From: Candidatus Saccharimonadales bacterium
GTDB taxonomy: Bacteria; Patescibacteriota; Saccharimonadia; Saccharimonadales; SZUA-47
Length of the DNA stretch: 64,000 bases
Direction: 5' to 3'
Assembly (NCBI GenBank): GCA_041737385.1
Contig: JBGSRU010000002.1
Coordinates: forward strand, 205,437 to 269,436
Positions 1 through 64,000 of this stretch are shown here, in pieces. Under the pieces are notes generated by a model. That model was not told the origin of the DNA. It saw only the letters and a program-made list of their open reading frames with translations, and did no database searches. The position numbers were made by a program, and so were the translations under genes. How positions within the stretch are numbered: position 1 is the stretch's first letter; every line of letters starts with the position of its first letter.

Positions 1-2
1 GT

Positions 3-164
3 CACTTACGCATAGAACGAACAGTTCTTCGTCGTGGTGATAACGCGCAGATGGCTAAGTTATCATTTGTTGATGACTTGCAGACGGCTCCTGTTGCAAC
101 AGCAGTAAAAGAGACTAAGCCAGCAGTAGCTAAAAAACCAGCTGTCAAGAAGGAGGCTAAATAA
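3..164 (+). CDS. rplQ: 50S ribosomal protein L17, C-terminal fragment (gene starts upstream of window)
   Basis: Frame 3 is open from the window edge to TAA 162-164 and reads HLRIERTVLRRGDNAQMAKLSFVDD..., resembling the conserved L17 C-terminus. The stop overlaps the rplM ATG. Confidence 0.7.
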   Translation, partial: HLRIERTVLRRGDNAQMAKLSFVDDLQTAPVATAVKETKPAVAKKPAVKKEAK

Positions 165-631
165 TGAAAACTTCTATTGTCTCAAACCGCAAAACTTATA
201 GTGCAAAACCTTCAGATGTTACACGCACATGGTACGTTATCGATGCGTCACAACTTCCGTTAGGTAGACTAAGCACCGAAGCAGCACAGATGCTTACTGG
301 TAAAAAGAAACCGATGTTCACAACCAATATTGATTGTGGTGATTATGTTGTCGTGATTAATGCCGACAAGCTTATTGTTACTGGTCAAAAAGTAACTGAC
401 AAGAAGTACTATCACCACACTGGATTCCCAGGTGGTATCAAAGAGCGTTCTCTTGGTGAACAGCAACAAATCGACGCTACTAAAGTAATTGAAAAAGCAG
501 TTCGAGGCATGTTGCCTGTCAATAAATTACGCAAGGAACGACTAAAACGGCTAAAAGTCTATGCAGGCGCTGAACATCAACATGATGCACAGAAGCCAGT
601 TGTTCTTGATCTTAAGAAAGGAGCTAAATAA
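164..631 (+). CDS. rplM: 50S ribosomal protein L13
   Basis: 155 aa. TWYVIDA...LGRL...GKKKP.FT...DCGD.VVVINA is typical of L13, and the gene has the rplM-rpsI pairing. Confidence 0.95.
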   Translation: MKTSIVSNRKTYSAKPSDVTRTWYVIDASQLPLGRLSTEAAQMLTGKKKPMFTTNIDCGDYVVVINADKLIVTGQKVTDKKYYHHTGFPGGIKERSLGEQQQIDATKVIEKAVRGMLPVNKLRKERLKRLKVYAGAEHQHDAQKPVVLDLKKGAK

Positions 632-1026
632 TGGCTGCTGAACATTACACATATGCTATTGGACGTCGTAAAAGCTCAACAGCTAAAATTCGACTGACAA
701 ATGGTAAGGGAGTGATCACGGTGAATGGAAAGCCTGCAACCGACTATTTTGCGGGAAGTCCTATGTTTATGCACGATCTAGATACTCCATTCCGCGTTAT
801 CGAAGACAACAAGTACGATGTATCTGTTGTAGTCGACGGCGGTGGACACGCTGGACAGGTTGATGCAATTAAGCTTGGCATAGCTAAAGCACTTGCTGAA
901 AAGAACGAGTCACTCAAAGGTACACTTAAAAAAGCAGAACTTCTCGGCCGCGATCCTAGAGAGCGCGAGCGTAAGAAGTTTGGTCTTAAAGGTGCTCGAA
1001 AACAACGACAGTTTACGAAACGTTAA
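631..1026 (+). CDS. rpsI: 30S ribosomal protein S9
   Basis: 131 aa ending ...RERKKFGLKGARKQRQFTKR, the typical S9 C-terminus. The ATG overlaps the rplM stop. Confidence 0.95.
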   Translation: MAAEHYTYAIGRRKSSTAKIRLTNGKGVITVNGKPATDYFAGSPMFMHDLDTPFRVIEDNKYDVSVVVDGGGHAGQVDAIKLGIAKALAEKNESLKGTLKKAELLGRDPRERERKKFGLKGARKQRQFTKR

Positions 1027-1043
1027 ACTTTGCGTTTACTAAA

Positions 1044-1072
1044 AGCCCTGAGGAAATACAGGGCTTTTTTTA
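1044..1072 (+). terminator. Intrinsic terminator after rpsI
   Basis: AGCCCTG (1044-1050) pairs with CAGGGCT (1059-1065), followed by a T-run. Confidence 0.7.
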
Positions 1073-1096
1073 TTTCAGTTCACATGAGATATTAGG

Positions 1097-1672
1097 ATGA
1101 TGAAAGAAATAGCAGGTATTACAGCAATCGTACTATCGCTTGTCGGCTATGTACCGTATATTCGAGACGTTATTAAGGGAAAAACAAAACCACATGTATT
1201 TACGTGGATTGTTTGGACGATAATCACATTCGTAATAGGTTTTGCACAAATTGCTGCAGGTGCTGGTTGGTCTTCGGTACATAATATTGTAACTGGATTT
1301 GTCAGTCTATTTATTTTATATTTTGGCTTTAAATATTCCAGATCTACGATAAGTCTTTCTGATATATTCTTTTTTATTGCTGCTATATTCTCGATACCTA
1401 TTTGGATACTAACGAAAAGCCCTGTAGGTTCAATTATTTTACTATCGATTATAGATTTTCTAGCATTTGTTCCTACTTTCAGAAAAACTTGGAAAGATCC
1501 TACAAGTGAAACACTGAGCAGTTATATAATAGCTGGGTCAAAGTATATAATTTCGTTATTTGCAATTGCCGTCTACTCCTTTTCTACTATCTTGTATCCT
1601 ATAGTACTGATTGTATTAAACGTCATTATGGTGTTAGTCATCTCGAAGAAATACACAAATAAAGTTGCATAA
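1097..1672 (+). CDS. Polytopic membrane protein, unknown family (paralog of 30399-30977)
   Basis: 191 aa with about 6 hydrophobic segments. The N-terminal motif Y.R.V.KGKTKPHVFTW.VW is shared with the second copy (Y.HRVYRHGVKPHMYSW.IW). Confidence 0.7.
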   Translation: MMKEIAGITAIVLSLVGYVPYIRDVIKGKTKPHVFTWIVWTIITFVIGFAQIAAGAGWSSVHNIVTGFVSLFILYFGFKYSRSTISLSDIFFFIAAIFSIPIWILTKSPVGSIILLSIIDFLAFVPTFRKTWKDPTSETLSSYIIAGSKYIISLFAIAVYSFSTILYPIVLIVLNVIMVLVISKKYTNKVA

Positions 1673-1820
1673 AACTAAAAATACTGTATTATATTTCTTA
1701 TGAAACAAATTCAGAACTATTTTGACTTTTTCTGGTATACCACTCTAACCGAGGCGGCTAGTTTCTAATTTCATAAAATATAGATCAAATAGTAAACCGC
1801 CTCGAGCAGGCGGTTTTTTT
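1665..1820 (+). promoter_or_regulatory. Short-ORF leader 1: promoter, 22-codon ORF, antiterminator/terminator pair upstream of the LysE gene
   Basis: Promoter TTGCAT (1665-1670)-16 nt-TATTAT (1687-1692)-7 nt-ATG 1700. ORF 1700-1768 encodes MKQIQNYFDFFWYTTLTEAASF. Hairpin CCGCCT 1797-1802 / AGGCGG 1808-1813 is followed by T7. CGAGGCGG 1750-1757 is the exact complement of CCGCCTCG 1797-1804. Confidence 0.5.
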
Positions 1821-1849
1821 AATTATAAAGGAAATTTAAGGAGAAAATA

Positions 1850-2467
1850 ATGCAAGAATTACTATTAATAGCAGGGATACATCTCCTTGGCGTATCCAGT
1901 CCAGGACCCGATTTAGCGTTGGTGTTAAAAAACTCACTTTCAAATGGAAGAACAATCGGAATATTCACAGCACTTGGTATAGCATTGGGAATCAGCGTAC
2001 ATATAATATACTCTATGCTAGGCCTTGCGGTGGTAATATCTAAATCCATTGTGTTGTTTAACATTATTAAACTACTAGGAGCAGCATATCTGATATGGAT
2101 TGGTTTCAAAGCTCTACGTTCTATTAAACAAAACTCAGAAACACATAAAAATACAGGGTTAGGAAGTCTTACTAATATAGAGGCTTTCAAGCAGGGATTT
2201 GTAACTAACATACTAAACCCAAAAGTAACGTTGTTCTTCCTGAGTTTGTTCACGCAAGTAATAAGTCCTGATACGAGCTCTATACTAAAGCTTGTATACG
2301 GAATTGAAATGATGGTAGCTACATTCATATGGTTTTCTCTTGTTGCGACATTCATGACACAGAAACCAGTACAGAATGCTTACAATAGAGTAAAACATCA
2401 CGTGGATAGAATATTCGGTGCAGCGTTAATCACACTAGGAATTAAAGTAGCAACAGGGTCAAGATAG
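1850..2467 (+). CDS. LysE/RhtB-family amino-acid exporter
   Basis: 205 aa. N-terminal GPD motif region (SPGPDLALVL) and FKQGF.TN.LNPKV.LFFLSLF are typical of LysE/RhtB translocators. AAGGAG RBS. Confidence 0.85.
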   Translation: MQELLLIAGIHLLGVSSPGPDLALVLKNSLSNGRTIGIFTALGIALGISVHIIYSMLGLAVVISKSIVLFNIIKLLGAAYLIWIGFKALRSIKQNSETHKNTGLGSLTNIEAFKQGFVTNILNPKVTLFFLSLFTQVISPDTSSILKLVYGIEMMVATFIWFSLVATFMTQKPVQNAYNRVKHHVDRIFGAALITLGIKVATGSR

Positions 2468-2469
2468 AT

Positions 2470-2784
2470 ATGAGCGATAAACTAATACGACTCAAGGATC
2501 TAGTTGAGCCTATACTTAAAACAGATAGGGTATTAGATCCACAAATCGCAGGATTTATACTTAGCATTGCAGTAAATGCTGCTGATTCTGCTTTGGATCC
2601 AGCTAGGGCATGTGGAGGTATTAGTTTAGCCTGTATAGACTGTACTACCATCAGTAAGGTACTAGCAGAAGATACACCAAGAGTATGTGACGCAATTGAG
2701 TCAGCCGGCACAACTGTATACAGAAAAGTAACAAGAGAAGCAATGCCTCAAACTTTCGGACAAGAAAATAGAGCAAGTTATTAA
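2470..2784 (+). CDS. Hypothetical small acidic protein (104 aa)
   Basis: ORF starts 3 nt after the LysE stop. No recognisable domain. Confidence 0.55.
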   Translation: MSDKLIRLKDLVEPILKTDRVLDPQIAGFILSIAVNAADSALDPARACGGISLACIDCTTISKVLAEDTPRVCDAIESAGTTVYRKVTREAMPQTFGQENRASY

Positions 2785-2798
2785 ATAAGGAAGAAATT

Positions 2799-2921
2799 AT
2801 GAACATAGTAAAAAACATTTTTATAGGAAATTGGTATTTCAACAATTATAGTTGGCGGTATTGCTATGTATGAAAAATATACAAACAAATGATACATACC
2901 GCCTACATATGGGCGGTTTTT
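2799..2921 (+). promoter_or_regulatory. Short-ORF leader 2: 24-codon ORF plus antiterminator/terminator
   Basis: AAGGAAG RBS. ORF 2799-2873 encodes MNIVKNIFIGNWYFNNYSWRYCYV. Hairpin CCGCC 2899-2903 / GGCGG 2912-2916 is followed by T5. GGCGGTAT 2854-2861 is the exact complement of ATACCGCC 2896-2903. Confidence 0.5.
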
Positions 2922-2939
2922 AATTTAGAAGGAAGAATT

Positions 2940-3137
2940 ATGAACAAATTTATATCGCCTGAGGCATCTGAGCGGCTTATACGAGCTAACTCTGATGCTT
3001 CAGGCTCACTAGAGAGAACAGAACCAAACGAACCACGATCAATAAAGCTAGAAGTCGACATTGGTTCAGTCGCGTTAATAAAAGATAGGATGTGCTTCAC
3101 GCAACAAGAGTTGCTTGAAATGGGCGCGTTCGCTTAA
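2940..3137 (+). CDS. Hypothetical protein (65 aa)
   Basis: ATG 2940 is preceded by GAAGGAAG. The ORF-track start at 2889 would run through the terminator hairpin, so the internal start is preferred. Confidence 0.5.
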   Translation: MNKFISPEASERLIRANSDASGSLERTEPNEPRSIKLEVDIGSVALIKDRMCFTQQELLEMGAFA

Positions 3138-3154
3138 AAAATAGAATAGGAAAT

Positions 3155-4129
3155 ATGAAAATGAGTATTGAAGTAAATGGACTACGAGTAGATCATCCTC
3201 GTATGACCCCACAAGATTTAATTAATTTGAGCGCAGCAGGTGAATTGATCGAAAGGTCAGACCATGTTGGAAATCAGCATTTAGCTGCGCTCGTGACGAT
3301 GACAGATCCTAGAATAAGAGTTAGGCAACTGCTGGTCGATACAACTACTGGAAACGACCAAGAATACCGACCAAGATCTATTAATGTCCTAGGACAGAGC
3401 ATTAGCGTTGTTCCGAATAAGATGGCTTCACGTAATGTTCGACATTTATCAGCAGTAATTAGTCCAGAAAACGCACACAAGCTTGGGAAGGTGAAAGGTG
3501 TTACCGTCTTAACTGATGGAGCAGATGTAACTTCTCACCACCAGGGCGCACTTCAACAAGTTACAAATGGAAAATCTACTGTAGAGCTACTTACGGGTTC
3601 TATGCAGCGCACACCTAAGGTTGCAGAAAGTATAATGAAAGTACTAGCAGCAAAAAACCTATTGAAGAGGTCTGTAGGATCGGACGGTAGAATCATTCCT
3701 TTTGCTTCTATTGTAAAAAAAGATTTATCAATATTTGGAATGTTAAAGCCGGGTGAACCTTTAAAAAGTCGTGTTGAGGGTGTACTAATTCCGCTAGAAG
3801 GCATGTTAGCACTCGATCTAGCGCAAGCATCTTTAAGTGGGATTGATGTCGTACATCATCAGGCAGGCTGTGATATGCGTGTCTACACAAAAAACGAAGC
3901 ATTAATGTCTGTTGTAGCATCGGTTGCACTTGAAGCACTATCTGAGCATGTTGAAAATCCGCAATTACCTAACTATAGAGTCGTTGATACTACCAATATT
4001 GCAGTCCTCATGTCTGAATCGACAGCAGTGATGCCAGGCTCTCAGTATGACGAACAGTTACTTGTTTCACTCGGTGCAAAACCAACACAATTTCCAGAAA
4101 GCGTACTAGATAAACCGTTGTATACTTAG
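3155..4129 (+). CDS. Hypothetical protein (324 aa)
   Basis: Long ORF with an RBS-like TAGGA upstream. No domain recognised by eye. Confidence 0.7.
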   Translation: MKMSIEVNGLRVDHPRMTPQDLINLSAAGELIERSDHVGNQHLAALVTMTDPRIRVRQLLVDTTTGNDQEYRPRSINVLGQSISVVPNKMASRNVRHLSAVISPENAHKLGKVKGVTVLTDGADVTSHHQGALQQVTNGKSTVELLTGSMQRTPKVAESIMKVLAAKNLLKRSVGSDGRIIPFASIVKKDLSIFGMLKPGEPLKSRVEGVLIPLEGMLALDLAQASLSGIDVVHHQAGCDMRVYTKNEALMSVVASVALEALSEHVENPQLPNYRVVDTTNIAVLMSESTAVMPGSQYDEQLLVSLGAKPTQFPESVLDKPLYT

Positions 4130-4133
4130 TAGT

Positions 4134-4871
4134 ATGTCATTCATAGAAATCACGTCTAAAAGTGCGCTTCAAATGTATAAGCATACGGAGAGGCCTATGC
4201 TTAGCTTAGACACTCTAAGCATAGTAATCCCTATAGAAGAGTGCGGCGAACCTTTAGTACCGTTGAAAGACTCTGGTCTATTGCTTGAGCCATTCTGGGA
4301 GGGTGAAAGAAATATTGAAGGTGATGCATATAAAAAGTATATTGAGTCACATTCTGAATTCGGCTTGCAACTACGTGAATCAGTATTTAAAAGGTTAGTA
4401 AAAGCTCGTTCCAAGTTGCCAAATGATTGGAAAATTGTAGTAAAAGCCGGGTTCAGGCCATTAAGTGTGCAGAAGAGTCTTTTTAAAGACTTTAAGCTAT
4501 ATCTTAAGGATAAACATCCTGACTGGTCACAAGAGCGAATTGTTTCAGAAACACGTTTAATGGTTAGCGACCCGTCACTTTTAACGCCGCCCCATACAGC
4601 TGGTGCTGCGGTAGATATTGAAGTTCGTCATTCATCTGGTTCCCTTGTTGATTTTGGGAGTAGAGCAAACAGTGACGGAGAGGTAGCGCACACTTTTTCT
4701 GCCGCAATCTCTAAAACGCAACAGGAAAATAGGATTACCTTATTAGAAGCTATGATAGATGTTGGGTTCGCTAACCTTGCCCAAGAATGGTGGCATTTTT
4801 CTTACGGGGATCAGTATTGGGCTGTATTCTATGACAAGCCAACTGCACTCTACGACACAGTAGAAGAGTAG
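4134..4871 (+). CDS. D-alanyl-D-alanine dipeptidase, VanX/DdpX-like (M15D)
   Basis: 245 aa. ...SDPS...PPHTAGAAVDIEV... and EWWHFSYGD match the VanX-family metal-binding and catalytic regions. Confidence 0.8.
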   Translation: MSFIEITSKSALQMYKHTERPMLSLDTLSIVIPIEECGEPLVPLKDSGLLLEPFWEGERNIEGDAYKKYIESHSEFGLQLRESVFKRLVKARSKLPNDWKIVVKAGFRPLSVQKSLFKDFKLYLKDKHPDWSQERIVSETRLMVSDPSLLTPPHTAGAAVDIEVRHSSGSLVDFGSRANSDGEVAHTFSAAISKTQQENRITLLEAMIDVGFANLAQEWWHFSYGDQYWAVFYDKPTALYDTVEE

Positions 4872-4876
4872 GGTGC

Positions 4877-4915
4877 TTGACATATAGCATACTAGTATGC
4901 TAGTATATTAGTATG
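4877..4915 (+). promoter_or_regulatory. Promoter with three 8-bp-phased CTAG/TTAG repeats in front of the TrpR-family gene
   Basis: TTGACA 4877-4882, 18-nt spacer, TAGTAT 4901-4906, ATG 4913 only 6 nt later. Half sites ACTAGT 4891-4896, GCTAGT 4899-4904 and ATTAGT 4907-4912. CATACTAGTATG is a perfect 12-nt palindrome. Confidence 0.5.
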
Positions 4916-5161
4916 AGTAATTTTAGTTCAGTCGTAGAAATCATTAATGCTATCAGGGATAAGGAAGTCCTTGAAGATTTTTTAGTGGGTATAACAACGC
5001 CTAAAGAACGATTAGAAATAGGCCAAAGGCTGGAGATAGTTGAACGACTTCTCAAGAAAGAACCTCAGCATAAAATAGCTGAGGTTCTTGGTGTGGGTGT
5101 TGCTACTGTTACACGAGGCTCTAAAGAGCTACAAGCTGGAAAATTTAAGGTTCTTCGGTAA
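4913..5161 (+). CDS. TrpR-family (YerC/YecD-like) helix-turn-helix protein
   Basis: 82 aa. ...TPKERLEIGQRLEIV..L......QHKIAEVLGVGVATVTRGSKEL is typical of the YerC/YecD Trp-repressor-like family. Confidence 0.8.
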   Translation: MSNFSSVVEIINAIRDKEVLEDFLVGITTPKERLEIGQRLEIVERLLKKEPQHKIAEVLGVGVATVTRGSKELQAGKFKVLR

Positions 5162-5166
5162 ATGTT

Positions 5167-5300
5167 ATGAAAACGAGCATGACTATTACTAACTACGGTC
5201 AATTTGGCTCATGGCAAAACGTCACACTGCGTTGGCGGAGCTGCTCTATTTGATTTGAAATATAAATATAGAAATTATATCCGCCAACAGGCGGTTTTTT
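5167..5300 (+). promoter_or_regulatory. Short-ORF leader 3: 28-codon ORF plus antiterminator/terminator
   Basis: ORF 5167-5253 encodes MKTSMTITNYGQFGSWQNVTLRWRSCSI. Hairpin CCGCC 5281-5285 / GGCGG 5290-5294 is followed by T6. GTTGGCGGA 5231-5239 is the exact complement of TCCGCCAAC 5280-5288. Confidence 0.5.
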
Positions 5301-5359
5301 AATGTAAAGAAATATAGATAAAAATAATCATGAGGTGAAAACCTCAAAGGATAAATACT

Positions 5360-6403
5360 ATGAGTGACTTTGAAGTTAGAGAGCAAAATGAAGTAGAAGA
5401 ATTAGTGCAACAGTTAATTGTTGATCTTCCTAGCTTAAATACAGTCGAAGAACTGGAACAACTGGAAGAACAAGGATATAACGTCAGAAGGGGTCTTGGT
5501 AGCCGAATAGATCCTAGCTTGATAAGAACAGAAAGGGATAGAATGAAAATAGTTAACAAGTCCCAGATAACTAAGGCAAAAGAATTTCATTCTACGGTTT
5601 CAGATGATGAAGTTTCTGAAGCATACAATGCCGCTTCGATAATAGGAGCAGAAATAGTGCTAGATTTCACACTAGACGCTCCAGTGGGTATATCGGTATG
5701 CGAGCGTAATCCAAAATTTGAGTTACCACTGTTGGCAAGCTTCGGAACGATTGCTGCTTTTGATGGAGTGCCGGTGCACTTTGTGGTGCCGTGTTGTCCA
5801 GATAATGACCTATATAAGCTTGGTAGTGGTTTGGGTAGAATAGTGCCAAAAGGATTGTCGGCTTCAGAAATGATACATGATCGTATGTCTTTGTTTGGAA
5901 TAAAATCTATGTTTGATATCCAACTAGCCGATGTAGAAGCTAGTGATCCGGTTTTACTGCGTGCAATGAAAGAAACTACTGAGAGTTTCCTGGAAAAGGT
6001 TTCTGGCACCATGGACGCAACGCGCGCTGAGGTAGACCGAATGGGTGCGTCAGAGTATATGGCTGTCTCATCTATGCAAGATGCGTTTAATTTAAGAGGA
6101 ATTAACTATCTGCAAACTCAATCCAGAGCAGCAGACGCTGTAATAAAAACTAGCAACAAAGGAGTCAAAAACACTTATAACGAATTGTTGTGTGAGCGTG
6201 AAAAACTTAGAGATTTTGCGGGTTTTGATGAAAAAGAAAAGCGAGATCTAGTGGCCTCTGAGTTAGCAGGATACGCTGCATATGGTGAAATGGTTGACGG
6301 CAAGTCTATAATTCTTTCGCCTGATGCAGTTAGCGCAGTGCCTGCATACCACTATTTAATTACTGATAAAAAGGGCTATAGCCCCGTAATGTATATGAGA
6401 TAA
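5360..6403 (+). CDS. Hypothetical protein (347 aa)
   Basis: Long ORF with an AAAGGA RBS. No domain recognised. Confidence 0.7.
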   Translation: MSDFEVREQNEVEELVQQLIVDLPSLNTVEELEQLEEQGYNVRRGLGSRIDPSLIRTERDRMKIVNKSQITKAKEFHSTVSDDEVSEAYNAASIIGAEIVLDFTLDAPVGISVCERNPKFELPLLASFGTIAAFDGVPVHFVVPCCPDNDLYKLGSGLGRIVPKGLSASEMIHDRMSLFGIKSMFDIQLADVEASDPVLLRAMKETTESFLEKVSGTMDATRAEVDRMGASEYMAVSSMQDAFNLRGINYLQTQSRAADAVIKTSNKGVKNTYNELLCEREKLRDFAGFDEKEKRDLVASELAGYAAYGEMVDGKSIILSPDAVSAVPAYHYLITDKKGYSPVMYMR

Positions 6404-6407
6404 GCAA

Positions 6408-7181
6408 ATGAAAAAACTACATGAAGTAATAGGTTTAATAGAAAAATTTGCACCACCAAATCTTGCTTTTTTTGATTATGTTGGGCTTCTGCAGGGTTTA
6501 CCAAGCCAAGAAGTAAAGAAAATTGGCATCACTTTAGACTATTCACTGCAAGCAATAGATAAAGCAGTGAGTCAAAACTGTGACTTGCTAATAACTCACC
6601 ACGGACCAGAAAAAAAAGAAAATCGACATTATGGCAATGATTTAAAAAAGTATAAAGCTGCTCAAAAAAACTCGCTTGCAGTTTATAGATGTCATCTTAG
6701 CCTCGATTTTTGTAGCTCTGGGATTATTGAAGAATTATGCAAACTTCTTGGTATTCCTGCGTCTCCTGTCGGGATAACCTATAACAATATAAAGTTAAAT
6801 GGCGCAGTAAGGTTAGCGGAAAATTACCCTATGACGCTTAATGATTTAGTGAAGCGAACTAAGGTTTTAAATTACCCCTACCTAAGGCTTGCCGGACCTA
6901 TAAAAGAGAAATTTAGTAGGATTGCTATAACTTCTGGGCAGGGATTTATATCTGAGTTTTTTGATCAGCTTTTACCTGATATATACATTGCGGGTGAATT
7001 TGAACAAGAAGCAACAAAATATGCTGAAGATTTAGGTATAATGCTTGTCGAGATTTCTCATCATGCTAGTGAGTCAAAGCCACTCGAAAATGTAGCAAAG
7101 ACTCTTGAGAAGTACTTAGGAGTTGAAGTAGTACACGTTGAAGTACCTGATACTATTAGAGTAATACATACGGTTCATTAA
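6408..7181 (+). CDS. NIF3-family dinuclear metal-centre protein
   Basis: 257 aa. LLITHHGP near the N-terminus and EISHHASE near the C-terminus are typical of NIF3/YbgI proteins. Confidence 0.8.
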   Translation: MKKLHEVIGLIEKFAPPNLAFFDYVGLLQGLPSQEVKKIGITLDYSLQAIDKAVSQNCDLLITHHGPEKKENRHYGNDLKKYKAAQKNSLAVYRCHLSLDFCSSGIIEELCKLLGIPASPVGITYNNIKLNGAVRLAENYPMTLNDLVKRTKVLNYPYLRLAGPIKEKFSRIAITSGQGFISEFFDQLLPDIYIAGEFEQEATKYAEDLGIMLVEISHHASESKPLENVAKTLEKYLGVEVVHVEVPDTIRVIHTVH

Positions 7182-7200
7182 CAGATTAAGGAGTGTTACA

Positions 7201-8241
7201 ATGAGAGCAATGAATAAACAAGTAATATTAACTGGTCTTCGGACGAATGCTGACTATCATCTTGGTAATTATATAGGTGCACTACTTCCAATGGTGCAAA
7301 TGGTAGAGAAACACGCAGCTGACTATCAAATAAATCTGTTTGCACCCGACCTACACAGTTTTACTACACCTATTGAGCATTGTGAGTTTTACCAGCAAAC
7401 AATAGAAAACCTCAAACTGTTTGTCGCAGCTGGTTTCCCAATCGATAACGAAAATGTCTATTTGTACCGTCAAAGTCGTGTTCCTGCGCATTCGGAACTT
7501 GCTTGGATTTTGACAAATTTTACTGGTTTTGGTGAAATGGGACGGATGGTCGAATTTAAAGATAAAGCGGAACGACTCAGCGAAGATCGTGTATCAGTTG
7601 GACTATTTGAGTATCCAATACTCATGGCGGCAGATATACTTTTATACGGCGCAAAATATATACCTCTAGGTGAAGACCAGAGACAACACCTAGAATTTAC
7701 GCGGGATATTGCGCAAAGAATGAACAGCCAGTTTGGGGAGTTGTTTGTTGTTCCTGAAAATCTTGAAAATCAGCAAAAGTTTATCGATAGAGACTCTGCC
7801 CCGAGAATTAGAAGCTTACGAGATCCTACAAAAAAGATGAGTAAATCTGTTGAAGATCCTGCAGGAACGATTAAGCTTAGTGATTCATCTGATGATGCAA
7901 AGAAGAAGATTATGAGCGCTACAACAGATAATGTAGGCGCTGTTCATTTCGATTGGGATAATCAGCCTGGCGTAACGAATTTACTACAAATACTCGCACT
8001 TCTATCAGGGAGAGCTCAAACTGAAGTAAATGCTGAATGGGAAGGAAATGAACGCTACGGCGATCTAAAGAAAGCTGTAGCTGAAGTCGTTGCTAAAACG
8101 CTAACATCTATTCAAGAAAAGATGAAACTGATAGATGAGAACGAACTTATCATGAAAATTGAATCAAGCGAAGAGTTTATGAACGTGCAAGCAAATGACA
8201 CTCTTTTTAAAGTGCAAAAAGCTATTGGTCTTAGAGAGTAG
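7201..8241 (+). CDS. trpS: Tryptophan--tRNA ligase
   Basis: 346 aa. HLGNY (HIGH-type) and KMSKS motifs, with class I TrpRS length and layout. AAGGAG RBS. Confidence 0.95.
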   Translation: MRAMNKQVILTGLRTNADYHLGNYIGALLPMVQMVEKHAADYQINLFAPDLHSFTTPIEHCEFYQQTIENLKLFVAAGFPIDNENVYLYRQSRVPAHSELAWILTNFTGFGEMGRMVEFKDKAERLSEDRVSVGLFEYPILMAADILLYGAKYIPLGEDQRQHLEFTRDIAQRMNSQFGELFVVPENLENQQKFIDRDSAPRIRSLRDPTKKMSKSVEDPAGTIKLSDSSDDAKKKIMSATTDNVGAVHFDWDNQPGVTNLLQILALLSGRAQTEVNAEWEGNERYGDLKKAVAEVVAKTLTSIQEKMKLIDENELIMKIESSEEFMNVQANDTLFKVQKAIGLRE

Positions 8242-8244
8242 GAT

Positions 8245-9108
8245 ATGGCTAAAGAAACTATAATCATCACTGATGACGATGGAGTTGTTAGAGTAGATAA
8301 ATATTTAGCTAACAAGTTTCCTGAGTATTCTCGTGCAGCTTTAGCTAAGTTATTTACATTAAATCTAATTAAACTTAACGGTGAATCAATCCAGCCCGGT
8401 TATAAACTGAAGCCTGGAGCTGAAATAGAGTACGACCTTGGGCCTTTGCAAGAAAAACCTGAAGTTATACCACTTCCAATAATATACGAAGACAGTAATG
8501 TTCTCGTCGTTGATAAGCCAGTTGGAATTATTTCTCATGCCCGCGGTAAGTTCTGGCAAGAAGCATCAGTAGCTAGTTTTATCCGCGATAGAATAAGTGG
8601 GATGGACGGAGAGCGTGGCGGCATCGTGCATCGTCTGGATAGGGCCACGAGTGGTGTTATGATCTGTGCGAAGAACGAAGCTACATTGAAATTTTTGCAA
8701 AAACAGTTTAGTGATAGAAAAGTGCAAAAAACTTATATTGCAGTTGTTGCGGGAATACCTAAACTAGAAGAAGCAATCATAGATGCTCCTATTGGGCGAG
8801 ACTTCAAAGATCCAAAGCGGTTCAGGGTAAGTAGTGACGGTAAGCAATCACAAACAACGTATAAAGTTATTAAACATAATGAACATTTTGCGACGTTAGA
8901 ATTAACGCCCAAAACCGGTAGAACACACCAGCTGAGAGTACATTTGCAGTACATAAAGCATCCTATTGTCGGTGATCCGCTATATAGCGATAAGTCTTAC
9001 ATTCGGTTGCTTCTGCATGCAAGAAGCCTGACGATACAGCTACCTACTAATGAAATCAAGACATTTACTGCAGAAATACCTAAAGAATTTGAAGAAATAT
9101 ATACATAA
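8245..9108 (+). CDS. rluD: RluA-family pseudouridine synthase with S4 domain (RluD-like)
   Basis: 287 aa. N-terminal S4-like R.DK.L region, catalytic HRLDRATSGV motif, and TGRTHQLRVH. Confidence 0.9.
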   Translation: MAKETIIITDDDGVVRVDKYLANKFPEYSRAALAKLFTLNLIKLNGESIQPGYKLKPGAEIEYDLGPLQEKPEVIPLPIIYEDSNVLVVDKPVGIISHARGKFWQEASVASFIRDRISGMDGERGGIVHRLDRATSGVMICAKNEATLKFLQKQFSDRKVQKTYIAVVAGIPKLEEAIIDAPIGRDFKDPKRFRVSSDGKQSQTTYKVIKHNEHFATLELTPKTGRTHQLRVHLQYIKHPIVGDPLYSDKSYIRLLLHARSLTIQLPTNEIKTFTAEIPKEFEEIYT

Positions 9109-9932
9109 TGCTCCTGAACCAGAATACAAATAAAACAGTTGAAGCATTTTGTAATCGTCCAACGAGCTCTGTTCTAATAATAGGAGGCAAAGAGCACGGA
9201 TCAGATGAAGTGATTGATAACATTACTAAGAGATTACTTAAAGGTGAAAATAGACATAATTTATATCGAGTATCACCGCAAGAAAAAAATAGTATTTCTA
9301 TAGATGATATTAGAGAATTAAAAAACAATCTTAAAACTAAAGTTACTGGAAAAAAAGAAGTAGCTAGAATAGCGATTGTAGAATGCTTTGAGACTGCTTC
9401 AAGAGAGTCTCAAAATGCGCTGCTAAAGTTGCTAGAAGAGCCTGTTTATAAGACTGTCTTAGTCATTCAAACTACTGATGATCAAAGGCTGTTAAGCACT
9501 ATCCGGTCCCGTTGCCAAAGAATTGTATTACTTCCTATTAACGAGCAACAAGCAAATGAGTTTGGTAATGAGAATGGATTCGATAAAAGTGCGGTAAAGA
9601 AAGCCTATCTATTATCTGACGGAAAAGCTAAATTATTTCAGGATGTATTGCAAGATAGTCCAAGCTTTCAAACTAAAATTGATGATGCAAAGGCATTCAT
9701 AGGTACTAGCTCGCTTATAAGGTTATCAATGTATAAAAAGTATGAAAAGAAAGAGCAGTTTGAAGAGTTATTTTCTGGACTAGAAATAATTAGTAGTGCG
9801 GCACTGCATTCGCCTCAGACTTTACACATTCGTTGGAAAAAAATTGTTACTGAACTAAAAGTTTGTCGTTCGCTGCAGCAGAAGAATGTTCTGCAAAAGT
9901 TACTATTCATGCGTATATGTGTAAGTTTATAA
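9108..9932 (+). CDS. holB: DNA polymerase III delta-prime subunit-like clamp-loader protein
   Basis: 274 aa. NALLKLLEEP and SRCQ motifs of clamp-loader AAA+ subunits, without a canonical Walker A. Confidence 0.7.
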   Translation: MLLNQNTNKTVEAFCNRPTSSVLIIGGKEHGSDEVIDNITKRLLKGENRHNLYRVSPQEKNSISIDDIRELKNNLKTKVTGKKEVARIAIVECFETASRESQNALLKLLEEPVYKTVLVIQTTDDQRLLSTIRSRCQRIVLLPINEQQANEFGNENGFDKSAVKKAYLLSDGKAKLFQDVLQDSPSFQTKIDDAKAFIGTSSLIRLSMYKKYEKKEQFEELFSGLEIISSAALHSPQTLHIRWKKIVTELKVCRSLQQKNVLQKLLFMRICVSL

Positions 9933-9956
9933 GAATGGTACAATAGTAACCATCAT

Positions 9957-10613
9957 ATGACAGCTCTAATATTATTAGCTATTTTCGCGTTTGTTGCACT
10001 TGTGAGTAGCAAGCAGCGTGATTCTGAACTTTCACCGATTCCGCTTAAAGTGAGCGAGAAGCTTGGAGGCCTATGGGAGATTGCGCATAATGGCATGCGC
10101 GAAAATCGTTTCGTGCGAGCTGAAAAAGCCCTTTTAACAATATTGAATATCGACAAGAAGAACGCAGCGGCCTACAACCGGCTTGGAATTCTCTATGCAA
10201 AACAAAAAGAATTTAAAGATGCGATTGACTGTTTTGAGATAGCAAGCTCTATTGAACCTTCAGCTTCCTCGCTACATAACCTAGGACTCATATACTACGA
10301 GACTGAAAATTACGAAAAAGCAGGGACTGCGTTTGAACAAGCGCTAAAATTAGAAGATAGTATGGCTGCAAGACATATTGCGTTTGCTAAAGTCCAAGAA
10401 AAGCTGAGCAATCTACCACAGGTTATTAAGTCACTAGAAAAAGCCGTAGAAATTGAAGCGAATCGTGAAAGCCTTACACTGTTATATCAGGCGTACATTA
10501 GTGCAAATAGAGAAGAGGACGCGAAAATAATTGAGCGAAAGCTCAATAGACAGCAACAAACCAAAGGTCCGAAAGCCAAAGTAACTCGACCCGCAAGACG
10601 AGTTATTGTATAA
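9957..10613 (+). CDS. TPR-repeat protein with N-terminal membrane anchor
   Basis: 218 aa. Hydrophobic N-terminus, then repeated A.YN.LG..Y....(Y/F).(K/D)A...(F/L)E.A(L/S) units. Confidence 0.7.
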   Translation: MTALILLAIFAFVALVSSKQRDSELSPIPLKVSEKLGGLWEIAHNGMRENRFVRAEKALLTILNIDKKNAAAYNRLGILYAKQKEFKDAIDCFEIASSIEPSASSLHNLGLIYYETENYEKAGTAFEQALKLEDSMAARHIAFAKVQEKLSNLPQVIKSLEKAVEIEANRESLTLLYQAYISANREEDAKIIERKLNRQQQTKGPKAKVTRPARRVIV

Positions 10614-10628
10614 ATCTATCTTTTAACG

Positions 10629-10657
10629 TTGAAGAAATATACTAACACCGGTATAAT
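10629..10657 (+). promoter_or_regulatory. Sigma70-type promoter for the tRNA cluster
   Basis: TTGAAG 10629-10634, 17-nt spacer, TATAAT 10652-10657, about 17 nt upstream of tRNA-Tyr. Confidence 0.55.
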
Positions 10658-10673
10658 AGCCTAGACCTTTTAA

Positions 10674-10759
10674 GCAGGGTTAGTGAAGCGGTCAAACACG
10701 ACAGACTGTAAATCTGTTGGCTTATGCCTTCGTAGGTTCGAATCCTACACCCTGCACCA
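10674..10759 (+). tRNA. tRNA-Tyr (anticodon GTA), long variable arm, CCA encoded
   Basis: Acceptor GCAGGGT/ACCCTGC, anticodon loop CTGTAAA, T-arm GTAGG TTCGAAT CCTAC, 3' ACCA. Confidence 0.9.
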
Positions 10760-10781
10760 AATTGTTAATATTATGTAGAGT

Positions 10782-10846
10782 GCCACATAAGCTCAGTTGG
10801 AGAGCCTTCAGCGAATAATAATCGCAGTTGCTCTAACCAACTAACT
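10782..10846 (+). pseudogene. tRNA-Thr 5' fragment (acceptor plus D-arm) followed by an inverted D-arm copy
   Basis: 10782-10805 GCCACATAAGCTCAGTTGGAGAGC resembles the 5' 26 nt of the intact tRNA-Thr at 10903. 10830-10845 GCTCTAACCAACTAAC is a near reverse complement of the D-arm. No matching 3' acceptor strand follows. Confidence 0.5.
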
Positions 10847-10902
10847 CTAAAAGCAGCAACTTTAAAAATTAGAACAAATGCACTCAAGTTTAAATACTGT
10901 GT

Positions 10903-10979
10903 GCCACCTTAGCTCAGTTGGTTAGAGCAGCTGTTTTGTAAACAGCAGGTCGTCGGTTCGAATCCGACAGGTGGCTCCA
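10903..10979 (+). tRNA. tRNA-Thr (anticodon TGT), CCA encoded
   Basis: Acceptor GCCACCT/AGGTGGC, D-arm GCTC AGTTGGTTA GAGC, anticodon loop TTTGTAA, T-arm GTCGG TTCGAAT CCGAC. Confidence 0.9.
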
Positions 10980-11174
10980 AAAGTCTCATGGCGGATTTGA
11001 ACCGAAATAAGGTTCGCTATTGCCCAGCGGAATTTATTCCAGCAACGGCGCAATACCACACATCCGACAGGTGGCTCCAAGAGTCTCATGGCGGATTTGA
11101 ACCGAAACTAAGGTTCGCTATTGCCCGTAACACGTTGCTAAGGCGCAATACCATACATCCGACAGGTGGCTCCA
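10962..11174 (+). repeat. Three direct copies of the tRNA-Thr 3' end delimiting two structured units of about 80 nt
   Basis: ATCCGACAGGTGGCTCCA occurs at 10962-10979 (inside the tRNA), 11062-11079 and 11157-11174, giving periods of 100 and 95 nt. The two intervening units share both flanks and differ in a central 16-22 nt. Confidence 0.85.
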
Positions 11175-11185
11175 TTTTTATTTCA

Positions 11186-11260
11186 GCCCCGGTAGCTCAG
11201 TGGTAGAGCGCATCCATGGTAAGGATGAGGTCTCGAGTTCAATCCTCGATTGGGGCTCCA
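11186..11260 (+). tRNA. tRNA-Thr (anticodon GGT), CCA encoded
   Basis: Acceptor GCCCCGG/TTGGGGC (two G-U pairs), anticodon loop ATGGTAA, T-arm CTCGA GTTCAAT CCTCGA region, 3' TCCA. Confidence 0.9.
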
Positions 11261-11375
11261 TTTAACACTTGAGAAAAAGTTTGTAATCTGTTAATATAGG
11301 TTGAATCATTTAATATTTAAAATCCACCTCCACAGCTGAAAGCTAAGTGTAGCCGGAAGATAAAGCGAGAAAATC

Positions 11376-11582
11376 ATGGGAAAAAAATCAGATAAGCGTA
11401 AAATCATCGGTATGGTGTGTGAAAAATGTAGTTCTCGTAACTATTACACAAAGAAGAACACAATGAACACGCCTGATAAGTTGGCGCTAAAGAAGTTTTG
11501 TTCTCGCTGTAGAATCGGTACAATCCACACAGAGACTAAGAAGAACCTTGGACGCAACGAAGTTAAGCCCCGTAAGGGCTAG
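11376..11582 (+). CDS. rpmG: 50S ribosomal protein L33 (zinc-ribbon type, extended C-terminus)
   Basis: 68 aa. CEKC..RNYYT.KN..NTPDKL.LKKFC.RCR..T.H.ETK is typical of L33. Promoter TTGAGA 11269-11274, 17 nt, TAATAT 11292-11297. Confidence 0.9.
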   Translation: MGKKSDKRKIIGMVCEKCSSRNYYTKKNTMNTPDKLALKKFCSRCRIGTIHTETKKNLGRNEVKPRKG

Positions 11583-11603
11583 TAGAAGTTCAATCAGTTA
11601 CTA

Positions 11604-11640
11604 AATAAGACCTAGTTTTCTGACTAGGTCTTATTTATTT
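11604..11640. terminator. Bidirectional hairpin terminator between rpmG and the GH15 gene
   Basis: AAGACCTAGT 11607-11616 pairs with ACTAGGTCTT 11623-11632, flanked by an A-run and a T-run. Confidence 0.7.
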
Positions 11641-13553
11641 GTGTCCAAAATCGTATTGATAAGTTCAGCATGACTCCATACCAGTGGAGTTACCCCGACG
11701 ATACTACCATTTTCTGGCTCCACTTGCTCTGATAGTAGCCCACTGGGCATTGCGTGACTTAGTGACCACTCTATGTACTTTATTGCCTCTTCATTTTTAC
11801 CGATAGATGCATATATCTGTGCTAGCCACAAGGTTGTCACAAACCAAGGGTTGCCTTTATAGGCAGGTTCACTCTTGAAGTAATTATCATTTTCGTATCT
11901 TGCTGCTCCTCCGGATGGGGATATGTCTAATAGCTCAGATTGTATTTTAGCCATAGTACGCGCCATTTGCTGCTTTGTACCCATACCAAACATCCACACT
12001 GCATATACTGACGAAACGTCTAGAGTCTCATCAACTACCGTCTTATCGTCTGTGAGTAAAAATCCTTTGTTAAAATATCCTTTGTCTTCGTTGAAGTAGG
12101 TATTTGAATGTACGTTTATGCGCTCAGATGCTGCGCTCCATCGTTCTGCATCCTGATAGTTATCCAACTTTACTGCTATTTCTGCTCCTCTTGCAAGTGC
12201 TCGCATGGTGACAGCAGCGGTATAGGTGTTAGATAGAAATTTCTCTTCCCAAAGATCATAAGAAGCATGTGGCAAGTTACTTTCTAGATCAAAAAATTGC
12301 GCCATAAAATCACAGGCGGGCTTTAGTAATGAATCGTACATTTTAAGCACAAAATCTGTGTCGTTAGAGTAGTTGTAATACTCCGAAAGCATAAAGACGA
12401 CAATTGCAGTTTCGTCTTCTTGAATCGCGAGTTCCTGTCTTTTGCCGTGTATGAGAGGGTGCCATGTGCTGCCTATCGCTTTGTCTGGTTGGTATTTATG
12501 CATCATATAGCCATCTGGGTGGATAATGTTTTTACAGAATTCAAAAAACGCTCTTGGCTCATGCACATAACCGAGCTTAATAAGTGGCCACATAACAAAA
12601 GCGCCATCTCTTGGCCAAACGTAGCTGTAATAATCTCTTCCATAGTTATAAATTGATGAATCGCACGATGCAATGATACCGCCGTGACTATCTGTGTGGG
12701 CCTTTATAGTCATCAGTGATTTTTGCATAGCTGTTTTCAGCTCAGGCTTAATATTCTGCGTTTTTTCTACTGCTATCGATAGCCAGTCTCTCCAGTGTTG
12801 ATATGTCGCGTGTAGTCTAGCGTCGAAACCACCGTTGAGCATTTTTTTCTGTAACGATTCGAGCTGTAGTTGAGAATCAGCAACAGCCAGCCAGTATCTT
12901 ACGACTTTTGTGCTTTTTGGCTGAAGAGAAATCTGTACTCTGATTGTTGAATCAACTCCGGCGTGCTCTACGGCTGACATCGATAATTCTCCATCTACCG
13001 CATCCATAAAAGTACCCTGCTTGCCTTCAATACCTGCGTTACCGGCAGCATACTGATCAAAGGGCTTACCATCTTCATCTTCTGCGTATGCGAGTATGCT
13101 GCAGCGGCCTTTGTAATCAAGCATATAGTTGCCACCCGGAACAAACATTGCGGTATCAGAGCGACCAAGTGAACTAATCTGAAAGACTTGATGGAAGAAT
13201 ATACGAACGTCTTTTTCCGCGTCATCTAAATTCTCGATGTATAATTTACGGGCAAATATGTCATTATGGGGATCGACAAAATCTTTAAAATGAATTCTAA
13301 TGCCAACTGAAGAATTTTCTAGTACACTGTTGGAGACGAGAGCAGTATCTTCAAAATCTATAGTAGCGTGCCAAACATGATCACTTATCCAAGAAAAATT
13401 TCCATCAACCCATACGCCGATGTGATGTGGTTCTAATCGAGCTGAGGTTAAATTCTCCAAGCCAACATAGGGAAAATAAAAGTCATGTACCAAGCCTTTT
13501 TCGTTGAGACCAACAGTAAGACCGCTGTTACCCAGTATGATTGATCGAGCCAT
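11631..13553 (-). CDS. Glycoside hydrolase family 15 (glucoamylase-like)
   Basis: 640 aa. The N-terminal ILGN..L.V.....G...DFYFPYVG and the C-terminal (alpha/alpha)6 region (YSYVWPRD, W.E...) are typical of bacterial and archaeal GH15. Confidence 0.85.
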   Translation of the reverse strand: MARSIILGNSGLTVGLNEKGLVHDFYFPYVGLENLTSARLEPHHIGVWVDGNFSWISDHVWHATIDFEDTALVSNSVLENSSVGIRIHFKDFVDPHNDIFARKLYIENLDDAEKDVRIFFHQVFQISSLGRSDTAMFVPGGNYMLDYKGRCSILAYAEDEDGKPFDQYAAGNAGIEGKQGTFMDAVDGELSMSAVEHAGVDSTIRVQISLQPKSTKVVRYWLAVADSQLQLESLQKKMLNGGFDARLHATYQHWRDWLSIAVEKTQNIKPELKTAMQKSLMTIKAHTDSHGGIIASCDSSIYNYGRDYYSYVWPRDGAFVMWPLIKLGYVHEPRAFFEFCKNIIHPDGYMMHKYQPDKAIGSTWHPLIHGKRQELAIQEDETAIVVFMLSEYYNYSNDTDFVLKMYDSLLKPACDFMAQFFDLESNLPHASYDLWEEKFLSNTYTAAVTMRALARGAEIAVKLDNYQDAERWSAASERINVHSNTYFNEDKGYFNKGFLLTDDKTVVDETLDVSSVYAVWMFGMGTKQQMARTMAKIQSELLDISPSGGAARYENDNYFKSEPAYKGNPWFVTTLWLAQIYASIGKNEEAIKYIEWSLSHAMPSGLLSEQVEPENGSIVGVTPLVWSHAELINTILDTNK

Positions 13554-14767
13554 TACAACACCACGCCTTTATCCGCCATTCGTGCCAGTAGATCTCGGTA
13601 CGCATTCATGAAGTAACGAAAAGCATCATAGGGTGATTGGTAAGGGCTAAAGTAGGCGTGTACATCACCGTCTGAAAACCACTTGGTGCACATATAATAC
13701 ATATGATCACTTGTTTGCAACTTCCTCCAGTCCGCTAATAGTTCAGCATCCTGTAACTCCATAAGTGGTCTCTCAAGTTCGTACAGTGAGGAAATCGCAT
13801 CACGCTGCATTGCATTACCGACCCAAGCTGTAAGGTCACGTTCATTGTCTGCCCAAGTAATAGTTTGCGGAACGTCAACGAAATCCTTTTTCTCATATGA
13901 CATAGCCGCTTCAGTAATAGTTTTAAAGGTGTTCTGCTCAGTTTTTAACCACTCAGCAGGGAAGGCACGTAGAAAGTCGAATATGCCCGTATCCGCCCAT
14001 TGATGTTCACCAAATGTTTCATAATCCATGAAAAGATTGACAATATCGCTATCCTTCACACTTTCACTTAACCAGTGGCAGTATTTTTCTGTTGCAAGTG
14101 GCCACTCTGACCATTCCTGGTTAGAAAACCTAAATGCAATATCATCACTTAGTTTGTAGTTCTTCATTAAAAGTGCAATGTTTTCAGTGTAGCTAGGTTG
14201 GTAGACATAATTAGGCGATCTCCATCCAAGCACAGGATCCCAACCCTCTGTAATAATAGCTTTATAGCCTGCCTCATCTGCCCAGTAGGCGAGGTCATTG
14301 TTGTAGCTGAGCTCAGTGTTTCGAAATGCGGTTGGTCTTACCCCAAAAACTTCGTTAATTTTGTTACTGTGCATTGCAACTTGTTTTACGAACTCAGCTC
14401 TTGAGTAGAAGAAGGCAAGTGAGTGATGGTAGGTTTCAGCGACAATCTCAACTTTTCCAGTAGCGACAATTTCTTTGAATGACTGCAGAACGTCAGGTCG
14501 CCACATCTCCAGTTGCTCTATCAATGTTCCTGTTATAGAAAGGCTAATTCTGAAATCAGAATGTTCAAGTAGCAATTCTCTCAAAATATTGTTTGTTGGT
14601 AAGTATGATTTCTCAGACACTTTATCAATAATGAATTTGTTATTTGTCTCAGTATCCGGTGATTCGTCGTTGAAATAGTGATGATCACTGCCTGCCTCAA
14701 ATATTGAATAGGGTTTTACTCTGTACGGCTGATGAGCATGAAGGTATAGTACTATCGCCTTGCTCAC
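13553..14767 (-). CDS. Glycoside hydrolase family 57 (alpha-amylase / glucanotransferase-like)
   Basis: IVLYLHAHQPYR at the N-terminus and the ETFGEH region are typical of GH57. I prefer the GTG start at 14767 (GTGA overlap with the upstream stop) over the ATG at 14863, which would overlap the GT gene by 100 nt. Confidence 0.8.
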   Translation of the reverse strand: MSKAIVLYLHAHQPYRVKPYSIFEAGSDHHYFNDESPDTETNNKFIIDKVSEKSYLPTNNILRELLLEHSDFRISLSITGTLIEQLEMWRPDVLQSFKEIVATGKVEIVAETYHHSLAFFYSRAEFVKQVAMHSNKINEVFGVRPTAFRNTELSYNNDLAYWADEAGYKAIITEGWDPVLGWRSPNYVYQPSYTENIALLMKNYKLSDDIAFRFSNQEWSEWPLATEKYCHWLSESVKDSDIVNLFMDYETFGEHQWADTGIFDFLRAFPAEWLKTEQNTFKTITEAAMSYEKKDFVDVPQTITWADNERDLTAWVGNAMQRDAISSLYELERPLMELQDAELLADWRKLQTSDHMYYMCTKWFSDGDVHAYFSPYQSPYDAFRYFMNAYRDLLARMADKGVVL

Positions 14768-15975
14768 GCGTTTGCTCCAACAGCATGGTGGTAGCGCTGT
14801 TTCATAACACTTACGGATTTTTCCCAAGAGTGGTTTTGGCACTCTTTGTAACTTTCTTGCCACATAGTATTTGCTAGACTATCATTACTCGTCAGGCTCA
14901 CTATCATATCTGCCATACGATCAGTATCCCAAAAGTCGACCTTATAACAGTTCCTGATTACTTCGCCAACTCCAGATTGTTTCGATACAATTACTGGCGC
15001 CCCGTAACCAATCGCTTCAAGGGCGGCAATACCAAATGGCTCAGATACGCTCGGCATAATGAATACATCTGCAATTTTAAAGGTGTCTCTCCAGGGTTTA
15101 CCAGTGCCATTCATCCAGCCTTCAACAATTATATTTTTCGACAATCCATAATCAGCAGTAAGTTGTGTTAACTCGTCATTTTGTTCTCCACCACCTGCAA
15201 GGAGAAATATAACTTTTGGATGAATAGCAATCACTTTTCTGGCAGCATCTAGCAGGTGAGTGAGTCCTTTTTGAATTGTTTTTCTGCCGGCGCTTACCAC
15301 AACTTTATAGCCTTGAGCTTTCATTATCTCAAGATACCTGTACACATTTGAAGATTCATCTATTTCCATTGTTACGTCCATAGAATTATGTACAACGTGA
15401 ATTTTATTGGCTTCTATTCCATATTCTTTAATGATCACATTTTTCGTATATTGACTGACTGCGAATACTTGATCAGCCATCATAAGCGCTGCATGTTCGA
15501 TCTCTCGGACTTCAGGATTACCATGATTGCCGGCAGATTGATCGAACTGAGTAGCATGGACATGCGCTATCATTGGTTTGCCGGTCTTTTGTTTGGCTAG
15601 CATTGCGGCCTTGAAGGTCAACCAGTCATGAGCGTGAATAATATCGAACTCTCTAGATTCGACCAATTTAGCGACGTTATGTGCGTATAAGTCGTGTTGC
15701 TGACGTAAATCAAGTTTACCGATAATAGTTTTACTACTTTTTTTACCGTACATAGCGGTATCGTAAATCCCACCTGCAAACTGAACATATTCAACAGATT
15801 GATGATGAGCTGGCGTGACGGTCATAAAATCAATAGCAAAATCAGCAGTGTAGGGGAGTACGAATTCTATATCTATACCTTGAGCATGTAGATTTTTGCA
15901 CATTTGATAACATGCAATACCCATGCCTCCAGCGTGATTTGGCGGCAACTCCCACCCTAGCATCAAAACTTTCAC
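14764..15975 (-). CDS. GT4-type glycosyltransferase (glycogen-synthase-like)
   Basis: 403 aa. MKVLMLGWELPP..AGGMG N-terminus and the C-terminal E(P/S)FG...LEA motif of GT-B retaining transferases. Forms an operon with GH57 and GH15. Confidence 0.85.
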   Translation of the reverse strand: MKVLMLGWELPPNHAGGMGIACYQMCKNLHAQGIDIEFVLPYTADFAIDFMTVTPAHHQSVEYVQFAGGIYDTAMYGKKSSKTIIGKLDLRQQHDLYAHNVAKLVESREFDIIHAHDWLTFKAAMLAKQKTGKPMIAHVHATQFDQSAGNHGNPEVREIEHAALMMADQVFAVSQYTKNVIIKEYGIEANKIHVVHNSMDVTMEIDESSNVYRYLEIMKAQGYKVVVSAGRKTIQKGLTHLLDAARKVIAIHPKVIFLLAGGGEQNDELTQLTADYGLSKNIIVEGWMNGTGKPWRDTFKIADVFIMPSVSEPFGIAALEAIGYGAPVIVSKQSGVGEVIRNCYKVDFWDTDRMADMIVSLTSNDSLANTMWQESYKECQNHSWEKSVSVMKQRYHHAVGANA

Positions 15976-16155
15976 TAGTTTAAAAACTCCGTAATTTGCT
16001 TATGTTTGTTCTTCAGTAATAGTATATAGCTTTATATATAGCAAAACAACCAAATAACAGATGTATTTTAATGATTTTTATGCTATAGTTAATTAACTTT
16101 TTATATAAACTAACCAGCGTGCTTAGCGCAGCTGTACCAAGGATACCCGTAAGTA

Positions 16156-17976
16156 ATGAGTGATAAAATTAGAAACATTGCGATTATTGCTCATGTCGAT
16201 CATGGCAAAACTACTTTAGTAGATGGATTATTAAAACAGTCACATACATTTCGTGACAACCAAGCAGAGATGAGCCAAAGCCTGATAATGGACAGCGGCG
16301 ACCAAGAAAAAGAACGCGGTATTACCATCACCGCCAAGATTACTGCAGTTGATCATGACGGTTATCGAATCAATATCATAGACACTCCAGGACACGCTGA
16401 CTTTTCTGGTGAAGTTGAGAGAACTTTGCGTATGGCTGATGGTTGTATTCTGGTTGTTGACGCGCAAGAAGGACCTATGCCACAGACGAAATTTGTACTG
16501 AAAAAAGCACTTGAACTAGGTCTAAAGCCTATTGTTGTCATCAACAAAATTGATAAACCTGCTGCTAGAATTGTTGAAGTTGAAGATGAGCTCTCAAACC
16601 TGTTTTTGGAGCTAGCAGTTAATGAAGATCAGCTTCATTATCCTGTGTACTACGCTGTTGGGCGTGATGCTAAGGCATGGAAAACTGTTCCGGACGATGC
16701 TGAGTCTGACGACACAGATCTCTCAGTTATATTTGATGCAATTATTAACGAAGTATCTGCTCCGCATGTTGATGACAATGGTTCGCTCCAGTTGCTCGTA
16801 TCATCGCTTCGATACGATTCTTTCCAAGGAAAATACGCAGTAGGTCGTGTTGAGAGAGGCAAACTAACGAAAAAAGATCCAATTATTCTCTGTAGTGAAC
16901 ATGGTCAGATTAAAGGCAAAGTTGAGAAGTTGTATCGAACCGTTGGACTGGCATTTATCGAAGTCGATGAAGCAGTTGCTGGGGACATCGTGTCGGTGAC
17001 AGGCATACCTACTGCAAAGATTGGCGATACTATCGCAAGCGCCGATGATCCAGAAGCCCTTCCGCGTATCGAGGTCGAGCCACCAACACTTAAGATTTAT
17101 CTTGGCCCAAACACCAGCCCACTCAAAGGCAAAGAAGCGGAGTTTAACACGTCAAGACAGATTGGCGATAGATTGAAACAAGAACTCGAAACTAACGTTG
17201 GACTTGAAATTGAAGACCAAGGAATCGGTTTCTTGGTTGCTGGACGTGGTGAGCTTCATTTGTCAGTGCTTATTGAAACGATGCGACGAGAAGGTTTTGA
17301 ATTTGAGGTTGGAAGACCACAAGTTGTCACACATATTGAAGATGGCAACGAAGTAGAGCCAGTAGAAGAACTTACCGTTGAAGTTCCTGCTGAACATGTC
17401 GGTGCAGTACAGATGGAGCTCGGAAAACGCAAAGCTGAGTTGCTAGAACAAACAAGTTCGCCAAAGGGCGTGACTGAGTTGATCTACAAAATCCCAACCA
17501 GAGCACTACTTGGAGCACGTAACACATTGCTTACGGCCACCAAGGGTACAATTATTATGAATACACTACTTGATTCATACGCGCCACTCGGTGCAGCTCT
17601 CAACCAAATCCGTAATGGTGTCTTGATAGCTTGGGAAAACGGTGTTGCAACTCCTTACGCCTTGCAAAGTGCAGAAGAGCGCGGAGAACTATTTGTAGGC
17701 CCGACGCAGACTGTATATGCAGGACAAATCGTAGGATTAAACGTACGGCAAGACGACCTAGAAGTGAACGTATGTAAAGAAAAACACCTCACTAATATGA
17801 GAAGCTCATCGTCTGACGGCGTTGTGCAGCTCACTCCTTACACACAGTTTAGCCTTGAACAGTGTCTAGATTTCATCGAAAACGATGAGCTATTAGAAGT
17901 AACCCCAAAATCATTGAGGCTACGCAAAAAAGAGCTAGATCACAACAAGCGCAAACGCGCCGCAAAAAACAGCTAA
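16156..17976 (+). CDS. typA: Translational GTPase TypA/BipA
   Basis: 606 aa. [27 protein letters not shown] and NKID G-motifs, with BipA length. Confidence 0.95.
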
Positions 17977-17996
17977 TATACGCTATAATTAGACGC

Positions 17997-18209
17997 GTGG
18001 CAACAAAAGTGACTCGTTCAAGAAACATAAGAATCGGTGCAATCTGCTTGATACAGTTTGCGCTTCTCTGTGTGGTTCTCTTCGAATTCAACTTGTTCGC
18101 AATTTTTGTGTCAATTTGTTTAATTATACCCAGTCTTTTTGTATTGTACTCACCTAAACATGCAAAAGTTCTCATTAAATCGTTCATTGAGACTATTGGT
18201 ATTTGGTAG
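17997..18209 (+). CDS. Possible small membrane protein (70 aa, GTG start)
   Basis: Two hydrophobic helices. TATAAT lies 7 nt upstream of the GTG. No homology recognised. Confidence 0.35.
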   Translation: MATKVTRSRNIRIGAICLIQFALLCVVLFEFNLFAIFVSICLIIPSLFVLYSPKHAKVLIKSFIETIGIW

Positions 18210-18223
18210 TGAAGTAGTGTTCT

Positions 18224-19105
18224 TTATGCAACTTTTAACGGATTGAAACCATATGTCTCTTCAAATCGAACTAAATCTGGATGCTCAGGACTAGGCATGG
18301 GTAAGTCTACTAAATCATACAGCTCTACGGCTTGCTCTACCCCAATGCAACCAATTGAGATAACTGGAACGTGACGAGGGAAGTAATTAAAAGTGTCGTA
18401 TCTAAGCATATTTCTATAGAGCATTTGTGATGATCTGTCAGGTGTAACTTTAGTTGGATCAATTAAAAAAGCTATATCTGCAATCAACTGTTCATATGTT
18501 GGACTAGTGTTTTCGTCCACTAATCTCTCAGTCATCGTACGTAAGATAAAATCAAAAAGCCTAGGGCTTCTCAGGGCTTCAGACTGTCCAATCGTACCTA
18601 AGAGCTCTAAGTCCCCTCCCAAAAAACTTATATGTGCTTTAGCAAGCTCTGCATTTACTGAAGACTTGGATATGTCTCCAGCATCGACTACAGAAACTCC
18701 GTTTTTAGTGAGCTTAGCTGCCATTGTATCTTTAGAAGATTTTCGAGCTGAACGTACATAATCAGGAAAGACAATTACGCCACTTGCTATAGTTGACACA
18801 ATTGCGTCTAAAGGTCTGTCAGACTCTTCTATCAAAAGAGAAGCTTCGTCTATGATTGCAACACCGGAACCAACTAAGTCTATATTTGCTATGTGTCGCC
18901 CGTCCATTATAGGAGCTTTGTAGTGCGATGCAAGTGGCTCTAAAAAGCCTCTTGTCTTTCCAATACCAAACATACCAGATAGCAGAACAACATTTCCATT
19001 ATTAATGTCTGTAATTGTCCTATCGACTAGTTCATTCATAGCTGTTATTGGTCGCTCTGACCAAAAAGCATGATTTGAGTCGAGGAGCTCAGTAGGAGTG
19101 GGCAT
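18224..19105 (-). CDS. P-loop NTPase, unknown family (294 aa from ATG 19105)
   Basis: Walker A LLSGMFGIGKT and Walker B VAIIDEASLL. The ORF-track N-terminal 55 codons look like translated AT-rich promoter sequence. TATAAT 19120-19115 lies 9 nt upstream of ATG 19105. Confidence 0.65.
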   Translation of the reverse strand: MPTPTELLDSNHAFWSERPITAMNELVDRTITDINNGNVVLLSGMFGIGKTRGFLEPLASHYKAPIMDGRHIANIDLVGSGVAIIDEASLLIEESDRPLDAIVSTIASGVIVFPDYVRSARKSSKDTMAAKLTKNGVSVVDAGDISKSSVNAELAKAHISFLGGDLELLGTIGQSEALRSPRLFDFILRTMTERLVDENTSPTYEQLIADIAFLIDPTKVTPDRSSQMLYRNMLRYDTFNYFPRHVPVISIGCIGVEQAVELYDLVDLPMPSPEHPDLVRFEETYGFNPLKVA

Positions 19106-19176
19106 AATAAGTCTATTATACAATATAAATGAATTGTATACAATTTTACTAAATGAATACACTGCAACCATCAGCT

Positions 19177-19428
19177 TTACAAACTTCTGATTATTCTTAG
19201 AATTGTTATGCAAATGACTGCAATGCTCCAAAATACAGTAAGCGTAAATAGAGCCAATATCAGCGACCAAGATAAATCGCCTTGAATTGTGTTTGCTGAG
19301 TTACACAAGCTATCATCGATGAAACACGTGTCATTTCCGTAACTTAGTTGCCATATAAATATCCCTACCCACCAAAAAAACGAAATCAACAGTCTAATTT
19401 TTAACGCTTTTCTGTTTGGACGACTCAT
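19177..19428 (-). CDS. Possible small membrane protein (83 aa)
   Basis: Two Trp/Phe-rich hydrophobic segments. No homology recognised. Confidence 0.4.
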   Translation of the reverse strand: MSRPNRKALKIRLLISFFWWVGIFIWQLSYGNDTCFIDDSLCNSANTIQGDLSWSLILALFTLTVFWSIAVICITILRIIRSL

Positions 19429-19552
19429 AACCTAGTACGCGCTCGCCTTGACGCCGAAATACTGATCAAGCGTGCTGCCACTATTCTTTATAGTAGTGGC
19501 TGTTATCGCGCTTACTATATAAATACGTATCATAAGTGATAGTAGTACACAC

Positions 19553-21001
19553 TTACATATCTCGAATTTGGCCGAAGGCGATGCGGTCGAGGATTTCACC
19601 TGACATATCTAGCATAGTTGCTGGCGTGACGATAAACTCTCCATAACGGTTATTAATAGCGTCAACTGCGTCAGATACTCGCTTTCCGGCTTCGTAGCTC
19701 CGGTAGTTTGAATCCCCGATTTCTCGTCCCCAATCATCGTTTTGCTCGAACAGGCTCATCTGAACCGGATCCCAATCTTCTAGCCCGAAGACAGTTATCG
19801 ATAGAACTTTTACGTTCAAAGGTATATCAGCCTGATAGAGAAGCCGCTTGGCCGCGTCATAGATGTCAGCGGTAGAGTAAAGGCGGTGGGCGACTTTCTC
19901 CCCATGACTCCATTTGCGAAAGTTGTGTAGGTTAAACCCTCCAGCTTCCTTAACTGGCTGATCGTGTGTCCTGACAGCATCATGATAGACATCAAAGCTT
20001 AGGTGTAGATGGATGCCAGTAGCATATAGATTATTTTTACGTAAACGACGGCCGGTTTTTTCAGACAGTTTCATGAGTAATCTCTCAAGTTTGCTCAAAT
20101 CTCTTGTCTTGTCGGACAGAGCAACTTGATGACCGATGCTCCGTCGCTGCGTTTGATAATCTTCGGTCTCATAGCCGCGTAGTTTCATATACCAGTGATA
20201 GCCATTGATACTTTTGAACACCCTTTTGGTGAGCGTGTTCATGTCAGCCTCCAAGAACTCTAGTGGTGTGTATATACCAACTTGGCGCAGTCGAGCTCGA
20301 AAACGGGTGTTTATACCTGGTAGATCAACCAGCGTTACTCCCTCATACATAGCACGTACGTTGGTGTGATCGATGAGCATCATCCCATCTGGCTTGCCGA
20401 ACCCTGCTGCATACTTGGCTAGGAATCGATTCGGTGCGATGCCGATATTGACCGTCACCCATTCACCGAGACGTTCTTTAATCTTTGCCTTCATGTCATT
20501 ACCAATGTCGAGCATGGCTTTGTTGTGCAGCTGACGTTCTAGGTCAGATATTTGATGCTTGCTATTTGATGCTTGAGAAGGAGCGGCCACACCCTTGTTC
20601 ATTATTTCTTGTACCTTATTTTTCAAAATTATTGATTTTGACATGTCTAGCACGAATTCATCTATAGACTTAGGTACAACGTCTGGGGTGTACTCTAGCA
20701 TCAGTTCTTTGAACAGTCGGTGCGCCTCGCGGTACTTAGCTGGATCTGGCGTCATGATGATAATCCCCGGTGCCAGAGACCGCGACTGCTGCACGTTTAC
20801 TCCCAGTTTCACTCTCTTGGCCTTTGCTTCATAGCTGGCAGCGATAACGAAGCCTCGCGGCGTATCATAGGCAGCAACACCGACAGGACGCCCACGGAGT
20901 AGTCGGTTGGCTTGCTGTTCGATAATCGCGAAGCACGAATTGAGATCGATGTGCATAGTCATCGGCAGTGCTGTGTTGAGTAGAAAATTCTCTTTTATCA
21001 T
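19553..21001 (-). CDS. Y-family DNA polymerase (UmuC/ImpB-like)
   Basis: 482 aa. HIDLNSCFAIIEQ (UmuC-type D-x-N...E), SIDEFVLDM catalytic motif, little-finger-length C-terminus. Confidence 0.85.
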   Translation of the reverse strand: MIKENFLLNTALPMTMHIDLNSCFAIIEQQANRLLRGRPVGVAAYDTPRGFVIAASYEAKAKRVKLGVNVQQSRSLAPGIIIMTPDPAKYREAHRLFKELMLEYTPDVVPKSIDEFVLDMSKSIILKNKVQEIMNKGVAAPSQASNSKHQISDLERQLHNKAMLDIGNDMKAKIKERLGEWVTVNIGIAPNRFLAKYAAGFGKPDGMMLIDHTNVRAMYEGVTLVDLPGINTRFRARLRQVGIYTPLEFLEADMNTLTKRVFKSINGYHWYMKLRGYETEDYQTQRRSIGHQVALSDKTRDLSKLERLLMKLSEKTGRRLRKNNLYATGIHLHLSFDVYHDAVRTHDQPVKEAGGFNLHNFRKWSHGEKVAHRLYSTADIYDAAKRLLYQADIPLNVKVLSITVFGLEDWDPVQMSLFEQNDDWGREIGDSNYRSYEAGKRVSDAVDAINNRYGEFIVTPATMLDMSGEILDRIAFGQIRDM

Positions 21002-21519
21002 AATGCTCCTGCACGCGCTTGAATAGCGCTGGATTCTTCTATTTTTGATTGAGCAAAAACAGAAGCAAAAAACTCACACCCAGCCAAGAAACATGACTCA
21101 GTCCAGATACCAGGTGCTTCCGTGCAGCCAAGGACTCCCGTTGGTCGCCCCTCACTTATCGGTTTTACGTGTTCGGGGTTTAGGCTTGCTGCTTTACTCG
21201 GAAGTACCTGATTGAACTGAATCAGTTTCTTAGAGGGTGTATGGCTGCAGGAGCTGCGTGAGTTGTGAGCTACGGTAGCTCCGGGGTATGGGGCATAAAG
21301 AAGAATGTTCTGATTTAGATGTTGCTCAAAAACACATGATAAAAAAGCATGAGGAGGAAGTCCGCCATAGCCTGCGCTATAGGCCGGACGCCTTGCTTTT
21401 GTCATGTGTTTATTAACAACAGATACGTCACGAATATTTTTTCTGGCCCCATGTTTTGGATACTTTATCAAAAAGTATCGGGGGAAAAAAGATAATTGGT
21501 GAATTGCAGTTATTGACAT
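20998..21519 (-). CDS. Hypothetical protein translationally coupled to the Y-family polymerase
   Basis: ATGA overlap with the polymerase start. It is the only ORF of 60 aa or more listed in the ORF track for this segment (21002-21519). Ser/Ala/Pro-rich, with no S24 peptidase (UmuD/LexA) motifs visible. The true start may be Met39. Confidence 0.45.
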   Translation of the reverse strand: MSITAIHQLSFFPRYFLIKYPKHGARKNIRDVSVVNKHMTKARRPAYSAGYGGLPPHAFLSCVFEQHLNQNILLYAPYPGATVAHNSRSSCSHTPSKKLIQFNQVLPSKAASLNPEHVKPISEGRPTGVLGCTEAPGIWTESCFLAGCEFFASVFAQSKIEESSAIQARAGAL

Positions 21520-21630
21520 TTCATTAATAGTTTATATTTGTATCCTGAATTAAACCCCCAACTGCACCACCCCCTCGCTAAGTGTGATGGTTTTTTGTTT
21601 GTTCTATCCTTAATTCTCATCTATCATTCC

Positions 21631-21918
21631 TTATGCCTGTGAGTAGCTCACGTCATTAGCGCCGGCCATCATGTATTCTTCTAGCGTCCAGTGCAGGTTG
21701 TTGGCGTCAAACAGTAGTTTGAAATAGACCGCGTTATCTTTGCTGGCGAGAGAGAAATGATGCAGGGTGGTCAACCCCTGCTTCGTCTTGTGGTAAAAGT
21801 CTACTTTTCCTAAAGAGTAGTCGATGTTTTTCCACGTCAGAATCAGTGGCTTAAAGACTTTGTGCTTCTGTGAATACCCCGCGAGCACTGACACAGGTTC
21901 GTGCATACCCTCACGCAT
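21631..21918 (-). CDS. Hypothetical protein (95 aa)
   Basis: ORF whose ATG overlaps the stop of an upstream 59-codon ORF (ATGCGTGA). Confidence 0.5.
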   Translation of the reverse strand: MREGMHEPVSVLAGYSQKHKVFKPLILTWKNIDYSLGKVDFYHKTKQGLTTLHHFSLASKDNAVYFKLLFDANNLHWTLEEYMMAGANDVSYSQA

Positions 21919-22090
21919 CTTGGTAGTGCCTCACGACAAAAGCCGTCTTCTGCTTGGGTGCATAGATAGTATAGTCGTCGCGACTTTTGATGATGTCACC
22001 GACAAGGGTAGGTTCTGAGGTCTTTTGTAGAGTGTTTTTGTTTGCAGGTTCGTAGGCGCCAACTAGTTCGCCGAAGTAGTATATAGACAT
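21911..22090 (-). CDS. Hypothetical protein (59 aa, below the ORF-track cutoff)
   Basis: Hand translation from ATG 22090: MSIYYFGELVGAYEPANKNTLQKTSEPTLVGDIIKSRDDYTIYAPKQKTAFVVRHYQDA, stop TGA 21913-21911. GGAG lies 9 nt upstream. Confidence 0.4.
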   Translation of the reverse strand: MSIYYFGELVGAYEPANKNTLQKTSEPTLVGDIIKSRDDYTIYAPKQKTAFVVRHYQDA

Positions 22091-22464
22091 AGTAATAACT
22101 CCAATTATTGTTATAAGAGAGACACAGTTTTTACGGAAATCTGCGAAAACGTATGGAGCTTAGTTCGTGTGGATTTCGTTTCAATACGGTGTGTCTAGGA
22201 AAGAGTTAGAAGCTATTTTCTTTAGAGGAGACATATCTTTGGAGATACGTTAACGTAGAAAAAATTGTTTATAAACTTTTCTGGCACTTCATATGAAGCG
22301 TAAATTTGCACTGGACTGAGCTTAAAATTGGAGCAGGCAAGTGTTACCTCGGCTACGAATGTAATAGAGTTTGCGAGGAGGAATCATAAGAAGCCCTCAC
22401 ACAACTTACATATAATTATACATCGCAGATCGACAAAACGCTAGATACTTTGCGTCTTTTTAAA

Positions 22465-23091
22465 TTACTCAAACAGAGGCTTGGCTACTTCTGAACCTTG
22501 TTTTAGTTCCAGCGTGGTTGATTCTATTCCGAAATCTTGTAGCATTTCAGCTACTAAGTTAGTTGGCAGGCCAATTATTGTATCAAGCCGACCATCGAAA
22601 TGCTTGATATATGGTGCTATAAGTGGGTGCTGAATCGCATAGCCGCCAGCTTTGTCATAAGTTGTGCCAGTCGCTACATATTCATCGATTAGCGACTCTG
22701 GAAGCTCGTCAAACGTTACGTATGATGTGTCTGTCAGTACTTTTTGGTAGTTTTCTGCTAGACATACAACTGCTACTGAACAAATTAACTCGTGGGTTTG
22801 GTTGCTAAAATCACGTAAGAGTTGCTTTGCTTCTGCTTCGTTTTCTGGTTTGCCGATTTGTTTTCCTTTGAAAACAATAATGAGGTCACTGCCTATGACG
22901 ATGTCACGGTTGTGGTCTTTGGCAACGTCGAGCGCTTTGCCGAGCCCTAGCTCTTTAACGACATCAAAAACAGGGCGATCATCGTCAAAATATTCTTCGA
23001 AGTTGCTCGGAATCTGCGAAAAGGTAACCCCCATTTGATCTAATAGATATTTACGTCTAGGAGATTGTGAAGCGAGGATTATTTGCTTCAT
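22465..23091 (-). CDS. maf: Maf-like nucleoside-triphosphate pyrophosphatase
   Basis: 208 aa. ILASQSPRR..LL N-terminus and YDKAGGYAIQ motif. Confidence 0.9.
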   Translation of the reverse strand: MKQIILASQSPRRKYLLDQMGVTFSQIPSNFEEYFDDDRPVFDVVKELGLGKALDVAKDHNRDIVIGSDLIIVFKGKQIGKPENEAEAKQLLRDFSNQTHELICSVAVVCLAENYQKVLTDTSYVTFDELPESLIDEYVATGTTYDKAGGYAIQHPLIAPYIKHFDGRLDTIIGLPTNLVAEMLQDFGIESTTLELKQGSEVAKPLFE

Positions 23092-23093
23092 TT

Positions 23094-23801
23094 TTACAGC
23101 TCAAAGTCTGCCCAGATAAGCGGGTGATCTGACCCATAATTTAGAGAATACTGAGCGTTTGATGATTGAATCTCAGGCTTGTGATAAATAGCGTCGATGC
23201 TAATAGTCGGCAGCCACAATGGGATATTTTTGCCTCTGTATTCTTTTGAGGGAAACGGTGGACGGTTTTTGGCGTGGGTTTCTTTGTAGTGCCGACTAGC
23301 GCGTAACCGCGTAATAAAAATAGGGGTTGCATTGAGATCACCCATAAAGATGTCGGGGTTTGTGGCCAAGATCGTACTCATATGTTTGTTCTTTGACCTT
23401 GTATGCCGTATCAGCCTCCACGGTGAGTGACAACCGATGAGCGATAGTTCTGGAAGCTTCAGGTAGAGTACTTTATTGCGTGGCTCTTTTATCACTTCGA
23501 TGGCTTCCGTCGTTGCTACTTTGGCAGTTATCGGATCAGCCAAGAACATTGAAAATTCTTTAGGATTGCTACGGTAATTAATAGGCTTACCAACGGCAAC
23601 GAGGCCGGTTTCTTTAAGGATTGTGTCGATGATTTCGAGGTTCGATACTTCACATAAAAACATAATGAACTTGTCGCCAACAGTATAGATGCTCTTGATC
23701 TCATTAATAATTAAATCTGATCTGTCGGTTTGTGTGGCATGCTTAGGTACTGCCCAGTCATTCAATATGTTCCAAGAAGCAATTCTTATATGAGCACTCA
23801 T
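23094..23801 (-). CDS. Endonuclease/exonuclease/phosphatase (EEP) family protein
   Basis: IASWNIL N-terminus, GDLNATP, and GSDHPLIWADF C-terminus. Confidence 0.8.
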   Translation of the reverse strand: MSAHIRIASWNILNDWAVPKHATQTDRSDLIINEIKSIYTVGDKFIMFLCEVSNLEIIDTILKETGLVAVGKPINYRSNPKEFSMFLADPITAKVATTEAIEVIKEPRNKVLYLKLPELSLIGCHSPWRLIRHTRSKNKHMSTILATNPDIFMGDLNATPIFITRLRASRHYKETHAKNRPPFPSKEYRGKNIPLWLPTISIDAIYHKPEIQSSNAQYSLNYGSDHPLIWADFEL

Positions 23802-23803
23802 AA

Positions 23804-24376
23804 TTACATCTCTACTTCTAGGAGTTCAATGTCAAATATCAGTGTTGAATTTGGTGGTATAGGGTCTTGTCCCGTTGGACCGTACCCAAATGCTGATGGG
23901 ACTATAAGTCGTCGTTTGCCGCCAACTTTCATGCCTTCGATTGTCTGCTCCCATCCAGCGATAACCTGTCCAGCACCTAGCTCAAACACAAATGGTTGAA
24001 TTTGACCTGTCTCATCAGCCCTTGACTGGTCAAACAACTCTCCGTTCGTCAGCCAACCTTTATAAAGCATTGCCACACGCTTGCCAATAACTGCAGGAGC
24101 TCCTTGGCCAACCATTTCATCAATGAACAGAGCTGATTCAGTATTTGCATATTCTTCGTATATTGAGAACTCTATAGGCAGCGGAAGAGCAGTAGCAGGT
24201 GTATTAGGTAGTAATTCGGTAGAATTTAGCGGGATTGTTAGCTTTTCATTTGCTGGCGTTGAGCTAACTGTAAGAACTTCTTTAGGCTGTTTAGCGGGAG
24301 CACGATATAGGTATAACGAAAGCCCTCCAGCAAAAATCACCAACACAAGGCTGTAAATCATGACACGTATCTTCAT
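23804..24376 (-). CDS. FKBP-type peptidyl-prolyl isomerase with N-terminal membrane or signal anchor
   Basis: V...Y.G.L.NG..FD.S...PF.F.LG.G.VI.GW...I.GMK.GG.R.L.IP...YG....IPPNSTL.F.IELL. Confidence 0.9.
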   Translation of the reverse strand: MKIRVMIYSLVLVIFAGGLSLYLYRAPAKQPKEVLTVSSTPANEKLTIPLNSTELLPNTPATALPLPIEFSIYEEYANTESALFIDEMVGQGAPAVIGKRVAMLYKGWLTNGELFDQSRADETGQIQPFVFELGAGQVIAGWEQTIEGMKVGGKRRLIVPSAFGYGPTGQDPIPPNSTLIFDIELLEVEM

Positions 24377-24383
24377 AGAAGTT

Positions 24384-25709
24384 CTAAAGGTTCCCTATAT
24401 AGGTTGATGGAGTGAGTTCTAGCAAACGCTGTTTTTCAGAAGCGTTAATTTCTAGAGTGTTGATGAACTTATGCAAATCATCCTTGGTGATTGTTTTCCC
24501 TCTGGAGATAGATTTCATTTGATCGTACGCGTCAACAATGCCGTTTTTACGCATTACCGTTTGGACTGCTTCAGTGAGTAGCGCCCATTGATCGTCAAGC
24601 TCTGCTTCCATCTTTTTAGGATTACCAGAAACTTTAGTTAGACCTTTTTGAAGTGATTTTAATGCAAGCAATAGGTGACCATATGCTTCGCTCAGGCTTC
24701 TCATGGCTGAAGAATCACTCAGGTCTCTCTGTAGCCTAGATATAGGCAGTTTGGATGACAAGTGATCAAATAGTGCATTGGCTATTCCGAAATTGGCTTC
24801 TGCGTTCTCAAAATCAATAGGATTTACTTTGTGTGGCATCGTAGATGAGCCGACTTCACCAGCAACGATTTTTTGTGTCAGATACCCCATAGATATGTAC
24901 TGCCAGAAATCACGGCTGAGACCTATTAATATCGTTCCGGTCAGTGATAAATCATTGTTGAGACGTGCAAGCCAGTCGTGTGAATCAATCTGAGTAGTCA
25001 GTGGGTTGTAAACAAGACCGAGCGATTCAACGAAGTTCTCCATTTCCCGAGGCCAGTCAATCTCTGGATAGGCGATAGTATCAGCAGCATAGGTACCTGT
25101 TGCGCCGTTACATTTACCGAATATGACTAGACTGGCGATATTTTCAATCTGCATGTTTACTCGGCGCTCAAACACTGCAACTTCTTTGCCGAGTGTCGTC
25201 GGTGTCGCTGGTTGGCCGTGAGTGTGTGACATCATGACTGATCGTTCTTCTTGCAAGGACAGCTCATGCAACCGTGAGGTTATTTTATGTAGTTCAGGTA
25301 CAATCACTTCGTCTCTGGCATCTTTGAGCATCAGTGCATAGCTCAGGTTGTTGATGTCTTCGCTCGTGCGACCAAAATGAATATACGCCTGCACGTCAGA
25401 AGAAACTCCTGCTCCTTCAAGCTTGTTTTTTATCCAAAGTTCAACTGCTTTTACGTCGTGATTTGTTTCTGCTTCGATCTTTTTTATTTCTTCAACATCC
25501 TTGTTGCTGAACAAGTCCATGATTATTTTAACTGCTGAACGTTTCTCTTCGTCAAACGGTTTTCCAACAATATCAGTGATGTAGCTAAGCCATGAAAGCT
25601 CAACTTTCACCCGATACTTTATGAGCGCATTCTCGGAAAAATATGGCACTAATTCTTTCACTCTATCGTAATAACGTCCATCAAGTGGCGTCAAAGCTGG
25701 CTGGTTCAT
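24384..25709 (-). CDS. purB: Adenylosuccinate lyase
   Basis: 441 aa. LTPLDGRY N-terminus and the fumarate-lyase signature GSSTMPHKVNP. Confidence 0.95.
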   Translation of the reverse strand: MNQPALTPLDGRYYDRVKELVPYFSENALIKYRVKVELSWLSYITDIVGKPFDEEKRSAVKIIMDLFSNKDVEEIKKIEAETNHDVKAVELWIKNKLEGAGVSSDVQAYIHFGRTSEDINNLSYALMLKDARDEVIVPELHKITSRLHELSLQEERSVMMSHTHGQPATPTTLGKEVAVFERRVNMQIENIASLVIFGKCNGATGTYAADTIAYPEIDWPREMENFVESLGLVYNPLTTQIDSHDWLARLNNDLSLTGTILIGLSRDFWQYISMGYLTQKIVAGEVGSSTMPHKVNPIDFENAEANFGIANALFDHLSSKLPISRLQRDLSDSSAMRSLSEAYGHLLLALKSLQKGLTKVSGNPKKMEAELDDQWALLTEAVQTVMRKNGIVDAYDQMKSISRGKTITKDDLHKFINTLEINASEKQRLLELTPSTYIGNL

Positions 25710-25792
25710 ATATAAAACTATACAGGTTTTAGGGCGCAGCGTGTACTATATTTAAGGATTATTAAAAAAACTATAAGCGATCCGAGGGTTTT

Positions 25793-27085
25793 ATGAGTGC
25801 AGTGGCGGTAGTTGGCGGGCAATATGGCGATGAAGGTAAGGGCAAATTTGTCCATTATCTTGTGAACAAGGAGCAAATTAATATTGTTGGTCGTGGAAAC
25901 GGTGGCTGCAATGCAGGACACAACGTCCATGACCCTGAGAAAAACATAAACATTGCGCTTCATTTGATGCCTTCCGGTATTTTAAACCCTGATACGATCA
26001 ACATCGTCGGGTGTGGCACCGTTATAAACCCTCACAACTTTATAGAAGAGATTATTGAAGTCGAAGCTGCTGGGGCTAAAGTGACACCTAACAACCTACT
26101 ACTCAGCACTCGTGCTCACGTCACACTACAGACGCAGCGCTCTCTAGACAGTGCTACTGATAAAGTTGGCAGTACGGCACAAGGAATCGGCCCAACATAT
26201 TCAGATAAGATGAAACGTATTGGGTTGCGTCTTGAAGTGTTTTTGCGTGATTCATGGCGTGATGAAGTCGTGAAGCTCATTGAACAACATAATAACGAAC
26301 TGGCTTACTTAGGCCGCGCAGACCTCATCATTGAACCTAATACTGAGATAGAACGACTAGAATCACCCGTGACGCGTCTACAGCCCCACATCACCGATAC
26401 TGTTAGTTATCTCGCAGCTGAACTTACAAAGAATAAAACGGTTCTTCTTGAAGGTGCTCAGGCAACGATGCTTGATATCAACCATGGAACTTATCCTTAT
26501 GTGACCGCATCCAGTACGACGAGCGGGGGCTTGGCGCTCGGGCTAGGTTTACCCCCAACCGCAGTTACCCGAGTTGTTGGAGTGTTTAAGCTACCGATGA
26601 CTAGAGTTGGAAAGGGGCCGTTTACAACTAAGCTAACTGAAGCCGAACAAGGCATTCATGACTCGCTTGCAGGACTGAAAGGCTCTAAAGGCTCAGAGTT
26701 TGGTGCAACGACTGGACGAGCGCGAGACATAGGTTGGATGGATCTCGTCATGGCAAAATACGCCCACCTTGTAAATGGTTTCACCGACTTGGGACTAACA
26801 AAGTTAGATGCGTTAAGTGGCATTAAAACGCTGAAAGTCTGCACGGCTTATGAGCTAGATGGTGAAATCATAGCGTATCTTCCAGCAGATACCGCTGCAA
26901 TTGAGCGCTGCAAACCCGTTTATACCGAGCTAGCAGGCTGGGAAGATAACATTGATGGCTTCACTGACTTTGAGAAGCTACCAGATAATGCGAAAAACTA
27001 CGTTACATTCGTCGAAGAGTATATTGGCGTTAAAGCCTCAATGATCGGCACTGGCCCAGATAACGCAGATATGATACTACGATAA
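25793..27085 (+). CDS. purA: Adenylosuccinate synthetase
   Basis: 430 aa. GGQYGDEGKGK P-loop, GNGGCNAGH-type region, and TTGRARD.GW. Confidence 0.95.
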   Translation: MSAVAVVGGQYGDEGKGKFVHYLVNKEQINIVGRGNGGCNAGHNVHDPEKNINIALHLMPSGILNPDTINIVGCGTVINPHNFIEEIIEVEAAGAKVTPNNLLLSTRAHVTLQTQRSLDSATDKVGSTAQGIGPTYSDKMKRIGLRLEVFLRDSWRDEVVKLIEQHNNELAYLGRADLIIEPNTEIERLESPVTRLQPHITDTVSYLAAELTKNKTVLLEGAQATMLDINHGTYPYVTASSTTSGGLALGLGLPPTAVTRVVGVFKLPMTRVGKGPFTTKLTEAEQGIHDSLAGLKGSKGSEFGATTGRARDIGWMDLVMAKYAHLVNGFTDLGLTKLDALSGIKTLKVCTAYELDGEIIAYLPADTAAIERCKPVYTELAGWEDNIDGFTDFEKLPDNAKNYVTFVEEYIGVKASMIGTGPDNADMILR

Positions 27086-27661
27086 CGAAGCTATTGATTC
27101 GGCAATTTTTTTTATATAGTTTTCATTTGTTACGTCATGATCCGCGTTAGATGCGACGAGCAATTCGCTCTGTTTAATCTTCTTGGTTGCTTCTTGGCAT
27201 CTAGTTTTCAGCATTTCATATTTTTCTAGTTCAATTTCACCGATAAATATCTTGGTAGGACAATTGATTCGTTTCGTTAATAGATTGAAGTTAACTAATT
27301 TGAACTGTTCAACGCGACGCATACCAATGTTTTTCTTCCATGACTTTTTGAGGTGAGGTATATCTTCTGCAAAATAAGGTGATAATGAGAACAGCCAAAG
27401 CTCTGATGGATTAAGTTTTGCTGCAGCTACGAAAGCCGTATAAGAGCCATACGAAAATCCAGCTAGAATTATATTTTTGGGATCGTGCTTTTCGTATTCA
27501 TGTTCAAGCTGTGCTACCCAGTCGACCACAGTAGTTCTATCCCAGATAATAGGAACAAATACCGTTTTGTAACCTTTGCTTTCAACCGACGTTAAAAGAC
27601 TTTTGTAGTCATGGGTATGCAAACTCTGTCTAAAGCCTGGGACGAATAGTACAGTTTTCAT
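27077..27661 (-). CDS. Alpha/beta hydrolase (small, YdeN-like)
   Basis: 194 aa. Nucleophile elbow GFSYGS and a late HD pair. Confidence 0.7.
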   Translation of the reverse strand: MKTVLFVPGFRQSLHTHDYKSLLTSVESKGYKTVFVPIIWDRTTVVDWVAQLEHEYEKHDPKNIILAGFSYGSYTAFVAAAKLNPSELWLFSLSPYFAEDIPHLKKSWKKNIGMRRVEQFKLVNFNLLTKRINCPTKIFIGEIELEKYEMLKTRCQEATKKIKQSELLVASNADHDVTNENYIKKIAESIASLS

Positions 27662-27771
27662 GACGTAACTGTAGCAATAAACTACTACGTTTACATAATA
27701 TCCAATTTTTGAGTGCTAAATTGACAAACTAAAAAAGGGCTAATATATATACTGTAGAGTTTTTGTGTTTT

Positions 27772-28674
27772 TTATGAAAAATAGGGGAAACCCCACCATT
27801 CATTTGCATTACACGTTACCATTTTTTTGTCGAGATTATCTATTGCAGACATTTCTTCGCCTGTTAACTCAAAATCGTTAATTTCGAAGTTTGACTTAAT
27901 CCTATCGTAGCTTGTGGCCTTGGGTATGGCTGGTGTCGAGCGCTGTTTGGCCCATCTCAAAGCAATTTGTGCAAAAGTTTTATCATGAGCTGAAGCGATA
28001 TTCAGTATCACTTGATCATTAAGTGCTAGATTCCGTGTAGAACTTAATGGTGAATAGGCTGTCACAACAATATTTTCACTGCGGCAAAGTCTTAATAAGT
28101 CTTGTTGAGAATGATACGGATGAACCTCAACCTGATTGATAACCGGCTTAATTCTTGCATAACATATCAAATCTAATAAGTGAGTTGCACTGTAGTTAGC
28201 GACTCCAATAGATTTCACGAGATTATCGTCAACTAGTTTTTCCATCGCCTGCCATGTGTCTTGAAGCGATACGTAAGAAAAAATCGCCAACCCTTTATCA
28301 TCGATGGGTTCAATATCGTCACCTTGTTTAAAAGAAACCGCCCAGTGGACGAGATACAGGTCGAGGTAGTCTATTTGTAGATTATCGAGTGTTTTTTGCA
28401 ATGCGATTTTCACGTCTTGAGGTGCATGGTCAGTGTTCCAAAGTTTGCCTGTTATAAATAACTCATCACGTGAAACTAATCCTGATGAGATAGCCTCGTT
28501 GATTGCTTCTCCGACTTCTTTCTCGTTTCCGTAGACAGAAGCGCAATCTATGTGCCTGTAACCAATCTTTATAGCGTCGATGACTGATTGTTTTGCGCTA
28601 TCATTTTGTAGTCTCCACGTCCCAAAGCCTTGCAATGGAATTTCAAACCCGTTTGATAGTTTTATTGAATTCAT
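27772..28674 (-). CDS. Aldo/keto reductase
   Basis: 300 aa. G.GTW, HIDCASVYGNE and LYLVHW are typical AKR motifs. Confidence 0.9.
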   Translation of the reverse strand: MNSIKLSNGFEIPLQGFGTWRLQNDSAKQSVIDAIKIGYRHIDCASVYGNEKEVGEAINEAISSGLVSRDELFITGKLWNTDHAPQDVKIALQKTLDNLQIDYLDLYLVHWAVSFKQGDDIEPIDDKGLAIFSYVSLQDTWQAMEKLVDDNLVKSIGVANYSATHLLDLICYARIKPVINQVEVHPYHSQQDLLRLCRSENIVVTAYSPLSSTRNLALNDQVILNIASAHDKTFAQIALRWAKQRSTPAIPKATSYDRIKSNFEINDFELTGEEMSAIDNLDKKMVTCNANEWWGFPYFS

Positions 28675-28785
28675 GAATTTAAGTATCTCAAAATAATGAA
28701 TAAAAATACAGAGCTTATGCTTGGCAGCTTCTAGTGGACGAGCTTCGCAAAATCAACTAAGGCTTAAGTTATTCGATGGAACTAT

Positions 28786-29313
28786 TCACTCTCCAATATT
28801 AGTGCCATTTAGCTGCATTATCTGGTTAATAGTAGCGACAACAACGGTGCTTGTTGCTGTTAACGGAGCTTCTTCAGGGCTAAGACAATCCGGTGGTGAT
28901 TCAGTGCTTTTTGATGTCACGAACATAACTTTGGTACTCATACCAAGACCGAACCGCGCAATGTTATGTACTTCTGCCGCCCTGTCTATGCCACTGCGTA
29001 CTTCATGGACGAACCGATCAATAGCCGGTTGTCCTGGATGTTTGCTACAGCGTAGAGCATCGTTATCCGTCAAAGCTACAGCACTACCATCAGGATTTGT
29101 TTCATAGTATTGCTGAAGTAAGTTATCAGCTTGTTCGCGATCACTGTAAGGTACATCTTTTACGAACGATAGAGTGAAAGGCAACATACCGTCATCACTG
29201 CGAAGAGCTCGACTTACTAGGACCTCTGCGCGTTTGGCATGTCTTTTCACTCTTTTCTCTGCATGTGAAGCTGTTCTAAATCTGCGTGGAATTGTTATAG
29301 ATTCTAGTGACAT
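28786..29313 (-). CDS. Hypothetical protein (175 aa) in a GC-richer patch next to the tRNA-Trp array
   Basis: Longest ORF of an overlapping sense/antisense pair. One hand-counted 60-nt line (28981-29040) has 32 G+C, against 19 in a typical line (9121-9180). Confidence 0.5.
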   Translation of the reverse strand: MSLESITIPRRFRTASHAEKRVKRHAKRAEVLVSRALRSDDGMLPFTLSFVKDVPYSDREQADNLLQQYYETNPDGSAVALTDNDALRCSKHPGQPAIDRFVHEVRSGIDRAAEVHNIARFGLGMSTKVMFVTSKSTESPPDCLSPEEAPLTATSTVVVATINQIMQLNGTNIGE

Positions 29314-29381
29314 ATATCACATTACTTTAATATATAAAACACTGTATTGTCAAATTGATTATTAGACATATACATAATGAC

Positions 29382-29530
29382 TAATTTTGGCAGGGGTGAG
29401 CGGGACTTGCCCACACTATGCGGGCCCAGAACTTATTTACTTTCAACAAGTTGAAAATCATTAAGATTCTCTTGCGAAAGTTCTCTGGACTTTCTCACCT
29501 GCAACAACTCCGTTGGTTGACATACAAGTC
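29382..29530 (-). pseudogene. Decayed tRNA-Trp-like copy: degenerate anticodon-arm remnant, T-stem GCAGG, 88-nt insertion A, then T-loop/acceptor 3' end plus CCA
   Basis: Minus strand reads ...GGAGTTGTT GCAGG [TGAGAAAGTCC...AGTGTGGG] CAAGT CCCGC TCACCCCT G CCA. 29382-29399 repeats 29576-29593 exactly (18 nt). Confidence 0.5.
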
Positions 29531-29542
29531 ATGCACGCCCAC

Positions 29543-29573
29543 AAAATCAAAAATCCGACTCTATGGCCGGATT
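29543..29573 (-). terminator. Intrinsic terminator after tRNA-Trp
   Basis: Minus strand: AATCCG GCCATAGAGT CGGATT followed by TTTTTGATTTT. Confidence 0.6.
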
Positions 29574-29581
29574 CTTAATTT

Positions 29582-29657
29582 TGGCAGGGGTGACAGGACT
29601 TGAACCTGCGACACCTGGTTTTGGAGACCAGTGCTCTACCAACTGAGCTACACCCCT
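29582..29657 (-). tRNA. tRNA-Trp (anticodon CCA), CCA end encoded
   Basis: Minus strand: AGGGGTG TA GCTC AGTTGGTA GAGC A CTGGT CTCCAAA ACCAG GTGTC GCAGG TTCAAGT CCTGT CACCCCT G CCA. TATAAT (29672-29667) lies 9 nt upstream. Confidence 0.9.
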
Positions 29658-29690
29658 ATATTGATGATTATACTGTGAAAAGTTCAAATC

Positions 29691-29984
29691 TGACAGGACC
29701 CAGCACCAGAATGAATTCGGTGCGAGGCAAGCTTGCCCACATTCTGTATGCTTAGAACTTTCGTTACTATCAACAAGTTGTTAATCAGAAAGGTTCTCTT
29801 GCAATATGCTTCAGGCATATCTCACCTGCAACACCTGGTTTTGGAGACCACCCCACGGTCTTACTTGAAATGAATTCCAAATCAGCCGTCGGCACGTCTC
29901 ACATCTGGCGCTAATGTGCGCAGGTGCTCCGACCTTGCATACTGCCGCTGGCAGTCTTCACTCTATCAATTGAGCTACACCCCT
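29691..29984 (-). pseudogene. tRNA-Trp-like copy interrupted at three sites and truncated at the 3' end
   Basis: Minus strand: acceptor plus D-arm (29984-29959), about 108-nt insertion I1 (29958-29851), anticodon arm with CCA anticodon plus T-stem (29850-29825), 89-nt insertion B (29824-29736), CAAG, 33-nt insertion (29731-29699), TCCTGTCA (29698-29691). There is no acceptor 3' strand. Confidence 0.6.
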
Positions 29985-30100
29985 TCGTTGCTAATATTTA
30001 GTAGTCGTTAACAGTTTACAATTTTCTTCATTAACTCACAAATTAAAGTCCTATGAGCAATATATTGTAAATATATGTACATCATAGTATAGTTTGTTTA

Positions 30101-30328
30101 ATGGAAATTTTCGACGAGCAGCAACGCGTTAATGCTACGGAACCAACACAAGTAATACCAGATGATATGTATCATCCGAGTTATGACGGATCAGCTCATT
30201 GGGTGCGCTTTGCAGCAGATGGAAGTATTGATAGGGAGAGTACTGCTGAAACCATAGCTAGACAACGTGCAGCTGAAGCGGAACGAGTACAGCCACCGCG
30301 CATGCAAACGATTATTGATCCCGTTTAG
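30101..30328 (+). CDS. Hypothetical protein (75 aa)
   Basis: ORF only. Acidic, with no recognised domain. Confidence 0.4.
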   Translation: MEIFDEQQRVNATEPTQVIPDDMYHPSYDGSAHWVRFAADGSIDRESTAETIARQRAAEAERVQPPRMQTIIDPV

Positions 30329-30398
30329 TAAAATCAGTTGCAATAGCCTTGTAGTGCAATTTGGCAATAAAAATCTCTTTCTTTGTTACTATTCATGG

Positions 30399-30977
30399 AT
30401 GGATACAAAAACAATACTTGGCTTTATCCCGCTATTGTTAGCTGTTCCATCATATGGGTACTATATACATAGAGTTTACAGGCACGGCGTCAAGCCTCAT
30501 ATGTACTCATGGCTTATATGGAGTATTTTAGCTGGAGTAGGGTTCGTCGGCCAGCTCAGTGATAACGCAGGCCCAGGTGCTTGGAATACTGGCATAACTG
30601 TAGTGGGTTGCTTTAGTATTTTCATCGTTTCAATAAAGCATGGCCAACGGAAACTAACCCAACTAGACAAATTGCTTCTAACAATTGCTGTTTTTGCAGT
30701 TCTTGTGCTGTTGGTTTCTGAAAATTACGTTATTTCTACACTGATGGCGGTAGTAGCAGCACTAATAGGGTTTGCACTCACATTTATCAAGGCATTTAAA
30801 AAACCAAACGAAGAAACCCCAGTTACGTTTTTTGTGAATTCATTACGAAACTTCATCTCATTATTCGCGCTTAACTCGATATCGTTTCTTACTTTTTTCT
30901 ATCCGTTCGTAGTGATGATTGCAGGACTATCCATCGTTTTGGTCGTTTTAATCCGCCGTAGAATATCACCTCGTTGA
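30399..30977 (+). CDS. Polytopic membrane protein, paralog of 1097-1672
   Basis: 192 aa from ATG 30399, matching the 191-aa paralog in length. Shares the KPH(V/M)(F/Y)(T/S)W motif and the hydrophobic pattern. Confidence 0.7.
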   Translation: MDTKTILGFIPLLLAVPSYGYYIHRVYRHGVKPHMYSWLIWSILAGVGFVGQLSDNAGPGAWNTGITVVGCFSIFIVSIKHGQRKLTQLDKLLLTIAVFAVLVLLVSENYVISTLMAVVAALIGFALTFIKAFKKPNEETPVTFFVNSLRNFISLFALNSISFLTFFYPFVVMIAGLSIVLVVLIRRRISPR

Positions 30978-31016
30978 TTGAATCATCGCTACTCATCTGT
31001 TATAAATAATACTAAT

Positions 31017-31679
31017 ATGTCAGCAAAAGTTCAGACCAATAAACCGTTACTCGTGCTTCTCTATGGTTTTCCAGGAGCGGGTAAGACTCATTTCTCTAGA
31101 CAACTATCAGAGAACTTGGCGTCAGCTCATGTGCACGGCGATAGAATCCGCTACGAACTGTTTGATGACCCACAATATGATCGACAAGAAAACGCTATCG
31201 TAACGCAGCTCATGCAGTATATGAGCGAAGAATTCTTATCTGCAGGAATCAATGTTATCTATGACATGAATGCTATGCGTAAAGGACAAAGATCTGCTCT
31301 GCGAGAAATGGCAAGAAAAAAGAACGCTAAAACTATAGTTGTTTGGTTCCAAATGGATGCAGACACCGCATTTGATCGAACTCAAAATCGAGACAGACGC
31401 AAAGCTGATGATAAGTACGCAACGGAATACACGCACGATGTCTATAAGAGATACATTAGCCATATGCAACACCCGCAACTTGAAGATTATGTTGTAGTGA
31501 GCGGTAAACACACTTATCCTAGTCAACAAACAGCGTTCTTCAAGAAACTTATGGAAATGGGTTACATTGACACCCAAAACGCACAGACTAAAGTTGCAAT
31601 GCCGGGGCTCGTCAATCTCGTCCCTCGAATGACCAATGGTCGAGTAGACATGAGTCGACGAAACATCTCTATTAGATAA
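31017..31679 (+). CDS. P-loop kinase-like protein (AAA_33 / zeta-toxin-like fold)
   Basis: LLVLLYGFPGAGKTHFS Walker A close to the N-terminus when started at ATG 31017. Confidence 0.7.
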   Translation: MSAKVQTNKPLLVLLYGFPGAGKTHFSRQLSENLASAHVHGDRIRYELFDDPQYDRQENAIVTQLMQYMSEEFLSAGINVIYDMNAMRKGQRSALREMARKKNAKTIVVWFQMDADTAFDRTQNRDRRKADDKYATEYTHDVYKRYISHMQHPQLEDYVVVSGKHTYPSQQTAFFKKLMEMGYIDTQNAQTKVAMPGLVNLVPRMTNGRVDMSRRNISIR

Positions 31680-31687
31680 TTGCAATT

Positions 31688-32395
31688 ATGCTCAAAACAA
31701 TAACTATTGAGGGCTTAAGCCAACCTGTTGTTCTTGCCCGTCGAAAGGGAACGAAGAGTTTGCGTCTATCGATAAAAAGTGATGGACAAGTGCGAGTGTC
31801 TGTCCCGTATGGTGTTCCGGAGTTATTTGCGCGGCAATTTGTGACGAGCAAAGTTAGCTGGATACAGAAACACCAGAAAAAACCAAATCACATCCCGCAA
31901 AATGCGCATATCGGCAAAAACCATAGACTAGTAGTGAGGTCTACAGCTGCTGCACGACATCATACGACTATAACTGACACGGGAATAATTGTGACACTGC
32001 CTGAAACGGTTGATATGAATTCGTCAGAGGCGCAAAAAATTATCAAGTCGGCTTGCGATAAAGCTCTCATTAAACAAGCAAAAATTCTTTTACCTCAGAG
32101 ACTTGCTACTATAGCAAAGCAAAAAAATATCAGTTATAAATCTTGCTCGATAAAAAAACTTAAAAGTCGTTGGGGAGCCTGTGATAATCACGGTAACATC
32201 ACCCTTAACAGCTATTTAATACAACTAGACTGGACGCTAATAGATTATGTGATCTGTCACGAACTCGCCCACACCATACATCACCACCATCAAAAGTCAT
32301 TCTGGGATTTAGTTATGATGCTGAGTCCTCACTATAAAGATCTAAGAAAATCGCTTAAAAACACCCCAACCGACGTTATCGTGACAATGTTCTGA
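31688..32395 (+). CDS. YgjP/DUF45-type zinc metallohydrolase
   Basis: 235 aa. RWGAC... and the C-terminal HELAH motif (ICHELAHTIHHHH). Confidence 0.8.
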   Translation: MLKTITIEGLSQPVVLARRKGTKSLRLSIKSDGQVRVSVPYGVPELFARQFVTSKVSWIQKHQKKPNHIPQNAHIGKNHRLVVRSTAAARHHTTITDTGIIVTLPETVDMNSSEAQKIIKSACDKALIKQAKILLPQRLATIAKQKNISYKSCSIKKLKSRWGACDNHGNITLNSYLIQLDWTLIDYVICHELAHTIHHHHQKSFWDLVMMLSPHYKDLRKSLKNTPTDVIVTMF

Positions 32396-32402
32396 TACAA
32401 TT

Positions 32403-33542
32403 ATGCTAATGGCTACAAAAAAAAATAAAGTACTTCCTAAAACAGTTAGCAAAGTAAAGAAAAAATTGAGCGCTGACGCTGAGCTTGAGCACCAAAGGCT
32501 CGAAAGCCTCGTCAATAGTATGGCTGACGGTGTTATCGCGATTGATGAAAAGGGCAACATTGCTTTATACAACGGCGCTGCACTATCTGTACTAGACGTA
32601 AACGCCATCCAAAAAGGCGACGGAATAGAGCGAGTTCTGAAGCTAACAAACGAACGAAACGATCCGCTCGATACGAGAAGTATCGTGCTAGATACTAAAG
32701 TGCAGATTATATCTAGAGACTACAAAATAAAATATACAGACGACAGCGTTGTTAGCGTCTATTTAAGTATCTCTCCGGTTCATCTCGGCTACGGAAAAGA
32801 AGGTGAAAAAGGCTTTGTGTTGATCATCCGAGACATCACTCGGGAGAAATCACTCGAAGAAGAGCGTGATGAGTTTATATCAGTTATAAGTCACGAACTA
32901 CGTACTCCAGTTGCTATCACAGAAGGCGCCGTCAGCAATGCGCAGTTTATTGCAGAAAAGACCGGTGATCTTGAGAAAGTAAAAGACGCACTTGATAATG
33001 CCCACAAGCAAACAGTTTTCTTAGAGGATATGATAAACGACTTATCAACACTTTCTCGAGCTGAGCGAGGCGTACTAGAAGAAAATATAGAAGATATTAA
33101 TGCACATGATTTCGTTGAACATCTACTATCACTCTACTCCGCTGACGCTGAACGAAAAGGCCTTAAACTTTACGCTGATATTGATCCTGAGCTAGCGTTG
33201 TTGCGCAGTTCTAGACTGTACGTCCAAGAAATTATGCAGAACTTCATCACTAACTCAATCAAATACACAGAAGAAGGTAGTGTCACCATCCATGCCAAGC
33301 AGAAGAAAGATGGTGTTGAATTCGCCGTCAGTGATACTGGTATTGGCATCAGTAAAGGTGATCAAGCAAGAGTGTTCGATAAATTCTTCAGGAGCGAAGA
33401 TTACCATACTCGACAACAAAATGGCACCGGACTCGGGCTGCACGTCACGCGCAAGCTCGCTCAGTTAGCGAAAGCAGAGATTAGTTTGGACTCTGAACTC
33501 GGTAAAGGCTCAACATTTACCATATACTTCCCTAATTTATAA
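32403..33542 (+). CDS. Cytoplasmic PAS-domain sensor histidine kinase
   Basis: H-box FISVISHELRTPV, N-box QNFITNSIKYT, G-boxes DTGIGI and GTGLGLHV. No transmembrane segment, and no response regulator adjacent. Confidence 0.9.
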   Translation: MLMATKKNKVLPKTVSKVKKKLSADAELEHQRLESLVNSMADGVIAIDEKGNIALYNGAALSVLDVNAIQKGDGIERVLKLTNERNDPLDTRSIVLDTKVQIISRDYKIKYTDDSVVSVYLSISPVHLGYGKEGEKGFVLIIRDITREKSLEEERDEFISVISHELRTPVAITEGAVSNAQFIAEKTGDLEKVKDALDNAHKQTVFLEDMINDLSTLSRAERGVLEENIEDINAHDFVEHLLSLYSADAERKGLKLYADIDPELALLRSSRLYVQEIMQNFITNSIKYTEEGSVTIHAKQKKDGVEFAVSDTGIGISKGDQARVFDKFFRSEDYHTRQQNGTGLGLHVTRKLAQLAKAEISLDSELGKGSTFTIYFPNL

Positions 33543-33821
33543 TCAAGCTAGTTCTTTTTCTACTATACGTGCTGTTACTACCAGCACCTACTACAGTTCC
33601 TAATAACTGAAAACTGGACAGTTTAAGCTCTCTAAAGCAAGCGTACACGACTTATGCATTTAGAAAGCACGCAAGCGACACAGTTAAGATCTACTGCTAC
33701 GATAATCCCCTAAAACTGCTCGTCTACTAAGTTAGTAGTTGGGCTTTGGTAAATAGTAGTTGGGGTAGCTACGAAATGCTACTGCTTTTAGTTTGTTTTA
33801 GGAGAGTTTATAATAAAACAA

Positions 33822-34253
33822 ATGAATACAATAGATTGCCTTAATGATCTTACAATTCCTGTTCAGAATCGGATTTTTATAGCAGGTAGTGCATTATTAC
33901 GAATTGCAGTTGAAAAAGGCCAGAGACCGGATCCAAATTATAAGAAAAGACAGTACTCATTTCGAATGCTTGATGGATCACCAATAGATGTGAGGCCACT
34001 CAAAGTAGAAGCCGGAGACGAAGCCCACAACCGTAAACCATTATTTAGTAACGATCCAACAATGCTAAGAGGTCAATATTCATCACAGAATTCTTTTTAC
34101 TATCGAAATGCACACGTAACTTTAGAGGTTGGTAGGCCAATTAATCCTCTGCATGTCTGGACAACAAGAAACGAACAAGGGGCTACCATGATAAACGAAG
34201 CTTGGCTACCACATCAAGAATTGATAATAGATTTCATAACTACTCAAGTATAG
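33822..34253 (+). CDS. Hypothetical protein (143 aa)
   Basis: ORF with an AGGAGA RBS. No recognised domain. Confidence 0.5.
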   Translation: MNTIDCLNDLTIPVQNRIFIAGSALLRIAVEKGQRPDPNYKKRQYSFRMLDGSPIDVRPLKVEAGDEAHNRKPLFSNDPTMLRGQYSSQNSFYYRNAHVTLEVGRPINPLHVWTTRNEQGATMINEAWLPHQELIIDFITTQV

Positions 34254-34339
34254 TTATTGATAAGTACTCTTGCCAATGATATACTGTTGCTATTGACGTC
34301 TGAGGAAACTCAGACTTTTTAATTTGAGAGGAAAAGCAA

Positions 34340-34741
34340 GTGGCTAAAGATAGTAAAAAAACAGATGAGAAGGCTAAAAAGCCAAAAACAAGTTTAAGAG
34401 AGCGTAACCTTAAGGCTGCAGAAGCAAAAGATAAGCCGAAGCGCATACGTAAAGCTGCTGAAAATGCAGCGAAGCCAGTTGGAAAAGCGCGCGCTGCATT
34501 AAAGACAGAGTTTCATGTCATCCCGCAGAAAGAAGACGCAGGGTTCTTTATGAAGAGCAGAAAAGCAACTCCGTCCTATTTCACAAAATCACTTGGTGAA
34601 CTAAAGTTCGTCACGTGGCCTGGACGTAGAGAAACATGGAAGCTTGTCTTCGCAGTGTTTGTTTTTGCGCTAACAATGGGACTATTCATCGCAGTGCTTG
34701 ATTTTGGACTCGAAAAACTATTTAGAACAATAATATTGTAA
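34340..34741 (+). CDS. secE: Preprotein translocase subunit SecE with Lys-rich N-terminal extension (GTG start)
   Basis: C-terminal ELK.V.WP.R.ET.....V.VF plus a single TM helix, directly upstream of nusG. Confidence 0.85.
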   Translation: MAKDSKKTDEKAKKPKTSLRERNLKAAEAKDKPKRIRKAAENAAKPVGKARAALKTEFHVIPQKEDAGFFMKSRKATPSYFTKSLGELKFVTWPGRRETWKLVFAVFVFALTMGLFIAVLDFGLEKLFRTIIL

Positions 34742-34750
34742 GGAAAAATA

Positions 34751-35293
34751 ATGAGTAAACGATACGACACTAGTAAACAATGGTACGCGATTCATACCTA
34801 TAGCGGCTATGAAGAAAAAGTTGCAGAATCAATTCGGCAACGTGCTGAGTCCCTAGACATGAAGGACAAGATCTTTCAGGTATTAGTACCTAAAGAGAAG
34901 ATGATTGAAATCAAAAACGGTAAACGAAAAGTCGTTGAGAAGAAAATATTCCAAGGCTACGTGCTCGTGCACATGAAACTGTCAGAAGACGCTTGGTACA
35001 TCGTACGTAACACTCCATCTGTTACTGGTTTTGTCGGTTCTGGCAATGATCCTAGCCCAGTTGAAGACGACGAGATTGAAAAGATCATGAAACGAATGGG
35101 TAAAGAAGATCCAAAGCACAAGATCGATTTCAAAGTTGGAGAAATTGTCAACATTATCGACGGTCCGTTCAAAGGCTTCGATGGTGCTATTAATGAAATT
35201 GATCCAGCTAAAGGAAAACTCAAAGTTCTCGTCAATATGTTCGGACGTGAAACACCGGTTGAACTTGACGGGCTACAGGTTAAGAAAAGCTAA
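34751..35293 (+). CDS. nusG: Transcription termination/antitermination factor NusG
   Basis: 180 aa. KQWYAIHTYSGYE NGN domain and a KOW motif (GE.V.I.DGPF.GF.G.I.E). Confidence 0.95.
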   Translation: MSKRYDTSKQWYAIHTYSGYEEKVAESIRQRAESLDMKDKIFQVLVPKEKMIEIKNGKRKVVEKKIFQGYVLVHMKLSEDAWYIVRNTPSVTGFVGSGNDPSPVEDDEIEKIMKRMGKEDPKHKIDFKVGEIVNIIDGPFKGFDGAINEIDPAKGKLKVLVNMFGRETPVELDGLQVKKS

Positions 35294-35303
35294 GGATATA
35301 ATT

Positions 35304-35654
35304 ATGTCTTCAATACCGAGAAATATGTATGTAGGCCAATCACCCAACGGGGTTATTCCTATTGGAGGTGAAACAATTGAAGGCATGTTTACCGAGCAAG
35401 ATCGAAGGTAAGCTTACAAAGCACTTGCAGCAGATACACCTGCTGAAGCTGTCATCCGAATTAAAAGTAGGTTATCTAACTTAGCTTTAGCAGGATGTTA
35501 TGAAGACCCTTTTACTTCTTTGAGTCTATTGGGTATGCTTGCTGACGCTCATCCTAGAGTTGATAACCCGCTATCTGAGGAGCTCCTAGCTCACGCAGGT
35601 CAGGTTTCTTCTCAAGATATAAGATCTAGATTCATGCTGGCTGCTGGACATTAG
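35304..35654 (+). pseudogene. 117-codon reading frame between nusG and rplK interrupted by one in-frame TAA
   Basis: ATG 35304 with a TAAGGA RBS. 35 codons, then TAA at 35409-35411, then 79 further sense codons in the same frame to TAG 35652-35654. Confidence 0.5.
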
Positions 35655-35740
35655 ATCTACTTTGTAGTAATATATACCTCAAGTTACGCACATATTACAC
35701 CCGAGAGCTTCAAACTCGGTGTTATTTAAGGAGAAAACAC

Positions 35741-36172
35741 ATGGCTGGTAAACCAGTTAAATCAACACTAAAAATGAAACTTAAAGGCGGACAAGCATCT
35801 GCTGCTCCTCCTGTGGGCTCAACACTCGGTCAATACGGCGTCAACATGATGGACTTCATCACACCATTCAACGAGCAAACCAAAGATATGATGGGGCAAG
35901 ACATCACTGTGCACATCTTTATTCATGATGACAAGTCTATGAGCTGGAGAGTCGTTGGTACACCAACTGATGATCTAATCCGAAAAGCGTTGAATATCAA
36001 AAAAGGTTCAGGCACGCCGAATAAAGATAAAGTTGAGAAGAAGCTGACTGATGCTCAAGTGACTGAAATCGCAGAGACTAAGATGAAAGATATGAATACT
36101 GCAAGACTAGAATCAGTGAAGAAAATGGTTGCAGGAACTGCACGAAGTATGGGTGTGGAGATCGAAGGCTAA
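35741..36172 (+). CDS. rplK: 50S ribosomal protein L11
   Basis: 143 aa. GG.A.AAPPVG..LGQ.GVN.M.F is typical of L11. Confidence 0.95.
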   Translation: MAGKPVKSTLKMKLKGGQASAAPPVGSTLGQYGVNMMDFITPFNEQTKDMMGQDITVHIFIHDDKSMSWRVVGTPTDDLIRKALNIKKGSGTPNKDKVEKKLTDAQVTEIAETKMKDMNTARLESVKKMVAGTARSMGVEIEG

Positions 36173-36173
36173 A

Positions 36174-36545
36174 ATGGCTCTTGAGACACCAACTACTATT
36201 GATTCACCGCGGACTCTTGAGAGAAATGCGGTTGAAACTTTAAATAGAGATGTTTCGCATGTAGGACATAGTATTGCTGATGCAGTCGGTGCTATTAGGC
36301 GTATTCTACATTTGGTAGATTCTGGCGACGAGGACTCTATGGGTTTAAGGGATTCAGTAGGATCAAACCTCGCAAGTATTACAGCACTTACGGCGTTGGC
36401 CATCAACGATTTAGACCCAAATGTTTCAGAAGCTTTCTTTGCTCCAGTAGACCAATCAGAATTCCTATTAGCGGGTGGATATTTAGGTCCAGATGCTAAT
36501 AATGCTTTGTTAGGTTTATCAAGAGCAGTTACAATAGAGATATAA
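36174..36545 (+). CDS. Hypothetical small acidic protein (123 aa) inserted between rplK and rplA
   Basis: ATG 36174 lies 2 nt after the rplK stop. The ORF-track start at 36129 would overlap rplK. Confidence 0.6.
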   Translation: MALETPTTIDSPRTLERNAVETLNRDVSHVGHSIADAVGAIRRILHLVDSGDEDSMGLRDSVGSNLASITALTALAINDLDPNVSEAFFAPVDQSEFLLAGGYLGPDANNALLGLSRAVTIEI

Positions 36546-36604
36546 GTTAATTAAGTAATTTGTGGGAGGTCTATAAGACCGATTGCACCACGAGAGGACC
36601 AATT

Positions 36605-37627
36605 ATGGCTAAAAAAGCCGAACTACTACAAGAAGCAAAGACACTAAACCTAGACGTGTCTGAAAAGGATACTATTAAAGAGATTGAATCAGCACTATTA
36701 GATGCTCGCGCTGAAAAAGGTGAGCCAACTATTAAAGCAGTAGCAGAAGAAGCAGTTGAGTCGACAGATGCAACTGATCCTACAGACGAAGTAAAGGTTG
36801 CTAAAGCAGGAAAGCGCTCAGCTAAAGCTCTAGCAGAAGCAGATGAAAAAGCAGCTAAAGAAGAGAAGAAAGCTGGTACAGACACAACCGAAGATGAAGC
36901 TAAACCAAAAGCTCCTGTAACTCCTGCTCGACCAAAAATAGAACGCGCTGGCAAAAAACTACGAGAAGCAGCAAAATTAGTAGAGAAGTCTAAAGAATAC
37001 AGCATCAAAGAAGCAACTGAGCTGGCTATTAAAACTGCTACAACGAAGTTTGATAGCACGGTAGAACTACACGTCAGACTAAACGTCGATCCTAAGCACG
37101 CTGATCAAAACATTCGAGAAAACATCGTATTGCCTGCAGGAACAGGTAAAACAATTCAAGTTGCCGTTTTCGGTGAGCCTGATGACGTTGCTGCAGCTAA
37201 AAAAGCCGGAGCTGACATCGCTGGAGCTGATGAGTTCTTGCAACAACTAGACAAAGGAGTCGTTGACTTCGACGTATTGATTGCGACTCCGACAGTTATG
37301 GTAAAGCTTGGTAAATACGCAAGAATTCTCGGTCCAAAAGGACTTATGCCTAACCCTAAGAGCGGAACGGTCACGACAGACGTCGCTAAAGCCGTTGAAC
37401 AGGCGCGAGCTGGTAAAGTCGAAGTAAGAGTCGATGAAACCGGAATCGTCCACCTCGGCGTGGGTAAAGTGAGCTTTGGAACAGAAAAACTAATGCAGAA
37501 TGTGCAATCAGTGTTTGCGAGCTTAAAAGCGGCTAAACCAAGCTCTATAAAAGGCAACTACGTTACCTCAATCTATATGAGCTCAACAATGGGTCCAAGC
37601 ATCCGAATCGCTTCTTCAGAACTTTAA
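36605..37627 (+). CDS. rplA: 50S ribosomal protein L1 with an N-terminal extension of about 110 aa
   Basis: GAGAGGA RBS before ATG 36605. The C-terminal 230 aa match L1 (FD.TVELHVRL.VDP...DQ.IR, GP.GLMPNPK.GTV). The N-terminus is Lys/Glu/Ala-rich. Confidence 0.9.
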   Translation: MAKKAELLQEAKTLNLDVSEKDTIKEIESALLDARAEKGEPTIKAVAEEAVESTDATDPTDEVKVAKAGKRSAKALAEADEKAAKEEKKAGTDTTEDEAKPKAPVTPARPKIERAGKKLREAAKLVEKSKEYSIKEATELAIKTATTKFDSTVELHVRLNVDPKHADQNIRENIVLPAGTGKTIQVAVFGEPDDVAAAKKAGADIAGADEFLQQLDKGVVDFDVLIATPTVMVKLGKYARILGPKGLMPNPKSGTVTTDVAKAVEQARAGKVEVRVDETGIVHLGVGKVSFGTEKLMQNVQSVFASLKAAKPSSIKGNYVTSIYMSSTMGPSIRIASSEL

Positions 37628-37663
37628 GTTCATCTTACTTACAATACATAGTATATTGTTGCT

Positions 37664-38290
37664 ATGTATACTCCCTATCAGCCTATGACTGAAGGCGTCG
37701 ATTTTTACTTGGAGCGTGCTATTGCTAGCGAAAGGGTACATAGGGTACATTTTCCTCTGCTGATTGTATGTGCTGGTAAAGTACTTTTACGAGATATGTC
37801 GACAGTAGATGCTGTTTTTGCAGATCCTACAATAAAAGGGGATGAAAAGAACGCTATTGCACTTCCTCAACAGCAACGACGGAAGCTTGGGAGAGCAACA
37901 CGTTTTGAGCGCACTATACGGAACTTTGTCTCTAATGAAGTATTAACCAACAAACTCACTCCTAATATGCTAAACATTGAGCCACTTGGTCTAGTTAAAT
38001 CCTTTTCTTCAGATCATGAAGGCGTACAACATACTACGGTTACGCAGATACCGACTATAGTAGGAATTAAAGCAACAGAACCGATTGAACCACATCGTGA
38101 TTTCAGATTTTTTAATGGTCAGACATTTTGGGAAGAACCAATGGTTGCGTTTGACTTTTTAACCACACATGCTGAAATGAACCCTACCAGTAATTTAACT
38201 ATGGACGCGCTCGATGCAGTCGAAGCTCTAGCAAGACGAACAAATCCTGAACACTTTATACAAATTGATAGCACGAGAGAGGTAGCGTAA
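37664..38290 (+). CDS. Hypothetical protein (208 aa)
   Basis: ORF directly upstream of the NUDIX gene. No recognised domain. Confidence 0.6.
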   Translation: MYTPYQPMTEGVDFYLERAIASERVHRVHFPLLIVCAGKVLLRDMSTVDAVFADPTIKGDEKNAIALPQQQRRKLGRATRFERTIRNFVSNEVLTNKLTPNMLNIEPLGLVKSFSSDHEGVQHTTVTQIPTIVGIKATEPIEPHRDFRFFNGQTFWEEPMVAFDFLTTHAEMNPTSNLTMDALDAVEALARRTNPEHFIQIDSTREVA

Positions 38291-38292
38291 CT

Positions 38293-38778
38293 ATGGCACA
38301 CATTCATGAATTATACGATTTTACGGTAAGTTTTTTGATACTGCATCCGACTGAAAAAAAGCTGCTGCTCCACTATCACCGTAAACTGAAATGCTGGAAT
38401 CAGCTTGGTGGTCATATTGAGCTTGATGAACACCCTATTGAAGCATTGGAACGAGAGATCGAAGAAGAAGCGGGGCTGAAGAAAGATCAATACACAATTA
38501 TAGAGACCGGTACGAGGTTGCAACCCCGCGGAACTGTTAGTCTGCCGCTTGGGTTTGGGCTATTCATCTACAATTATGCTGATAGCGGTCATAAACATAT
38601 TGATATCCCCTATATAATTCAATCTCATACAACGGAAATAAACCCTGCAGAAGGCGAGTCTAAACAAATAGACTGGTTTACTCTAGAAGAAATACGAACT
38701 ATGAACGAAAAAGGGCTAATCGATAATAGTATGACTGACATATGTGAGTGGGTGCTGTCAGGTAATTATCGAGTGTAA
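38293..38778 (+). CDS. NUDIX hydrolase
   Basis: NUDIX box GGHIELDEHPIEALEREIEEEAGL. Confidence 0.85.
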   Translation: MAHIHELYDFTVSFLILHPTEKKLLLHYHRKLKCWNQLGGHIELDEHPIEALEREIEEEAGLKKDQYTIIETGTRLQPRGTVSLPLGFGLFIYNYADSGHKHIDIPYIIQSHTTEINPAEGESKQIDWFTLEEIRTMNEKGLIDNSMTDICEWVLSGNYRV

Positions 38779-38845
38779 AAACTACGGCGTTTTATTAGTG
38801 CTTATGGTTGCGGTTGCCGAGTGAAAAATACTAAACTATAGCTAC

Positions 38846-39625
38846 ATGGATGAAGGAAGCTCGCAAGCTTTCACCCAGCCACCGGCTATGCCACCACAGG
38901 TAGCGTCTAGTACACCACCTGTAGCGGTTAGCGAAGCGTCTGGTGTGTATAGCAACATACAAATTAAATCCGCTATTGAGCGCGGGCATATTGTATTTCA
39001 CCCTTATATTGAAGAGCATATTGCAGGAAGTAGCATAGACGTCACACTTGGCCACTGGTATTACCGAACGGAAAAGAATAGTAACGGTGGCTTCTATAAT
39101 CCTTTCGACGAAGGAGACGTTAAGAATTATTTTGATGGTGCGCTGAACGCCGAAACACATGAAATATGGGCTGAGAAGAATGGACGCAAAATGTTTGCTG
39201 GCATCCCGCCCGAACATCCAATCATTGTGCTCGCACCAGGGGAACGAATACTTGCTCATACACACGAATTCATAGGTATAAAAGCACCCGGAACAAGCAC
39301 AATGCAAGCGAGAAGTACTTGGGGACGGAATGGCGTTGCTGTTTGTTTAGACGCGGGCTGGGGAGATCCTGGCTATATCAATCGGTGGACAATGGAAATT
39401 TATAATATGAATCAGCATCATAGTGTAGTGTTGCCCGTCGGTGAGCGAATAGCACAAATTGTGTTTTATCATACTGGCCCTGTTGACGGACAATACAAAC
39501 AGATCAGTGGCAAATACCAGAGCGATACTGACAATGATCTCACCAAACTCATGCAAGATTGGCGCCCCGAACATATGTTGCCGCGAGGCTATAAAGATAA
39601 ACGAAGAAAGCCGGAGTCACTATGA
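38846..39625 (+). CDS. dcd: dCTP deaminase / dUTPase-superfamily protein with Pro-rich N-terminal extension
   Basis: SSIDVTLG, the LAPGE..LA.T.E region and GW.GPG..N.WT.E are typical of the Dcd family. Confidence 0.8.
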   Translation: MDEGSSQAFTQPPAMPPQVASSTPPVAVSEASGVYSNIQIKSAIERGHIVFHPYIEEHIAGSSIDVTLGHWYYRTEKNSNGGFYNPFDEGDVKNYFDGALNAETHEIWAEKNGRKMFAGIPPEHPIIVLAPGERILAHTHEFIGIKAPGTSTMQARSTWGRNGVAVCLDAGWGDPGYINRWTMEIYNMNQHHSVVLPVGERIAQIVFYHTGPVDGQYKQISGKYQSDTDNDLTKLMQDWRPEHMLPRGYKDKRRKPESL

Positions 39626-41946
39626 GCGATACAGCAAAGCAAACAAACGGTAAATTCTTTGTTATTGAAGGAACTGATGCAAGTGGTAAAACAACTCAGT
39701 TCACCATGCTCGCTGAAAAACTCGCCAAAGAAGGCTATGATGTCGTGACCTTTGACTTTCCGCAGTATGATCAAGAGTCTAGTTTCTATGTTCGCGAATA
39801 CCTTGCAGGTAAATACGGTGAGGCCGACCAAGTTGGCCCGTATACCGCAAGTGTCTTCTACGCGCTTGATCGTTATGCGGCGAAGGATGCCATTGCCCGT
39901 GCACTAGCAGACGGGAAAATAGTACTCGCAAACAGGTTTACTGGCAGTAATATGGCGCATCAAGGCACGAAGTTCGATCATCCGGAAGAACGAAGAGGTT
40001 ATTTTATTTGGTTAGATAACCTTGAGTACCAAATGCTTGGAATCCCTCGACCAACAGTGAGTGTCGTACTACGCGTTGATGCTGATACAAGCAAAGCATT
40101 ACTTGACGAAAGAGCAGCTGCAAACCCAGAGCGAGACAAAGATATTCACGAAACAAACCTCAGTCATCTTAAACGATCGGTGGACGTCTATGATGACCTA
40201 TGCGCTTTGTTTCCAAAAGACTTCTACAGAGTCGACTGCGTGCGCAACAAACAACTACTCACTAGAGAGCAAATACACGATTTAGTGTGGGGGACCGTCG
40301 AACCTTTTTTACCCCAGCCAAATAGTGAAAAAGGCTCCTTAAGCAAAGGCGCAGACAGCCACGCTCCATATGTCGGCAAAGACGCACTTGGTAATCCGTC
40401 AATGACTGAAGCCGGCAAGGCATTCTTAAAAGGTGCGGTGACCAATACAGATGACAACGTCTATGCGTTTAGTGATGCAATGAGCCCTATAACGATCGCA
40501 GCTGCCATGGCGAGGCTCAGTCGACGAGCTGACGATATGCGCATCACGATACTTGATGAATTTGCCAATGCTGCGACTAAAAAGGATGATGCGCTACTCC
40601 GCCGTGTTATTACTGCCTACGGTGATGACTCAGTACAGCAACTCGTTGGACAACATGTTGTGGTAGAAGGAGCAAGCAATCTGCTCACTAAGAAGCTAGA
40701 ATGGGGAAGACTCGCATCATATTTAGAGCAATCAACTCGCTACATATTCTTTGACCAAAAAGATGAAAACGGTAATTATAAGTACGTTGTACCGTCACAT
40801 TTTGATAAGAAAACACTACAGTCATACGTCGAAATTAACGATGAGATATTTGATACCTATTCAGAAATGGTGCGGGAGTTAACTGAATACGTTCGAAATA
40901 ACTCTAACACTCCTAAAGATGAGCGAGATTTTGCATGGAAGGGTGCTACTAAAGCGCAAGCTTGTGACGCAATACGCTCTGTCTTGCCTGTATCTACCAA
41001 GTCAACTGTCGGTATATTTGCATCAGGGCAAGCACTAGAGAGCCTCATCATGCATTTATTGAGCGACGAACTACCAGAATCGCGCGAAACGGGCGAAAAG
41101 ATGCTCCGAGAAGGCCGAAAAGTATTAAGTACTTTCTTAGAGCGTGCAGATAAGCCAGAGCGTGGTGGTGCGACAGTTGCCTATACTGCTACTACTCGTT
41201 CGTCTGTGAGAGAACTCGCCAGTAGGATGTTGCCAGCAACGCACACCTCTACTTCGCAAGCGGTTGATCTTATTAACTACTGGCCGAAAAACGAGCTCGA
41301 TCTTGTGCCTGACATGTTATATGAGCACAGCAATTTATCACTTCGAGATATCCAAAAGGCAGTGAATACTTGGGACTACAGTGAGAAAGAAAAAGTATTT
41401 CAGGCTTATATGGGTGAGCGATTAAACAGACGACATAAACCTGGGCGTGCTATCGAAAAAGCTCATTATTCATGGGATCTTGTCTGCGATTACGGTATAT
41501 TTCGTGACTTACAGCGCCATAGAATGGTCGACGACCTAACGTGGCAAGATTTGACACCACGATATGGCTACGATGTGCCTGAGCTCGTCGAAGAAGCAGG
41601 CCAAACGGAGAAGTTTCAACACTGTTTTGATCTTAGCTTAAAGTTGCACAGCATTCTCGTATCTGCTGGATTTGAAAAAGAAGCACAGTATGCGACACTA
41701 CTTGGTCATAAAATGCGTTGGAAAATCACCATGAATGCTCGTCAATCGTTCCATTTTAATGAACTACGCACAACGCCGCACGGACATCCGGGCTACCGTA
41801 AGCTAGTAAGAGAAATGCATGAAAAACTATCTGAAAAACACCCACTACTTGGCGCGGCTATGAAATTCGTCAACCAAGATGAAGATCCAGAATTAACAAG
41901 GCTAGCAGCTGAACGCGCCACGCAGTTTAAATTAGAAAATATGTAA
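39622..41946 (+). CDS. tmk/thyX: Fusion protein: dTMP kinase (N-terminal) plus enlarged FAD-dependent thymidylate synthase ThyX (C-terminal)
   Basis: 774 aa. FFVIEGTDASGKTTQ P-loop and Tmk fold in the first ~215 aa. ThyX signature FRDLQRHRM near aa 640 with ThyX-like flanks. ATGA overlap with dcd. Confidence 0.85.
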   Translation: MSDTAKQTNGKFFVIEGTDASGKTTQFTMLAEKLAKEGYDVVTFDFPQYDQESSFYVREYLAGKYGEADQVGPYTASVFYALDRYAAKDAIARALADGKIVLANRFTGSNMAHQGTKFDHPEERRGYFIWLDNLEYQMLGIPRPTVSVVLRVDADTSKALLDERAAANPERDKDIHETNLSHLKRSVDVYDDLCALFPKDFYRVDCVRNKQLLTREQIHDLVWGTVEPFLPQPNSEKGSLSKGADSHAPYVGKDALGNPSMTEAGKAFLKGAVTNTDDNVYAFSDAMSPITIAAAMARLSRRADDMRITILDEFANAATKKDDALLRRVITAYGDDSVQQLVGQHVVVEGASNLLTKKLEWGRLASYLEQSTRYIFFDQKDENGNYKYVVPSHFDKKTLQSYVEINDEIFDTYSEMVRELTEYVRNNSNTPKDERDFAWKGATKAQACDAIRSVLPVSTKSTVGIFASGQALESLIMHLLSDELPESRETGEKMLREGRKVLSTFLERADKPERGGATVAYTATTRSSVRELASRMLPATHTSTSQAVDLINYWPKNELDLVPDMLYEHSNLSLRDIQKAVNTWDYSEKEKVFQAYMGERLNRRHKPGRAIEKAHYSWDLVCDYGIFRDLQRHRMVDDLTWQDLTPRYGYDVPELVEEAGQTEKFQHCFDLSLKLHSILVSAGFEKEAQYATLLGHKMRWKITMNARQSFHFNELRTTPHGHPGYRKLVREMHEKLSEKHPLLGAAMKFVNQDEDPELTRLAAERATQFKLENM

Positions 41947-43515
41947 CTAAGCCACTACAGGTTGACCAAATACAGCTATATTACCAATATTTTCAGCTTT
42001 TACTTTAAGTCTGTTTCTTGATTGACCATTTATTTCAACCGTTGTTGATTTAAGTCGGGTTTTTCTATCATGAATTGAAGCAAGAGAAGTTATAGTATCT
42101 TTTAGGTCAAAATCCAACCCTGCTTTACGTAGTTTATATAGAATATGAGCCGACAAACCGAGTCTGCTATCGTTACGAGCATCTTTTGTTAGAACTTGAA
42201 TCTCAACTGGTACAGCAATCCTCTCCCCGATTGCATTAGTAGTTTGAACAACAATTGTCTGTTTGGCAACTTCAAAATCAAATAAACCAGTTTCTGTCTC
42301 GATGTTTTCGGAATAGCCACTTAGCGCAGTTGCTTGTCTGATAAACTTCTGCGAACCTTTTACATACCTACTACTATTTTTTGAAGCTGCTATAGTAGCA
42401 TCAACTCCATCAATTTGAGTCAAACTCTTCATTCGTTTGAAAACTTGACCTGTTTGTTCTAAGGTATCTGTAATTATTGTAGTTGCAAATATATCTGCAA
42501 TATTAGCACTCTTATATGTGTCGGTAAGTAGTTTTCTCGCAATTGATGCTTTTGATTTTAGCCTCCACACAGTAACAAGGTGATCTAAAGACTGATTTCC
42601 TAGGTCTAACGCTAGAAGTGCATCCCCGATTTTCCTGTCAGGATCAGTTACTACATGTTCAAGCTCAAACCCATCTTTAAGGTGTAATTTTTCATAAATT
42701 CCATATATAGCTTCATCGTCAATACCGCGTAGAATTACATCTGCTGCAACAAGCTTATCTCCATTGCCAGACTTTTCTAATCTTGTTGTCCACGCTTGAT
42801 CAGTTAACGACATAGCGATACCATCATAACCAAGTATCTCACAAAGAGGAGCGTAAAAATATTCAGCTTCAAATACATCCTGTAACAGAGCTGCGTCTCT
42901 TTTAGGTGGGTTTCGAAGATTATCTAATATTTCCAGTGCCTTAATAACTACCGATTCAAGATTTACGTTTTTTAGTAACGTCAGCATTTCTTTTGGATTA
43001 CATATACCTGAAGGCACGAGCCAAAATTCTTCAGGCAAAGCATCTTTTTCACCATTTTGAATTGCATTAATAAATTTAGCTTCTAGCTCTTTATTTCCTT
43101 CAAATGAGCTTCCAGCCGAAATAGTAGAACTTGCACTGCGTCTATAGCCTTCTGCTTGGTGCTCGATATCATCCATATCGTTCACTAAGGCTGACACATA
43201 CTCCTGAGTACTTGGATCAACCGATTCAAAAAAAGTATATAAAGAATTGTAAAATGCATCAGATTTTCCATCTCTATCAGGAATATCATGTAAAATTGCT
43301 GCAAGAATTGATTCTTTTGGAAAAATTGATGGACCATACTGTTCTAGTAGCGTGCTGACTCTTCTAGGATGAGCGTAGTCTCGATTATGTGTGTCCCCAT
43401 TAACTAAAGCCAGCATAACATCATCAACACTAGCTATTGCTTGGTCTATGGTTGGTACTTCAGGATGTTGCTCTATCGCATCAAAAGCAGGTTCTAGTTG
43501 TTGTAATTCACTCAT
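41947..43515 (-). CDS. RelA/SpoT-homolog (HD hydrolase plus (p)ppGpp synthetase domains, no C-terminal regulatory domains)
   Basis: 522 aa. HD motif AILHDIPDR, and synthetase-like WRLKSKASIARKL and VPVEIQVLT (EIQIRT-type) motifs. Confidence 0.75.
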   Translation of the reverse strand: MSELQQLEPAFDAIEQHPEVPTIDQAIASVDDVMLALVNGDTHNRDYAHPRRVSTLLEQYGPSIFPKESILAAILHDIPDRDGKSDAFYNSLYTFFESVDPSTQEYVSALVNDMDDIEHQAEGYRRSASSTISAGSSFEGNKELEAKFINAIQNGEKDALPEEFWLVPSGICNPKEMLTLLKNVNLESVVIKALEILDNLRNPPKRDAALLQDVFEAEYFYAPLCEILGYDGIAMSLTDQAWTTRLEKSGNGDKLVAADVILRGIDDEAIYGIYEKLHLKDGFELEHVVTDPDRKIGDALLALDLGNQSLDHLVTVWRLKSKASIARKLLTDTYKSANIADIFATTIITDTLEQTGQVFKRMKSLTQIDGVDATIAASKNSSRYVKGSQKFIRQATALSGYSENIETETGLFDFEVAKQTIVVQTTNAIGERIAVPVEIQVLTKDARNDSRLGLSAHILYKLRKAGLDFDLKDTITSLASIHDRKTRLKSTTVEINGQSRNRLKVKAENIGNIAVFGQPVVA

Positions 43516-43591
43516 CTCAACTGTATATTATATCATAGTTATGCTTACTATGTCAAGAGTTATATAGACTTTTATTTCAACGAGATTGCTG

Positions 43592-43749
43592 TATACTGTA
43601 TTAACAATGACAACATACATGCAAAACGACACCCTCATTCTCGTTAGCCTCAATGGGCTGTGCTCAAAGCATGGTTGTAAGTCTCGCGTTTAAATAACGC
43701 AATCACAGTCCAAACAAAAGTAGACTTCCAACCAAAAGGAAGTTTTTTT
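43592..43749 (+). promoter_or_regulatory. Short-ORF leader 4: 28-codon ORF plus antiterminator/terminator
   Basis: TATACT 43592-43597, 9 nt, ATG 43607. ORF 43607-43693 encodes MTTYMQNDTLILVSLNGLCSKHGCKSRV. Hairpin ACTTCC 43724-43729 / GGAAGT 43738-43743 is followed by a T-run. GTAAGTCT 43677-43684 pairs 7/8 with AGACTTCC 43722-43729. Confidence 0.45.
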
Positions 43750-43771
43750 AATTTGTAGAAAGGAAATAGAT

Positions 43772-44101
43772 ATGTTTGTTAATGCAGATATGCGGCCACT
43801 CACACCGAGTAATGAAGAGGTGGATGGTTGTACACAGGATTGGAGCAATAGATCAGGACACTCGTATAAAAGATTAGGTTTTGATGAAGGAGCTTCAGAA
43901 GCAGGTCATTCGTTTGATGGCTTAACTGATGAACAAAGAGAAATCCAGCTAATTGATTTCGAAAAAGACATGCGGAAGTGGAAAGAACAGAACGATCAGT
44001 GGGTATACGCACATAACGTCGTTCGACCAAAAAGAGAAGTAGTAGAGTTTTACAGAAAAATGGATATTGAATCAAAAAACATAACCAGAGGAGACGAATA
44101 A
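43772..44101 (+). CDS. Hypothetical protein (109 aa)
   Basis: ORF with an AAAGGAAA RBS just after leader 4. Confidence 0.5.
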   Translation: MFVNADMRPLTPSNEEVDGCTQDWSNRSGHSYKRLGFDEGASEAGHSFDGLTDEQREIQLIDFEKDMRKWKEQNDQWVYAHNVVRPKREVVEFYRKMDIESKNITRGDE

Positions 44102-44406
44102 TGAGTCCAGTAGAATTTACAGAAATCGGAGAGGCAATTGTCCCTACATCGAAACAAGATCAAGGAAGGATTATTACTAGCGTGATGCGTTCTGGGGGCC
44201 GTTATCGTCAATTCTTGCAGACACATGGCGTTGAATTAGCTACAGATGATTGGGTTGGATTACCTGGTGCAGAAGTGGCAGCAACTATTTTAGCTCAAGT
44301 AGTAGAAACTGTTGATTCAATTAACCCTATTGGAGCTCGTGAGACTACGCTACGAACTGAAGCAGTACATTCATTGGGGCGCTTAGGTGTTGGGATCGTA
44401 GAATAA
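44101..44406 (+). CDS. Hypothetical small acidic protein (101 aa)
   Basis: TAATG overlap with the upstream ORF. Confidence 0.5.
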   Translation: MSPVEFTEIGEAIVPTSKQDQGRIITSVMRSGGRYRQFLQTHGVELATDDWVGLPGAEVAATILAQVVETVDSINPIGARETTLRTEAVHSLGRLGVGIVE

Positions 44407-44433
44407 AGCTACTTACATGATTAAAAACACTTG

Positions 44434-44462
44434 TTGAGTCAACTATCTGCATATGTTATAAT
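44434..44462 (+). promoter_or_regulatory. Promoter of the rplJ-rplL operon
   Basis: TTGAGT 44434-44439, 17-nt spacer, TATAAT 44457-44462. Confidence 0.55.
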
Positions 44463-44790
44463 TGTTTTGTTACCGAAGACAGTGGCTGCCATAGAATAAG
44501 GCTTAATTGTGCCACCGAGGCGATATGATTAGCAATAATCATAATTGTATTCGAGCACTAGGATGCGTCTTCTGGATTAACCCAAGGAGACGTTTTTTAT
44601 TTCTCGGTAACAAATCACTAAAATAGGTCGATAGATTAGTGAAAAAACTAATGACAAAGGAAGGATGCTTTACTGCAGCTCTTGTAGCCAATAGGAAAAA
44701 GAGCAGCCGGAAGAGAAGATTCATTCGACTCTACCGCGCGCCTAAGAAAAAACCATAGGTTTTGTCTTGAGTAGCGAAGCGGAATATTAA
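44463..44790 (+). promoter_or_regulatory. Long rplJ 5' leader with internal terminator-like hairpin (candidate L10-type autoregulatory leader)
   Basis: About 320 nt lie between the promoter and the rplJ ATG. CGTCTTC 44566-44572 pairs with GGAGACG 44586-44592, followed by T6. Position is analogous to the L10 leaders of other bacteria. The family assignment was not verified. Confidence 0.4.
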
Positions 44791-45312
44791 ATGGCATTAA
44801 CCAAAGAAAAGAAGAACGAAATAGTCAAAGAGCTTACCGAACTACTAGGTTCAGCGAAAATGACTGTTGTCGTTAAATACGAAGGTACTACTGTAAAAGC
44901 GATGCAACAACTTCGAGCGAAAGCAGAAGAAAACGGCACTGTTGTTAAAGTAGTGAAGAACCGTTTGGTTCAAAAAGCTTTCGAAAGCACTGACACACAC
45001 AAAGACGTTGATACAAGCGCAATGCAGGGAATGCTTATGTATGCTTTCAACGCTGATGACGAAGTCGCACCTGCTCAGGTTATTTATGAAATAGCCAAAA
45101 GCGAGAAACAACTAGAGTTTATCGGTGCATTTGATGCAACCGGAAAATCTCTTGGTGCTGACGAAGTTAAAGCACTCGCACAACTTCCATCACGTGAAGT
45201 AATGATTGCGACTGTAATAAACACGCTTAAATCACCTGTAAATGGTGTGATGAGTGGATTAAAAGGAAACTTACACGGCTTGCTTGATGCAGTCGCTGCA
45301 AGCAAAGCGTAG
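44791..45312 (+). CDS. rplJ: 50S ribosomal protein L10
   Basis: 173 aa with a typical L10 N-terminus (K...V.EL...L......V...Y.G.TV..M..LR), upstream of rplL. Confidence 0.95.
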   Translation: MALTKEKKNEIVKELTELLGSAKMTVVVKYEGTTVKAMQQLRAKAEENGTVVKVVKNRLVQKAFESTDTHKDVDTSAMQGMLMYAFNADDEVAPAQVIYEIAKSEKQLEFIGAFDATGKSLGADEVKALAQLPSREVMIATVINTLKSPVNGVMSGLKGNLHGLLDAVAASKA

Positions 45313-45390
45313 GCTTTGTATAACTGATATCTAATAGTTGATAGCTAAAATAGCTCACTCAAATATAATTAACGAAGGAAATTTAATATT

Positions 45391-45771
45391 ATGGCAACAG
45401 ATTTGAAAAAATTTGCAGAACAACTAGTCGGTTTAACCGTTCTAGAAGTAAACGAACTACAGACAATACTAAAAGATGAATATAACATCGAACCAGCTGC
45501 TGCTGCAGTTGCAGTTGCAGGTCCTGCTGCTGATGGCGGTGCTGATGCAGAAGACGCAAAGAGCGAATACGACGTTATTCTTAAAGACGCTGGTGCTCAA
45601 AAAGTAGCAGTTATCAAAGCTGTTAAAGACATCACAGGCCTCGGTCTTGGTGAAGCAAAAGCTATCGTTGATGGTGCTCCTAAACCAGTACTAGAAAAAG
45701 CTCCTAAAGAAGATGCTGAAAAAGCTAAAACAGCTCTAGAAGCTGCTGGCGCAACAGTAGAACTAGCGTAA
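45391..45771 (+). CDS. rplL: 50S ribosomal protein L7/L12
   Basis: 126 aa. Ala-rich hinge and C-terminal KI.VIK.V...TGLGL.EAK..V. Confidence 0.95.
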
Positions 45772-45811
45772 CAATAAGATTTTTAGAATTTAGATTCTAG
45801 ATTTTAGATAA

Positions 45812-45847
45812 AAAACCGCTTAGATTAAAATCGAAGCGGTTTTTTGT
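45812..45847 (+). terminator. Intrinsic terminator after rplL
   Basis: AACCGCTT...AAGCGGTT hairpin followed by TTTTT. Confidence 0.7.
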
Positions 45848-45891
45848 GCATCAGTAATTCAATTTACGACGAACATGTTACACTTTAGTTC

Positions 45892-47163
45892 ATGGATAAT
45901 GGTAAATTAATAGAACTCAATAATGGACTAAGAGTTTTATGTTTTCATAAAGAAAATTTTAAAACATCATCTGTTAGAATAGAAGTATTTGCAGGATCAT
46001 TGCATGAAATAGTTCCAGCTTCCGCTCATTTTTTCGAACATATTTGTTTTCAAGGAACCAAAAAATTCCCCTCACAAAAAGCACTTAATTCATTTGCAGA
46101 CATAAATGCTGTTTATAAAAATGCTTACACTAACCAAACGGAAACGGTCTTTTCTACCGATGGCCCAGAACTAGAGTCAGTACTTGAGTTGGCAACACAG
46201 ATAGCATTCTATCCTCTGTTAACCGAAGAATGCCTAGAGAAGGAAAGAGCTGCTGTTATAGACGAGGCAAGATCTGTACAATATTCTCCAGGTATTACGG
46301 CAAATCAGAAACAGTGGACGGCTTTAGGTGGTGAGAAGTTTGCTAGGTTAGTCACTGGAACCATAGAGCAAATTGAAAATGTGACGCATAAAGACCTTAC
46401 AGCGTTCCATCAAGCACAATATCGCCCAGGAAATACGTTGATTGTCGTCTGTTCAAATGAATCTACTGAAAAGCAATTAGAGCGAGTGAAACACTACACT
46501 AAAAGTGTTAAAAGGTTAGCTAACAGCAAGCCAACAGAAGTTAATCTGAATTGGTTAGAACACAAAACTGTTTTATCGCTTCAAAAAAATGAACTTGATA
46601 TACAATCTCAAACGTACATAAAGCTTTGTTATAAGCTGAGTGAACCGATAGACTATAGAACCTATTTGCTTGAAGTTACTGCAACGAATGTAATGCGCGC
46701 TAAGGCTCACGAACATATACGACAGAATTTAGTTTTGGCGTATGATGCTGGCTGTAATGTTAGTTATTTGAATAATAGGAACTTTGGATCGAATGAAAAT
46801 TATCAATCTTTAACTCTTTTTTCTAGTGTAGCAGGCGAACTTGCAAATAAGTGTATCGAAGAACTTAAAAAAATACCTACACTTGCCTACGATGACACTG
46901 TATTAATACAAAATAAAATCAATAATATACGCTACAGTGGGGCGCTAGATGTTGAAGCTAACACAATAGATTCTGCAAATACTATAGTCAACTCTGTCCA
47001 AACCGAATATGAAGGAGTTTTTATTCCTTCAAAATTCGTCGATATAGTGCAATCTTTTTCTGTAGAAGACATCAAACAAGAGATTAAAAAAATTACTCAA
47101 AATATAAAGTTAATCCAGGTGACAAGTCCATCTAATGATGTTTTAAAAACTATTAAAGCATAG
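45892..47163 (+). CDS. M16-family (pitrilysin-like) zinc peptidase
   Basis: 423 aa. Inverted zinc motif HFFEH (HxxEH) near the N-terminus. Confidence 0.8.
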   Translation: MDNGKLIELNNGLRVLCFHKENFKTSSVRIEVFAGSLHEIVPASAHFFEHICFQGTKKFPSQKALNSFADINAVYKNAYTNQTETVFSTDGPELESVLELATQIAFYPLLTEECLEKERAAVIDEARSVQYSPGITANQKQWTALGGEKFARLVTGTIEQIENVTHKDLTAFHQAQYRPGNTLIVVCSNESTEKQLERVKHYTKSVKRLANSKPTEVNLNWLEHKTVLSLQKNELDIQSQTYIKLCYKLSEPIDYRTYLLEVTATNVMRAKAHEHIRQNLVLAYDAGCNVSYLNNRNFGSNENYQSLTLFSSVAGELANKCIEELKKIPTLAYDDTVLIQNKINNIRYSGALDVEANTIDSANTIVNSVQTEYEGVFIPSKFVDIVQSFSVEDIKQEIKKITQNIKLIQVTSPSNDVLKTIKA

Positions 47164-47279
47164 TTATCCACAGAAATAACTTATTTAACATTTTGACTTG
47201 TTCTTGAGTTCGTGATAGTTTGAAGTAGAGTTAATATATTTAAAAAAAGAGACAAAGAGAAAAGTGAGGGCAGTGCGAG

Positions 47280-47792
47280 ATGCCAGACCTACCAGACAAA
47301 CAAGCAAAACGCTTAAAAGCATTAATAGAAGAAGCAGAGACATCACTAGCAGCGGCAAAAGAGTTGTTGATTAGTTTAATTGGTGACGATCCTATAGCGA
47401 CAAAGATAAATACTGAAGAAAACATCGGTAAAATCGTTGAAGGTGTATTCGATGGCCAAAACATGGTTGGCGGCGACGGTAAAATGTACCCAGTACCAGC
47501 AAACTATGCAAGTAAATCCAAACTAGTTCAGGGTGACATCCTTAAACTGAGCATTTCTGAAGATGGATCGTTCATGTATAAGCAAATTGGTCCTATTCCA
47601 CGTAAACAACTTGTTGGCGGACTTGAACAAAAAGAAGGTCACTATTTCGTCAACGTCGGCAAGAAAGAGTACCGTGTACTATTAGCTAGCGTCACTTACT
47701 TCAAAGCAAAACCTGGCGATCAGGTGAGTATTAACGTACCAGAAGACGAGACGGTTGATGTTGAGTGGGCAGCTCTAGAGGCCGCTCTTTAA
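47280..47792 (+). CDS. Hypothetical protein (170 aa)
   Basis: ORF only. N-terminal coiled-coil-like helix and a beta-rich C-terminus. Confidence 0.6.
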   Translation: MPDLPDKQAKRLKALIEEAETSLAAAKELLISLIGDDPIATKINTEENIGKIVEGVFDGQNMVGGDGKMYPVPANYASKSKLVQGDILKLSISEDGSFMYKQIGPIPRKQLVGGLEQKEGHYFVNVGKKEYRVLLASVTYFKAKPGDQVSINVPEDETVDVEWAALEAAL

Positions 47793-47807
47793 AAACTGGA
47801 GTTTTAA

Positions 47808-48392
47808 GTGGCTAAATTGTTTTTTAGATATGGAGCAATGAATAGCGGCAAGAGTACCGCTATATTACAAGTTGCTCATAATTATGAAGAGCGCGGAATG
47901 AACGTTATGCTCGTTAAACCCAAAGTTGATAGTAAAGGTGATGATAAAGTCATTGCAAGAATTGGCATTGATCGTCAAGTCGATATTCTTGCTGAAGAAT
48001 CATTGAATATGAGAGAAGCTGTTTTAAATTGGAAAGATAAAGTCAACTGTGTTTTGGTTGATGAGGCTCAATTCCTAACACAGCGACAAGTTGATGAGTT
48101 ATTTGAACTAACTGTTAAAGACAACATACCAGTAATCTGCTACGGGCTTCGAACAGATTTCCAAACTAAACTATTCCCTGCAAGCGAAAGATTGTTTGCA
48201 TTAGCACATAGTCTAGAAGAGCTAAAAACTATCTGTCGTTGCGGTAAAAAAGCTATGATGAATGCAAGAAAAGTGAACGATAAGTTTGTTTTTGAAGGTG
48301 ATCAAGTAGCTATCGATGGCTCCCAAGAAGTAACCTATGAATCTCTATGCGGAAGTTGCTACTATAAGGAACAAACCAGCTCTATAGAATAG
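47808..48392 (+). CDS. tdk: Thymidine kinase (GTG start)
   Basis: GAMNSGKST P-loop, VDEAQF, and C-terminal zinc-ribbon cysteines (C.CG...C..C). Confidence 0.9.
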   Translation: MAKLFFRYGAMNSGKSTAILQVAHNYEERGMNVMLVKPKVDSKGDDKVIARIGIDRQVDILAEESLNMREAVLNWKDKVNCVLVDEAQFLTQRQVDELFELTVKDNIPVICYGLRTDFQTKLFPASERLFALAHSLEELKTICRCGKKAMMNARKVNDKFVFEGDQVAIDGSQEVTYESLCGSCYYKEQTSSIE

Positions 48393-48455
48393 TTGTCCAC
48401 TAATTTTTGTTGTAGATTAGAAGTTTCAAATACGATGACTATACTGCATAATTGT

Positions 48456-49985
48456 ATGTCCATGGGGAAAGCACTATATAGGTCACATAGACCGCGGAAT
48501 TTTGATGGGGTTATCGGACAAGAACATATTACCGATACGCTCAAAAACGCAGTCAAAAAGGGTGCAATTAGTCACGCTTATCTGTTCACTGGTCCGCGAG
48601 GTACAGGTAAGACATCAATCGCCAGAATACTTGCGCACGTTATAAACGGTATAGATTATGACGATGAATCAATGCACCTAGATATTATTGAGATCGATGC
48701 GGCGAGTAACAGGCGAATCGATGAAATCCGTGAGTTACGCGATAAAGTACATATCGCACCAACTAGTTCAAAGTATAAAGTCTACATAATCGACGAAGTG
48801 CATATGTTGACTCGCGAAGCGTTTAACGCCTTATTGAAGACGCTAGAAGAGCCACCAGAGCATGCAGTCTTTATCTTGGCAACCACAGAAGCTCATAAAG
48901 TTCCCGAGACTATCGTCAGCCGCACTCAAAAGTTCACGTTCAAGCCAATCGATCAGTCAAAAGTAATTGAACATCTCAGAAGTATTACTAAAAAAGAAAA
49001 AATTGTTATCACAGATGAGGCGCTGCGGCTGCTTGCAGAGCATGGGCAGGGAAGTTTCCGTGACAGTATAAGCATGCTCGACCAGCTAGCCGGCTTTGAA
49101 AAAGATACATTAGAGCTAGCTGATGTCCAAATGCTCCTTGGCATCCCTGATAAGGCCCTAATTGAACAGACAATGACAAGCTTACTGGCAAACGATACAA
49201 AGGGCTTGTTTGACTCTATCCAAGAGCTGAAAGTGCAAGGAGTGGATTCAGGACGAGCCGCCATGAGCATAAGTAGCTATTTACGCTCTGAAATCATGAG
49301 TGGCTCTCAGTCGTTACCCTATGCAGATTCAGTACGATTGCTCAAAAACCTCTTGCCGCTGACTCTAAGTTCTAGTGATTTTCTAGGATTAGAACTGGCT
49401 TTGCTCGAACAGATGAAACCAGCAGAGACGCTTGGAGCTGTTAAACCTATAGGAAAAAAAGAAAAAGAAACGACGAAAACTGTGCAATTAGCAGCAAAAT
49501 CAAATGACGAGATAGTTGCACCCAAAAAAGAAGTAAAACCACCTGAACCTAAGCCAGAAGAAGTCAAATATACAGCCTTACCGCTAGAGAATATAGAATC
49601 GACATATTCCCACGAAACAGAAGAAGCTATAACAGTAGAGAAAAATTCCCTCAACAAGGAAGTATGGGAAGAACTGCTTAATGATATAAAAAAGAAACAC
49701 AATACTCTCTACGGTGTACTGCGCATGGCAGAACCTATCTATGACGGAAGCTTAACTCTACGTTTTCAGTTCGGGTTTCATAAAAAACAAATAGATATAC
49801 CACAAAATACAGCTACTTTGCGAAAATATATAGAACTGTATTTTAATACGTCGAATTTTACCGTTGTCGTGTCAAAAGATTCAAAAACTCCTGTCGCTCC
49901 TATAACTATCGCTGAGAAATCTGATGAAGAAAATGCTGTTACAAGCGTGAGCAATATATTTGGTGGCGCGGAACTGCTAGAGTAG
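48456..49985 (+). CDS. dnaX: DNA polymerase III gamma/tau subunit
   Basis: YR..RP..F..V.GQEH, GPRGTGKTS, the IIDEVHMLT box and SRTQ. Start placed at ATG 48456. Confidence 0.9.
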   Translation: MSMGKALYRSHRPRNFDGVIGQEHITDTLKNAVKKGAISHAYLFTGPRGTGKTSIARILAHVINGIDYDDESMHLDIIEIDAASNRRIDEIRELRDKVHIAPTSSKYKVYIIDEVHMLTREAFNALLKTLEEPPEHAVFILATTEAHKVPETIVSRTQKFTFKPIDQSKVIEHLRSITKKEKIVITDEALRLLAEHGQGSFRDSISMLDQLAGFEKDTLELADVQMLLGIPDKALIEQTMTSLLANDTKGLFDSIQELKVQGVDSGRAAMSISSYLRSEIMSGSQSLPYADSVRLLKNLLPLTLSSSDFLGLELALLEQMKPAETLGAVKPIGKKEKETTKTVQLAAKSNDEIVAPKKEVKPPEPKPEEVKYTALPLENIESTYSHETEEAITVEKNSLNKEVWEELLNDIKKKHNTLYGVLRMAEPIYDGSLTLRFQFGFHKKQIDIPQNTATLRKYIELYFNTSNFTVVVSKDSKTPVAPITIAEKSDEENAVTSVSNIFGGAELLE

Positions 49986-49989
49986 TAGT

Positions 49990-51348
49990 ATGGCTCAAGA
50001 ATTAAAGGAACAACCACAATCCGTCGATGTCGAAGCGAGCTTGCTCGGATCTATACTAATTGATCCTGATGCTATTGTAAAAGTTGCAGATACAGTCAGA
50101 CCAATTGATTTTTATGACAATAGACACCGATTAATATACGAAGCATGTACGAGACTTTACGAAGAAGGTTCTCCAATTGATGTCATTACTCTTAGCGACA
50201 ATCTAAAATCAGAAGGACAACTTAAAGAAGTAGGAGGTCCATCATATCTAACAGAACTTACCAATACTGTTCCGACCGCGACACATGCTGAACAGTACGC
50301 TGCAATTGTGTCTACGAAATCAATTCGAAGAAGACTCATTGCTGCAAGTAACGAAATTGCTCAGATTGGTTTTGACGAAAAACGAAGTATTGCTGAATTA
50401 GTTGAACAGGCTGAGACAAAGCTATTTGAAGTATCTCAGCGTCATGTTAAAAACGATATTGTCAGCATGGAGACAATACTAAGCGATAGCTTTGAACGAC
50501 TAGATGGACTGCATAAAGACAAAGGGGCGATGCGTGGTATCCCGACTGGGTATAAAGATATGGATAATTTGCTCGCTGGGTTTCAGAGAAGTGATTTGTT
50601 GATTCTTGCTGCTAGACCTTCGATGGGGAAAACTGCACTAGCGCTTAACCTTGCTCAAAACGTGGCTGTTGATTCAGGTGCCTCTGTGCTAATGTTCTCT
50701 CTCGAGATGAGTAAAGAGCAGCTTGTTGACCGTCTACTCGCTTCTGAAGCTGGTGTAAACTCTTGGAACCTACGAACAGGCAATCTCTCTGATCAAGATT
50801 TTGAAAAAATTGGACATGCAATGGGAGTCTTAAGTGAAGCTAAGTTGTTTATCGACGATACTCCTAGTATTACCGTTAGCGAACTACGGACGAAAGCCAG
50901 AAGAGAAGCCCATAAAAGCGAGCTTGGGTTAATCGTCGTTGACTATTTGCAACTCATGAGTGGCGGTGCTAAATTTGGTGGCAGTGATAACCGTGTACAG
51001 GAAATATCTGAGATATCCCGCGGGCTTAAAGGCATTGCGAGAGAACTTAACGTACCAGTACTAGCATTAAGTCAGTTAAGTCGATCAGTTGAATCTAGAA
51101 GCCCGCAGATACCACAACTTGCTGATTTGCGTGAATCTGGCTCTATTGAGCAAGACGCAGATGTTGTTGCGTTTATATATCGTGAAGACTATTACAATCC
51201 TGAAAGCGAACGACCGAACATCATGGACGTTTTGATTAAAAAACATAGAAATGGCCCAACCGGTAAGGTTGAGCTCTATTTTGACCGAGAACGACAGAAA
51301 ATTAAAAGCCTTGATACAAAACATTCTGCACCGAAATTCGATTCTTAA
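49990..51348 (+). CDS. dnaB: Replicative DNA helicase DnaB
   Basis: 452 aa. EASLLGSIL N-terminus, Walker A ARPSMGKTA, and DYLQLM. Confidence 0.95.
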   Translation: MAQELKEQPQSVDVEASLLGSILIDPDAIVKVADTVRPIDFYDNRHRLIYEACTRLYEEGSPIDVITLSDNLKSEGQLKEVGGPSYLTELTNTVPTATHAEQYAAIVSTKSIRRRLIAASNEIAQIGFDEKRSIAELVEQAETKLFEVSQRHVKNDIVSMETILSDSFERLDGLHKDKGAMRGIPTGYKDMDNLLAGFQRSDLLILAARPSMGKTALALNLAQNVAVDSGASVLMFSLEMSKEQLVDRLLASEAGVNSWNLRTGNLSDQDFEKIGHAMGVLSEAKLFIDDTPSITVSELRTKARREAHKSELGLIVVDYLQLMSGGAKFGGSDNRVQEISEISRGLKGIARELNVPVLALSQLSRSVESRSPQIPQLADLRESGSIEQDADVVAFIYREDYYNPESERPNIMDVLIKKHRNGPTGKVELYFDRERQKIKSLDTKHSAPKFDS

Positions 51349-51384
51349 CCACACTAAACAAAAATTTTGTTATAATAACCATAA

Positions 51385-52590
51385 GTGAAAAATCAAGCAA
51401 TTTCAGTCCTGAGTGCGTTAGGAAGATTACGGAGTCGTCACACACTAGTAGTCGTAGCCGTTGCTCTTTTTTCTATTGCCGTACTTACAGTTTTTACAAA
51501 TATACCTGACAGTGCTGCATCTGAGGAGCGGGCAACAATTGCGTCAGCTCAAAGCTTTTCACAAATAATCAATAATCCAGTAAATGCTCCTTATAAAATT
51601 GGAGTATATATAGCTACGTCTATCAGCCCGTCAGTACGCGCTGCTCGTGCAATAAGTTTCATTTTCTATGTTGCAGCTTGCATCGCTATGTTCTATGCGC
51701 TTAAACATTGGCATACACTTCAAACATCCCTACTTACAACCGCTGCATTCGCAACTAATTCTATCGTTCTTGGTGTGAGCAGGCTAGGAACACCACTCAT
51801 AACTGCGATGAGTTTATTCATTTTTTCAGGACTTTTGCTGTGGCAGCTACACAGTAAATCGAACAAGTTTGTACCGTATATCGTATTGGTAGCACTTGGT
51901 TGTCTCATATATACTCCAGGAGTTCTATGGTTTATGGTAATTATTGGAGCTGTTTATTGGAATCGATTTAAAAAGTTATTTATAAATGTCAAGAAACAAA
52001 TAGTGATGCTCGGTGCTATTACTACACTGCTAATAGTAACTCCACTTATCCTTAGTTTTATAAGTAGTCCTTCGGTTCTAAAAGAGTGGTTACTGTTACC
52101 TGAAACGTTTGTGTGGTCAGAGGTAGCGCAATCTATACTGCAGGTACCGTCAGCATTTATCTATCGTATGCCTGGAGCACCACTCATAAACACTGCGAGG
52201 CTGCCTGTGTTTGATGTCGCAAGTGGGCTATTGTTTTTAATCGGACTTAATGCTTATCGCAGAAAATTAAAATTAGACAGAACAAGAATAATGCTTGGTA
52301 GCGTCTTAATGGGAACAATAGTCGGTGCACTTGGGCAAACTGTAATCGCGGTTATACTAATAGCACCATTTGCTTATAGTGTCATTGCTGCTGGTATAGA
52401 GTTCATGCTTGATGAATGGCACGGAGTATTTCCCAAGAACCCTTTTGCTTGTAGTTTTGGAGTTGTTTTTATAAGTACCGTAGTTTTGTTTAGTATGTAC
52501 TACCAGATTACTCGTTTCTTTGTTGTGTGGCCTCAAGCTGCTGATACGAGGGCTACGTATAATCAAAGCCGAATTATCCAAGATCAGTGA
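51385..52590 (+). CDS. Polytopic membrane protein (401 aa, GTG start), function unknown
   Basis: At least 9 hydrophobic segments. Topology resembles GT-C/ArnT-like transferases, but no motif was verified. Confidence 0.6.
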   Translation: MKNQAISVLSALGRLRSRHTLVVVAVALFSIAVLTVFTNIPDSAASEERATIASAQSFSQIINNPVNAPYKIGVYIATSISPSVRAARAISFIFYVAACIAMFYALKHWHTLQTSLLTTAAFATNSIVLGVSRLGTPLITAMSLFIFSGLLLWQLHSKSNKFVPYIVLVALGCLIYTPGVLWFMVIIGAVYWNRFKKLFINVKKQIVMLGAITTLLIVTPLILSFISSPSVLKEWLLLPETFVWSEVAQSILQVPSAFIYRMPGAPLINTARLPVFDVASGLLFLIGLNAYRRKLKLDRTRIMLGSVLMGTIVGALGQTVIAVILIAPFAYSVIAAGIEFMLDEWHGVFPKNPFACSFGVVFISTVVLFSMYYQITRFFVVWPQAADTRATYNQSRIIQDQ

Positions 52591-52629
52591 GTAACTGATA
52601 CAATAGAGCTAGAAAAAGGAGAGTGATAT

Positions 52630-52923
52630 ATGAGTAAGTTCGATCAGGCAAAAATGGTAATGAAAATGAGAAAAGTTCAAAAAGAACTTCAAAAAGAAAT
52701 TATTGAAGTTGAGGCTGGCGAAGGTGCTGTTCGCGTTGAGATTAACGGTGAAATGAAAATTAAAAATATTCATATTGATCCTGAAACAGTCGATCTTGAC
52801 GATATTGGACAGCTCGAAAATTGGGTTGAAGAGGCCGTGAAAGCTGCGATAGCACAAAGTCAAAAACTAGCTGCAGAAAAGATGCAACCGATGATGGGTG
52901 CGCTAGGCAATCTTGGCCTGTAA
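52630..52923 (+). CDS. ybaB: YbaB/EbfC nucleoid-associated protein
   Basis: 97 aa. M.KM.K.Q.EL......E...G.G.V.V..NG is typical, and the gene is paired with recR. Confidence 0.9.
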   Translation: MSKFDQAKMVMKMRKVQKELQKEIIEVEAGEGAVRVEINGEMKIKNIHIDPETVDLDDIGQLENWVEEAVKAAIAQSQKLAAEKMQPMMGALGNLGL

Positions 52924-52949
52924 CCAAAAAGGTTAACGAAGGAAATATA

Positions 52950-53555
52950 TTGTCAGCATTACCAAAAGCACTTGAAGATTTGATAACAGCTCTTGGTCAA
53001 TTACCAGGAGTAGGGCCAAGAAGCGCTGAAAGATACGCTTATTTTCTACTGAAAAATGATACTCACAAAAGTCTTAAACTCTCTCAAGCGTTAGATACAC
53101 TGCATAGCGGCGTAAAGCAGTGCCCTAAAACTTTTGCGCTAATAGATGCCAAAGATGACGTGTCATCTCTTTATGCTGATCCGAGTAGGGATAAAACTGT
53201 TGTTGCCCTTGTTGCTGATCCCTTCGACATTATTGCACTCGAAAAGACATCTTTGTTTAGGGGCACTTATCATGTGCTTGGTGGGCTTATTTCTCCAATA
53301 GACGGTATTGGGCCAGAACAGCTGCACATACCAGAGCTAAAAACTCGTATTGAAACTGACGAGGTTAGAGAAATAATTCTGGCTACAAATGCAAGTGTAG
53401 AGGGTGAAACGACTTCTTTGTATATCCAACAAGAACTTAATGGCTTTGATATTGCAGTGACAAGACTTGCCCGTGGGCTGCCAATTGGTGTTGATTTAGA
53501 ATATGCAGACCAAATCACTCTAGGAAGAGCTTTAGAAGGCCGGCAAAGTTTTTAG
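52950..53555 (+). CDS. recR: Recombination protein RecR (TTG start)
   Basis: LPGVGPRSAER.A helix-hairpin-helix and Toprim region (DP.D..A.E.T..F.G.YHVLGG.ISP). Confidence 0.9.
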   Translation: MSALPKALEDLITALGQLPGVGPRSAERYAYFLLKNDTHKSLKLSQALDTLHSGVKQCPKTFALIDAKDDVSSLYADPSRDKTVVALVADPFDIIALEKTSLFRGTYHVLGGLISPIDGIGPEQLHIPELKTRIETDEVREIILATNASVEGETTSLYIQQELNGFDIAVTRLARGLPIGVDLEYADQITLGRALEGRQSF

Positions 53556-53574
53556 AAGTGTTATACTAGCTACA

Positions 53575-54567
53575 ATGAACTATACAGACGTAAATGACGC
53601 TTTGCGGGATGCGCAACATGTTCTTGTTCTGCAGGCCGATAATCCTGATGGTGATTCAATTGGATCAGCCCTTGCGCTTGAAGCAATTTTATCTGAACTC
53701 GGAAAACGAGTAACACTTTCTTGTGCTGTTGATATTCCAGCCCATCTACGTTATCTAGATGGTTGGGCACGTGTCCAGAAAGAGCTACCTAAAGACGCAG
53801 ATGTCACTATAATCGTCGATACAAGCACCGAAACACTGTTTGAACACTATGAGAACAGTGGGAATATGGCATGGCTCAAGACAAAGCCTATTATTGTCAT
53901 TGATCACCATACCGAGACTGAAGGCATCTCCTATGCCACTACATCGATTATTGAAGGGGCCGTTGCAACAAGTGAAATAATTTATAGAATTGCCTTAGAG
54001 CTTGAATGGCCCCTACCAATCGATGCTTGCGATATGATGGCTGTATCAATAATGAGTGACAGTTTAGGACTAACTACAGATGCAACAACTCCAGAAAGCT
54101 TCCGTGTTATGGCAGATCTAGTTGAGCGTGGGGCGAGTTTAGCAAAGCTAGATAATGCCCGCCGAGAACTAATGCGTAAAGAGCCAGAACTCATTCCTTA
54201 TAAAGGACAGTTATTAGAGCGTGTTGCATTCGATGAATCGGGAAGAATTGCAAGTGTCGTCATTCCCTGGAAAGAAATTGAACGATACAGCCCGCTCTAC
54301 AATCCGTCTATGCTCGTTATGGATGATATGCGTTTGGTGGTTGGTGTTGATATCGCTATAGCCTACAAAGTCTACTTAGACGGTAAAATAACCGCTAAGA
54401 TACGCTGTAACTTTGGTAAAGCGATAGGATCAGATCTTGCTAAAGAATTCGGTGGAGGCGGTCATCCTTATGCATCTGGATTCAAAATAACTGATGGTCG
54501 TAAAATCGAAGATATTCATAGAGCTGTTACAGAAAAAGCCGGACTTTTACTTGACGAGGTGGCTTAA
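53575..54567 (+). CDS. DHH-family phosphoesterase (NrnA-like)
   Basis: DGDS.GS, VIDHH, and C-terminal GGGH..ASG motifs. Confidence 0.8.
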   Translation: MNYTDVNDALRDAQHVLVLQADNPDGDSIGSALALEAILSELGKRVTLSCAVDIPAHLRYLDGWARVQKELPKDADVTIIVDTSTETLFEHYENSGNMAWLKTKPIIVIDHHTETEGISYATTSIIEGAVATSEIIYRIALELEWPLPIDACDMMAVSIMSDSLGLTTDATTPESFRVMADLVERGASLAKLDNARRELMRKEPELIPYKGQLLERVAFDESGRIASVVIPWKEIERYSPLYNPSMLVMDDMRLVVGVDIAIAYKVYLDGKITAKIRCNFGKAIGSDLAKEFGGGGHPYASGFKITDGRKIEDIHRAVTEKAGLLLDEVA

Positions 54568-54571
54568 AAAA

Positions 54572-55981
54572 ATGATTAAATTATATAACACCCTCACTCG
54601 ATCAGTTAATGAACTACAGACTATTGATGATAAGAAAGTTCGTTTTTATACTTGCGGATTAACCGTATATAGTCAGCCACATATCGGCAACTGGGTAGGC
54701 TATATTTATTGGGACGTTCTCACTAAAGTGTTAGAAGCAGCCGATTACGAAGTAGACCGCGTCCAAAATATAACTGACGTTGGGCATCTTGTGAGTGATG
54801 ATGATAACGGTGAAGACAAAATGGAAAAAGGTGCACAGCGCGAAGGATTAACCGCTTGGGAGGTCGCAGATAAATACATAAAGATCGCCGAACATGAAGG
54901 ATATGAACTGCTTGGTTTAAAACACCCCCGCTTAGTACGAGCAACTGATTGTATTGCTGAGCAAATACAATTCGTCAAGAAACTTGAAGAAAAAGGCTTT
55001 ACGTATGTAATACCAGATGAAGGGGTATATTTTGATACAAGCAAGCTAAATGATTACGGTAAACTTGCTCGAATAGATGTCGATGGGTTAGAAGCTGGCA
55101 GTAGAGTTGCCTTTAAAAATAAGCGTACTATTACTGATTTTGCACTGTGGAAATTTTCTCCGTCGGACCAGACAAGAGACATGGAGTGGGAGTCACCGTG
55201 GGGCAAAGGATTCCCAGGCTGGCATCTTGAATGCTCAGTAATAGCTATGGAAAATTTAGGAAGTAGCATAGATATCCACGCTGGTGGCGTCGACCATATT
55301 CCAATTCATCATACGAATGAAATAGCTCAGACTGAATCTTTAACAGGGAAGACATTTTCTACGTTCTGGATTCACAATAATCACCTCAAGGTAGATGGTA
55401 GAAAAATGTCAAAGTCACGCGGTAACATTTACACCCTAGAAGATATTTTAGACAGGGGATACAACATAGAAGCTTTTAAGTTGCTCATATTGTCAAAAAA
55501 CTATCACACAGAGGGAAATTTTACTTGGGAGATCATGGACGCCGCACAGAATAGACTAAAAGAGCTTTACGCATGGGCAGATAGAAGGCATCAACCAACA
55601 ATCGATGAAATGCCTGAGGAACTAGATCTTTTATGGAAAAGGACGAGAGAGACCATCGACGAGCGATTAAGTGATAATCTAGATACTTCTGGTGCTCTAG
55701 CGGCGCTGTCAAACATAGTTAACTGGATGAAAGATCGAGAGATCCCAAGGAATGATGGTAAATATAGTGATGGTTCGCTTGCAAAGTTAGATAGTATTTT
55801 CGGTCTAGGACTTAACAATAGACCAGATATTACTGAAGCTCAGAAAGAACTACTTCAGAAGCGATATGCTGCAAGAGTTAATAAAGACTGGGCTGCTGCT
55901 GATGATATTAGATCGCAATTAGAGAGTGAGAACTTAGGTGTACGAGATGTGAGCTTCGGACAGATTTGGTTTAGATTGTAA
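54572..55981 (+). CDS. cysS: Cysteine--tRNA ligase
   Basis: MIKLYNTLTR start, HIGN and KMSKS motifs. Start placed at ATG 54572 rather than the overlapping upstream start. Confidence 0.95.
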   Translation: MIKLYNTLTRSVNELQTIDDKKVRFYTCGLTVYSQPHIGNWVGYIYWDVLTKVLEAADYEVDRVQNITDVGHLVSDDDNGEDKMEKGAQREGLTAWEVADKYIKIAEHEGYELLGLKHPRLVRATDCIAEQIQFVKKLEEKGFTYVIPDEGVYFDTSKLNDYGKLARIDVDGLEAGSRVAFKNKRTITDFALWKFSPSDQTRDMEWESPWGKGFPGWHLECSVIAMENLGSSIDIHAGGVDHIPIHHTNEIAQTESLTGKTFSTFWIHNNHLKVDGRKMSKSRGNIYTLEDILDRGYNIEAFKLLILSKNYHTEGNFTWEIMDAAQNRLKELYAWADRRHQPTIDEMPEELDLLWKRTRETIDERLSDNLDTSGALAALSNIVNWMKDREIPRNDGKYSDGSLAKLDSIFGLGLNNRPDITEAQKELLQKRYAARVNKDWAAADDIRSQLESENLGVRDVSFGQIWFRL

Positions 55982-55985
55982 GTTT

Positions 55986-57080
55986 TTAAACTTCTTTTAT
56001 CTCTTCTTTGTTCTCAAGGTAGTTATCGAGTAACACTTTCAGACAGCCAGCGGCAGGTATGGCGACGAATGCCCCGAGGATGCCACCAAACCCAACACCG
56101 AGAATAGCTGCAATGAACACTAACAGAGGGGTTAATTCATTGCCTTTCGATTGTATGTACGGTTGGATGGTAACATTTTCAACCTGTTGATAGATTATAA
56201 AATAAGCAGCCATAACAAGCGCAAGTGGGACACTCGCAAACAAACTAAATAAAACAACAGCAGCAGCCCCGAGAGTTGCTCCAAACATAGGAATCAACCC
56301 AAACAAGAATACAAGGCCACCAAGCGCAATTGCATTTATAGAGTTTACATCAAATATGGTTGTCGTTATGAGAATAGCGACAATTGCGAAGCTAGAACCT
56401 ATACCAGCTATGACCACCTGACCGTTAACATAGTTTTTCACGATACCGTACATTTTCAAGGCAATTTTTTTAGATCGAGCACGATTTTTGTGCGGAACTC
56501 GTTTCCAAAATGTTTCTGTCCATCGAGGACCCTCTATCAGCATCATAAACGTTAAGACTAACACGGTAAGTATAGAAATAAGGTTTGACACTACTCTGTT
56601 TGCGAGGGATACTGCTTGACCTCCAACAGATGAAAAATCTGAAGCCCAGTTTCGTGCAAATTCATTCACTTGGTCTTCAAGTTCATATCTTCTTACAAAA
56701 TCTCCAACAGCACCCTCGTTGTTATTTAAATCTTCAACAGTCTGAGGCACGTCGTTGATGAATTCTCTTGTTTGATTTATTAGAGGAGGTAAAACGAGGA
56801 AGAAAAAACCAATGAGAACAGACATAACTGCAACATATGCGATTGCTGTTGCTTTAGTTCTATCTTTACTTTTTAGCTTTTTTGATACCCAATTTACCGC
56901 TTGATTTAACGCCAGTGCTAGGAAAAAAGACACAAAAATAAGCGTCAGAGGGTGAATAATATTCTCAAAAAATCGTACTAGTAAAATAGTTGCTATACCA
57001 AACCCAATAACTCTCACAATTGTATTATTAGAAATAGTTATTTCTAGCGCTTTTTTATCTTTATTAAACATATAGGCCAT
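55986..57080 (-). CDS. AI-2E family (PerM-like) transporter
   Basis: 364 aa with about 8 TM segments and the typical family layout. Confidence 0.8.
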   Translation of the reverse strand: MAYMFNKDKKALEITISNNTIVRVIGFGIATILLVRFFENIIHPLTLIFVSFFLALALNQAVNWVSKKLKSKDRTKATAIAYVAVMSVLIGFFFLVLPPLINQTREFINDVPQTVEDLNNNEGAVGDFVRRYELEDQVNEFARNWASDFSSVGGQAVSLANRVVSNLISILTVLVLTFMMLIEGPRWTETFWKRVPHKNRARSKKIALKMYGIVKNYVNGQVVIAGIGSSFAIVAILITTTIFDVNSINAIALGGLVFLFGLIPMFGATLGAAAVVLFSLFASVPLALVMAAYFIIYQQVENVTIQPYIQSKGNELTPLLVFIAAILGVGFGGILGAFVAIPAAGCLKVLLDNYLENKEEIKEV

Positions 57081-57116
57081 TATCGCTTGGTTTTATAATA
57101 AGCGCAAGTAGAAAAG

Positions 57117-58205
57117 TTATGTACCGTACGCGATAAGTAGTTGTTTAGTAATGGATTTTACATCATACAACTTAACTACGTCGTGCTGCGACCGACCAAT
57201 AGTTTCACGTTTTTTAACGTCAACTACAAATTCTTGTAGCTTCTCTGCGAACTCATCTAAATTGTTAGGATCAAATAATGTCTCAGGCCACTGTTCAAGT
57301 ACGCTTGTATAGCCAGGATTATTGCCTCCAATCGTAATACCAGCTCCAGCCGCCATTGCTTCTGCAAGCACTATCCCGAAGCTCTCACCACCCGTAGAAG
57401 GAAATACTGCAATATCTGCACTCGCGAGATACTGAGCTTTTTGTTCGTCTGTGACAAAGCCAGTAAATTGTATTCCGAGTTGTAATGCTTTTGATTCATT
57501 TTCTAGATTCTTCATAAGCGGACCTTTACCACAAAGAATAAGCTCAATGTTTTCCTTGCGTTTGACTATTTTATAAGCTTCTACTAACTGCTTCACTCCT
57601 TTACGCTCGTCGAAGCGTCCTAAGAATACAATTCTCGTTCTTGTATTCTTATTAGTAGTAGCGTGTTTGTTAAAAAAATTATAATCAACCGGATTAGCAA
57701 TGACTCTTCCGTCCAATCTAAATGTGTTTTTCATGAATAATAGGGCGGGTGGAGATACCGCGAAAACAGCGTCAAATCTTTTGTTACTACGATATAAAAT
57801 TGCCCCAAGTATTTTTGTGCCGATACGAGACACTGTACTGTAGGGAAGAATATGAAACGTACCAAAGATTTTGGTCGTTTTTGGCGCCATCTTCATAACG
57901 CGTGCTGACATTATTGGAGAGTAGGGCATCTGTACATGCAACACGTCAAAAGTTACTTCTTTGAATAATTTTTTAATAACTTTCTTAGATGACCAAATGG
58001 GTGTTCTAGTAGAGTTACCGTTAAATTTTAACGATATAATTTTTGCAATTGAATGAATGTTCTCAAGATCTGTTCTCTCTGTGTAAGGCACAATATAATG
58101 AACTTCATGACCAAGGCTGCGCATATTCTCAGCGATAGCTATTACTGCTTGCTGTACGCCATCACTCTTATCAAGCGTGTCGTCAAGTACATAGCCTATT
58201 GTCAC
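57117..58205 (-). CDS. GT4 glycosyltransferase
   Basis: 362 aa. C-terminal GGESFGIVLAEAMA motif of GT-B retaining enzymes. Confidence 0.85.
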   Translation of the reverse strand: MTIGYVLDDTLDKSDGVQQAVIAIAENMRSLGHEVHYIVPYTERTDLENIHSIAKIISLKFNGNSTRTPIWSSKKVIKKLFKEVTFDVLHVQMPYSPIMSARVMKMAPKTTKIFGTFHILPYSTVSRIGTKILGAILYRSNKRFDAVFAVSPPALLFMKNTFRLDGRVIANPVDYNFFNKHATTNKNTRTRIVFLGRFDERKGVKQLVEAYKIVKRKENIELILCGKGPLMKNLENESKALQLGIQFTGFVTDEQKAQYLASADIAVFPSTGGESFGIVLAEAMAAGAGITIGGNNPGYTSVLEQWPETLFDPNNLDEFAEKLQEFVVDVKKRETIGRSQHDVVKLYDVKSITKQLLIAYGT

Positions 58206-58846
58206 CTGAACTTCACTCCCGTTTCTACAGATGCATTCGGCCCGTTTACAATTAGTACTTGATCGTCGTTTAACTTGATGACATTTCTTCCTTTGGAGGC
58301 GTGCGTTTTTTGCATCTTCCTAACAATATCCTCATCTTCTGGATCGTCACAGTGTGGTATGACTACGTCATCAATTATTGCAAGGCCCTCATAAGGAAAT
58401 TCAGGCAAACCAATAAGATAGTCGTTGTCCTCGTAAACCTCAATCGAAGGCCCAGTGATATACGCACCGGCACTTTCTCCAATATAGGTCTTGCAAGCTT
58501 CTAGAAATTCGTCAAGTATGTTGTCAAATCCGCTATGAACCATCGCTATACGAAGTGCCGGTGTACTCCCACCCGCGCAAAATAGTGCATCAGAAGACAA
58601 CAAAATACTTCTCAGTTTTTGTTGATCTGCATAGTAATCACGTAAATCAACGTAGGTAATTTTCTTGAACCCTAACTGTTTAAGATCTACATCAAGTAAA
58701 TCGTGCTTTTCTGATCTTGATTCTGCGTCTTTATAATCTTTTGCATTTTCAACAACTGCTAGCTTTATTTGTTCGAATGGAGCTCCTAGTAAATTAACCA
58801 GCTTCTTGGTTGTAGGGATTCTATAAGAGCTTAAGTACAACTTCAT
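58202..58846 (-). CDS. Peptidase S51 (dipeptidase E-like) / class I glutamine-amidotransferase-like protein
   Basis: 214 aa. GGSTPAL and GESAGA motifs. 4-nt overlaps with both neighbours. Confidence 0.65.
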   Translation of the reverse strand: MKLYLSSYRIPTTKKLVNLLGAPFEQIKLAVVENAKDYKDAESRSEKHDLLDVDLKQLGFKKITYVDLRDYYADQQKLRSILLSSDALFCAGGSTPALRIAMVHSGFDNILDEFLEACKTYIGESAGAYITGPSIEVYEDNDYLIGLPEFPYEGLAIIDDVVIPHCDDPEDEDIVRKMQKTHASKGRNVIKLNDDQVLIVNGPNASVETGVKFR

Positions 58847-59955
58847 GACAAATGTTTTTTATATAGTGCTTCGTATTGATCGACAACACGTTCGTAATCA
58901 AATTGTTTGACGTACTGTTTTGCCCATTTTTGCCACGTAGCCCGCAACTTATCATCTTCCATCATGAGCTGTAATCTATCTGCGTATGCTTTTATGTCGT
59001 GCACATCAACGAGCGAAAGTCGACCTGTTTCTTTCAGGACCCATATGTAACCTTCGTTTTGGTGCGCGACAGTCGGTGCTTCGAACGCCATTGCTTCTGC
59101 GAGTACAATTCCAAAGCTTTCGCCGTAAAGAGCAGGGGAAGTATATACTCCACATGTTCTCATATAATGAAACTTTTCTTTGTCGGTAATTCTTCCAAGA
59201 AACGTTACATCTTCTATATCATTACGCTCAACATAAAACTCTAATGATTCTCTTAGTGGTCCTGCACCTGCGATAACTAACTTTGCGTCAGGATTTCTTT
59301 CTTTGACTTTTTCAAAGGCCTTGATTGCATAAAGCGCACCCTTGCGTTTTTCTAATCTACCGATAAAGAAGATCATATTTTTATCACGCTGTTCAGCATT
59401 TTTGGATTTCATTTTATCGAGCATGATTCCGTTTGGAATATAAGTGATATCATCAGGATCAACAGCCCCATTAATATAGCCAATTGCAGCTGGTGTTACT
59501 GCAGTAATAACATCAATGTAGGGCATAACTGTTTTAAAATAAGTTCGATATGTTCGGACTAGTGTTTTGCCGATAGTATTTCCAGGAAGCGCAGCGTGAA
59601 AAGTTCCAACCCTCAAACAATCAACTCTCGGCAAAATTTGCCTAGCTAGCAACGGTATTGCAGGTTCATGCACGTGAATAACATCATAGCCTTTAGAAAG
59701 TTCTGCATCTACTGCGTCTACGTCAACTGATATTGATATATCTCCGCTTGTCGCACTGGGCGTCTTTATTCTGGTTGAGCCACCGACAAAAACAACTCCT
59801 CTAGGTATTTTTTTATCCTCATGCCCTCGAGGTTTTGGAGTGATTATAGAAACCTTATGACCACGTTTTCGTAGTATTTGCGCTTGGTACTGGACATGTT
59901 CTTGTACACCGCCTGGCTGAAAAATGTTGTAAGGACAAACTATGCCTATCTTCAT
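58843..59955 (-). CDS. GT4 glycosyltransferase
   Basis: 370 aa. YGESFGIVLAEAMA motif. Confidence 0.85.
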   Translation of the reverse strand: MKIGIVCPYNIFQPGGVQEHVQYQAQILRKRGHKVSIITPKPRGHEDKKIPRGVVFVGGSTRIKTPSATSGDISISVDVDAVDAELSKGYDVIHVHEPAIPLLARQILPRVDCLRVGTFHAALPGNTIGKTLVRTYRTYFKTVMPYIDVITAVTPAAIGYINGAVDPDDITYIPNGIMLDKMKSKNAEQRDKNMIFFIGRLEKRKGALYAIKAFEKVKERNPDAKLVIAGAGPLRESLEFYVERNDIEDVTFLGRITDKEKFHYMRTCGVYTSPALYGESFGIVLAEAMAFEAPTVAHQNEGYIWVLKETGRLSLVDVHDIKAYADRLQLMMEDDKLRATWQKWAKQYVKQFDYERVVDQYEALYKKHLS

Positions 59956-60890
59956 GATAATAACTTCCTCAGCTTCTTCGGAACGAACGGTGCTGCTTCT
60001 TCTTTTGATGCAACAACACTTGGTGCATGGTTCGGAAGAATCGCTTTATATTCAGTATAATCTGTAAAAATAACACGCATATGTTGTTCGACGACAGCAT
60101 TATCAAAGTACTGGTCACCATTAACTGACACATGATGAACTGGGAGGTTTATCTGTTTATGGCAATTATCTAACGTTATCATTGCAATCAGCATCTCCAT
60201 ATATGTTCGTACGTCGTTTTCTCTCCACAATATAACTTCAAACTCTTTTGCTCGCCTCGCTTCATCCTTGGTTAAATGAGCAAATTTCTTTCGTGCATTT
60301 GGTGTTTGAGCGTAAAATGTCCCAACTATTGAAGGGTGTAGAATGACATTATAAAAAAACGCTGCCGGAATACGACGTTTGAATACTTGTCCGAATACCC
60401 AGTATAGGTTACCAACACGTTGGCTGACTTTAAAATCATCTTTTCTGGTGAAGCCAACCATGCTCACAACAACATCAACTTTTTTTTGTAGTTCAGGATA
60501 TCTCTGAAGCATCCTGGTTGCTATAACAAATCCGAGCGACATACCAATTATCGTCACCTTTTTTCGGTTATATCGCAACTTAACAAATGTCGCTAAGTAA
60601 TCAGCCATAGTATCTAAAGTTGGCTTCATACCTATGGTGTAGAAACTATCCATACCGCCACATCCAGGAAGATCTGGTAGAGTAATATTGCCGTATTGGC
60701 TGAACTCGTCGGCTAGGCCATACACTCTTTCAATGCTGGCATGGTGGCCATAAAGCATTAATATCTCTCGCTTCGATGAACTAGAGCTTTTAATTCGAAG
60801 CATCCGGCCTTTGAGCCCGTTGATATTCAATGGTTGAATGTTTGAATTAATTTCAGTATAGTTACTGAAAATACGACTTTTTTGCATCAT
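59952..60890 (-). CDS. Alpha/beta hydrolase
   Basis: 312 aa. MLYGHHAS region and nucleophile elbow GMSLG. Confidence 0.6.
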   Translation of the reverse strand: MMQKSRIFSNYTEINSNIQPLNINGLKGRMLRIKSSSSSKREILMLYGHHASIERVYGLADEFSQYGNITLPDLPGCGGMDSFYTIGMKPTLDTMADYLATFVKLRYNRKKVTIIGMSLGFVIATRMLQRYPELQKKVDVVVSMVGFTRKDDFKVSQRVGNLYWVFGQVFKRRIPAAFFYNVILHPSIVGTFYAQTPNARKKFAHLTKDEARRAKEFEVILWRENDVRTYMEMLIAMITLDNCHKQINLPVHHVSVNGDQYFDNAVVEQHMRVIFTDYTEYKAILPNHAPSVVASKEEAAPFVPKKLRKLLS

Positions 60891-60980
60891 AATTATTTAT
60901 ATAACAGATTACAGTAAAAATGATTTGTTTACTAGTCTTGAGTAATAGTTAATAAGAGTTCTTGCTATACTAGATACTAC

Positions 60981-61763
60981 ATGAAACAAAAGAAACTATA
61001 TTTCTATGCAACATTTATACTTGTGCTGATTGGGAGTGTTTTGTTATTTATGAGTTCTCGCTCAGCTGAGCGAATCACCGAGTCCTCATTACAGGATGAA
61101 TCTTCGCAAGAAATTTCAGGTTCAAAAGATCAAGCATCCAACGCATTTGATGCAGAACAGTTCAGCTTAACTAACCCATCAAGTGTATGGTTTGTGGCGA
61201 ATAAGCATTTCTCATTACCTCAAGATTACGTCCCCGCTAATCTTGTTGTTCTTGATGTGTCGTTACGGTTGGCACCGAGTGCAGAGCAAATGCAGATTAG
61301 CGACGTTGCCGCAGAAGATCTAATAAAATTATTCGAAGCTGCAGAAGCAGAAGGATTGCAACTACAGTTTGGAAGTGGTTACCGTTCGGCAAGTTTACAG
61401 AAGCAATTTTACGATGCTTATGTCGCTACTGATGGAGAATCTGCAGCAGACACCTACAGCGCTCGTCCTGGGCATAGTGAGCACCAGACAGGCCTTGCAA
61501 TCGATTTCACAAGAATTGACGGAAGCTGCCATTTAGAGGCGTGTTTTGGTGAGCTTCCTGAAGGCACATGGTTGGCTCAAAATGCTCATTTATATGGATT
61601 CATCCTACGCTACCCAGAGAATCTAGATATTATTACAGGATATACTTTTGAACCATGGCACTTCCGCTACGTCGGTATTGATCTGGCAACTGAAATGTAT
61701 AAACAAAACATACAAACCCTTGAAGAGTTTTTTGAGCTAGCACCAGCTACTACTTATCTTTAG
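60981..61763 (+). CDS. D-alanyl-D-alanine carboxypeptidase, VanY/M15B-like, membrane anchored
   Basis: SGYRS...Q, HSEHQTGLAIDF and EPWHFRYVG motifs. Confidence 0.8.
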   Translation: MKQKKLYFYATFILVLIGSVLLFMSSRSAERITESSLQDESSQEISGSKDQASNAFDAEQFSLTNPSSVWFVANKHFSLPQDYVPANLVVLDVSLRLAPSAEQMQISDVAAEDLIKLFEAAEAEGLQLQFGSGYRSASLQKQFYDAYVATDGESAADTYSARPGHSEHQTGLAIDFTRIDGSCHLEACFGELPEGTWLAQNAHLYGFILRYPENLDIITGYTFEPWHFRYVGIDLATEMYKQNIQTLEEFFELAPATTYL

Positions 61764-62987
61764 CTACAATCCAAAATCTTTTAGATACAGTCGCTTCACT
61801 TCAGTAAATGAGTTTAGGATAGTATCGATTTTTGCTTCTTGTTCAGCTAATGTCGTCTGTGATGATAATTGTGATTTTGCAAACAACTCTGCAGAACGCT
61901 CGACAGGCAATAGTTCGAAATTCTTTCTTTTAAGTAAGTCTTCTCGTACCGCTTCATCGGCTGTCCATTCATAATGCATGTAAATCGGGACGTAGCCTAC
62001 TGACTGGACAACTCCAGTTGTAGAATCAATATCGATGACACCCACACTACTAAAAAGTGATTCTGCGCCAATTTGCGTCTGTAGAAAGTTCCCGAGGCTA
62101 TACCAAACAACTGTACTGTTCCCATTGGTGCCTTGGAGACGCTTGACTGGCTCTAATACATGCGGACCGTGCCCAAGTACTAGTGATACCCCTATATCAG
62201 CAAGATACTGGCTCTCTTGCTCCTGTTGCGCGTTTATGGTCTGTGAATATTCGGTGCCCCAACGCATGCTGGCAATAACGAACTTCACACCATTTTGCTT
62301 TGCTTCTGCTACTTGAGCGCTCACTACTTCTCGACTGTACATATTCACGGAGTAGGAGGTGCTAGGAGCAGTGTTACTATACGTTGTATAAGCGAGAAAC
62401 GCATATTTCAATCCTTTAACTTCGAAATATTTTATCTCTTTTTGCTCAGCCTCACTACGGTTCTGTCCAGCTACTGCGAGTATGTTTGGGATTGTCTCCC
62501 AGAGTGCAGTATTGGCATCTATAACTTTTTGGGTTTTATCACTGCTATGGTTTGATGCGGTGTTGATAAGGTTACACCCTACAGCTGCTATATCTCGAGC
62601 AAGCGCTTCAGGAGCATTAAATGAAGGGTAGCCAGTGATAGGGAACTGTTCTCCGCCAATGAGTGTCGATTGATTGCAAAACCTAATATCTGCAGACTCC
62701 AAAATTGGCTTCATCTGATCCATAAATGACGTGTAGCTATAAGTATCATCATCTAATTCTGCAGCGAGGTTCAAAGAATCATGGCCGATAATGTCTCCTG
62801 CTGCAAGAAGGCGTGTTGTGTTGCTGGGAGATTTCTGTAGTGATGTTTGGTCTGAAGCAGCATCAATGGAGCTAGACGCAGATTGGTCAGAAGAGTTTGT
62901 ACTAGTGACTCGAAAATATACAAAAATACCGAATGCAATAATTAGTAGGAAGCTTCCGAGGCTCACAAATTTTTTTTTAGTAGTCAT
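61764..62987 (-). CDS. CapA-family metallophosphatase-like protein (PGA_cap)
   Basis: 407 aa. N-terminal anchor, AAGDI..H... region and GHGPHV motif. Confidence 0.75.
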   Translation of the reverse strand: MTTKKKFVSLGSFLLIIAFGIFVYFRVTSTNSSDQSASSSIDAASDQTSLQKSPSNTTRLLAAGDIIGHDSLNLAAELDDDTYSYTSFMDQMKPILESADIRFCNQSTLIGGEQFPITGYPSFNAPEALARDIAAVGCNLINTASNHSSDKTQKVIDANTALWETIPNILAVAGQNRSEAEQKEIKYFEVKGLKYAFLAYTTYSNTAPSTSYSVNMYSREVVSAQVAEAKQNGVKFVIASMRWGTEYSQTINAQQEQESQYLADIGVSLVLGHGPHVLEPVKRLQGTNGNSTVVWYSLGNFLQTQIGAESLFSSVGVIDIDSTTGVVQSVGYVPIYMHYEWTADEAVREDLLKRKNFELLPVERSAELFAKSQLSSQTTLAEQEAKIDTILNSFTEVKRLYLKDFGL

Positions 62988-62991
62988 AGTT

Positions 62992-63870
62992 TCATTCTAA
63001 CAGACGGTCTCTCCCTACCCAGACTAGCTCCCACGGTTCCGGATCAGGGCCAAGGAACTGAGCCGTCTCAGGATAGCTTGGAATCCAGCCAAATTCTTTC
63101 AATTGTAAAAAGTTTTCTGCAGTGAACCAGCTATAGCAAGCTGTTTCTTTTAAGTTGTAGCTACCAACACCGTTACAGGCTATATCAATAGTGTAGCCAG
63201 TGTGATGTTTTGAATATCCGGGAGGAGCTGCTCGCTTCAGCAGCGTGTATACTGCTTCATCAGCATTACCAGCAGCCACTGAAGCAACTGATATTCCTGC
63301 GCTGCGTAGACTTTGCAAAAACAACACCCGTTGATCATCTACAGAACGGTAAGCAGAAGTTAACTCTAGTTTATAGCCTGCAGCAGTGGCTGATTTTTTA
63401 AGGGAATTCCAGTCAAGCACTGCTAGTGTCTGCATTGTAAATCCATCAATCATCTGCAGTTCAGCACTTGGTAAATTCTGCAGTTGATAGCCTCTGTCTT
63501 CAGCAATTTTTCTAATTCGTACATCAGCTTCATCGTTTCCAGTAATTGTAGGCGGATTCTCTACTCGCTTCAGATCAGGGAGCAAGACATTATTGAAAAA
63601 TACTTTGAACTCATCGTCCGTAAAAACACGAATTGTATCTAGAACTACGTCTATCGGTACTTCTGTATTTGGTTCAACAACAGGACTACTTACAGAAACA
63701 GCATCGACTAATACGCTAGTTTTTTCAATAGTTTGTTGCGAACGGTAGATCAATAAAACCGTAAGAAAGCTCACGAACAGGAAAATAACAAATGTAGTTA
63801 TAAGTTTAATCCTTGGACGCTTAGTAACTGATTTTCTATTATTGAAATCTCTCGGATCAATTAAACGCAT
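62992..63870 (-). CDS. VanY/M15B-like D,D-carboxypeptidase, membrane anchored
   Basis: SAYRS...Q, YSKHHTGYTIDI and EPWELVWVG motifs. Confidence 0.75.
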   Translation of the reverse strand: MRLIDPRDFNNRKSVTKRPRIKLITTFVIFLFVSFLTVLLIYRSQQTIEKTSVLVDAVSVSSPVVEPNTEVPIDVVLDTIRVFTDDEFKVFFNNVLLPDLKRVENPPTITGNDEADVRIRKIAEDRGYQLQNLPSAELQMIDGFTMQTLAVLDWNSLKKSATAAGYKLELTSAYRSVDDQRVLFLQSLRSAGISVASVAAGNADEAVYTLLKRAAPPGYSKHHTGYTIDIACNGVGSYNLKETACYSWFTAENFLQLKEFGWIPSYPETAQFLGPDPEPWELVWVGRDRLLE

Positions 63871-63925
63871 TATCTAAAGTATACACGCTTGTGCTAACAG
63901 AGGACAGCGTGCTACCATAAAGCTA

Positions 63926-64000
63926 ATGATTAGAAAAAAAGTACTAGTGGTGGGTGGTGGTTTTGCTGGGGTAAAAACAGCACTTGAATTATCAAATGAC
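63926..64000 (+). CDS. FAD/NAD(P)-binding oxidoreductase (type II NADH dehydrogenase-like), 5' fragment
   Basis: MIRKKVLVVGGGFAGVKTALELSND is a Rossmann GGGxxG start. The gene runs off the window. Confidence 0.6.
   Translation, partial: MIRKKVLVVGGGFAGVKTALELSND

Follow-up and report, generated by a model that had tools for sequence, protein, structure and literature searches.

An interrupted copy of tRNA-Trp adjoins the intact gene

On the minus strand of the window, by which we mean the whole 64-kb stretch of DNA analysed here, an intact tRNA-Trp gene is preceded by an interrupted copy of itself, which we call unit A (29984–29691). The parts of unit A, the junction behind it and the intact gene are listed below in the 5′ to 3′ order of the minus strand, E being the name used here for a family of ~90-nt modules.

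29959–29984, minus strand: 5′ part of the pseudo-tRNA-Trp, AGGGGTGTAGCTCAATTGATAGAGTG, with the acceptor 5′ strand and the D arm; G18/G19 lost
29851–29958, minus strand: insertion 1 (I1), 108 nt, at tRNA position 26/27; probably a divergent E-like module
29824–29850, minus strand: TGGTCTCCAAAACCAGGTGTTGCAGGT, with the anticodon arm (CCA anticodon), the variable region, the T-stem 5′ strand and T54
About 29736–29823, minus strand: E_A, an E-family module of 88–89 nt in the T loop between T54 and C56, identified by covariance model and covariation
29699–29735, minus strand: CAAG (29732–29735) followed by a 33-nt piece (29699–29731) with a GCACC..GGUGC hairpin
29691–29698, minus strand: TCCTGTCA, T-stem 3′ strand remnant and start of the acceptor, doubling as a predicted −35 box
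29682–29690, minus strand: GATTTGAAC, an inverted T-loop copy, the reverse complement of GTTCAAGTC with one mismatch
29582–29657, minus strand: intact tRNA-Trp (CCA), called by ARAGORN and by the Rfam tRNA model (72 bits)

The first-pass annotation had described these tRNA-Trp pieces in this order, and we confirmed both their minus-strand coordinates and their match to the intact gene (29657–29582), which lies 33 nt downstream of unit A. The similarity of the pieces to intact tRNA-Trp, as scored by a repeat finder, is far above chance: the 5′ part belongs to repeat family D3 (80% over 35 nt), and TGGTCTCCAAAACCAGGTGTTGCAGGT, identical to the intact gene at 26 of 27 positions, constitutes family D2 (27 nt, 96%). 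The acceptor 5′ strand and the D arm, which had been called good, are indeed present, but the D loop reads AATTGATA where the intact gene has AGTTGGTA, so that it is not quite good. The fold of unit A as a whole is weak (z-score −2.05). Unit A is a dead duplicate of the adjoining tRNA-Trp gene. At position 48, both partial copies of the window (unit A and unit B, described below) have T, while the intact tRNA-Trp has C.

The TATAAT box reported beyond the end of the copy was found at 29672–29667. A sigma-70 scan predicts a promoter for the intact tRNA-Trp that consists of this box, an 18-nt spacer and CTGTCA at 29696–29691, with 10 of 12 positions matched, and the predicted −35 box CTGTCA overlaps the TCCTGTCA T-stem remnant of unit A. 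In relatives retrieved through the YgjP-like neighbour (57–62% protein identity), no tRNA-Trp was found at that locus.

The interrupted copy cannot yield a tRNA

When the tRNA pieces of unit A are joined, the product is 65 nt long with 60 identities to tRNA-Trp and lacks one T-loop U, the last 9 nt, the 3′ acceptor strand and the CCA. The earlier statement that removal of the insertions leaves an imperfect tRNA thus holds; it never gives a 7-nt T loop. ARAGORN reported no tRNA from unit A, whether unspliced, spliced, or spliced with the true 3′ end added. Rfam cmscan of 29200–30200, with E values up to 10, returned the intact tRNA only, plus noise of at most 17 bits, so that both programs call only the copy at 29582–29657 as a tRNA. 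Unit A is not a working tRNA, since both the 3′ acceptor strand and the CCA are missing, mutations affect core positions and it receives no tRNA call; the same three points uphold the pseudogene that had been put forward as the conservative reading. Homology to the neighbouring gene, loss of invariant positions and the missing tRNA call are together what is found in a tRNA pseudogene, and unit A cannot yield a tRNA.

Nor do the insertions have the attributes of known introns. No Rfam model of a group I or group II intron core matched at 29200–30200, and insertions of 88–108 nt are too short for such introns. Judged from the covariation-supported fold described below, no bulge-helix-bulge is present at the insertion junctions; the two ends of E_A lie in separate hairpins (P1 and P3) and do not pair with each other. 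Similar interrupted copies exist in other genomes, and these copies also lack the tRNA 3′ part. Self-cleaving ribozymes, group I and II introns, tmRNA and YrlA were rejected as identities, there being no model match and an unfitting size and layout. A split tRNA, in which the upstream type of unit (type A, see below) would supply positions 1–54 and the downstream type (type B) positions 56–76, was rejected because the modules of the two are homologous rather than complementary; the intact gene and the decaying core positions of type A also rule it out.

The T-loop insertion belongs to a family of modules found beside tRNA genes

A pattern derived from the modules had two matches in the 64-kb window, with 0.00 expected. 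These matches correspond to E_A and to a second module, E_B, in unit B. Covariance model R1 scored E_A, which is itself one of the 17 seed sequences of the covariance model, at 83.7 bits (E about 1e-18, 29725–29829), and R2, a broader covariance model built from 29 modules and run with filters off on the whole 64-kb window, scored it at 80.0 bits. R1 gives most family members 80–114 bits and also finds modules without the exact conserved blocks.

A scan of GTDB with an internal pattern returned 63 stretches, of which one (L032) was real and the others were chance matches. In L032, from a Saccharibacteria metagenome-assembled genome, a tRNA-Lys(CTT) gene is followed by the module, which is embedded in a partial copy of the 3′ end of that tRNA. 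About 20 real loci came from a metagenome scan with three conserved blocks, and two scans of IMG/VR gave no real module copy. The pattern used to collect the family allowed no variation in three motifs. The taxonomic basis of the family is L032, the window itself, whose protein homologues have names that point to a Saccharibacteria genome, and L075, a syntenic relative of the window locus, most other loci being metagenome contigs only.

The association with tRNA genes is close. For 27 of the 29 modules, ARAGORN predicts a tRNA on the same strand no more than 260 nt away, and in 27 of 29, including both window modules, the module is inside a partial copy of the adjoining same-strand tRNA. The neighbouring tRNAs are Pro-TGG, Pro-GGG, Leu-TAG, Leu-TAA, Lys, Trp, Met, Gln, His and Arg, that is, about 10 isoacceptors. 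The insertion sites are the T loop (54/56), position 26/27 (L094), the D loop (L081) and the anticodon loop (L073 Pro-GGG), and modules occur in tandem in L075 and L096. No curated family of Rfam 15 reached or approached its gathering threshold, a full-text literature search found no paper describing E modules, and the E family is not described in the papers that it did find, which deal with tRNA introns of Patescibacteria and with guide-RNA arrays of CPR bacteria. The TIGR-Tas arrays of CPR bacteria (PMC12045711), which produce 36-nt guide RNAs from arrays, were considered and found to be unrelated. E modules therefore appear to be an undescribed family of conserved, folded modules of ~90 bases that lie beside many tRNA genes of Saccharibacteria-like bacteria.

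Covariation supports a four-way junction on the tRNA-sense strand

The fold of the module was examined with RNAalifold and by explicit pair counting in 17 modules. P1, a long P2 whose apex is of the A-A-C-U-U-G-U-U type, and P3 make up this fold, which the T stem of the tRNA closes; in E_A, P1, P2, P3 and the closing T stem form a four-way junction. The consensus order of the family is GGUGAGA, P1, YGCAAG, P2 (with AGAA..UUCU at its base) and P3, enclosed by the two tRNA stem halves, and GGUGAGA, YGCAAG and AGAA/UUCU are the conserved junction bases. The invariance of GGTGAGA, GCAAGAGAA and AAGTTCT is in part due to the search pattern, which demanded them. In matches found by the model only, AGAA/UUCU is replaced with GAAA/UUUC, which is a compensatory change.

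Across the alignment, 95.4% of the cells were paired, as against 81.9% in shuffles and 28–45% when the partners were slid. Fifteen of the 33 pairs change on both sides, and none of 500 shuffles reached the observed values. Within the module's own helices, G.U and U.G combinations numbered 30 and A.C and C.A combinations 4; this excess of G.U over A.C assigns the fold to the tRNA-sense strand. A sense-strand fold is as expected for an RNA or for sense single-stranded DNA.

The insertion at 26/27 is probably a divergent relative

I1 is laid out as GAAGA, P1 (CUGCC/GGCAG), UAUGCAAG, a GC-rich P2 (GUCGG..CCGAC), GG and P3, and thus shares with the family the order GA(A/G)A, P1, UGCAAG, P2, GG, P3. 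It is the third-best match of R2 in the window (29965–29866, 20.3 bits, E 0.0079), the next one having 12.8 bits and an E value of 0.43, and its fold has a z-score of −2.5. At position 26/27 of L094, a clear module (60 bits) is present. I1 is probably a divergent and weak relative of E, whose membership is tentative.

Of the three insertions originally proposed, those of 108 nt and 88–89 nt stand, whereas the 33-nt piece is ambiguous. The covariance model aligns CAAG-CTTG itself as the remainder of the T loop, and the 33-nt piece may represent a decayed tail with a fold-back or duplication junction, or else an extra hairpin insertion. BLAST searches of I1, the 33-nt piece and tRNA-Thr units against all collected loci gave no match.

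A second module lies in a partial 3′ copy downstream of the intact gene

Downstream of the intact tRNA-Trp is a further unit, which the first-pass annotation had overlooked together with its module and its partial 3′ tRNA copy (29541–29388):

29388–29541, minus strand: unit B (type B), composed of the decayed inverted arm GTGGGCGTGCATGACTTG, hairpin P0, GTTGCAGGT, E_B and CAAGTCCCGCTCACCCCTGCCA

A weak terminator-like hairpin, which follows the intact tRNA-Trp, precedes unit B. The last 18 nt of the unit repeat the 3′ end of the real tRNA-Trp, past the CCA into the flank (exact repeat D5). E_B scored 104.5 bits with R1 (29398–29502) and 98.9 bits with R2. It is 77% identical to E_A, from which its first hairpin differs by compensatory changes. 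The fold of unit B has a z-score of −3.0, the z-score of its inverted arm is only 2.2, and the sigma-70 scan predicted no promoter for it. The tRNA 5′ part and the module show an identical 327-nt spacing between units A and B.

Two layouts recur around the tRNA genes

The collected loci show a three-part layout, in which a truncated copy with one or more modules, the intact tRNA and a partial 3′ copy with a module follow one another. The upstream part, type A, has the order 5′ tRNA copy, module(s), a few tRNA bases, fold-back, TATAAT-like box and intact tRNA; it was seen in the window, L076, L079, L081, L094, L096 and L073. Type A modules occupy the T loop, the D loop (L081), position 26/27 (L094 and L096) and the anticodon loop (L073 Pro-GGG). 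All six of the T-loop type A units examined are followed by a fold-back with the motif ..TTGAACC or ..TCGAACC, and GATTTGAAC of the window is a fold-back junction typical of type A units. The tRNA parts of type A are decaying, as illustrated by the loss of G18/G19 in the window and the change of U33 to A in L073 Arg, and their modules score 23–108 bits, lower than those of type B, which mostly score 99–114 bits.

The downstream part, type B, has the order intact tRNA, terminator, inverted arm, loop and a direct copy of the tRNA from about position 45, with the module in the T loop; the direct copy often ends in an exact tRNA tail and a second terminator. The inverted arm corresponds to the 3′ third of the tRNA (18 of 18 positions in L088), with z-scores of 5–10 in most units. 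The tail is an exact tRNA 3′ end (16/16) in many loci, and in most units the module begins 69–86 nt past the end of the tRNA. Type B folds into a multi-branched structure in which an arm:tail helix forms the closing stem and leaves an NCCA-type overhang (z-scores −5.1 and −8.5). An origin of the arms by snap-back cDNA synthesis on the mature tRNA was rejected, as the duplications run past the CCA into the flank and terminator.

A conserved leader element, U, lies before the type A copy in L096 and directly before the intact gene in L032 and L103, which suggests that type A occupies the position of the ancestral gene, with the intact gene as the more recent copy. U and another element, F, are further structured elements that flank tRNAs, and they have a AACUUGUU-type hairpin loop in common.

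Modules or their stems are replaced faster than the scaffolds that carry them

The nearest relative of every module was found in another contig and never in the partner module of the same locus. The type B modules of tRNA-Pro in L076, L073, L103 and L094 cluster at 79–89%, which looks like vertical descent, and the modules beside tRNA-Pro in L097 and L096 group with Leu and Met modules at 83–85%. In the orthologous tRNA-Pro loci of L076 and L097, the arms, junction bases and tails are 90–100% identical, the neighbouring coding sequence has a DNA identity of 79% (83% at third positions), and P2 and the first terminator hairpins are only about 45% identical. The conservation of the scaffold at 90–100% and of P2 at ~45%, combined with the cross-clustering, indicates that the modules, or at least their stems, are replaced faster than the scaffold. 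As judged from these sequence relationships, modules are exchanged between tRNA loci, and orthologous loci show replacement by modules of other lineages.

Module copies within one genome are at most about 77% alike. Among the loci collected, no near-identical copies were found within one genome, and there is therefore no sign of recent transposition. Neither terminal inverted repeats nor a target-site duplication was seen at the module ends, so that the combination found in repeats of the MITE or REPIN type is missing here. No transposase, integrase or reverse transcriptase was found near any unit; the neighbours are housekeeping genes, open reading frames were assigned their functions from how they clustered, from the Pfam tags of the contigs and from N-terminal sequences inspected by eye. 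As regards attachment-site scars, the 18-nt direct repeat is present in the window with 176 nt between its copies, and there is no recurrent recombinase-like open reading frame. Relatives differ in the orientation of their tRNA cassettes.

Interpretation and alternatives

The explanation that we prefer, and which in our judgement has an even chance of being right, is that E modules are non-autonomous, structure-dependent insertion elements of tRNA loops that survive through local duplication; unit A would then be a decaying ancestral tRNA-Trp gene with two modules, whose remnant supplies the −35 box of its replacement. The modules would act through an RNA or a single-stranded DNA intermediate and insert themselves behind G/C-U in tRNA loops. 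Since the cell can do without none of its tRNAs, insertions would survive only when coupled to a local duplication: the ancestral gene copy would be hit and then decay, giving rise to type A, and a fresh tRNA copy with a minimal promoter would take over. The fold-back arms would form base pairs with both halves of the T loop, so that the module bulges out, and could be either part of the insertion or copying mechanism or part of the folded substrate that it needs. We infer this mechanism, as we do the function of the modules. Several observations weigh against the explanation. No unit is accompanied by a transposase, integrase or reverse transcriptase, the modules have no target-site duplications or terminal inverted repeats and give no sign of recent transposition, and none of the mechanisms tested explains the origin of the partial copies and inverted arms. 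In addition, the arms and tails of type B are more conserved than coding DNA and the units have their own terminators; this conservation fits a function exercised in place at least as well as selfish spread.

The main rival, which we rate as possible but not probable, therefore regards the modules as domains of functional non-coding RNAs instead of selfish elements. Type B would be transcribed with or after the tRNA and fold so that its arm:tail helix ends in the NCCA tail of the tRNA; this mimic of a mini-helix would allow RNase P, 3′-end trimming and CCA maintenance to process or stabilise the RNA, the E junction is proposed to bind a protein or ligand, and type A units would be by-products of recombination between type B and the tRNA gene. 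Such a role agrees with a type B fold that is far better than in shuffled sequences (z −5.1 and −8.5), has a 3′ overhang and is specific to the sense strand, with the constant layout that includes the unit's own terminator, with the conservation of arm, junction bases and tail beyond that of the neighbouring coding sequence, and with the retention of the fold in all of the old and diverged copies within a genome; U and F elements, which share the AACUUGUU-type loop, also flank tRNAs. It agrees less well with the type B unit of the window, which stands behind a terminator-like hairpin and has no predicted promoter, with cases where the tail or arm is decayed or truncated and the module intact (L087, L073 and the arm in the window), with modules that sit in the D loop, at 26/27 or in the anticodon loop, where there is no tail, and with the lack of a match to any Rfam family. 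The RNA reading is compatible with part of the insertion-element explanation, and the two are not exclusive. The other alternatives, namely integrase scars, introns and random decay, fit poorly. An origin of the units as scars that site-specific integration into tRNA genes has left, at the att sites of integrase islands or of folded single-strand elements, is unlikely in our estimate. Repeated integration and deletion would leave repeats of tRNA 3′ ends, the module would be an arm of the attachment site, and the inverted arm with the T-loop halves would re-create the target duplex, as in the attP of CTX phage and the attC of integrons. The exact direct repeats of tRNA 3′ ends downstream (18 nt in the window, 16/16 in many loci), the break point in the T loop, where integrases that target tRNAs classically cross over, the pairing of the inverted arm with both T-loop halves around the module as central bulge, and the variable orientation of tRNA cassettes between relatives would all suit this origin. 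However, there is no integrase or island gene, the repeats are only about 70–190 nt apart among housekeeping neighbours, nothing was found in IMG/VR, the module sits inside the repeated tRNA segment and not beside it, a 7-nt overlap is unduplicated, and covariation of the RNA type with a G.U bias is unexpected for double-stranded arm sites.

The two remaining alternatives concern unit A itself and are both highly improbable. One holds that unit A is a genuine multi-intron tRNA-Trp whose insertions are removed by an endonuclease and ligase, or by self-splicing, as in archaeal tRNAs, which the first-pass annotation had raised as a parallel. The insertions do lie at loop and junction positions that archaeal non-canonical introns also use, the anticodon arm is nearly intact (26 of 27 positions), and introns are known to abound in Patescibacteria (PMC13011429). 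What tells against introns is the missing 3′ acceptor strand and CCA, the T loop one base short, the loss of G18/G19 and a G27-G43 mismatch, already noted in that annotation and consistent with our alignment; moreover, ARAGORN finds no tRNA even in the spliced form with the true 3′ end added, neither bulge-helix-bulge geometry nor a match to group I/II models is present, the intact copy is 33 nt away, and the equivalents in other genomes are truncated alike. The other sees in unit A nothing more than a tandem duplicate of tRNA-Trp that has decayed and taken up random filler insertions, a prospect that the first-pass annotation had also named. Unit A lies next to the intact paralogue, conserved tRNA positions are missing from it and its overall fold is weak (z −2.05), all of which would suit random decay, but E_A scores 80–84 bits against models built mainly from copies in other genomes and has a covarying fold common to more than 25 modules elsewhere. 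Random decay is thus refuted for E_A, the T-loop insertion being a member of a conserved structured module family that occurs beside ~10 isoacceptors; for I1 and the 33-nt piece it is possible. A guide RNA resembling TnpB/omega-RNA, with the module as scaffold and the tail as guide, was rejected since it would target the essential intact gene and has no linked nuclease gene.

A broader proposal, which we offer tentatively and hold to be doubtful, is that E, F and U together mark an unrecognised system of Patescibacteria, in which structured RNA or single-stranded DNA modules are grafted onto copies of tRNA ends, as either a self-propagating element or a class of non-coding RNAs that mimic tRNA ends. 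In the element version, the hairpin of arm and T loop would mimic the T-arm duplex and serve as the module's own integration site, the intact tRNA being rebuilt at each insertion. In the other version, RNase P and the CCA machinery would mature the RNAs, and every such RNA would be paired with a particular tRNA.

Relation to known systems

Archaeal tRNAs have bulge-helix-bulge introns, which in Thermoproteales include cases of intron transposition among tRNAs. The archaeal non-canonical tRNA introns (PMC3241643) provide the nearest context for sequences that, like E, are related to each other, are found at the D loop, 26/27 and the T loop of different tRNAs, and have spread among tRNA genes. 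Unlike these introns, E has a bacterial host, a conserved four-way junction of ~90 nt and no bulge-helix-bulge, and the copies that it interrupts are incomplete and always beside an intact copy. With the bacterial group I introns of tRNAs (PMC13011429; bioRxiv 10.1101/2025.07.03.662931), E shares the phylum, the host gene and a 5′ flank that ends in U. It differs from them in length (~90 nt versus more than 200 nt), in having no group I core or Rfam match, in sites that are mostly outside the anticodon loop, and in that its removal fails to restore a tRNA.

Integrative elements that target tRNA genes and leave att repeats, such as genomic islands and tycheposons, resemble E units in the succession of an intact tRNA and a direct repeat of its 3′ end, in the break within the T loop and in the occurrence of tandem units, whereas E units are 100–200 nt long with neither integrase nor cargo, and have a structured module inside the repeat, an inverted arm and, in type A, an upstream 5′ partial copy. 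Folded single-strand recombination sites, exemplified by attP(+) of CTX phage and attC of integrons, likewise involve an imperfect hairpin that re-creates the target duplex around a central unpaired region, with a strand-specific fold in which structure is kept over sequence; the bulge of E, by contrast, is a 90-nt four-way junction, and a recombinase or a circular or excised form is not known for E. REPINs, MITEs, BOX elements and Rickettsia palindromic elements are structured non-autonomous repeats that are, like E, short, non-coding and multi-copy, with compensated hairpins, and can sit in RNA genes. Unlike these repeats, E is strictly tied to tRNA loops, without terminal inverted repeats or target duplications, and its copies are few per genome, old and diverged.

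MALAT1/mascRNA is an RNA matured through a tRNA-like end. Plant tRNA-snoRNA dicistrons, as they are cited within PMC12045711, offer a comparable analogy: type B ends in a helix and an NCCA tail derived from the tRNA, and by analogy it could be cut by tRNA enzymes. In type B, unlike in these RNAs, the tail is the 3′ strand of the neighbouring tRNA paired to an antisense arm, with no cloverleaf.

If the account given here is correct, bacteria of very small genome size surround their single-copy tRNA genes with several conserved folded elements, none of which is in Rfam; the puzzle of tRNA intron transposition in archaea would have a bacterial counterpart, and a defined RNA motif with strong covariation would be ready for structure probing and transcriptomics. 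For annotation, such 'interrupted tRNAs' would call for caution, as they would be neither introns nor plain pseudogenes. The E-bearing tRNA loci may also explain breaks in short-read assemblies at these positions and the changes in tRNA cassette orientation between relatives.

Repeat spacing at the tRNA-Trp locus

Within 29385–29984 (minus strand) of the window, the 5′ part of the tRNA and the E module (the folded four-way junction of about 90 nt comprising P1, P2 and P3) both recur at exactly 327 nt, and the P3 region recurs at 326 nt. The interval filled by I1, the 108-nt insertion at tRNA position 26/27 of the interrupted upstream copy, corresponds in the second unit to the rest of the intact tRNA and the spacer (~105 nt). 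Both partial tRNA-Trp copies share T48 (GTGTTGCAGG), where the intact gene has C.

The tRNA-Thr(TGT) locus and F modules

A second tRNA gene in the window is also flanked by partial copies, as listed below.

10782–10847, plus strand: partial 5′ copy of tRNA-Thr (GCCACATAAGCTCAGTTGGAGAGC), loop and inverted D-arm copy (GCTCTAACCAACTAACTC), upstream of the intact gene
10903–10979, plus strand: tRNA-Thr(TGT)
10980–11174, plus strand: two tandem units of ~95–100 nt each, directly 3′ of tRNA-Thr(TGT)

Each tandem unit ends with an exact copy of at least the last 16 nt of tRNA-Thr, and both contain an inverted T-loop arm, GGCGGATTTGAACC. The insert in their T-loop is a hairpin module, designated F, which differs from E and is arranged as GGTTCG|C..hairpin..|ATCC, with the bars marking the two edges of the insert. 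F-like modules also lie 3′ of tRNA-Arg in L073 (~2600–2690) and 3′ of tRNA-Met in L086, both loci from other genomes or metagenomes. The upstream partial copy has the direct-then-inverted junction of the type A units (interrupted copies upstream of an intact tRNA), without an E module.

Tandem and variant E modules

L075 6527–6701, minus strand: tandem E modules
L096 1–173 and 384–560, minus strand: tandem E modules
L073 7005–7104, plus strand: variant module, GCGAAA-P1-UUGAGGAAUC..., between tRNA-Pro and a canonical E unit

In these tandems, GGTGAGA-P1-GCAAG-P2 comes first and a second module, GGGTGAGA-P1-GCAAGG-P2, begins immediately after it; in the type A copy of L096 the E modules replace tRNA positions 27–55. 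The variant module, which scored only 21 bits with R1, the covariance model of E, ends with an exact tRNA-Pro tail and has a terminator of its own. Module families beyond those found here probably exist.

A structured leader, U

A conserved structured leader of ~125 nt, U, is located immediately 5′ of tRNA genes.

L032 (a Saccharibacteria MAG) 2636–2760, plus strand: U
L096 582–710, minus strand: U
L103 89–217, plus strand: U

These three were the only copies detected by nhmmer among the fetched loci, and the same search found none in the window. The hairpins of U covary, and its apical loop, GAAACUUGUUUUG, is similar to the apex of P2 in E.

Comparison of loci between genomes

L001 and L002 are contigs of a short-read assembly (Logan SRR28170464) of the same organism as the window, and the tRNA-Trp repeat region contains the end of one contig and the start of the other. 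Because short-read assembly breaks there, such loci are likely to be under-represented in MAGs. The closer protein relatives, L118–L120, have no tRNA-Trp at the position of the window locus. Relative to the same neighbour genes, the cassette of units and tRNA is flipped between related genomes: between the window (29388–29984) and L075, and likewise between L073/L076 and L094/L103. A terminator hairpin separates the tRNA position from the type B unit (the downstream partial 3′ copy with its module), and outside this hairpin the orthologous scaffolds L076 and L097 are 90–100% identical. The sequence of this hairpin is wholly different between L076 (3270–3355, minus strand) and L097 (1737–1830, minus strand), with the A-rich and T-rich flanks retained.

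Follow-up and report, generated by a model that had tools for sequence, protein, structure and literature searches.

Genomic context of the leader

The window considered here is the whole 64-kb stretch of DNA analysed. Its region between the tmk-thyX operon and rplJ carries a RelA/SpoT-domain gene on the minus strand, followed on the plus strand by a short ORF, a hairpin with a T-run, two small ORFs (ORF109 and ORF101) and the L10 leader, which lies ahead of rplJ (Table 1). These features had largely been identified in an earlier reading of the sequence alone (hereafter referred to as the sequence-only reading), and the RelA/SpoT gene starting on the opposite strand at 43515, the TATACT element 9 nt upstream from an ATG, the 28-codon ORF with its stop codon, and the two small ORFs preceding the rplJ region were all recovered at the positions assigned to them. 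The hairpin, given in that reading as ACTTCC (43724-29) and GGAAGT (43738-43) followed by a T-run, is also present and extends to AGACTTCC/GGAAGTTT (43722-45). Given the minus-strand promoter of the RelA/SpoT gene, the leader lies in a divergent promoter region. The RelA/SpoT-domain protein itself had no match in genome contigs, and only relatives with 28-31% identity among proteins.

Of the T-runs on the two strands of the window that comprise six or more residues (127 in all), that of the leader has the eighth-ranking hairpin. A hairpin of -6.4 kcal/mol or better accompanies 2.8% of the 106 intragenic T-runs versus 7 of the 21 intergenic runs, and the combination of hairpin and T-run is unlikely to have arisen by chance. 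At threshold, the Rfam 15 scan of the window detected only tRNAs and the L10 leader, the latter being found in the window and in all the relatives checked. No Rfam 15 family reached the gathering threshold for positions 43480-43800 (best sub-threshold match, 18 bits) or for the core homologues, and scanning at E-value thresholds yielded only chance-level matches. The element is described neither in Rfam 15 nor in the literature searched by full text.

Table 1. Features of the leader, its surroundings and the three other leaders of the window
Feature	Position	Strand	Remarks
Leader member 1	1700-1816
Leader member 2	2799-2917
Leader member 3	5167-5300
RelA/SpoT-domain gene	41947-43515	minus	PF04607 (Pfam); 5' side at 43515
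RelA/SpoT-gene promoter (divergent)	43527-43556	minus	TTGACA-18-(TGa)TATAAT; 12/12 consensus; 11 nt from -10 to ATG
Putative leader promoter	43569-43597	plus	-35-like CTTTTA (43569-74), 17-nt spacer, -10 TATACT (43592-97), 9 nt to ATG
Leader short ORF	43607-43693	plus	MTTYMQNDTLILVSLNGLCSKHGCKSRV; 28 codons + TAA (43691-93); no Shine-Dalgarno
Branched-chain codon run	43634-43651	plus	CTC ATT CTC GTT (AGC) CTC; candidate regulatory/stall codons
P0 hairpin	43646-43659	plus	AGCCT/GGGCT, loop CAAT; -5.8 kcal/mol
P1 helix	43654-43712	plus	TGGGCTGTG (43654-62) with CACAGTCCA (43704-12); -13.8 kcal/mol
Antiterminator 5' strand	43673-43684	plus	GGTTGTAAGTCT; short-ORF codons 23-26; pairs with 43722-33
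P2 hairpin	43686-43700	plus	GCGTT/AACGC; short-ORF stop TAA in loop; -5.6 kcal/mol
Intrinsic terminator	43722-43749	plus	AGACTTCC / 8-nt loop AACCAAAA / GGAAGTTT; T-run 43743-49
RBS of ORF109	43757-43765	plus	AGAAAGGAA
ORF109	43772-44101	plus
ORF101	44101-44406	plus	own RBS GAGGAG
L10 leader	44455-44607		RF00557 (Rfam)

A family of homologous leaders in Saccharibacteria

Relatives of the leader were obtained exclusively through a scan with the L10 protein, which led to 132 Saccharibacteria loci. Blastn comparisons of the 256-nt intergenic region gave matches with 71-76% identity over 105-124 nt, covering positions 43634-43768 of the window, even where the L10 protein was only about 60% identical to that of the window. 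A covariance model (R1) was constructed from 16 core Saccharibacteria loci, with the window excluded. It scored positions 43618-43748 at 48.2 bits (E about 1e-8; E-values for R1 are rough, due to a shortened calibration), and this was its sole match in the window. Matches with an E-value below 1e-3 were obtained for 40 loci, all lying between tmk-thyX and rplJ, and about 47 of 133 sources were counted if weaker matches were admitted.

The matching segments have in common a short ORF, GGGCUGUGCUUCAC..GGUUGAAGCCUCGCG as a near-invariant core, a small hairpin whose loop contains UAA, the motif CACAG(U/C)CC, an A-rich linker and a terminator of the form AAGUAGGCUUC-AACCA-GAAGCCUACUUUUUU. Nucleotide conservation in the core is strong, and conservation of this kind could also be caused by a ligand- or protein-binding core. 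Taken at the level of sequence, these comparative data show that the predicted leader is not a chance hairpin.

The short ORF and its codons

Across the family, the short ORF has a length of 23-35 codons. In 39 of the 40 sequences, the frame encoding the residues G-L-C stays open between the conserved 5' motif and the point at which the antiterminator strand ends, versus 12/40 and 7/40 for the other two frames. The window and locus L081 have the ORF start ATGACAAC(A/C) in common. In 39 of the 40 sequences, the stop codon lies 0-18 nt 3' of the antiterminator strand, usually within the loop of P2, and it is TAA in 30. Upstream from this stop, the homologous stretch GGUUGRAGYCU is read in three frames, depending on the clade (33, 4 and 3 sequences), as a result of small insertions and deletions: it reads V-E-A in the core loci, L-E-S in L001, L003 and L054, and G-C-K in the window. 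As the position of the stop codon is constant across the three frames, the end point of translation is conserved, whereas the peptide encoded at this site is not.

A run of four to six Leu, Ile, Val or Phe codons, with a mixture of amino acids, is present in 39 homologues. For each of five codons of the run (NUY), U occupies the second position in 32-39 of the 39 sequences, and the first and third positions vary; as judged from the alignment, this period-3 pattern is a coding signature. Within the run, 61 of the 78 Leu codons of the family are CTC. The short ORF of the window contains three CTC codons and one CTG codon, these being the two rarest Leu codons in the window (12 and 10%, respectively). 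The short ORF is thus marked in several ways as a coding sequence, and we infer that it is translated. A lipoprotein or signal peptide was considered for its product and rejected, because the residue at position -1 before the cysteine is L, the ORF is too short and its C-terminal part shifts frame between clades.

Competition between the terminator and antiterminator helices

The terminator of the window has a predicted energy of -8.4 to -8.8 kcal/mol. Across the family, 94.4% of this helix is paired, with changes on both sides in 9 of 11 pairs, in an alignment fitted to the structure. The sequence-only reading had proposed that eight nucleotides within the short ORF, GTAAGTCT (43677-84), pair with the 5' arm of the terminator, AGACTTCC (43722-29). 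This pairing is not above chance on its own, a duplex test limited to the 5' arm of the terminator (43720-29) giving p = 0.19; it forms the centre of a longer, conserved 12-nt pairing with covariation, in which GGTTGTAAGTCT (43673-84) and AGACTTCCAACC (43722-33) are complementary at 11 of 12 positions (-12.6 kcal/mol). The 3' strand of this antiterminator corresponds to the 5' arm of the terminator plus half its loop. With the loop half to 43733 added, the most stable duplex formed by the upstream region with 43720-33 had an energy of -14.3 kcal/mol, a value reached by 0.5% of 2000 dinucleotide shuffles (p = 0.005), and the conclusion that there was no antiterminator, drawn from the test on the 5' arm only, was dropped.

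The antiterminator helix, together with P0, was included in the RNAalifold consensus for a MAFFT alignment fitted to no structure, with compensatory changes from A-U to G-C in three sequences and from C-G to U-A in five. In the family, this helix is 11-12 bp long and 90-94% paired; among its variants, GGUUGGAGCCU pairs with AGGCUCCAAUC (L064), and AAGUCU with AGACUU (L082 and the clade of the window). For the 40 sequences, the antiterminator state with its 5' hairpin (Pm1, P0) had 88.4% of cells paired, versus 27-48% with slid partners, and the terminator state with P1 and P2 had 90.7% of cells paired (a level reached by 0/500 shuffles) and both sides changed in 18 of 24 pairs, in phylogenetically related sequences, a relatedness that qualifies the covariation figures, and in an alignment fitted to the terminator state, which favours the figures for the terminator and disfavours those for the antiterminator.

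Three further helices are predicted. P1, which surrounds the antiterminator strand and P2, forms when the window leader is folded to minimum energy without constraints; in an alignment fitted to the P1 structure, 95.8% of its cells are paired, with changes on both sides in 6 of 10 pairs. We propose that it acts as an anti-antiterminator. P0 was paired in 93% of cells over the 40 sequences, with one-sided changes only. P0 and P1 share the sequence GGGCT and are therefore mutually exclusive. The stem of P2 varies and the hairpin is retained (e.g. GGATC/GATCC, GAGC/GCTC and GTGATT/AATCAC).

When the window leader was folded with no ribosome footprint, P1, P2 and the terminator were predicted to form. 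Masking of a footprint on the Leu/Ile/Val run gave an 11-bp antiterminator and no terminator, and the terminator formed again when the footprint was placed at the stop codon. The copies of the core clade mostly kept the terminator at equilibrium (29, 26 and 35 of 38 sequences across the three masked states). Equilibrium folding was therefore rejected as the source of the switch, the minimum-energy folds of the core clade failing to reproduce switching; as most core copies keep their longer terminator in every state, the switch would have to be kinetic, and the model depends on the order in which the helices would form during transcription.

Initiation and genomic position

The end of thyX could be mapped in 31 loci, and in at least 14 of these the element starts within 16 nt of the stop codon of tmk-thyX, which suggests that the short ORF is translationally coupled to thyX there. 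Inserted genes separate the element from thyX in 11 loci, one of them the window. In loci separated from thyX, a sigma-70-like -10 hexamer is often located 5-10 nt ahead of the ATG, as in L001 (TTTACA-17-TAAGAT-8 nt-ATG), L054 (TTTACA-18-TACAAT-6 nt-ATG), L026 (TTGTCA-16-TATAAT-10 nt-ATG), L051 (TTGACA-16-TATTAT-5 nt-ATG), and L085 and L022 (TTGACA-17-TATAAA-8 nt-ATG). The corresponding element of the window has a poor -35 box, with 2/6 consensus positions, and was for this reason absent from the consensus promoter scan. The hexamers of the other loci nevertheless support TATACT as a plausible leader promoter. Transcription would then begin at about 43604-07, and a start at this point would make the mRNA of the short ORF leaderless.

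The sequence-only reading had argued that, given the divergent position of the leader, its hairpin cannot be the terminator of an upstream gene. The gene upstream is indeed on the opposite strand in the window, but most relatives have the element directly behind thyX, with its hairpin at the end of an operon, and the argument from orientation is weaker for it and applies to this genome only. An ordinary terminator is instead excluded by the conserved ORF, the placement of its stop codon and the antiterminator. An ordinary operon-end terminator was rejected on these combined grounds, the upstream gene of the window lying on the other strand and the relatives always carrying both the ORF and the antiterminator. 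The tmk-thyX operon ends at 41946 without a terminator of its own, and the leader terminator could also stop tmk-thyX read-through running antisense across the RelA/SpoT gene. As a whole explanation, this function was discarded, because it leaves the ORF and the antiterminator unexplained.

Downstream genes

No Pfam or PHROGs family was found for ORF109 or ORF101. ORF109 matched only itself among 5.8 billion proteins and nothing in JGI metagenome contigs, and its AlphaFold model had a mean pLDDT of 51, making it unusable. A promoter between the terminator and ORF109 was sought and rejected: the hexamer TTTAAT (43747-52) has no -35 element at a distance of 16-19 nt, and the promoter scan returned none. 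The gap separating the T-run from the RBS is too short to contain a promoter, and ORF109 and ORF101 would therefore be transcribed through the terminator.

In the relatives, the RBS of the downstream gene always lies within about 10-30 nt after the T-run. The genes concerned, small and unrelated ORFs, have good Shine-Dalgarno sequences and match no Pfam family. An M20 peptidase (PF01546) often comes next, or in one case an AstE/AspA-like protein, with the L10 leader further on. Since the controlled small ORFs are unrelated and have no known function, the defining tie of such a leader, between its genes and the amino acid sensed, is missing.

Proposed mechanism and alternative explanations

The sequence contains a short ORF, a codon run, a terminator, an overlapping antiterminator and a stop codon placed as in leader-peptide attenuators. 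We consider that 43607-43749 is probably a ribosome-dependent transcription attenuator, belonging to a family conserved among Saccharibacteria. It would be a new conserved leader-peptide attenuator, in a phylum for which none is described in Rfam 15 or the literature searched. RNA polymerase would initiate from TATACT, at about 43604-07, and the leaderless 28-codon ORF would be entered by a ribosome. During smooth translation, the ribosome would reach the TAA in the P2 loop and mask the antiterminator strand (43673-84); after its release, P1 would shut around this strand, and the terminator would fold, stopping the transcript ahead of ORF109. If the ribosome stalled on the Leu/Ile/Val codons, the 5' strand of P1 would be blocked and 43673-84 left free to pair with 43722-33 before the 3' arm of the terminator was made. 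This duplex being more stable than the terminator, the latter would be prevented from forming, and ORF109 and ORF101 would be transcribed. A ribosome-free leader would adopt P1, P2 and the terminator. The simplest reading of the codon run is that the signal is the supply of branched-chain aminoacyl-tRNAs, and the probable direction of the response, from stalling to read-through, follows from the same scheme. Saccharibacteria are described as having reduced genomes lacking many essential pathways (PMC11665869), which was counted against the attenuator, as were the poor -35 box in this genome, the lack of a Shine-Dalgarno sequence for the short ORF and the shortness and mixed composition of the codon run.

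The element may not be an amino-acid sensor at all: it is conceivable, if rather unlikely, that it constitutes a lineage-specific switch responding to translation status or a host signal and controlling hypervariable small proteins, to which a trans role of the RNA of about 145 nt or its peptide, or a pseudoknot between P1 and the antiterminator, might add. The hypervariable small proteins, if switched in this way, might be candidates for a part in the episymbiotic way of life.

The main alternative to an amino-acid signal is a stall caused by the peptide, a drug or stress. In such an attenuator, which would sense the nascent peptide, an antibiotic or translation stress, read-through would report the state of translation. 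Leader stalling that is not set by amino-acid supply is exemplified by bmrB-bmrCD, the erm and mef leaders and tnaC. The evidence from architecture is the same as for an attenuator responding to amino acids, the downstream genes have no link to branched-chain amino acids and the conserved hydrophobic-(S/G)-x-x-G-L-C-F motif could act in the exit tunnel, but the G-L-C codons coincide with the P1 strand, making conservation of the peptide inseparable from that of the RNA. Attenuators of the stall or antibiotic type are documented for Gram-positive bacteria (PMC4191407, PMC4335068), and support this possibility. However, the C-terminal third of the peptide differs between clades (VEASR, RLESR and GCKSR), and no resistance or transporter genes lie downstream, so we regard a stall of this kind as improbable.

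The leader could also be a riboswitch or protein-binding leader operating independently of translation, with P1, P2 and the junction around GGUUGAAGCC forming an aptamer and the ORF tolerated or secondary. A ligand or protein would stabilise P1, hold back the antiterminator strand and allow the terminator to form. This would account for the near-invariance of P1 and the junction, which lack synonymous variation (GGG CTG TGC being fixed), for the covariation in P1 and P2 and for the lack of a Shine-Dalgarno sequence, and the A-rich linker that joins P1 to the terminator would presumably permit a pseudoknot between P1 and the antiterminator. Nevertheless, a frame open in 39 of 40 sequences, the NUY periodicity and the retention of the stop codon through three registers would be unexpected for an untranslated sequence, as would -10 hexamers at leaderless spacing from the ATG. 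Moreover, three competing pairs of helices overlapping a coding sequence are sufficient to explain the nucleotide conservation, and no Rfam family matches. Given the evidence for the ORF, a translation-independent aptamer is less likely than the attenuator and has, in our view, a low probability.

An independent small gene with a constitutive terminator, its transcript of about 145 nt encoding a hydrophobic microprotein or acting as a small RNA and the downstream genes receiving leakage only, is very unlikely: the element has its own promoter-like sequence and terminator, the N-terminal and hydrophobic parts of the peptide are conserved, and trans-acting small RNAs and leader peptides derived from attenuators are known from Sinorhizobium (PMC7298713, PMC7968998), but a constitutive terminator has no need of a conserved 11-12 bp competitor with compensatory changes or of a stop codon fixed beside the antiterminator helix, the C-terminal part of the peptide shifts frame between clades, and an RBS about 10-30 nt past the T-run corresponds to the layout of a 5' leader.

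If the ribosome-dependent attenuator proposed here is correct, it would provide direct evidence for coupled transcription and translation, and for ribosome-mediated attenuation, in this phylum, and would suggest that regulatory ORFs in the phylum make use of leaderless or coupled initiation. It would also mark as a regulated unit a set of rapidly changing small genes that otherwise defy annotation, and offer a testable handle on sensing by an episymbiont, for example of the supply of branched-chain amino acids by the host. Saccharibacteria and other Patescibacteria have tiny genomes with few regulators and no amino-acid biosynthesis, and, to our knowledge, there is almost no information on how these bacteria regulate their genes. 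The R1 covariance model is ready for use in the annotation of the element across Patescibacteria genomes.

Comparison with other leaders

The element resembles the enterobacterial leaders trpL, leuL, ilvL/ivbL, pheL, hisL and thrL in having a leader ORF with a run of codons of one class, its Leu/Ile/Val run being most like those of ilvL and ivbL. In both cases, an intrinsic terminator precedes the first gene and the antiterminator makes use of the 5' arm of this terminator, the stop codon is so placed that a terminating ribosome can mask the antiterminator strand, and a third helix favours termination in the free leader. There is, however, no kinship in sequence or in Rfam (the Phe_leader model scored 15.8 bits, versus a threshold of 55 bits). 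P1 of the window encloses the antiterminator strand and does not pair with it, the ORFs of this family start without a Shine-Dalgarno sequence, in leaderless or thyX-coupled fashion, and the controlled genes are variable small ORFs, with an M20 peptidase further on in many relatives, rather than biosynthetic genes.

The leaders of bmrB-bmrCD in B. subtilis, mef/mel and erm are similar in that ribosome occupancy of a leader ORF selects between terminator and antiterminator, and in that their targets are non-biosynthetic. They differ in responding to antibiotics and controlling efflux or resistance genes, none of which lie downstream here. The L10 leader, 700 nt downstream in the same intergenic corridor, is likewise a cis-acting leader with a terminator-type platform, but it has its own promoter (44434-62), binds a protein, lacks an ORF and is unrelated in sequence to the element.

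The sequence-only reading had counted the leader as the fourth member of a group with three others in the window. Membership of a common sequence family was not borne out by R1, which matches the window at the fourth leader only, and a four-way alignment revealed only the T-run, the RBS and the ATG in common. Tested in this way, the similarity between the four leaders is, to judge from their sequences, one of architecture and not of ancestry. The resemblance to member 2 noted in the sequence following the T-run is real at the level of the letters and has a generic cause: a T-run, AAT(T)(T) and a Shine-Dalgarno sequence trail many terminators, and terminators in the window and the homologues generally carry the TTTTTAAT tail.

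Members 1-3 resemble the leader in having a short ORF (22-28 codons) whose stop codon follows an antiterminator strand by 7-12 nt, a terminator, the TTTTTAAT tail and an RBS. They differ from it in having peptides rich in aromatic residues (F, W, Y), antiterminator strands with GGCGG and CCGCC/GGCGG terminator stems. Their alternative pairings were significant in the duplex test (p = 0.003, 0.002 and 0.026, respectively), and member 1 had a sub-threshold match to Phe_leader (31.5 bits). A LysE exporter is among their targets, as is an operon containing a class-I Trp/Tyr tRNA synthetase and adjoining a TrpR-family gene, and members 1-3 look like real attenuators of another family.

Aromatic-rich leaders in the window

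Members 1-3, leaders of similar layout that are not homologous to member 4, look like genuine leader-peptide attenuators. They encode aromatic-rich leader peptides (MKQIQNYFDFFWYTTLTEAASF, MNIVKNIFIGNWYFNNYSWRYCYV and MKTSMTITNYGQFGSWQNVTLRWRSCSI, respectively), the stop codon is preceded in all three, at a distance of 8-12 nt, by a GGCGG antiterminator strand, and the antiterminator pairing was significant in comparisons with shuffled sequences (p = 0.003, 0.002 and 0.026, respectively). The match of member 1 to the Rfam Phe_leader was below the threshold (31.5 bits, E = 0.019), and a LysE-type exporter gene lies downstream; the operon downstream of member 3 includes a class-I Trp/Tyr tRNA synthetase (7201-8241). 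Just 5' of member 3 lies the Trp-repressor-family gene. The member 3 leader ORF, which includes two Trp codons, begins 5 nt past the stop codon of this gene.

Features of the window and of related locus L029
Feature	Position	Strand	Details
Member 1	1700-1816		
Member 2	2799-2917		
Member 3	5167-5300		
Trp-repressor-family protein	4913-5161		82 aa; PF01371, E = 2e-17
774-aa protein gene	39622-41946		Conserved in 66 related loci
RelA/SpoT-domain gene promoter	43513-43556	minus	TTGACA-18-TGaTATAAT, perfect extended sigma-70
Terminator-like hairpin closing the L10 leader	44565-44598		-13.7 kcal/mol, then six T
Symmetrical bidirectional terminator after rplL	45810-45845	both	-12.5 kcal/mol on each strand
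Divergent element copy	L029 2765-2898		

A divergent copy of the element

In the copy of the element (leader short ORF, antiterminator and terminator) at the Saccharibacteria locus L029, the GGUUGAAGCC strand is degenerate, and the 5' arm of the terminator (GCCCGAG) shares nucleotides with the 3' strand of P1, the helix enclosing the antiterminator strand in member 4. Given this overlap, P1 itself would take the antiterminator role, in a layout like that of the trp attenuator (1:2 / 2:3 / 3:4).

Genomic context of the element

The genes immediately following the element vary between the related loci (L001-L132); they are small ORFs of 55-150 aa, often acidic, and no Pfam family was found for them. 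Between the element and rplJ, an M20 peptidase (PF01546) recurs in many core loci immediately 5' of the L10 leader; the window lacks it. In most relatives, the element lies directly 3' of the 774-aa protein gene, the product of which, judged from its sequence, appears to be a thymidylate kinase-ThyX fusion. In the window, this gene is convergent with the RelA/SpoT-domain gene (41947-43515), with zero spacer and no detectable terminator between them on either strand. No relative of the RelA/SpoT-domain protein with more than about 31% identity was found among 5.8 billion sequences. Only 11 nt separate the -10 element from the ATG of the RelA/SpoT-domain gene, whose transcript would be nearly or completely leaderless.
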